The notes below the pieces were generated by a model. That model had not been told where the DNA came from, did no database searches, and was given only the letters and a program-made list of their open reading frames with translations. Positions 1-20,000 of a DNA stretch of 20,000 bases are shown piece by piece (within the stretch, counting starts at the first letter, position 1; each line of letters opens with the position of its first letter). A program made the position numbers and the translations under genes. This stretch comes from an uncultured virus (IMG/VR IMGVR_UViG_3300046546_000013). Its lineage: Duplodnaviria; Heunggongvirae; Uroviricota; Caudoviricetes. The DNA is taken from the IMG/VR virus record IMGVR_UViG_3300046546_000013, one strand, 5' to 3'.

Positions 1-169
1 CTTGGGAAGGTGTTGCTTCCTGAATACCATCTGCTAGCTCGTGAACGGTCGTAGGTGGCACAAGTTTTCCATTTTCACCAACCGTTGCAGCTACACCGAT
101 TTCATATTTGTTCATCCAGTTAGGTGAATAGCCTTCACCAGCTGCAAAATACTGTAAATTCATTTTCAT
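1..169 (-). CDS. Major tail (tube) protein, N-terminal part; runs off the window edge
   Basis: Not in the ORF track. Manual translation from ATG 169 (RBS GAGGA) gives MKMNLQYFAAGEGYSPNWMNKYEIGVAATVGENGKLVPPTTVHELADGIQEATPSQ, open to the edge. Position directly after the neck genes is typical of a major tail protein. Confidence 0.7.
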   Translation of the reverse strand, partial: MKMNLQYFAAGEGYSPNWMNKYEIGVAATVGENGKLVPPTTVHELADGIQEATPSQ

Positions 170-180
170 GAAATTTCCTC

Positions 181-618
181 CTATTTACTTATATTTAATC
201 GAACAGTTAGTACATAAAGATATGCATCATGTTCTTGAATTCCTAAATTTCTAGGTTGCGTGTAAATTTCGCTCGAATCAAACAAAAATGAGCCATCACT
301 CGAGCGAAGTGTGACCCATTCGCCATTTTCTTTTCTTGGCAATTTATCAAAGCTATCTGCAATCTTCCAAGCATCGTTAAAAGCTTGTGATTGGTTTGTG
401 TTTTTGATAATGATTTGAACCATGAACGGAATTTGCCTGTTTCTAGCCAAGTCCTGCTGTCCTTGTCCGGATGCAATCCCTTGTATAGATAAATCTCGTT
501 CATTGTCCTGAGGAGGTTTGTCTTCTTGAATGACTTGCTTCCCAGTACTTGTTACTCTTGGTGTTTCAAGTCCTAATAAGCGTAAGTGATCAGCAACTCG
601 TGCAAATAAATCCATCAC
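181..618 (-). CDS. Tail terminator / A118-like 'minor capsid 3' neck protein
   Basis: 145 aa ORF, last of four neck genes, coupled to the upstream gene by a stop/start overlap. Assigned by synteny and size. Confidence 0.6.
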   Translation of the reverse strand: MMDLFARVADHLRLLGLETPRVTSTGKQVIQEDKPPQDNERDLSIQGIASGQGQQDLARNRQIPFMVQIIIKNTNQSQAFNDAWKIADSFDKLPRKENGEWVTLRSSDGSFLFDSSEIYTQPRNLGIQEHDAYLYVLTVRLNISK

Positions 619-944
619 AGAGCCTCCTTAATCGCTTTTTCTGCCACATCCAGTACTTCATCCATATCTTGAGCTTTCGCAACCTCAGCCCACCGTATAG
701 ATGCTTGAGGATTGTGGTTTTTAGATGGAGTTCCCCTATAATATGCGTACCCAGCATACTCTGTACCCCATACCAGCTTTCCTTTTGGGAAATCACTATC
801 AACCCAAACACTAGCTTCGGTTGCCCCAGTGTCTTTCTTAACATACTGATTAGCCGCTTTAGCAAATGCGATTGATGTCGGATTCAGAGCGGATTCGATA
901 GCTCTCTCAATACGATCGAAATTACCTTCAAATCTCCCGCTCAT
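615..944 (-). CDS. Neck protein, A118-like 'minor capsid 2'
   Basis: 109 aa. YVKKDTG...WGTEYAGYAYY...HNPQASIRWAE resembles the Minor_capsid_2 pattern (YVPxDTG, TxYAxxxYY, PxAxxxW). Confidence 0.7.
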   Translation of the reverse strand: MSGRFEGNFDRIERAIESALNPTSIAFAKAANQYVKKDTGATEASVWVDSDFPKGKLVWGTEYAGYAYYRGTPSKNHNPQASIRWAEVAKAQDMDEVLDVAEKAIKEAL

Positions 945-1285
945 TGCAACATCACCTCAATATGATGTGGATTTAACTGGTCAGTGAACACCTCATAGCA
1001 TTCAACGATTTTTAGTTTGCGGTTTTGAAATGTAATTGTTCCGTCCTCGCTAGGATTTACAAAAGGTTTTGAATTAACAGCATCGACGTACAAAATGCCG
1101 TTAGTCAAAACCTCTGTATTATCCGTTTTTATAATTCTTTTTCGCTTAGGAGTAAACCTTACATGTTCAATCTTCTGTGGGTTAGGTAGTTCACCACTTC
1201 CCATTGAGCCATCATCATCAGGCTTTGGGGCCTGATAGATAACCTCATGGATTAACAGGTGTTTAGGTATTGGTTTAAATGACAC
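941..1285 (-). CDS. Head-closure protein, A118-like 'minor capsid 1'
   Basis: 114 aa. PIPKHLLIH...LYVDAVNS...PHHIEVML pattern and synteny. Confidence 0.7.
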   Translation of the reverse strand: MSFKPIPKHLLIHEVIYQAPKPDDDGSMGSGELPNPQKIEHVRFTPKRKRIIKTDNTEVLTNGILYVDAVNSKPFVNPSEDGTITFQNRKLKIVECYEVFTDQLNPHHIEVMLQ

Positions 1286-1682
1286 CGATCCTCACACTCC
1301 TTTTTCTCAAAAGACCGGTTCCTTCTAAATATGAAAGACAACTCGGAGCGACCCGATTGGCTTGCTTGCTAGTTGACGTTGTTGCGCCAGAATAGCTAAA
1401 CCCACCAATAGAAGCGCTTTGACCGCTCGAAGTATTACCTGTAACATCAAGATCTATACCTTCGACTTGATAGTATTCTATTTGAGCACAACATGCTTTT
1501 TTAATCAGTAGCTGTACATGTTCAGAAAACTTATCCAAACCAATTTTAGGTACATGATAATCTGTCAAAGAGTCAATAATGTCCGAAGCCCTTTTGGATA
1601 GACGAGAAAAGTCCTTATCATCAACAGGAGTTCCCTCGTAATCATTCTTGTAAAAGGCTTCATCAACATAAGGTTCAGACAT
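1275..1682 (-). CDS. Head-tail connector/adaptor protein
   Basis: ATG 1682 with RBS AGGTGA. PYVDEAFY...RASDIID...IKKACCAQIEY...SIGGFSYS...YLEGTGLL is typical of head-tail adaptors. Confidence 0.75.
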   Translation of the reverse strand: MSEPYVDEAFYKNDYEGTPVDDKDFSRLSKRASDIIDSLTDYHVPKIGLDKFSEHVQLLIKKACCAQIEYYQVEGIDLDVTGNTSSGQSASIGGFSYSGATTSTSKQANRVAPSCLSYLEGTGLLRKRSVRIGVI

Positions 1683-1691
1683 GATCTTCAC

Positions 1692-1898
1692 CTACTTTTC
1701 TTTTTTGTCTTCCTTCTGATCGTCTTTGCCGGCTTTCTTGTCATCTTTCTTTTCTTCAACACGTTCTAAGAAAGAATCATCTAGATTTACAGCAACTTCT
1801 TCAGCACGTTTAACGGTCATATCAATGACCGTCCCTGCTTCATAAACTTCTTTAGTTTCTTTATCACGGAATTTTTTTAAAACGTTGTATTTTGCCAT
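1692..1898 (-). CDS. Small head-associated hypothetical protein (K/D/E-rich tail)
   Basis: MAKYNVLKKFRDK...YEAG pattern is common immediately after capsid genes. Start is ATG 1898 or GTG 1907. Confidence 0.6.
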   Translation of the reverse strand: MAKYNVLKKFRDKETKEVYEAGTVIDMTVKRAEEVAVNLDDSFLERVEEKKDDKKAGKDDQKEDKKEK

Positions 1899-1918
1899 GT
1901 TTTTCACCGTTCCCTTTC

Positions 1919-2857
1919 TTATCCTTCTGGAGTAGCATCAATACCGAAGTAAGCTAGTGCTTTAGGTTCACGAATGATGAAGTCAATATCATCAAGCATG
2001 AAATGATATGTTGCCTGTTTGGCAACGGCACGGCTGTCTTGAGCAGCAGTTGTCAATGTAACAGTCAAACCAGAAACAACAGCGAGGTTTTCATAAGGAG
2101 TGAACAGAATTACATTGTTTTCCATAGACTCAACAACTTCGACGCCGAATCCACCGATATTGCGCAGGGCACCGTCCACTAATACTGCATCTCCCAAAGC
2201 AGTATTTCGATTTTGTAATTCAACAACATAGTTTGTTGCTGTGGCTTGAGACATAAAGAACTTAAATGTTCCTTGACGCAAATATTTCGGTTCAATTCTA
2301 GCAGTTGCAGCAGTTAGTTCTTGAATAGTCGGCAATTTTGCACCTACTACTTTTACTTCAGCAGATGCTTTAGCCATTTTGATGTAACCATCATTTAACT
2401 TCACGAATGCATCAGATGAAGATTCATCCCCATTAAATGCTAGATCTTGCAAATCCGCTGCATACTGAGCTTGCATTAGTGAAAGTAACGCTTGACGGAC
2501 ATCTTGCCCACGAGTACGAGCGGTATAAAATGTATTGCTGTTCTCGATCCATGTATCCAAGTAAACCGGGACAAGAGAGAAAGGTACTGTGTCTTCTTCT
2601 TTGATATCCGTGCCTGTATCTTCAGTGTTAATACCTAGATGTTTTTTCAATGTACGCTTTTTAACACCTAATTTATCCAAAGATCCTGTCCCTGATTTGG
2701 CAAAATGGACAAATATTTTCCCGATAGTTCCTGCAGTTGCAACTGCATCTAAGAAGAATGCTCGAGCATTGTCTTCACGTAAGGTAACATTGTTACCAGC
2801 TTTCAAGATTGCGTTCATTTGTTTGATCAATGTTTCATTCGATAAAACGTTTGTCAT
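1919..2857 (-). CDS. Major capsid protein (PBSX XkdG-like, HK97 fold)
   Basis: 312 aa following the protease/scaffold gene; DLQDLAFNGD...LNDGYIK motif. Confidence 0.8.
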   Translation of the reverse strand: MTNVLSNETLIKQMNAILKAGNNVTLREDNARAFFLDAVATAGTIGKIFVHFAKSGTGSLDKLGVKKRTLKKHLGINTEDTGTDIKEEDTVPFSLVPVYLDTWIENSNTFYTARTRGQDVRQALLSLMQAQYAADLQDLAFNGDESSSDAFVKLNDGYIKMAKASAEVKVVGAKLPTIQELTAATARIEPKYLRQGTFKFFMSQATATNYVVELQNRNTALGDAVLVDGALRNIGGFGVEVVESMENNVILFTPYENLAVVSGLTVTLTTAAQDSRAVAKQATYHFMLDDIDFIIREPKALAYFGIDATPEG

Positions 2858-2871
2858 TTGTGTTTCCCCCT

Positions 2872-3921
2872 TTATTCAGAAATTGGGAAAGCAGCGTCCA
2901 CATAAGATGGTACAACCGATTTCTCAACTTTTTCTGTGTAATTTTGTTCAGCATTGTTGCTGATTCGAGATTTTTCGAGATTCTCGATCTTCTCATTCAA
3001 AGGTGCTACGGCTTCTGATACAGCCTTAGCAATAGCATCAGCATCTAACTCAACACTAGCTTCCGAATTAACTGTTTCTGGTTTTTCATCTGATTTATCG
3101 CCTTTTTCCAAAGCTGATAAACGATCGTTTACTGGTTTGAGCGCTTCGCCGAGCGCTTTTTTTAACTGTTCTTCCGTCATTTCCTCATCCTCCTCGGATT
3201 TATTTGTACTAAAAAAGGACTTAACCGATTCGATTAGTCCTTGTTTGGTAACTGATTTAGTTGTATTTATTGTGCCGATCAGCGTTGATAACTCGTTAAT
3301 TTCAGATTGAATACTAGCTATCTTGTCAGCATCGTTTGCTGTGTAATTATCTAAAATAGACCATGAAGCAGATCGAAAAGCATCTAAAGCTGCATTAATA
3401 TCCCGATAAGTCTTGCTGTTGTTAAAATTATCAGCTGTTTGCTTTTTGACATCCTCCACTTGAGCGGTTCCTGCTAAAGAGTAGCCTGTGAAATCCCCTT
3501 TCTGGATTGACTCCCACATTTCGTCAGTAGCTTTAGTGACAAGCACCCAAGTTCCTTTGGTGATTGTGGTTTCGCCGATAGTCATATCAACAGGGGCAAC
3601 ATAACTCTCTACTACTTTTCCAGCATTTGTGGTGAAATCGTGCTGTTTGTCAATTTGTTGATAATCCGCCATGAATCCATGTGCAGCCTTCTCGATTGTT
3701 TCAGCATCCATGAAATCCCCATGAACGTCTTCAACATCAGGCTCATAAACAACACCATATACAAGCTTCTGTGGATCATTCGATTTAGTAACCAACTTAA
3801 CTTCGGTTTCAAAATTAGGTTTGAGATCTTCAGCAGATTTAGTAAGAAAGAATGATTTCTTATTGGCTGCCTTATCTACATATGAAACATGTGTTACAAG
3901 AACGTTTTCTAGTTTTCGCAT
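2872..3921 (-). CDS. xkdF: XkdF-like prohead serine protease with C-terminal scaffold region
   Basis: VSYVDKAANK, LVYGVVYEPD...DVHGDFM...IEKAAHGFM...IDKQH...VVESY...KGTW...GDFTGYSLAG, followed by a coiled-coil-like C-terminal region. Confidence 0.85.
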   Translation of the reverse strand: MRKLENVLVTHVSYVDKAANKKSFFLTKSAEDLKPNFETEVKLVTKSNDPQKLVYGVVYEPDVEDVHGDFMDAETIEKAAHGFMADYQQIDKQHDFTTNAGKVVESYVAPVDMTIGETTITKGTWVLVTKATDEMWESIQKGDFTGYSLAGTAQVEDVKKQTADNFNNSKTYRDINAALDAFRSASWSILDNYTANDADKIASIQSEINELSTLIGTINTTKSVTKQGLIESVKSFFSTNKSEEDEEMTEEQLKKALGEALKPVNDRLSALEKGDKSDEKPETVNSEASVELDADAIAKAVSEAVAPLNEKIENLEKSRISNNAEQNYTEKVEKSVVPSYVDAAFPISE

Positions 3922-3940
3922 TTTCTCACCACCTTTCTAA

Positions 3941-4759
3941 TTATTTTTTTATTTCTGGCACCACAAAACAGTGACAATGAATCGACTCTTTAGCAGATAA
4001 CATAGGGTCACGAGGATAACGGCAGCTTTCGCCATTGACGATGAAATACTCGCCTTTAGCGATTGTTTGACCGTCCATCGCTTCGTGTCCCTTTCTCGGT
4101 TCTTTGATGCCATGAGTATGGCGCCAGGTCATGCCAATAACAGCATCGTTTTGCATTAATGCTTCATACTGGCTGCCAGAGTACATCCTTAATCCCTCAG
4201 TGATCGCAGTTGTTCTGGCACGATTGCGAGAGAATTCAGGGAGTGAAGACAGCTTACTTTCTAACCATCGGATGCCTTTACCTTCATCAAAAGATTCTTG
4301 AATCACTCCTACAAGAGCGTTCTCTGTAGAAACGTTCATTAGTTTTGGCAGCTTCCTAAGCCATTTTTCGATGTCTCGGTAGTGTTTAGTCTGATAATCA
4401 AAATCCTCAGATCCGTCATACTTGGCATTAAATTCATCAAACAACCCAAAGAAAGCTTTTCTCAGTTCTGGGATAACACTTTCTTCCATGTTTGATTTGA
4501 ATGATCGTCCACGGAGCATAACTTTTATAGATAACTTGGTAGGTTTCTTTTTCCGATTCTCTACGAATTTTTTAACCTTTTCCCATACTTCCTCGTAATC
4601 AATTTGCAAGGTCTCATCCATCTTATCCTCTGAATTTAAGATGAACGTAAGCAATATTGGGACAAATAAAAAGCCTGCTTTTTCTAGAAGCTTAGCCAGT
4701 TCATCATCCTCTTCTTTTTTTAACTGTAAAGCGGCTTTAATTAACTCTTCATCATTCAT
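3941..4759 (-). CDS. Head morphogenesis protein (Mu gpF / SPP1 gp7 family)
   Basis: RARTTAITE...W...PRKGHEAMDGQ...YPRDP...IHCHC C-terminal signature; lies after the portal gene. Confidence 0.85.
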   Translation of the reverse strand: MNDEELIKAALQLKKEEDDELAKLLEKAGFLFVPILLTFILNSEDKMDETLQIDYEEVWEKVKKFVENRKKKPTKLSIKVMLRGRSFKSNMEESVIPELRKAFFGLFDEFNAKYDGSEDFDYQTKHYRDIEKWLRKLPKLMNVSTENALVGVIQESFDEGKGIRWLESKLSSLPEFSRNRARTTAITEGLRMYSGSQYEALMQNDAVIGMTWRHTHGIKEPRKGHEAMDGQTIAKGEYFIVNGESCRYPRDPMLSAKESIHCHCFVVPEIKK

Positions 4760-6284
4760 CAGACTTCACACTCCGGATCATACGCCGAATACTTGCTGCA
4801 ACTTCACTTACTTCTCCTTCACCATATGCCTTAGCTACGTCCAAATCACCAAGATTAAACGCTGATGACGATGATTGTCTGTTAAGTGGATAATTGTACT
4901 CTTCTCCATCAAAAGCTTCTAGCGGCTTATTGAGGGCTTTTGAAAGAATATCCCTCAAATCATTTGGAGCGACTGCATTTGCTTGGATAGCTGGTGTGAG
5001 AATCGCTTTAACATCCTCCATATTTACAAGATTGGATGATTTCAGAAATACTTCTACATACTTGAATTCATATTCCCTAAAAAGCGAATTAATACGCCAA
5101 TCGTAAGATTCTCGCATGGGCTGGAACACTTGCTCTTCCGTCAGTTCTTTAGCAGTCTCAGCAGTAGCTCTTGTATAGTCGCTTGATCTTGCTACATAAA
5201 TTGGGGGCAAACGGAATGCTCCAAGGACTGATTCAATGACGTTCTCATCATACTCAAGAAATAGAGCATCTTTTTGTAAGATGTCAGCTAGTTTCTCAAT
5301 GTTAATGGCTGGCTTGAATTTATCTTCCCCATATCCTAAACCTTCTTCTGCAGGACTTACTTTTTCAGCTTCTAGCAATAAAAACTTATGCTGATTTTCT
5401 TCCCCACCAATTGCATTAGCATATGCCTGTAATGTGGCTTCGGATTGTTCAGTCAGCTGCGCATTCTCTAGCGTGATGGCAAGAGGAATATGTCTTCCCT
5501 GAGTAAAATATCGATAGTTCAATTCGTCGGCCTTGCGATTTCCAAGTATTTTAATCAATGGACCTACCCAGCGAGGCTTGCCATAAGGATCTTGAAAATC
5601 ACCATTTTTAAGGTGAATGATTTCAGTAGCTGTGCCTTGCCCCTCAGAACCCACGCTTCCATTTGAATTCAACGGAGTAGGGTCCCCATAGGTTTTATAC
5701 CATGTTCCAGATTCTTTAACAGAATCATCCATAGAATCACGAAAAACAAAATAGCGGACCTTAATCTCTGATCCGTCCGCATTTATAACTCTATTTAGTT
5801 TGGTAACAGTCATGTACTCAGGCTTTACAGAATCAATTCCTACAACATCACCTTTAAGATTACGAATAACTTCAATATAGCCATTCCCGCATTCTTCAAC
5901 ATGTCGAATGACCTCCTCAATAACTTCTTTTGGCGGACGTTCAAAGGATAATTCTTTGAGTAGGGTATCCAATTGATTCCATTCTGCCTTCATTTCTGCT
6001 GTTTCTTCGGTGTCGTCAACCTTGTAACGTATACCAAAACCGAATCCAGCCACGTTCGTTACGTATGCTTCAATTGATTGGTTCAGAATGTCAGATATAT
6101 CGGTGATTGATCGTAAAGTAGCAATATCATATGGTGGAGATAATTGGGTCAAATCTCTTCTTTGATCAAAACCACCTGCAGACTTAAACTTTAGAGTTCT
6201 TTTCTTCTCAATGCTCACGTTCTTTTTGATATATTCTTTAGGAACAGATCCTGACGATCCGCCACTAATAATTTTTGATGTCAA
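4752..6284 (-). CDS. Portal protein (PBSX XkdE-like)
   Basis: 510 aa, TTG start with strong RBS AGGAGGTGG. GNGYIEVIRN, EIIHLK, YGKPRW and FRLPPIYV motifs; follows terL. Confidence 0.9.
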   Translation of the reverse strand: MTSKIISGGSSGSVPKEYIKKNVSIEKKRTLKFKSAGGFDQRRDLTQLSPPYDIATLRSITDISDILNQSIEAYVTNVAGFGFGIRYKVDDTEETAEMKAEWNQLDTLLKELSFERPPKEVIEEVIRHVEECGNGYIEVIRNLKGDVVGIDSVKPEYMTVTKLNRVINADGSEIKVRYFVFRDSMDDSVKESGTWYKTYGDPTPLNSNGSVGSEGQGTATEIIHLKNGDFQDPYGKPRWVGPLIKILGNRKADELNYRYFTQGRHIPLAITLENAQLTEQSEATLQAYANAIGGEENQHKFLLLEAEKVSPAEEGLGYGEDKFKPAINIEKLADILQKDALFLEYDENVIESVLGAFRLPPIYVARSSDYTRATAETAKELTEEQVFQPMRESYDWRINSLFREYEFKYVEVFLKSSNLVNMEDVKAILTPAIQANAVAPNDLRDILSKALNKPLEAFDGEEYNYPLNRQSSSSAFNLGDLDVAKAYGEGEVSEVAASIRRMIRSVKSDE

Positions 6285-6295
6285 GAAACCACCTC

Positions 6296-7597
6296 CTAAA
6301 ATGCTGTTTTTCTATTTGTGCGTCTTTTCTTGGCTTGCTGACCTTTACGTCTTTCCAGCTCAATAGAGTATCGTAACATCGCCATTGCATCATCAAAGAA
6401 ATTCACCGGATCGTCCGTAAAAGTATTTGATTTCTCGTCCTTTCTCCACTTCCATTGTTGTATTTCTTTGATTGTATTTGTACAACTTGGATGGATATGG
6501 ATGCGCATCTGCTTCAAATAATCGATCTGTGCTGACACACTTCCGGGTTCTTTTACAACAGGTTCAGCATGATAGCCAGCTTTGCGCCACATTTTAATTC
6601 GATCCGGTTCGGCAGAATCACACCACATAACCAGCTTTTTATTGATTCTTTTTTCATTAGCGATTGCAATAAGCTCACTCGTATCTTTTTCGAACTCATA
6701 GATTTCACGGCACAAAAAAAGCTCGCCATCTTTAAATCCAATTTCACCAATAGCATTGGCATGATTGAATCCGAAGTCTTGAGCGTTAACCATGTAGTCA
6801 AAACGTTCTGGGTCTGTGTTAAAGTTTTCTACAATATAATTAGTAAGGATAAGTCCACCAGACTCACCCCATTCGCCGAGTCCATAGATTTGATATCCAT
6901 CAGGATCACGCTCTTTTCGCATCATCATCCGCCGGTGATAGGCTTCATCAATGAATCGATTCTGTAGATATGTTGATTGATGAGTAAAAATGTCTGGATG
7001 CGTTACATCAAAGTACTTTGACTTGATCCAGTGAGTAGCTGATACCGGGTTAAAAGTAAATGTCATTTGATAGTAAAGATATGGGTTAAAATCCAAATTA
7101 CCACGTAAACGGTCATCGAGAATATCTACATCGGCTTCATAAAGTTCTGTCGCTTCCTCGATCCATATCCATGTGAGTTTACCACGGTCAAAAGTAATAG
7201 ATTTTACTTTTTCTCGCTGTCCGTCATCTTTCATCCCACGAAATATCACTTGATTGCCAGTAATCTTTGATTCGAGCATCATAGGCGATGATTTAATGGA
7301 CCAATATTTGTGGTAGTCAGATCCGTAAATCTTATAGATAGCAGACTTCAATTCAGCATACGTACTATCTTTATTTGACTCGGCGACTTTACGAACACAA
7401 AGAAGATTTGCTCCTTTATACTTCGGATCTCCAAGTTTTATGATAAAGTCTTGCGCAGTATTTACTGATTTACCAGAACCAGCTGATCCTTTAGCTAATC
7501 GATATCTTTTCCTAGTGGTATTGTATGTTTGGAAATTTCGGTTAAATTGTACCTTAACTATCATTTGGCGCTTCGTTTTCGCCATCGCCATAATCAA
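6296..7597 (-). CDS. terL: Terminase large subunit, PBSX family
   Basis: Walker A KGSAGSGKS, Walker B WIWIEEA, TFNP, and nuclease motifs DFGF, DSAEP, DDAMAMLRY. Exact start uncertain (7597, 7591, 7585 or 7564). Confidence 0.95.
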   Translation of the reverse strand: MIMAMAKTKRQMIVKVQFNRNFQTYNTTRKRYRLAKGSAGSGKSVNTAQDFIIKLGDPKYKGANLLCVRKVAESNKDSTYAELKSAIYKIYGSDYHKYWSIKSSPMMLESKITGNQVIFRGMKDDGQREKVKSITFDRGKLTWIWIEEATELYEADVDILDDRLRGNLDFNPYLYYQMTFTFNPVSATHWIKSKYFDVTHPDIFTHQSTYLQNRFIDEAYHRRMMMRKERDPDGYQIYGLGEWGESGGLILTNYIVENFNTDPERFDYMVNAQDFGFNHANAIGEIGFKDGELFLCREIYEFEKDTSELIAIANEKRINKKLVMWCDSAEPDRIKMWRKAGYHAEPVVKEPGSVSAQIDYLKQMRIHIHPSCTNTIKEIQQWKWRKDEKSNTFTDDPVNFFDDAMAMLRYSIELERRKGQQAKKRRTNRKTAF

Positions 7598-8006
7598 CCA
7601 CCACTTTCAGATCCATATTGCCATCTAGTTCCACTTTATCAGTCCATAGGCTATACCTTTTGCCAAGGAGTTCAGCTGCTCTTATACGATCTTTATTAGC
7701 TACTTGCACATCTTCTATCGTTGAACCGTATTCAGATCCTTGAAAGACTACCGTTTGATCTGTTTCTTCTCCTCGCATAACCTTACTCAAATATTCCAGG
7801 ACCTCTTCTTGATTAGCGATTTTTTCTGATTGCAGCTGTTCAAGTCTTTCGTCTATATATTGTCTAATGTCAGGTTTTGTCAGGTTCTCACTACCTACAG
7901 ACTTAGCAGTTCGTTTGCTGTACCCAGCAGAAATAGCGGCTTGAGTAGCATTACCGCTGATAATGTACTCATCCGCAAATCTACGTTGCTTTTCAGTTAG
8001 TTTCAC
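7554..8006 (-). CDS. terS: Terminase small subunit
   Basis: LTEKQRRFADEYI...NATQAAISAGYSKRTAKSVGSENLTKP...KDRIRAAELLGK. Start is GTG 8006 (RBS AAGGTGA) or 8015. Confidence 0.95.
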   Translation of the reverse strand: MKLTEKQRRFADEYIISGNATQAAISAGYSKRTAKSVGSENLTKPDIRQYIDERLEQLQSEKIANQEEVLEYLSKVMRGEETDQTVVFQGSEYGSTIEDVQVANKDRIRAAELLGKRYSLWTDKVELDGNMDLKVVVDYGDGENEAPNDS

Positions 8007-8030
8007 TACTCTCACCTTTTTCTGTATTTG

Positions 8031-8999
8031 TCATACTATTTCTAGTTCTTCTGTAACTTCAAAATAAAAACCTATACAATTTACTAATTTTAAAAAGTCT
8101 AGAAATGATAATTTTTCCGGTGAATATCTTCCATGTAAAAAAGAGTGTCTGCCAAACTTAAGCTCGGTAATTTCCTCAAAATTTTGGTGGTCATAATATG
8201 CTTTTATTGCTTTTTTACATTCACCTTTAGCAGCAGAATATATGTCTCCTTCCCCATTATCTGCCATCAACTCTTCTATCATTGGTTTATTAAGAAGACG
8301 TTTAGTTTTCAATTCTGGGTGTACTTTCATAACTGACAAATGTTCTAAAATCATAAATAAATTTGCTGTACAAAGTTTGTATTTTTTCCAATCATCGTTC
8401 AAAACATCAATCATTTGAAATACTATTATCTTAAAATCATCATCTAGTGAATCCGATATAGTGTTTAAAGTTTCAATTAAATACCCGAAATTATTTCTAC
8501 AGTATAATCGAATCATATGTTTGTTAAGATTTTCTTCATGTTTTAGACTATACAAATGTAAAGGTATATAAATACATGTAGGTGCTGACCACCCCAAATC
8601 AGCTAATTTTGTCAAAATTTCGGGATCTGCCTCCGCATTAATTTCTTTGGCCCGATTTGCTTTATCTAATATTCCTTTCCAATTTACAGCTGACATAATC
8701 TCAGAAATTTTTTGATTCATATTGATTAAATTTAAATTTTCTGAAACATTTTGTGAAAATGAATTTAGCGTATTTATAGCTTGATTTTGCACATTAATTA
8801 TCGCCTTCATTTTTGAAGATAGACTTGATGCAACCATTTCTTCAATTTTATGAAAAGTTTCGTTCAGATTTTCAAATGATCTAGTGTGTTCATTAACAAT
8901 CTTTGTGATTCTTTCACTATAACTAATTATGTGGTCTGGAATTTTTAGGTTGATCTCAGGTACGTAGTTATCAGATTTTTTATCGTTCACATTCTCCAC
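8031..8999 (-). CDS. AT-rich moron; putative HEPN-domain RNase (Abi/toxin-like)
   Basis: 322 aa, GTG start with RBS AGGAAAGGGA. Visibly more AT-rich than its flanks. C-terminal RHSFLH (R-x4-H) motif at 8133-8150. Has its own candidate promoter. Confidence 0.6.
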   Translation of the reverse strand: MENVNDKKSDNYVPEINLKIPDHIISYSERITKIVNEHTRSFENLNETFHKIEEMVASSLSSKMKAIINVQNQAINTLNSFSQNVSENLNLINMNQKISEIMSAVNWKGILDKANRAKEINAEADPEILTKLADLGWSAPTCIYIPLHLYSLKHEENLNKHMIRLYCRNNFGYLIETLNTISDSLDDDFKIIVFQMIDVLNDDWKKYKLCTANLFMILEHLSVMKVHPELKTKRLLNKPMIEELMADNGEGDIYSAAKGECKKAIKAYYDHQNFEEITELKFGRHSFLHGRYSPEKLSFLDFLKLVNCIGFYFEVTEELEIV

Positions 9000-9011
9000 T
9001 CCCTTTCCTAC

Positions 9012-9040
9012 ATGATATCAATAAATCAAGTGATACCCAA
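9012..9040 (-). promoter_or_regulatory. Candidate sigma-A promoter for the 322-aa moron
   Basis: Minus strand TTGGGT-N17-TATCAT with an extended TG, just downstream of a terminator. Confidence 0.5.
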
Positions 9041-9043
9041 TAG

Positions 9044-9069
9044 AAAAAAACAGCCCCTAGGGACTGTTT
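9044..9069 (-). terminator. Rho-independent terminator
   Basis: Minus strand AAACAGTCC-CTAG-GGGCTGTTT followed by further T residues. Confidence 0.75.
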
Positions 9070-9118
9070 AGTAGGAAGCACCAAAGATCATGTGAGTAAT
9101 CTAATTGCCAACTCCCAA

Positions 9119-9193
9119 AGTCACTGGTGAGGATTTGAACCTCACAAGTCTTACCTCGTTTTGAGATAGGCAATACCACTCTGCCACAGTGAC
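9119..9193 (-). ncRNA. tRNA-like element (pseudo-tRNA)
   Basis: Minus strand GTCACTG TG GCA GAGTGGTAT TGC C TATCT CAAAACG AGGTA AGACTT GTGAGG TTCAAAT CCTCAC CAGTGAC T. It has an acceptor stem, a D arm with GG and a TTCAAAT T-loop. The anticodon loop is non-canonical and there is no encoded CCA. Confidence 0.7.
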
Positions 9194-9195
9194 AT

Positions 9196-9350
9196 AAAAA
9201 AAGACGGCTAGCGAATGAAGATAAGGAGTGTGTTCAACTCCATTCATAATAGATTTTTTGTCGCCGTCTTAGTTAAATACAGGGCGCTGGGAATAATTTT
9301 CAGAAAGGAGGTCTGCCAACGTATCTTAAAGGAGTGCGCCCTGTTATTTA
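9196..9350 (-). ncRNA. Two large stem-loops displaying anti-Shine-Dalgarno motifs
   Basis: Closing stems are ACAGGGCGC/GCGCCCTGT (9279-9287 with 9336-9344) and AAGACGGC/GCCGTCTT (9201-9208 with 9263-9270, followed by a T-run on the minus strand). They enclose ACCTCCTTTCT, CACTCCTTT and CACTCCTT. Confidence 0.5.
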
Positions 9351-9367
9351 CAATAATTGATAATACT

Positions 9368-9422
9368 ATCTTACTATGGATTATTGTCATTAAACCGCCA
9401 TTATACCGCCAAAAAACCGCCA
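9368..9422 (-). promoter_or_regulatory. ArpU-type activator-dependent late promoter (three direct repeats plus a -10)
   Basis: ACCGCCA at 9394, 9405 and 9416 (11-bp period) right after the arpU stop; -10-like TAAGAT at 9368-9373. Late activators of the RinA/ArpU/Ltr family are known to bind repeats just downstream of their gene, upstream of terS. Confidence 0.7.
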
Positions 9423-9426
9423 TTTT

Positions 9427-9843
9427 TCATCGATAAGCGACAAGCTTGCCACGACGATAACTTTCAGCAAATTCAACCAATGCATCTGATTTCATTCGCT
9501 CAATTTGCCGAACTGAATAGCCCATCTCATCTGCGATCCTTAGATTAGAATACTGATCTTGTAAGCAGAAGCTATAATGAAGTATCTGTCTGCTCGTTAG
9601 TTTCAATGCCATAAGTGCCACGATTATTGCATCTCTTTCTGTTTCTGCATCCAATCTTTGAATAAAAGCATCCTCGGACTTGTTTCCATTACTAGGTGTT
9701 CTAGGCATATCAGTAATAATCGGTGAGCGGACATCGATCTTTGAACGACCTGCAATCCGCTCCAACCGACGGTAGTTCTTCAAAACATATCGTGCATTCT
9801 TTCTCGTTTGAGAGAAATCAACTTCTCTTAGTAATAGCATCAT
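9427..9843 (-). CDS. arpU: ArpU-family late transcriptional activator
   Basis: TRKNARYVLKNYRRLERIAGRSKIDVRSPIITDMPR...sigma region 4-like HTH...ALVEFAESY; located upstream of the packaging module. Confidence 0.9.
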   Translation of the reverse strand: MMLLLREVDFSQTRKNARYVLKNYRRLERIAGRSKIDVRSPIITDMPRTPSNGNKSEDAFIQRLDAETERDAIIVALMALKLTSRQILHYSFCLQDQYSNLRIADEMGYSVRQIERMKSDALVEFAESYRRGKLVAYR

Positions 9844-9942
9844 TGCTCAATCGCCCCTTTGTTTGGTATAATGAAGTTACCTTGGCGGGGACAAAATCAT
9901 TATTTTGGGGGCATTGGGCGATTGCTTAATGCTTTTTATTTT
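9843..9942 (+). ncRNA. Candidate antisense sRNA (promoter to terminator) against the arpU leader
   Basis: TTGCTC-N18-TATAAT with extended TG (9843-9872); terminator GCATTGGGC-GATT-GCTTAATGC-TTTTTATTTT (9911-9942). Confidence 0.55.
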
Positions 9943-9945
9943 GCT

Positions 9946-10182
9946 TTACTTTCGATCTCTTTTAACTGCTCTGTGACGATCACTTCGATGATCAAAGCCA
10001 TCTTGTTCCATAAAATAGCTTCCTCCATAATCTTGCTCCTCTTTATTTATAGGTTGACTTGATTGAAACTTTTCTTTGGCAATGGCTTGTTTCTCCTTTT
10101 CATCTAATTCTTTACCGAAAATTACACTAGCAAATACTGTCGCAAAAAGTGCCACGGCTACCAACACTGCAAAATCCATCAT
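9946..10182 (-). CDS. Hypothetical protein with N-terminal transmembrane segment
   Basis: 78 aa, hydrophobic N-terminus, RBS AGGGGGG, abuts the upstream gene. Confidence 0.6.
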   Translation of the reverse strand: MMDFAVLVAVALFATVFASVIFGKELDEKEKQAIAKEKFQSSQPINKEEQDYGGSYFMEQDGFDHRSDRHRAVKRDRK

Positions 10183-10668
10183 TTACCCCCCTAGCCTAAA
10201 CGAATTTTTTACAGAATTACGGATCTGATTCGCAATACTACTAGAAACATCTATCTCCATTCCGGAACGACTTAACATATTGGCAGAAATACTTGCTCCA
10301 ACTTTTAAACCCATACTCAATTGTCTTCCGGTTATATATGATCTGGCTACCTCATACAATTCACCTCGAGGGACAAAGTTAAACTTATATATTTCAAAAA
10401 AGCGGTCATTACTCATTTGAAAGAAATCTAACGCCAATTTGAATTTTGAGTACCCTTTGTATGTACCGTATTTTTTAACCAAATATACCCCACGATCATC
10501 ATCTGCCTTGATTTTATCTTTTTGATTGTCATTCATTTTTTTACTGGCTTCTGATTCTGAAACATTCTCAACGGACATGATCCATATTTTTTCCAAGCAA
10601 GCCTTCATGACTTCTTCATCGTTCGAATTCATACCATGAAAAGCAATCCGTCCTATTTCTTTTAACAT
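10183..10668 (-). CDS. Hypothetical phage protein
   Basis: 161 aa ORF in operon context with an RBS. Confidence 0.7.
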   Translation of the reverse strand: MLKEIGRIAFHGMNSNDEEVMKACLEKIWIMSVENVSESEASKKMNDNQKDKIKADDDRGVYLVKKYGTYKGYSKFKLALDFFQMSNDRFFEIYKFNFVPRGELYEVARSYITGRQLSMGLKVGASISANMLSRSGMEIDVSSSIANQIRNSVKNSFRLGG

Positions 10669-10673
10669 TTATT

Positions 10674-10874
10674 TCATCCCCCTGCTTCCATCGCATCCCT
10701 GACTAACGGATCGCTGATAATAATCTTGTACTTCATCTGCTCGTGCTGCAGCTGTTCTTGTAACTGCTCAATCTGTTTCTGTTGGTCCACAATTGTATAG
10801 GATAGCCAACTTAGGCCTGCAATCGTTAGCAGTATTGATACAACAGCCAGTACCGTAAAATGATTAACTTTCAT
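10674..10874 (-). CDS. Hypothetical membrane-anchored coiled-coil protein
   Basis: 66 aa, transmembrane helix followed by a Q-rich heptad pattern. Confidence 0.7.
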
Positions 10875-11388
10875 TGGATTGATCCAACAGTTCTGGATTC
10901 TCGTAGATGTTGCCTAAAATAGTTATATCGCTAGATGTTAAATTAAAATTGTGCAAGAATATTTCTTCTAAATCTTCCGCATCAGGTAAACTCATGGAAA
11001 CAGAAATACCATCAACTTCACTAGGTATAGGTTTGGGAGTGTCGAAATCATACTTGGCATCTTTGATTATCCATGCTGTTCCTGTTTCGTCTTTATCAAC
11101 TACTCCAACCATATGATTTTCTTGGTAATAGCCCATAGGCCACTCTTCCCAAAAGATGTCAATGATGTCACCTCTATAAACGTCCTTTTCCTCATCGTCT
11201 TCGTGTGAATCTGACATATACCCTTTCAAGCCTGTTGATTGCATGACTTCTATATCATAATCATCTTCATTAAGCATCGTATTAAGAGCATCAATCAGAT
11301 TAGTTGTGTATTCAATGTGTCCACAAACTTCTTTACCGTAAATCATTTGTTCTAATTCTTTATGCCAACCTCTAAATTTTGGTACCAT
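10864..11388 (-). CDS. yopX: YopX family protein
   Basis: MVPKFRGW...MQSTGLK...VYRGDII...[12 protein letters not shown] signature. Confidence 0.9.
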
Positions 11389-11403
11389 CTTATCCCTCCT
11401 GTT

Positions 11404-11736
11404 TCACTCCTGATCCCAAGTATCGAAAGCTTCGATATCGTCTCCACCACCCACAGGCTCTCCACCCACTGTATAGTAGGTAACTGTATTTTCTTCATAA
11501 CAGTTCTCGCAATATCTGGTTTCTTCGTCCTGCTTAATATATGTGTCTCCAGGTTCCAAATCCTTATCACATGCATTGCAGTACATTTCTATTACTTTCG
11601 TACCAATGTACTTTCGGAACACATCATTACTTTTACGTTTTAATGAGTTTTCAGCTGCTTCTTTCGATGAATACCAACGTCTTTCTACTTCATGATCTTT
11701 GTAGAACGTGGCTACTCCATGTTTAGTTAATTTCAT
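11404..11736 (-). CDS. Hypothetical protein with C-terminal zinc finger (CxxC...CxxC)
   Basis: ATG 11736 with RBS GGAGGT; CNAC...CENC. Confidence 0.7.
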   Translation of the reverse strand: MKLTKHGVATFYKDHEVERRWYSSKEAAENSLKRKSNDVFRKYIGTKVIEMYCNACDKDLEPGDTYIKQDEETRYCENCYEENTVTYYTVGGEPVGGGDDIEAFDTWDQE

Positions 11737-11748
11737 TTTCCTACCTCC

Positions 11749-11776
11749 GTTCATTTATCGCTGACGATTGCGGAAT
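11749..11776 (-). repeat. 28-bp Xer/dif-like site F
   Basis: Minus strand ATTCCGCAATC-GTCAGC-GATAAATGAAC; overlaps the stop codon of the upstream gene and precedes the next RBS. Confidence 0.6.
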
Positions 11777-11918
11777 TAACTTCTTGGCAGGCTATAACGT
11801 ATTTAACTGCTGGATAAGTGTTCATTTCTGCAATAGCACCCTCTGATGTGACAGCTTCAATTTGCATCGTTCCTACTGATCCATCGTGGGAAACGCATGT
11901 TAGTTCAAAGGTTTTCAT
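11751..11918 (-). CDS. Hypothetical small protein (cassette gene)
   Basis: 55 aa, MKTFELTC...; TGATG coupling to the upstream gene. Confidence 0.6.
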   Translation of the reverse strand: MKTFELTCVSHDGSVGTMQIEAVTSEGAIAEMNTYPAVKYVIACQEVNSAIVSDK

Positions 11919-12289
11919 CACTCTTCCTCCTGTTCCTGCGCCCAATCAAGAAACGCTTGGGCAACCACTATGCAATCTTCTTCAGTGACTTCGTCCATTT
12001 CGTCTAACAGAAATGCGATCATCGATAGATGCTCTAATGCATGCAATACTGTTTTAGGTTTAGTGATGTCGTATTGTTTTATAACTTCTTGTAACATTTC
12101 CTGCTGATTCTCGTTGAGTTGCGGTTGCCTATTCAGCTTCTCCAAGTCCGCTAATTCGAGTTCAATAAATGAGATTCTCAAATCTTTCTGGCGTTCAACT
12201 GCAGGGAAGTTGGTTCCTCTAAGCTCCCAAAGTTTTGCTAATTCCTCTTTTCTAGTGGAAATTAATTTTGATAAACTGGTTGCACTCAC
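11918..12289 (-). CDS. Hypothetical protein (cassette gene)
   Basis: Likely start is GTG 12289 (RBS GAGGA). The ORF-track extension to 12541 overlaps another gene. Contains QPQLNENQQ...FLDWAQEQEEE. Confidence 0.65.
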   Translation of the reverse strand: MSATSLSKLISTRKEELAKLWELRGTNFPAVERQKDLRISFIELELADLEKLNRQPQLNENQQEMLQEVIKQYDITKPKTVLHALEHLSMIAFLLDEMDEVTEEDCIVVAQAFLDWAQEQEEE

Positions 12290-12302
12290 GTTCATTCCTC
12301 GC

Positions 12303-12330
12303 TTTCTGCTATTTCGTCGGATAGCTGAAT
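12303..12330 (-). repeat. 28-bp Xer/dif-like site E
   Basis: Minus strand ATTCAGCTATC-CGACGA-AATAGCAGAAA; near-perfect inverted arms (TTCAGCTAT/ATAGCAGAA). Confidence 0.65.
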
Positions 12331-12332
12331 TT

Positions 12333-12695
12333 TTAACACTCATTTTTCTCGATTGCTTCTTTGATAGTCCGACATGGGAAAGTGTTATAACCGTTCTTGT
12401 CATATTTCTTTGTAGAATATTGCGGAACGATATTTCCTTGGTCATTAATAAACACACTAAAATAGTCCGTACCCGAAGGTTTATTGGCTTTTTCAAAATA
12501 GTAAACACCGCATATAGGAATTTCTGATACTTTAAATTCATCAGGATTATAACCTTCTGAAATCAACATATGCCTAACAGCGTGAATATGCGTTTGCTCT
12601 AAACTGGCTGGAAAAGCCAGTATGTTTTCATGAGTCAATGCTTTGCCTTCAAAGTACATGTAGTTATCTATATACTCATTAAATGACTTTTTCAT
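12333..12695 (-). CDS. Hypothetical protein (cassette gene)
   Basis: 120 aa, RBS GAGGTG. Confidence 0.75.
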   Translation of the reverse strand: MKKSFNEYIDNYMYFEGKALTHENILAFPASLEQTHIHAVRHMLISEGYNPDEFKVSEIPICGVYYFEKANKPSGTDYFSVFINDQGNIVPQYSTKKYDKNGYNTFPCRTIKEAIEKNEC

Positions 12696-12698
12696 TAA

Positions 12699-12726
12699 TT
12701 CACCTCTTTAAAATGGATAGCTGCCT
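12699..12726 (-). repeat. Degenerate 28-bp site D (left arm only conserved)
   Basis: Minus strand AGGCAGCTATC-CATTTT-AAAGAGGTGAA; shares CAGCTATCC with site E. Confidence 0.45.
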
Positions 12727-12965
12727 CACACATCATACTCACCAATTATTTGTTCATCAGTTGTCCCAATCAATCCCCAAGCTTTCGCCTGCATTTCATA
12801 ACGATATTTGTTGTCATATAAATATGCCAATCTACTTTGGGCTGCCTTTGTCAGCTCTGGAATATCCAACCCCAGCGATTTCGCCTTGATTAGTTCACTA
12901 GAAATTTCGTTAATCTCGTCTTTATGTGACTGGATAATGTCCATAATGTTGTCTTTGTTAAGCAC
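12726..12965 (-). CDS. Hypothetical protein (cassette gene)
   Basis: 79 aa, GTG start with RBS AAGGAGG. Confidence 0.7.
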   Translation of the reverse strand: MLNKDNIMDIIQSHKDEINEISSELIKAKSLGLDIPELTKAAQSRLAYLYDNKYRYEMQAKAWGLIGTTDEQIIGEYDV

Positions 12966-12981
12966 TGCTACATCCTCCTTC

Positions 12982-13009
12982 AGTTGGTTATTTTGGTGGA
13001 TAGTGGACT
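12982..13009 (-). repeat. 28-bp Xer/dif-like site C
   Basis: Minus strand AGTCCACTATC-CACCAA-AATAACCAACT. Confidence 0.65.
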
Positions 13010-13391
13010 AAGCCTGTGTAATTACAGACCACATATCCTTGACTCTCAAAGCACAAACGCTATAGTAATATCCACCATTTCCATCGTTAGCTTCACACTC
13101 TGCTTTAGCAATCTCATTTTGATTGTGATAGATAATTACATCTGCATAGGAATCATGACCGTCACCGTTGAAAATATCTTGTCCTTTGTCGTGAATTTGT
13201 ATATCTGTAATAACGGCATCTAATTTCACATCTGTAAACGATCCGCCAGCCCAAGCGCAACAATCCTGTTCCGAGCATTCAATTGTAATTTCTGTCCCAT
13301 CTTCCAAAACTAATTTATCGGAATCCCAACTCACAATTTTTTTAAAAACAATTTGTTTCTTTAGTTCTTCTAAAGTATGATATTCAATCAT
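13008..13391 (-). CDS. Hypothetical protein (cassette gene; DCCAW and NGGYY motifs)
   Basis: 127 aa, acidic and beta-rich by composition, RBS AAGGGG. Confidence 0.75.
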   Translation of the reverse strand: MIEYHTLEELKKQIVFKKIVSWDSDKLVLEDGTEITIECSEQDCCAWAGGSFTDVKLDAVITDIQIHDKGQDIFNGDGHDSYADVIIYHNQNEIAKAECEANDGNGGYYYSVCALRVKDMWSVITQA

Positions 13392-13410
13392 TATCTTTTC
13401 CCCTTTTCTT

Positions 13411-13438
13411 AGTTGTGTATTTCTGTCGATAACTTACT
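13411..13438 (-). repeat. 28-bp Xer/dif-like site B
   Basis: Minus strand AGTAAGTTATC-GACAGA-AATACACAACT. Confidence 0.65.
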
Positions 13439-13649
13439 TTAGTTTCACGTCGTCTTCATTTTTTGGAGAGTATTCATACATTTCAAAATCATATTCTCCC
13501 CAGTTTTTTTATTCATACATGTCGTCTTCGAATTCATAACCGCCGTCAACAAGTTGCTGATACATAGCTTGCTTTAGTTTTTTATCATCGTTTGTCATGC
13601 ATAAGATTTCGCCTGCGTCCATATCTACAAGAACTTTTACTGCCTTCAT
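13434..13649 (-). pseudogene. 71-codon cassette gene interrupted by an in-frame TAA
   Basis: RBS GGAGG and ATG 13649 give MKAVKVLVDMDAGEILCMTNDDKKLKQAMYQQLVDGGYEFEDDMYE*KNWGEYDFEMYEYSPKNEDDVKLK*. The internal stop is at 13509-13511. Confidence 0.65.
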
Positions 13650-13665
13650 TTTCTGTTTTCCTCCA

Positions 13666-13693
13666 ATTCCGTTATCTCTTCCGATTCTTAACT
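13666..13693 (-). repeat. 28-bp Xer/dif-like site A (recombinase-proximal)
   Basis: Minus strand AGTTAAGAATC-GGAAGA-GATAACGGAAT; overlaps the recombinase stop codon. Confidence 0.65.
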
Positions 13694-14680
13694 AACAAAT
13701 TTTTGATGCGACAACTTGAGTTCCTCGTCGCCTATCATCGAATATTTCAACGTAGTATCAATTGATTCATGGCCTAAGAAGTTCATCACCAATTCGATTG
13801 GCATCCCGTGTCTTCTTGCCAAGGTCGCTGCAGTCCGTCTGAATCTGTGAGGATGGACATTTGCCACACCTGCTCGATTGCCCAAACGCTTTACTAGCTT
13901 CTGAACTCCTGCTGATGTCATTTCCTTGCCCACTGTTTGCCCAAAGAATAATGGTCCAGTGATATGTGGCACGTCTTTCAGATAGTGGTTCAATGCCATC
14001 TTCGCTTTCGCATTCAGGTATAGTGTTCGCTGTTTATTGCCTTTCCCTATAACAGTGATAGAATCATTTTCTTGATCGTAGTCACGGAAGTTTAGTGATA
14101 CTAATTCTGAAACCCGACATCCAGTACTGAGTAACAATTCGATTACTAGAGCTTCTTTGGAATTTGCTGAGACCGATCGCAACTTTTCAACTTCTAACTC
14201 GCTGAGTTCCTGTTTTCTTCGCTTTGGCACTTTGATATTCTCTACTCTTGCCCCAGGATCTTTTGAAATATATTCTTCATTGCATAACCACTTGAAGAAT
14301 CGAACAATACAACCTCGTTCTCTTGCGAGCGTGCCTTTACTGACCCTATCGATCATTTCCCTGTTTGCAATAAACAAGCGAATGTCGTTCGTAGTAACAT
14401 CGCTGAATGGCTTCCTAACACTTCTCATAAAGAGATTGATTGTCTGCATGTAAAGATTCAAAGTTCCGCTTGAAAGTCCCTGTATCTTCTTAGAAACGAA
14501 GAATTGCTTATATGCTGCAATATCAGAAGTTTCATCGTAAATTACAACTTCATTTTTCTGCTCAACGATCAAATAATTCGCACATTCTACCGTTAGAACA
14601 TCTTTTAGCTTTTTCAATTGATCTCCGCTTAACTGGTCCTGAAGTTCAAGTAATGTCCTATTGATCAATTTTTCTTGCAA
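13688..14680 (-). CDS. XerC/D-like tyrosine recombinase
   Basis: 330 aa, TTG start with RBS GAGGTGG. Full catalytic set is present: R (TGCRVSE), K (GKGNK), HxxR (HPHRFRR), H (LGH), Y (TLKY). N-terminal SAM-like core-binding region. Confidence 0.95.
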   Translation of the reverse strand: MQEKLINRTLLELQDQLSGDQLKKLKDVLTVECANYLIVEQKNEVVIYDETSDIAAYKQFFVSKKIQGLSSGTLNLYMQTINLFMRSVRKPFSDVTTNDIRLFIANREMIDRVSKGTLARERGCIVRFFKWLCNEEYISKDPGARVENIKVPKRRKQELSELEVEKLRSVSANSKEALVIELLLSTGCRVSELVSLNFRDYDQENDSITVIGKGNKQRTLYLNAKAKMALNHYLKDVPHITGPLFFGQTVGKEMTSAGVQKLVKRLGNRAGVANVHPHRFRRTAATLARRHGMPIELVMNFLGHESIDTTLKYSMIGDEELKLSHQKFVS

Positions 14681-14698
14681 GTAAAGACCACCTCGCTT

Positions 14699-14974
14699 CT
14701 AGCAGACTTCGTGGATCTTCTTAAGACTTACTACAGTCACATCGTTAAGATTTCGTTGTATTTCATCATCTTTTTCTTCAATACAGCTGAGGATCCTTAC
14801 TCGTGCTGAATTCTTATAGATTCGACTTACTTGCGCTCTTATCTGACCTGAAAAAGGGCTTCCCGGAGTGCAAATGTAGCTTTCACCAACTTTTACAGAT
14901 CCTTTTTCTTGAACATTTGCTGATTCATATTCTCCAAAATCTTCGAATGGCGCTTTAATGCTTCTGCTTCTCAT
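14699..14974 (-). CDS. Hypothetical phage protein
   Basis: 91 aa, RBS AGGAGG. Confidence 0.7.
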   Translation of the reverse strand: MRSRSIKAPFEDFGEYESANVQEKGSVKVGESYICTPGSPFSGQIRAQVSRIYKNSARVRILSCIEEKDDEIQRNLNDVTVVSLKKIHEVC

Positions 14975-14986
14975 TGATGGTCCCTC

Positions 14987-15394
14987 CTAAAGTGGATTAA
15001 TTGCAATTTCTGTTCTTGGATTTAAGCTATATACTTTCCGGCAGATATTGACAGCGATTTGGCCATCGTCTTTATACAAAATGCCGTTGACCGCATCCGT
15101 CACTGCTTTGAAATAGTTATCGATATCTGGTTTCTTATCGCAATACATAGTCTCTTCTTCTAGCAAAGTCCTGTTTTTCTTCACTTTCAAGATATAGGCT
15201 GGTGGATATACGAAGAAACAAATATCAATCATCACAGGGCCTTTCTCAATTAGCAGCGGCTTTGTAGCCATAGCATGATACTTAACCGCATTTTTATATG
15301 CTTTCATCGCTGATTCCTCATAGGGAGTCTTACGATGCTTGGTGAACCTCGGCCTTGATTGAGGTTTTGGTGTGATCGGTATGACGATTTTCAA
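14987..15394 (-). CDS. rusA: RusA-family Holliday junction resolvase
   Basis: PKPQSRPRF...KKPDIDNYFKAVTDAVNGILYKDDGQI signature. Confidence 0.92.
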   Translation of the reverse strand: MKIVIPITPKPQSRPRFTKHRKTPYEESAMKAYKNAVKYHAMATKPLLIEKGPVMIDICFFVYPPAYILKVKKNRTLLEEETMYCDKKPDIDNYFKAVTDAVNGILYKDDGQIAVNICRKVYSLNPRTEIAINPL

Positions 15395-15408
15395 GCCATC
15401 TGCTCCTT

Positions 15409-16314
15409 TCAGTGCTTCGTTTTGTTTAGATATGCTGCTAGTTTCGCATCAAGCTCTGCTTGACGCTCAGGTGATAACTGTTCTTCCCCCTGTTCGTTTA
15501 CAGCCCAATCAGGTAGTTTTTCCTCACGTAGTGGCTTTTGATTATAGCCTTGTTTCTTAGCGCCTCTAGTTCGTTGATAATCCCTTGCTTGATCGATCGT
15601 TTTAACGTTAGCATCTGCCCATTCCTGTAAAGAAGCTGTTAAAAAGCTAATAGCCCGGTTCTTAGGAACATCTTTACTACCAGCAAGTTTAATAGCAGCC
15701 TCTACAAGTTCATCGCCATAGATATCCACCAGATTAAGCAGATCTTCGACCTGTACAACATTTGGAAAGAGCCATAATTTTTGGAAAGTTTCAAGGGACG
15801 CATTCTCGCTCGCAGTAGCATCTTCTTTTATTTCCTTTTCTTTACTTTCCTTTACTTTACTTTGTTGATTATTCCCCTGATTAACTGAGTTATTCCGCCC
15901 ATTAATCGAGATATTCGACCGATTAACCTCATTTGTCAGCAAATACTTAAATTCAAGCTCAACTTTCTTACGTTCCTTAGTGGCTAGAATGTATCTGTTT
16001 TGAATTCCTTTAGAAGTTAATACGGAGTATTTATCAAAAATATCTTTATCAAAGAATTTTACTTGCACGGCTTTTCTAACCAGTTCTTCAACTGTGCCCT
16101 CCTTCGTACCAACTTCGTCAGCCACTAAGAACGCAAGGTCGTCATCCCACAAAACGTAATACCCCTCATCACGATAAATATTAGCCAGCAGGGCGACCAG
16201 AATATGAACGGCTTCTTTACCGCATGCTTTAATAATTCTTCGAACTTTTAAATCTGATAAAAAATCGACATCCAGAGGAAAATAATCAAGACCTTTCTTC
16301 GTTGGTCTTGCCAC
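15409..16314 (-). CDS. Replication initiator / replisome organiser (DUF4373-like N-terminus, DnaD-like C-terminus)
   Basis: MARPTKKGLDYFPLDVDF...LTSKGIQNRY; C-terminal LQEWADANVKT...EKLPDW. Confidence 0.85.
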   Translation of the reverse strand: MARPTKKGLDYFPLDVDFLSDLKVRRIIKACGKEAVHILVALLANIYRDEGYYVLWDDDLAFLVADEVGTKEGTVEELVRKAVQVKFFDKDIFDKYSVLTSKGIQNRYILATKERKKVELEFKYLLTNEVNRSNISINGRNNSVNQGNNQQSKVKESKEKEIKEDATASENASLETFQKLWLFPNVVQVEDLLNLVDIYGDELVEAAIKLAGSKDVPKNRAISFLTASLQEWADANVKTIDQARDYQRTRGAKKQGYNQKPLREEKLPDWAVNEQGEEQLSPERQAELDAKLAAYLNKTKH

Positions 16315-16357
16315 GCTTATTCCTCCTAATCAGAGGGAGTTTAACTCCCTCACTCTT

Positions 16358-17419
16358 TTAGTATTCGACTTCTGGAAAAGGGACTTCGCCTTCAAAGGGG
16401 TCACCTTGTATTGCAGCGTGTGGTTGATAGGTATCAAATAACGCTTCTTGTTTTGATTCTTGTTTTGGTTCTTCTTTCGGCATCTGGTTTTTAAGCAAGG
16501 TCAGAAATCTTTTCGCTTGATCTTCGGTAAACTTTTTATACATGTTTGCTTTGTACTTCATTAATAGGTCATCTTTACTTGTTTCTAATGCTTGAGACAC
16601 AACCTCAATCATTAATTCAATTTCGGCAATCTGATCCGGAGAGGCTACTTTATTGTTCTTATTCTGCTCATCAACAACTGTTGATTTATCATTTGTATTT
16701 AGCACTAATCTAGCCGCTTGTTTCATAGATTCATCTTTGGCATTCTTAGATAACCACTCTACATATGAACGATCATCTTTAGCAATTTCACCAAGAGTTC
16801 TTCCTTTATTTTTTCCGAAAGTAACTTTAAGAGCAGAAGCATCACTATTATTCATAGTTTCTAACTTTTCCTTGTTAAGTAAATCCTTCATGTCCTCTAC
16901 ATCTTGAGTAAATACATTAGAGAGCGATCCCACTGTCAATGCTGCATCAACTTGTGCTCGTTTTTTCGCCATTTTTAGCACAGTATTCACCAGTGTATAT
17001 GGATCTTGATAATCTCCTGTCCAAACTTTCTTACGCTCACTTTCGCTCCATTCGTTCTGTCTATATCTGGATTCTTTAGTATTAGCACTTCCAAATCCTT
17101 CTGTAATAAGTTGTCCATTCTTTAATAGAGAAGATTTAACGGTGTAAGCGAAGAATCCGTTGGTGTAATCTTCGACTTTATCAACGATTTCATATTCACT
17201 TGTTAGACCCATGAGCATCAAAATCTTTTCTGCACCTGGTTTCAATAGAGTTGGTTTGTTAGTTCCCGGTATAGTACCGTAGTCTTGCTCTGGACGTAAT
17301 GTTTTCTGAACAACTACTTGAAAATTATCAATTGCTTGTAATTGTTGAGATACTTGCTCGATGTTAGCGCTCATTACCAAATCCATAGCGCTATTTTGTA
17401 TAGCCAAATCGTTAGACAT
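16358..17419 (-). CDS. Putative single-strand annealing/recombination protein with an FGKxKG domain
   Basis: ATG 17419 (RBS AAAGGTGG). DYGTIPGTNKPTLLKPGAEK...NTVLKMAKKRAQVDA...FTQDVED, then TFGKNKGRTLGEI...YVEWL. Occupies the SSAP position between DUF1351 and the initiator; function inferred. Confidence 0.55.
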   Translation of the reverse strand: MSNDLAIQNSAMDLVMSANIEQVSQQLQAIDNFQVVVQKTLRPEQDYGTIPGTNKPTLLKPGAEKILMLMGLTSEYEIVDKVEDYTNGFFAYTVKSSLLKNGQLITEGFGSANTKESRYRQNEWSESERKKVWTGDYQDPYTLVNTVLKMAKKRAQVDAALTVGSLSNVFTQDVEDMKDLLNKEKLETMNNSDASALKVTFGKNKGRTLGEIAKDDRSYVEWLSKNAKDESMKQAARLVLNTNDKSTVVDEQNKNNKVASPDQIAEIELMIEVVSQALETSKDDLLMKYKANMYKKFTEDQAKRFLTLLKNQMPKEEPKQESKQEALFDTYQPHAAIQGDPFEGEVPFPEVEY

Positions 17420-17420
17420 A

Positions 17421-18371
17421 TTACTTAGCCACCTTTCTGAAAGAAATATCATTTTGCTTCATAAACTCATTCATTGATGCTAAAGCCTCATATGTTCCGG
17501 TAACCTCCAAAACGAAAGTCAATATTTCCGGCTCAAATTGCTCCTGAACTTTTATGACTTCACCTGTTTCCATATCGATCGTAGTATCATTTACTTTAGA
17601 AAACTGTTCTTTTGCTAGCTTAGACATTGCTGAATCATATTCTTCTTTTGCAATTCTTTGTCGTTCTTTTTCTTCAAGGTCAAGTCGTTTTTGCTCAACT
17701 GATTGTTTGATCTTCTCAATAACATCAGCTGTTGTAAGACCACGGTCAATAAGATTTTCCCAAGCGTATGGATCCAAGCCAGACAGTTCGGCAAATTCTT
17801 TAACCGCTTGTTTACTAGACAAAATTTGCTGTTTTTGGAGATCAATGTAGCCCAATTTATTGTGAATGGCTTCAATTGTCTTTTTAGATGGCTCTCCTTT
17901 TTTTGTAAAGGCAGTCGCGTTATACCAACTTTTATCAATTTCAAAATCTTTGAGATCATCATCTGTTAGGTTGTGAGAAACCATCATTTCGGAAATTAAT
18001 TCTTGAAGCTTTTCTAATCGAATTGCCGTTTGTTTCGATTCGAAAGAATCAATATCTTGCTTGATTCCATCTATCACAAGTGCAAGCTGACTAGTATATT
18101 TCTTGATTTTTCGTTCGAATTCCGTCAAGGGTTTTTGAAATTCGCTTTTGACTTTTTTCCGTTCATCATCTAGCATATTTTTAATTTTGTTTAGCTCAGT
18201 TCTGGACTGCTTTGCTTCAGCCATATTCTCCTCGCTGAAAACTAACGATCCATAAAAGGCTACTTTTTCATCAACATACTGCTGCAGATTCTCTTCGTTT
18301 TGGATTTCTATAGTAGAAGGGTTAAAAATAACTCCTACCTTCATTTCTGTGGTCAATTCGTTTGTTGGCAT
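17421..18371 (-). CDS. DUF1351-family protein
   Basis: FSEENMAEAKQSRTELNKIKNMLDDERKKVKSEFQKPLTEFE pattern; ends LNEFMKQNDISF-like (MNEFMKQNDISF). Confidence 0.8.
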   Translation of the reverse strand: MPTNELTTEMKVGVIFNPSTIEIQNEENLQQYVDEKVAFYGSLVFSEENMAEAKQSRTELNKIKNMLDDERKKVKSEFQKPLTEFERKIKKYTSQLALVIDGIKQDIDSFESKQTAIRLEKLQELISEMMVSHNLTDDDLKDFEIDKSWYNATAFTKKGEPSKKTIEAIHNKLGYIDLQKQQILSSKQAVKEFAELSGLDPYAWENLIDRGLTTADVIEKIKQSVEQKRLDLEEKERQRIAKEEYDSAMSKLAKEQFSKVNDTTIDMETGEVIKVQEQFEPEILTFVLEVTGTYEALASMNEFMKQNDISFRKVAK

Positions 18372-18470
18372 TGTGTTTTCCCCTTTTCTGTTTTAAAATG
18401 GAGACAAAGATATTTTCGTAAGAACTTCTTATGACTTGCTATTGCTTTGGTCGGCTAGCAAGTCTTTTTT
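18371..18470 (+). ncRNA. Candidate antisense sRNA (promoter to terminator) upstream of the DUF1351 gene
   Basis: TTGTGT-N17-TAAAAT (18371-18399); terminator GACTTGCTA...TAGCAAGTC-TTTTTT (18433-18470). Confidence 0.45.
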
Positions 18471-18630
18471 CTTTGTCTTGGTAATCTTTAGCAGCTAAAT
18501 CATAAACAACATTAGCGAAGCCCCATAAGAAAACTAATACAAGTCCTGCTGCAACGTGGATTGCTGTGAAAGCTACTACAAAAAACAAAAGTAAAGTAAC
18601 GGTCAAAGTGTCTTTAATTGAACGTTTCAT
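18439..18630 (-). CDS. Small membrane protein
   Basis: 63 aa, two hydrophobic segments, RBS AAGGAGG. Confidence 0.7.
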   Translation of the reverse strand: MKRSIKDTLTVTLLLFFVVAFTAIHVAAGLVLVFLWGFANVVYDLAAKDYQDKEKRLASRPKQ

Positions 18631-18632
18631 AA

Positions 18633-18881
18633 TTACGCCTCCTTATAGTTAAAAGTTCTATTGCGTTCTTCCCATTCCTTAACTTTATGCAGATCATATT
18701 GAAGAATCCCGCTAAGTTTTGAAAAAGGAATCGGATCAACATCCCTATGTGTTAATTTAGATAACGTTGGTCTTGAAATACCAAGATAATCAGCGATTTC
18801 TTTTGCTTTCTTCCACTCAACCTCTACCGCTTCATTTTTTCTCTCAAGTGGCACAACATTCTTCATTTGAGATATTTTCAT
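18633..18881 (-). CDS. Excisionase-like / HTH DNA-binding protein
   Basis: KAKEIADYLGISRPTLSKL...IPFSK...YDLHKVKEW (MerR/Xis-type winged HTH). Confidence 0.75.
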   Translation of the reverse strand: MKISQMKNVVPLERKNEAVEVEWKKAKEIADYLGISRPTLSKLTHRDVDPIPFSKLSGILQYDLHKVKEWEERNRTFNYKEA

Positions 18882-18886
18882 AGTGG

Positions 18887-19435
18887 TTACCCCCTCATAT
18901 ATCTTTTTTTGATCCAGTGAGGCATTCTATCTTTAATAGCCTCTTGGATAGTGACATTCAAAATCTTCAAGATAGAAAAAACGATCGCCATTTCCACAAT
19001 AATTTCATCCAGAAACTCATCTGTGTAATTTCTAAGTTCAGTTCTTTCAACATCAGTCAGCATTCTCACTTGTGATTCAGCTACGATCCTTTGAACTACT
19101 TTCTTCCGTTCCTTTCTTTCGTCTGACTCGATTTCTTGAAATATCTCAAGATCATTCGTTGATTTAACATCTGCCAGCTGGCCATCCATTGATTTAAAAA
19201 AACCTAAGTATTGATAACTGATGTCTCCTGTTAATTCATCAGTGGCTTGATACCCATTTTCTTTCATTGCCTCTAAATACTCGATTGCCTTATCAATATT
19301 GACGTTGGCTCCATTAAAATGATCACTTACTGTGGCATTTGGTGTGCTTGCATCGATCGCTAATTCTTTCTGTCTCTTTCCCGAAAGAAATAATGATAGT
19401 TTTAAGGTCCGACCGATTTTTGCTGCTTTCGGCAT
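18887..19435 (-). CDS. HTH-containing phage regulatory protein
   Basis: ATG 19435 (RBS AAGGAG); QKELAIDASTPNATVSDHFNG HTH-like segment. Confidence 0.65.
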   Translation of the reverse strand: MPKAAKIGRTLKLSLFLSGKRQKELAIDASTPNATVSDHFNGANVNIDKAIEYLEAMKENGYQATDELTGDISYQYLGFFKSMDGQLADVKSTNDLEIFQEIESDERKERKKVVQRIVAESQVRMLTDVERTELRNYTDEFLDEIIVEMAIVFSILKILNVTIQEAIKDRMPHWIKKRYMRG

Positions 19436-19499
19436 GCTTTCACTCCTTTTATTCGTTATTGTTTTTGGCACAAACGGTCAATTGTTGTTTAAAATGAAC

Positions 19500-19754
19500 T
19501 TAAGCAACAAGTTCTGGTGTTGAGGCGAACTGCCATTTTTCGTCAATATAGGAATAAATGTCCTGTGCTACTTCATCGGTAGCTAAAAAACGAATAATGA
19601 TTTCTTCAACACCGCCAGGGTTCATGAACAGTTCGCCTTCAATACCAATTGAAATGCTAAACTTGCGTTTAATCGCAGGAATAATCATTTCGACATAGCG
19701 TGGTAGAAATCCCGAATCGACATTTGCTTTGATCATTTGCGGTTTGTCCTTCAT
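19500..19754 (-). CDS. Hypothetical protein
   Basis: 84 aa, ATGA overlap with the cro-like gene, RBS GAGGAGGT. Confidence 0.7.
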   Translation of the reverse strand: MKDKPQMIKANVDSGFLPRYVEMIIPAIKRKFSISIGIEGELFMNPGGVEEIIIRFLATDEVAQDIYSYIDEKWQFASTPELVA

Positions 19755-19975
19755 TTTCCCACCTCCTCACGTGTCATTTCGCGTAGTTTAGGTTCAAAAA
19801 AAAGAGTCCATTCAAAATCTAAAGCATCTGCTATTTTCATAGCTTTTTCGACAGAGGGTCTCCGTCTTCCTTGCTCTATTGATGAATATGTTGTTCTTGG
19901 AATGTTTGATAACTGAGCAACTTCATCTTGAGTTAGATTTTTTTCCAAACGCAATTTAGTTAACCAATTTTCCAT
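19751..19975 (-). CDS. cro: Cro-like XRE-family HTH regulator
   Basis: LRLEKNLTQDEVAQLSNIPRTTYSSIEQGRRRPS; first gene of the early lytic operon, RBS AAAGGAG. Confidence 0.85.
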   Translation of the reverse strand: MENWLTKLRLEKNLTQDEVAQLSNIPRTTYSSIEQGRRRPSVEKAMKIADALDFEWTLFFEPKLREMTREEVGK

Positions 19976-20000
19976 AAAATGATTCTCCTTTCAATGTGTC

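Follow-up and report, generated by a model that had tools for sequence, protein, structure and literature searches.

The early operon of Enterococcus temperate phages carries a fixed series of 28-base sites that separates small genes varying from phage to phage, and to judge from their sequences these sites look like built-in crossover points. We consider it about an even chance (probability roughly 0.5) that they are heterospecific crossover sites of Xer type, at which collinear phages exchange cassettes in register, a recombinase being an optional catalyst. Even if a rival reading of their function should hold, the ordered junction elements are conserved in these phages and undescribed, full-text literature searches having returned no mention of them.

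An ordered family of junction sites

Comparison of 46 non-redundant related arrays gave a single site design, in which two 11-nt arms approximating one inverted-repeat consensus flank an asymmetric 6-bp spacer (AGTCCGCTATC-N6-AATAGCGGACT, the arms being inverted repeats at 10/11 positions). The 11-6-11 geometry was constant across 209 sites (156 unique), and all sites of all 46 arrays have one and the same orientation, which is kept even where the downstream text resembles the end of an opposite-strand gene and not a ribosome-binding site (RBS). A single-orientation 11-6-11 family, as had been proposed from one phage sequence, is thus borne out in relatives. Most often a site has a stop codon on one side and an RBS on the other, and an arms-only matrix gives real sites a high score on their reverse strand as well. 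There are six spacer classes, with the fixed order GGAAGA, GACAGA, CACCAA, CGACGA, GTCAGC and CTATAC, which is violated in none of the 46 arrays and is always the same for the 114 class-spacer sites of 23 non-identical related loci; this intact order contradicts the cassette reordering that the sequence-only reading had envisaged. When sites were found from their arms alone, the exact class hexamer was present in 107/114 and another 4 were one mismatch off, with a within-class arm identity of 0.79 (left) and 0.68 (right). The invariant block ATC-spacer-RAT measures 12-14 nt.

In the window (the whole stretch of 20,000 nucleotides that was analysed), the sites lie on the minus strand. Site A (AGTTAAGAATC-GGAAGA-GATAACGGAAT; 13666..13693; class GGAAGA; arms-only score 25.0 bits) holds the TAA stop codon of the recombinase inside its left arm, in keeping with the overlap described before. 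It is followed by site B (AGTAAGTTATC-GACAGA-AATACACAACT; 13411..13438; class GACAGA; 19.8 bits), site C (AGTCCACTATC-CACCAA-AATAACCAACT; 12982..13009; class CACCAA; 27.8 bits), which is a conserved island among relatives, and site E (ATTCAGCTATC-CGACGA-AATAGCAGAAA; 12303..12330; class CGACGA; 27.2 bits), at which the island 12331-12283 is conserved across many relatives. Site F (ATTCCGCAATC-GTCAGC-GATAAATGAAC; 11749..11776; class GTCAGC; 19.1 bits) lies within the 3' end of an upstream ORF ending at 11751, whose stop codon falls in the right arm of F. Between C and E, the element D (12699..12726; below 10 bits) is a half-site, an E-type left arm CAGCTATCC after which the first spacer base is still kept and the sequence beyond is unrelated; it forms the joint between a 120-aa gene and the C-E slot, and two relatives (L084 and L005) have a complete E site 3' of a homologous 79-aa gene. 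All six 28-mers quoted earlier, A to F, were letter-exact at their minus-strand coordinates and the unit lengths of 255, 429, 283, 396 and 554 bp agree with them, so that five (A, B, C, E and F) stand as sites and D, formerly called "degenerate", does not. The motif had also been taken to be absent from other junctions of the window, which is incorrect: a seventh site, G (AGTTGGCTATC-CTATAC-AATTGTGGACC; 10784..10811; class CTATAC; 19.1 bits), had been missed. It lies inside a small 66-aa ORF (10674-10874), the family of which is the sole family present in 14/14 full arrays.

The pattern WATC-N6-RATA has seven minus-strand matches in the 20 kb window, among them the five sites A, B, C, E and F, with one more match on the plus strand (chance level from 200 dinucleotide shuffles: mean 2.7, sd 1.5); the full consensus given earlier matches A, B and C only (shuffles 0.0). 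This pattern was derived from the sites themselves, and hence independent support comes from the relatives. The absence of evident promoters was upheld, with 13 promoter-like matches in 9000-15500 versus 19.4 expected. No minus-strand terminator-like sites were found within the array, and Rfam covariance models gave 0 matches to a structured RNA family at E <= 1 in 9000-15000.

Class-spacer sites numbered 0 in 180,380 nt outside the arrays on both strands, which is indicative that the motif is confined to arrays and is not equally frequent elsewhere. An arms-only scan outside the arrays gave five matches in 344,615 nt x 2 strands. Three of these precede called arrays by 213-222 nt, and two of the three come from the two strands of a single degenerate C-type site. 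Otherwise the 25.8-kb contig held only the array, its reverse reads and four weak arms-only matches (10.1-10.9 bits). Near cro (19751-19975) there were no arms-only matches of at least 10 bits, and a stoperator-type repressor site was rejected for want of a motif copy at the cro/repressor region. Hairpins of attC type were rejected because the arms do not covary (complementary at 6.08/11 positions versus 6.05 +/- 0.07 with reshuffled partners, 353/1000 shuffles reaching the observed value) and the folds are weak (mean RNA MFE of sites -2.5 kcal/mol). The host dif of Enterococcus (ACTTTGTATAA-TATATA-TTATGTAAACT, one per genome, found in 3/3 genomes) scored -20.9 bits forward and -17.7 bits in reverse against the site matrix, on which true sites have a median of 22.7 bits, and its inner 4+4 positions alone scored -24.8 bits; likeness of the sites to host dif was rejected on this ground (about -21 bits). 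The outer arm positions are weakly like host dif (3.9-7.1 bits; random fraction 6.6e-4 to 2.5e-3). One consensus fits both arms approximately, and this points to a single protein, not to a XerC/XerD pair.

Cargo, homology breaks and the recombinase

The 163 cassettes between the sites of the 46 arrays fall into 128 sequence clusters, so the expectation that the units vary in content among relatives was confirmed. In the window, all on the minus strand, the A-B cassette is a 46-aa ORF (13431..13649) with a frame running 24 codons past the in-frame TAA to a stop in site B, and the B-C cassette encodes a 127-aa DUF7448 protein (13008..13391; 7.9e-21; phrog_2131). The C-E slot (12333..12965) holds a 79-aa gene (12726-12965) and the 120-aa gene (12333-12695), joined at half-site D, and the E-F slot (11751..12289) holds a 123-aa gene (11918-12289, GTG start) whose stop overlaps the start of a 56-aa gene (11751-11921). 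The F-G region (10674..11736) comprises a 110-aa gene (11404-11736), YopX (10864-11388) and the 66-aa gene that holds G. Across the arrays the cargo includes orphan DNA methyltransferases, MazG, HNH and many unknown small proteins, and this accessory cargo is probably an anti-defence gene pool. When two arrays have one cassette in common, the neighbouring cassette is also common in 3/28 cases. Among the clusters found in at least two arrays, 15/24 span both recombinase-bearing and recombinase-less arrays, and 5/128 clusters occupy more than one slot type.

We compared pairs of sites whose left flanks are homologous and whose right flanks are unrelated (151 of class A and 28 others). Left-arm identity was 89-100% in the non-A pairs; in the A pairs it ranged over 55-100%, with the minimum at the variable arm positions 7 and 10. 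Spacer identity was 99-100%, and at position 18, where the right arm begins, identity had dropped to background. Each arm goes with the flank on its own side; phage-to-phage homology stops between the arms, and the anticipated synteny breakpoints at the sites are real. A crossover in the spacer and a crossover by microhomology produce the same sequence pattern here, since the invariant block is so short. Five clusters have a cassette in two different slots, and there homology stops at the outer site edges and not in the spacer; partial right-arm duplications also occur. Motif-free conserved junction islands at 11949-11909, a non-site junction within the E-F slot, and at 11404-11368 also bound variable genes.

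At the head of the array in the window stands a 330-aa tyrosine recombinase (13688..14680, minus strand, TTG start; Pfam Phage_integrase 2.2e-29) with SAM-like domains in its N-terminus (SAM_4 6.8e-11, Pfam). It matches XerD 1a0p at 9.4e-26 (phmmer) and aligns with it at R 'CRVSEL', K 'GKGNKQR', H..R 'PHRFRR', H 'LGHES' and Y 'LKYS'; all six of these residues (R, K, H-x-x-R, H, Y), which we take to be catalytic, are present, and what had been called Xer-like can be named XerD-like. With these catalytic domain residues and a SAM-like core-binding domain, the protein appears to be an Xer-type tyrosine recombinase. Where present, the recombinase is immediately upstream of the first site, and in 17/20 close-relative loci with the recombinase 3' end an A-class site lies over the stop or at most 2 nt away. 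In the remaining three (L007, L009 and L010; 3/20) the first called A site is about 300 nt downstream of the recombinase, and in L023, whose recombinase is 66% identical, the A site is 94 nt downstream.

The occurrence of an array is independent of an adjacent recombinase. In an unbiased set of 23 type I arrays, sampled without regard to the recombinase, it was present in 7 and 16/23 had no homologue within the locus, which speaks against the earlier inference that this enzyme captures, excises or reorders the cassettes. Two isolated phages of E. gallinarum, phiEG37K and EG-TP1, have arrays without it, and four complete recombinase-less proviruses have their main integrase only (two types, about 29% identical, among the three compared). 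Two recombinase-less arrays, L044 and L091, keep a scar of the recombinase 3' end, which indicates that an array can outlast the loss of the gene. In prophages of nine named Enterococcus species or strains, arrays are conserved without a phage recombinase. Host genomes contain 2-6 recombinase homologues at 22-32% identity, and the phages of these arrays carry RecT-type or other recombination modules.

In other Enterococcaceae genomes, recombinase homologues of 45-56% identity head related arrays (type II), in which the spacers are 0-2 nt different from those of type I and the order is the same. A type II site consists of left arm and spacer followed directly by an RBS, the right arm being mostly just this RBS with no dyad, and 2/6 type II arrays are without the recombinase. 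Among the loci of divergent homologues, 7/14 had no clear array under the patterns used.

The crossover reading and its rivals

Unlike spacers are expected to hinder recombination between sites by a tyrosine recombinase. As crossover points of the tyrosine-recombinase (Xer/lox) type, the sites would each consist of two 11-bp half-sites, to be bound and cleaved by one protein, around a 6-bp asymmetric overlap; the six array positions would have six different overlaps, so that productive pairing would be limited to sites of the same number in two genomes. If two collinear phages crossed over there, for example an infecting phage and a resident prophage, everything downstream would be swapped in register, and repeated crossovers would shuffle every slot independently with the array neither deleted nor reordered. 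That like spacers recombine and unlike spacers do not would be consistent with the order, the breakpoints and the near-invariant spacers. The mutual difference of the six spacers argues against excision and capture between unlike sites within one array, as had been supposed, and favours exchange at like sites in two genomes. The likely catalyst is the XerD-like recombinase at the array head, which may be made from the early lytic operon and act in cis, and may also act in trans on arrays of recombinase-less phages. More tentatively, and at somewhat less than even odds, these phages may possess a natural cassette-exchange system with ordered sites (six in type I, or more), common arms, incompatible 6-bp overlaps and a minority-borne XerD-like recombinase working also in trans, by which accessory-gene slots of co-resident phages would be swapped in register without scrambling or deletion of the operon.

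In favour of the crossover reading we count the site architecture, the near-invariant spacers, the order, the confinement to arrays, the breakpoints between the arms, the weak linkage of neighbouring cassettes, the XerD-like enzyme at the array head, and the mixing of cassettes between arrays with and without the recombinase. Several observations are counted against the crossover reading: the recombinase-less arrays of both types, the recombinase-less isolated phages, the proviruses with the main integrase only, the scars in L044 and L091, the type II right arm without a dyad, the divergent loci without a clear array, the inter-slot moves that end at outer site edges, and the motif-free islands that also bound variable genes. 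Many of these fit the main rival account, which we hold to be less probable, in which the sites are conserved intercistronic elements of other function, such as operators for a dimeric phage or host protein, or stop-codon/RBS signals. Exchange would then occur there by ordinary short-homology recombination, through a phage single-strand annealing protein or host RecA, because the sites are the only sequences common to the phages, and the recombinase would be one more accessory gene of the variable region. The absence of the recombinase from most arrays, the RecT-type or other modules of the phages, the mosaic boundaries at motif-free islands, the outer-edge breaks with partial right-arm duplications, the RBS that directly follows left arm and spacer in type II, and the position of most sites between stop codon and RBS all favour this account. 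However, a regulator site is not expected to keep six spacers near-invariant while its arms vary, the motif has no copy in the cro/repressor region or elsewhere, and sites are kept in array orientation even where what follows does not resemble a forward gene start. Moreover, 12-14 nt in common is very little for an exchange driven by homology, and a XerD-like gene exactly at the array head in two lineages is left unexplained.

The conservation of arrays without a phage recombinase, the 2-6 homologues in host genomes and the weak likeness of the outer arm positions to host dif would also suit true site-specific sites served by a tyrosine recombinase of the host, be it Xer or an orphan paralogue, or by some other factor that all hosts have. 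We regard this as improbable, given the strongly negative scores of host dif and of its inner positions, the single arm consensus that suggests one protein, and the conserved head-of-array position of the phage recombinase, which would be unexplained. Least probable is the integron-like platform of the sequence-only reading, in which the recombinase excises, captures and reorders cassettes within one genome with site A as attI. The recombinase does adjoin the first site, the units are of one or two genes with no evident promoters, a few clusters occur in different slots, and half-sites such as D resemble insertion joints; but the order is never violated, the differing spacers of neighbouring sites should block excision, attC-like folding and covariation are lacking, and the enzyme is missing from most arrays. 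The recombinase is also co-directional with the array and has its stop inside a site, unlike the intI/attI layout.

Implications and known systems

The usual explanation of phage mosaicism is selection acting on rare events of illegitimate or short-homology recombination. If the crossover reading is true, a fixed series of dedicated crossover sites, accompanied in some phages by a recombinase, would constitute a mechanism of programmed mosaicism and a dedicated evolvability device for the phage accessory gene pool, and the mechanism is directly testable with plasmids and the two isolated phages. The cargo is of the kind expected for counter-defence genes, and hence the sites could make it easy to mine for such genes. 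Should the six spacers prove orthogonal, the site set would be a natural, ready-made toolkit in which one enzyme has recombination sites that do not cross-react.

With two 11-bp inverted arms and a 6-bp centre, the sites appear to have an Xer/dif-type architecture, type II sites often being without the right arm. XerCD/dif and the pdif modules of Acinetobacter plasmids likewise have 28-bp sites with 11-bp arms and a 6-bp spacer, but pdif sites, as described in PMC10132070, resemble chromosomal dif and flank a module in opposite (C/D versus D/C) orientation, whereas the phage sites are all in one orientation, are not dif-like, and have arms of one consensus and six ordered spacer classes. In the pdif and the phage systems alike, many sites bound small modules of accessory cargo, and the phage recombinase is XerD-like; the setting here, however, is a phage operon with a phage-encoded enzyme sometimes present, and membership among pdif modules was rejected on the single orientation across the 46 arrays.

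Integrons are alike in having a tyrosine recombinase by an array of mostly co-oriented, promoter-less and highly variable small genes. There, IntI lies next to attC cassettes, and attC acts as a folded single strand with structure conserved over sequence, whereas here the sequence is conserved, the arms do not covary, the folds are weak, the order is fixed and most arrays are recombinase-less; membership was rejected because attC folding, changes of cassette order and an integrase in every platform were all absent. Short conserved gene-junction elements in one orientation are also found as mycobacteriophage stoperators and start-associated sequences and as T4-type promoter-stem-loop cassettes, which are repressor sites, translation-linked motifs and promoters with one consensus each, and in T4-type phages such elements coincide with modular shuffling of early genes. 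The present sites differ from them in six ordered spacer classes, dyad arms, no copy at the genetic switch and no promoter signal. The shufflons of IncI plasmids (Rci, sfx) share one recombinase, many related sites, a conserved spacer and one well-conserved arm, as in type II sites, but sfx sites are inverted and the inversions occur inside a single gene, whereas the phage sites are direct repeats between genes with differing spacers. Heterospecific lox/FRT sites, engineered 13-8-13 sites used in laboratory recombinase-mediated cassette exchange, are alike in their inverted-repeat arms and asymmetric spacer, which decides pairing in such a way that unlike spacers block interval deletion yet allow in-register exchange; here, in contrast, a natural series of six putative 11-6-11 sites keeps its order across many phages.

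Genomic setting and ordered series of sites

The provirus record containing the window is 25.8 kb long, with every gene on the minus strand. In minus-strand reading order, a cro-like repressor gene (19751-19975) comes first and is followed by a replication and recombination module that includes RusA (14987-15394). The 330-aa tyrosine recombinase (13688-14680) comes next, ahead of a series of small genes and then YopX; beyond these lie an ArpU-like activator (9427-9843) and the terminase and head genes. A second tyrosine recombinase (own contig C1:25143-25724, plus strand; Pfam 7e-27) lies outside the window, past cro at the end of the prophage. It is presumably the genuine integrase of the phage, which would make the 330-aa enzyme an extra one. 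Kindred prophages are found in E. casseliflavus, E. innesii, E. viikkiensis, and other Enterococcus genomes, and the isolated relatives are two E. gallinarum phages, phiEG37K and EG-TP1.

The sequence-only reading of this region had placed six 28-base sites (A to F; 11-nt arm, 6-bp spacer, 11-nt arm; minus strand) at gene junctions downstream of the recombinase. The six quoted 28-mers match the sequence exactly; the candidate D consists of a left arm followed by a single base of the spacer and is not retained as a site, and the statement that the motif occurs at no other junction in the window is contradicted by a CTATAC site, G (10784-10811). The core WATC-N6-RATA has seven minus-strand matches in the window (shuffled sequence, 2.7 ± 1.5), and A, B, C, E, and F account for five of them. 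As this core was fitted to the sites, the real test is a comparative one. We scanned for recombinase relatives and obtained 26 viral loci, in which nucleotide homology to the window 3′ of the recombinase gene collapses to islands of 30-50 bp coinciding with sites A, C, E, and F, and the intervening genes differ between relatives; the expectation that synteny would break at the sites was thus borne out. When every gene junction was printed, one site family was found in all the relatives.

Our first rule, spacer words with weak arm requirements, detected 84 sites in 80 kb of array sequence; the remaining plus-strand sequence (189 kb) gave 2, and the minus strand (269 kb) also 2. Since selection by spacer is circular, detection was rebuilt using the arms alone, and 107 of the 114 in-array matches carry one of six exact hexamers (GGAAGA, 22 matches; CGACGA, 20; CACCAA, 19; CTATAC, 18; GTCAGC, 15; GACAGA, 13), while four are one mismatch off a class and three are weak strays. 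The CTATAC class, whose window copy is site G inside a small ORF, was newly revealed in this way. With arms of at least 5 bits and a class spacer, 114 sites are called across 23 loci, in the order A (GGAAGA), B (GACAGA), C (CACCAA), E (CGACGA), F (GTCAGC), and G (CTATAC) throughout, and no such site was found outside the arrays in 180,380 nt on both strands. After adding loci found by site patterns, no violation of this order was observed in 46 non-redundant arrays, contrary to the earlier proposal that cassettes are reordered. The arms-only scan outside the arrays (344,615 nt on each of two strands) gave five matches of at least 12 bits. Three of them lie upstream of called arrays, at a distance of 213-222 nt, and two of the three represent a single degenerate C-type site detected on either strand.

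Site anatomy, cassettes, and points of exchange

The site matrix has the consensus AGTCCGCTATC-N6-AATAGCGGACT, in which the arms are the same 11-mer inverted at 10 of 11 positions, and real sites score well on either strand with the arms-only matrix. The symmetry of individual sites is far lower (6.1 of 11 positions) and no higher than that of left and right arms paired at random from different sites (6.05 ± 0.07 of 11). As there is no excess arm pairing and RNA folds of the sites are weak (-2.5 kcal/mol), we attribute the symmetry to two putative half-sites for one protein on duplex DNA and not to a selected hairpin; the hairpin reading (attC-like or RNA) was rejected on these grounds, the arms not covarying and a match in Rfam being absent. 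Conservation and class specificity are both higher in left arms (identity of 0.79 within classes vs 0.64 between classes) than in right arms (0.68 vs 0.59), and the best-conserved portion of the site is the spacer. Dyad symmetry alone fails to single out the sites of the window in a generic 11-6-11 dyad scan. Among 19 left and 19 right half-sites, several of which retain the whole spacer, a fixed cleavage position was sought and the cut point was not consistent. The AGCGG of the consensus right arm was considered as a Chi-like element and dropped, as most of the real arms seen lack it.

The 163 inter-site segments of the 46 arrays fall into 128 sequence clusters, with 35 segments in 23 clusters for the slot between C and E and 36 segments in 30 clusters for the slot between E and F. 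A Pfam family was assigned at E <= 1e-4 to 16 of 82 representative cassette proteins and nothing to the other 66; the matched cargo includes C5, Dam-type, and N4/N6 DNA methyltransferases, MazG, HNH, YopX, DUF7448, MepB-like, lipoprotein signal, and HTH proteins. When a cassette is common to two arrays, its neighbour across the site is also common in just 3 of 28 cases (otherwise 21 of 1118), which indicates that linkage across a site is weak. A scan for promoters and terminators found no excess over chance.

In pairs with homologous left and unrelated right flanks (n = 180), the left arm is 0.93 identical and the right arm 0.63, the background in pairs unrelated on both sides (n = 687) being 0.66; in the mirror class (32 pairs), the left and right arms are 0.82 and 0.87 identical. 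Position by position, identity is 89-100% through the left arm in 28 non-A-class pairs and 55-100% in 151 class-A pairs (with the minimum at arm positions 7 and 10, which vary), is 99-100% through the spacer, and reaches background from the first right-arm base. This loss of identity points to an exchange point within the spacer or at its edges. Nevertheless, each class has an invariant block ATC-spacer-RAT of 12-14 nt in common, so that a cut by a recombinase in the spacer and a crossover in this microhomology cannot be told apart from sequence alone. As exceptions, five cassette clusters occupy two different slots, where the homology extends as far as the outer site edges and stops there, and half-sites and partial right-arm duplications are present. 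Two conserved junction islands lacking the 11-6-11 motif (11949-11909 and 11404-11368) also bound variable genes in relatives. The island at 11909-11949 is a stop codon overlapping a start (GGAACAGGAGGAAGAGTGATGA), and the genes that precede it all have EQEEE as their last residues; that at 11368-11404 is the ribosome-binding site and start of YopX.

The window's own cassettes have peculiarities. The A-B cassette gene (13431-13649, minus strand) has an in-frame TAA after 46 codons, flanked by the short repeats ATGTATGAATA and GAAGACGAC, and its frame continues for 24 codons past the TAA to a stop inside site B; the TAA may represent a nonsense mutation or mark a vestigial tail. The 62-66-aa protein holding site G is the sole family in 14 of 14 full arrays. 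Read by eye, its window copy (10674-10874, minus strand) looks like a small membrane protein, and we therefore rejected it as a universal neighbouring site-binder. In four relatives (L017, L022, L023, and L037), the site-G reading frame ends in the right arm of G and a new gene comes next, so that exchange at G would alter the C-terminus of the protein.

In the ant-metagenome assemblies X5, X10, X19, and X20 (window 10600-14700), of which two derive from DNA and two from RNA, contigs stop or split at sites C, E, F, and G; these data are assembled contigs, and presence in an RNA library was not counted as transcription. Neither an excision circle nor a deletion from one site to another appeared in them, although assembled contigs would not be able to reveal either. 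The contig joints connect conserved islands of co-occurring relatives, whose short contigs match the islands only, which is indicative of several array variants coexisting in one sample.

The recombinase, arrays without it, and diverged homologues

The 330-aa recombinase aligns with XerD (1a0p) over both domains (9.4e-26) and has R, K, H, R, H, and Y at all six positions that we take to be catalytic. Its identity is 22-32% with Xer-like proteins encoded by the hosts themselves and 21-26% with the main integrases compared. Among close relatives, 20 loci cover the 3′ end of the recombinase gene. In 17 of them a called A-class site overlaps the recombinase stop or lies within 2 nt of it, and in the other three (L007, L009, and L010) the first A site is called some 300 nt further downstream. 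In L023 (66% identity) this downstream distance is 94 nt. Beside the A site of L023 (7081-7130), we noticed a perfect 8-bp palindrome, AGCGGAAT-TA-ATTCCGCT, which repeats the right arm inverted. At least five different contexts occur upstream of the recombinase gene, where no sites were found.

Among 23 non-redundant arrays recovered via site patterns, starting with A and having at least 1.1 kb of upstream sequence, the recombinase ends at A in 5, lies 0.6-0.95 kb upstream in 2, and is absent from 16, in which site A directly adjoins one of several unrelated replication modules (DnaB-type, RecT/Lin1244/RusA, DEAD-helicase, RecU, MazG). In two loci (L044, ~556-596; L091, ~3892-3932) the recombinase gene has been deleted. 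About 20 nt of its 3′ terminus remain as a deletion scar, joined on the upstream side to the stop codon of a 91-aa gene and followed immediately by an intact A site. Four complete recombinase-less proviruses have one tyrosine recombinase each, the main integrase. Three of these could be compared (the longest frame taken from the fourth was not the integrase) and belong to two types, ~29% identical to each other, for which reason the main phage integrase was rejected as the common factor; both types are just 24-27% identical to the integrase of the window phage. Arrays without the recombinase are also present in phiEG37K and EG-TP1. Since 15 of the 24 cassette clusters present in two or more arrays occur in both recombinase-bearing and recombinase-less phages, cassettes circulate between the two.

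Homologues of the recombinase at E <= 1e-50 occur in 16 of 134 Enterococcaceae genomes, mostly at 45-56% identity. We examined 14 homologue loci, each with ~8 kb of downstream sequence: one, whose gene is interrupted by two TAG stops and is 80% identical over its aligned part, heads a normal window-like (type I) array, six head a related (type II) array, and in seven a clear site series was not seen with the patterns used. This TAG-interrupted homologue lies at L186/L218 (G009:C39:34584-35207; 77-80% identity over the aligned part), and despite its two in-frame stops a full type I series (A, B, C, E, F, G) follows it. The type II arrays of other Enterococcaceae prophages (L205-L207, L214-L216, L225, L226) have the left arm AGTCCACTAAC, a right arm usually replaced by the ribosome-binding site TTGAAAGGAGA, and the spacer order GGAAGA, GACCGA/GACGGA, CACCAG/CACGAG, TCAGCA, CGACGC/CGAGGG, GTCGGC/GTCAGG. 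If the extra TCAGCA class is set aside, each spacer differs from its type I counterpart by 0-2 nt and the order is identical, which argues that the spacer series is old and conserved. In four type II loci the GGAAGA site lies within ~60 nt of the recombinase stop, and of six matches to the type II E-site word in two genomes, four are recombinase-headed and two are not. The place of the recombinase at the head of the array is kept across deep divergence, yet the enzyme is optional in both types. More distant homologues (31-34% identity; L163, 5923-6918, and L164, 5974-6951, from Terrisporobacter phage TPELB_ph1 and Clostridium phage phiCp-D) lie between tail genes and a holin gene, a context that differs from that of the window, and an array was not seen beside either; phiCp-D additionally encodes ParM. 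For distant homologues (31-36% identity), a generic 11-6-11 dyad scan of four loci for neighbouring arrays gave noise.

Candidate explanations and comparison with known systems

We favour, with a probability of about 0.5, the interpretation that the sites are core sites of a tyrosine recombinase, as it best fits the two inverted half-sites, the asymmetric and most conserved 6-bp centre, the single orientation, the confinement to one operon, and the exchange points between the arms. Tyrosine recombinases need matching overlaps. With unlike centres at the six positions, only like sites of two genomes could pair, and their pairing would lead to in-register exchange; given six different centres, the order would never be scrambled and the array would not be deleted. 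The weak point of this interpretation is the enzyme, which is absent from most arrays, so that action in trans by a co-resident recombinase-bearing phage, or some other catalyst, must be assumed for them. That another enzyme is the catalyst at the sites seems improbable to us.

The main rival explanation, tentative and less probable, is that the sites are elements with some other role, at which crossovers occur through short-homology recombination. Arrays without the recombinase, junction islands without the motif, and joints at the outer edges of sites would all be accounted for; however, the near-invariant, class-specific spacers and the XerD-like gene at the head of the array in two diverged lineages would be left unexplained. 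The integron-like model put forward originally, with site A acting like attI and with capture, excision, and reordering of cassettes, is very unlikely; the scheme that we propose for core sites of a recombinase differs from it in being in-register exchange.

For pdif modules, the comparison source was PMC10132070. No published description of such ordered site elements was found in listings and abstracts from full-text literature outside subscription journals on Enterococcus prophage mosaicism, XerD in temperate phages of Enterococcus, integron-like phage cassettes, gene boundaries, pdif in phages, recombination hotspots or exchange of cassettes, and the sequences of the sites. The host dif, present once per genome in three Enterococcus genomes (ACTTTGTATAA-TATATA-TTATGTAAACT), scores -21 bits against the phage-site matrix owing to differences at the four inner positions of both arms; the outer positions are weakly alike (3.9-7.1 bits). 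These inner arm positions rule out mimicry of the host dif, and the phage sites resemble it in Xer-type geometry but not in sequence.
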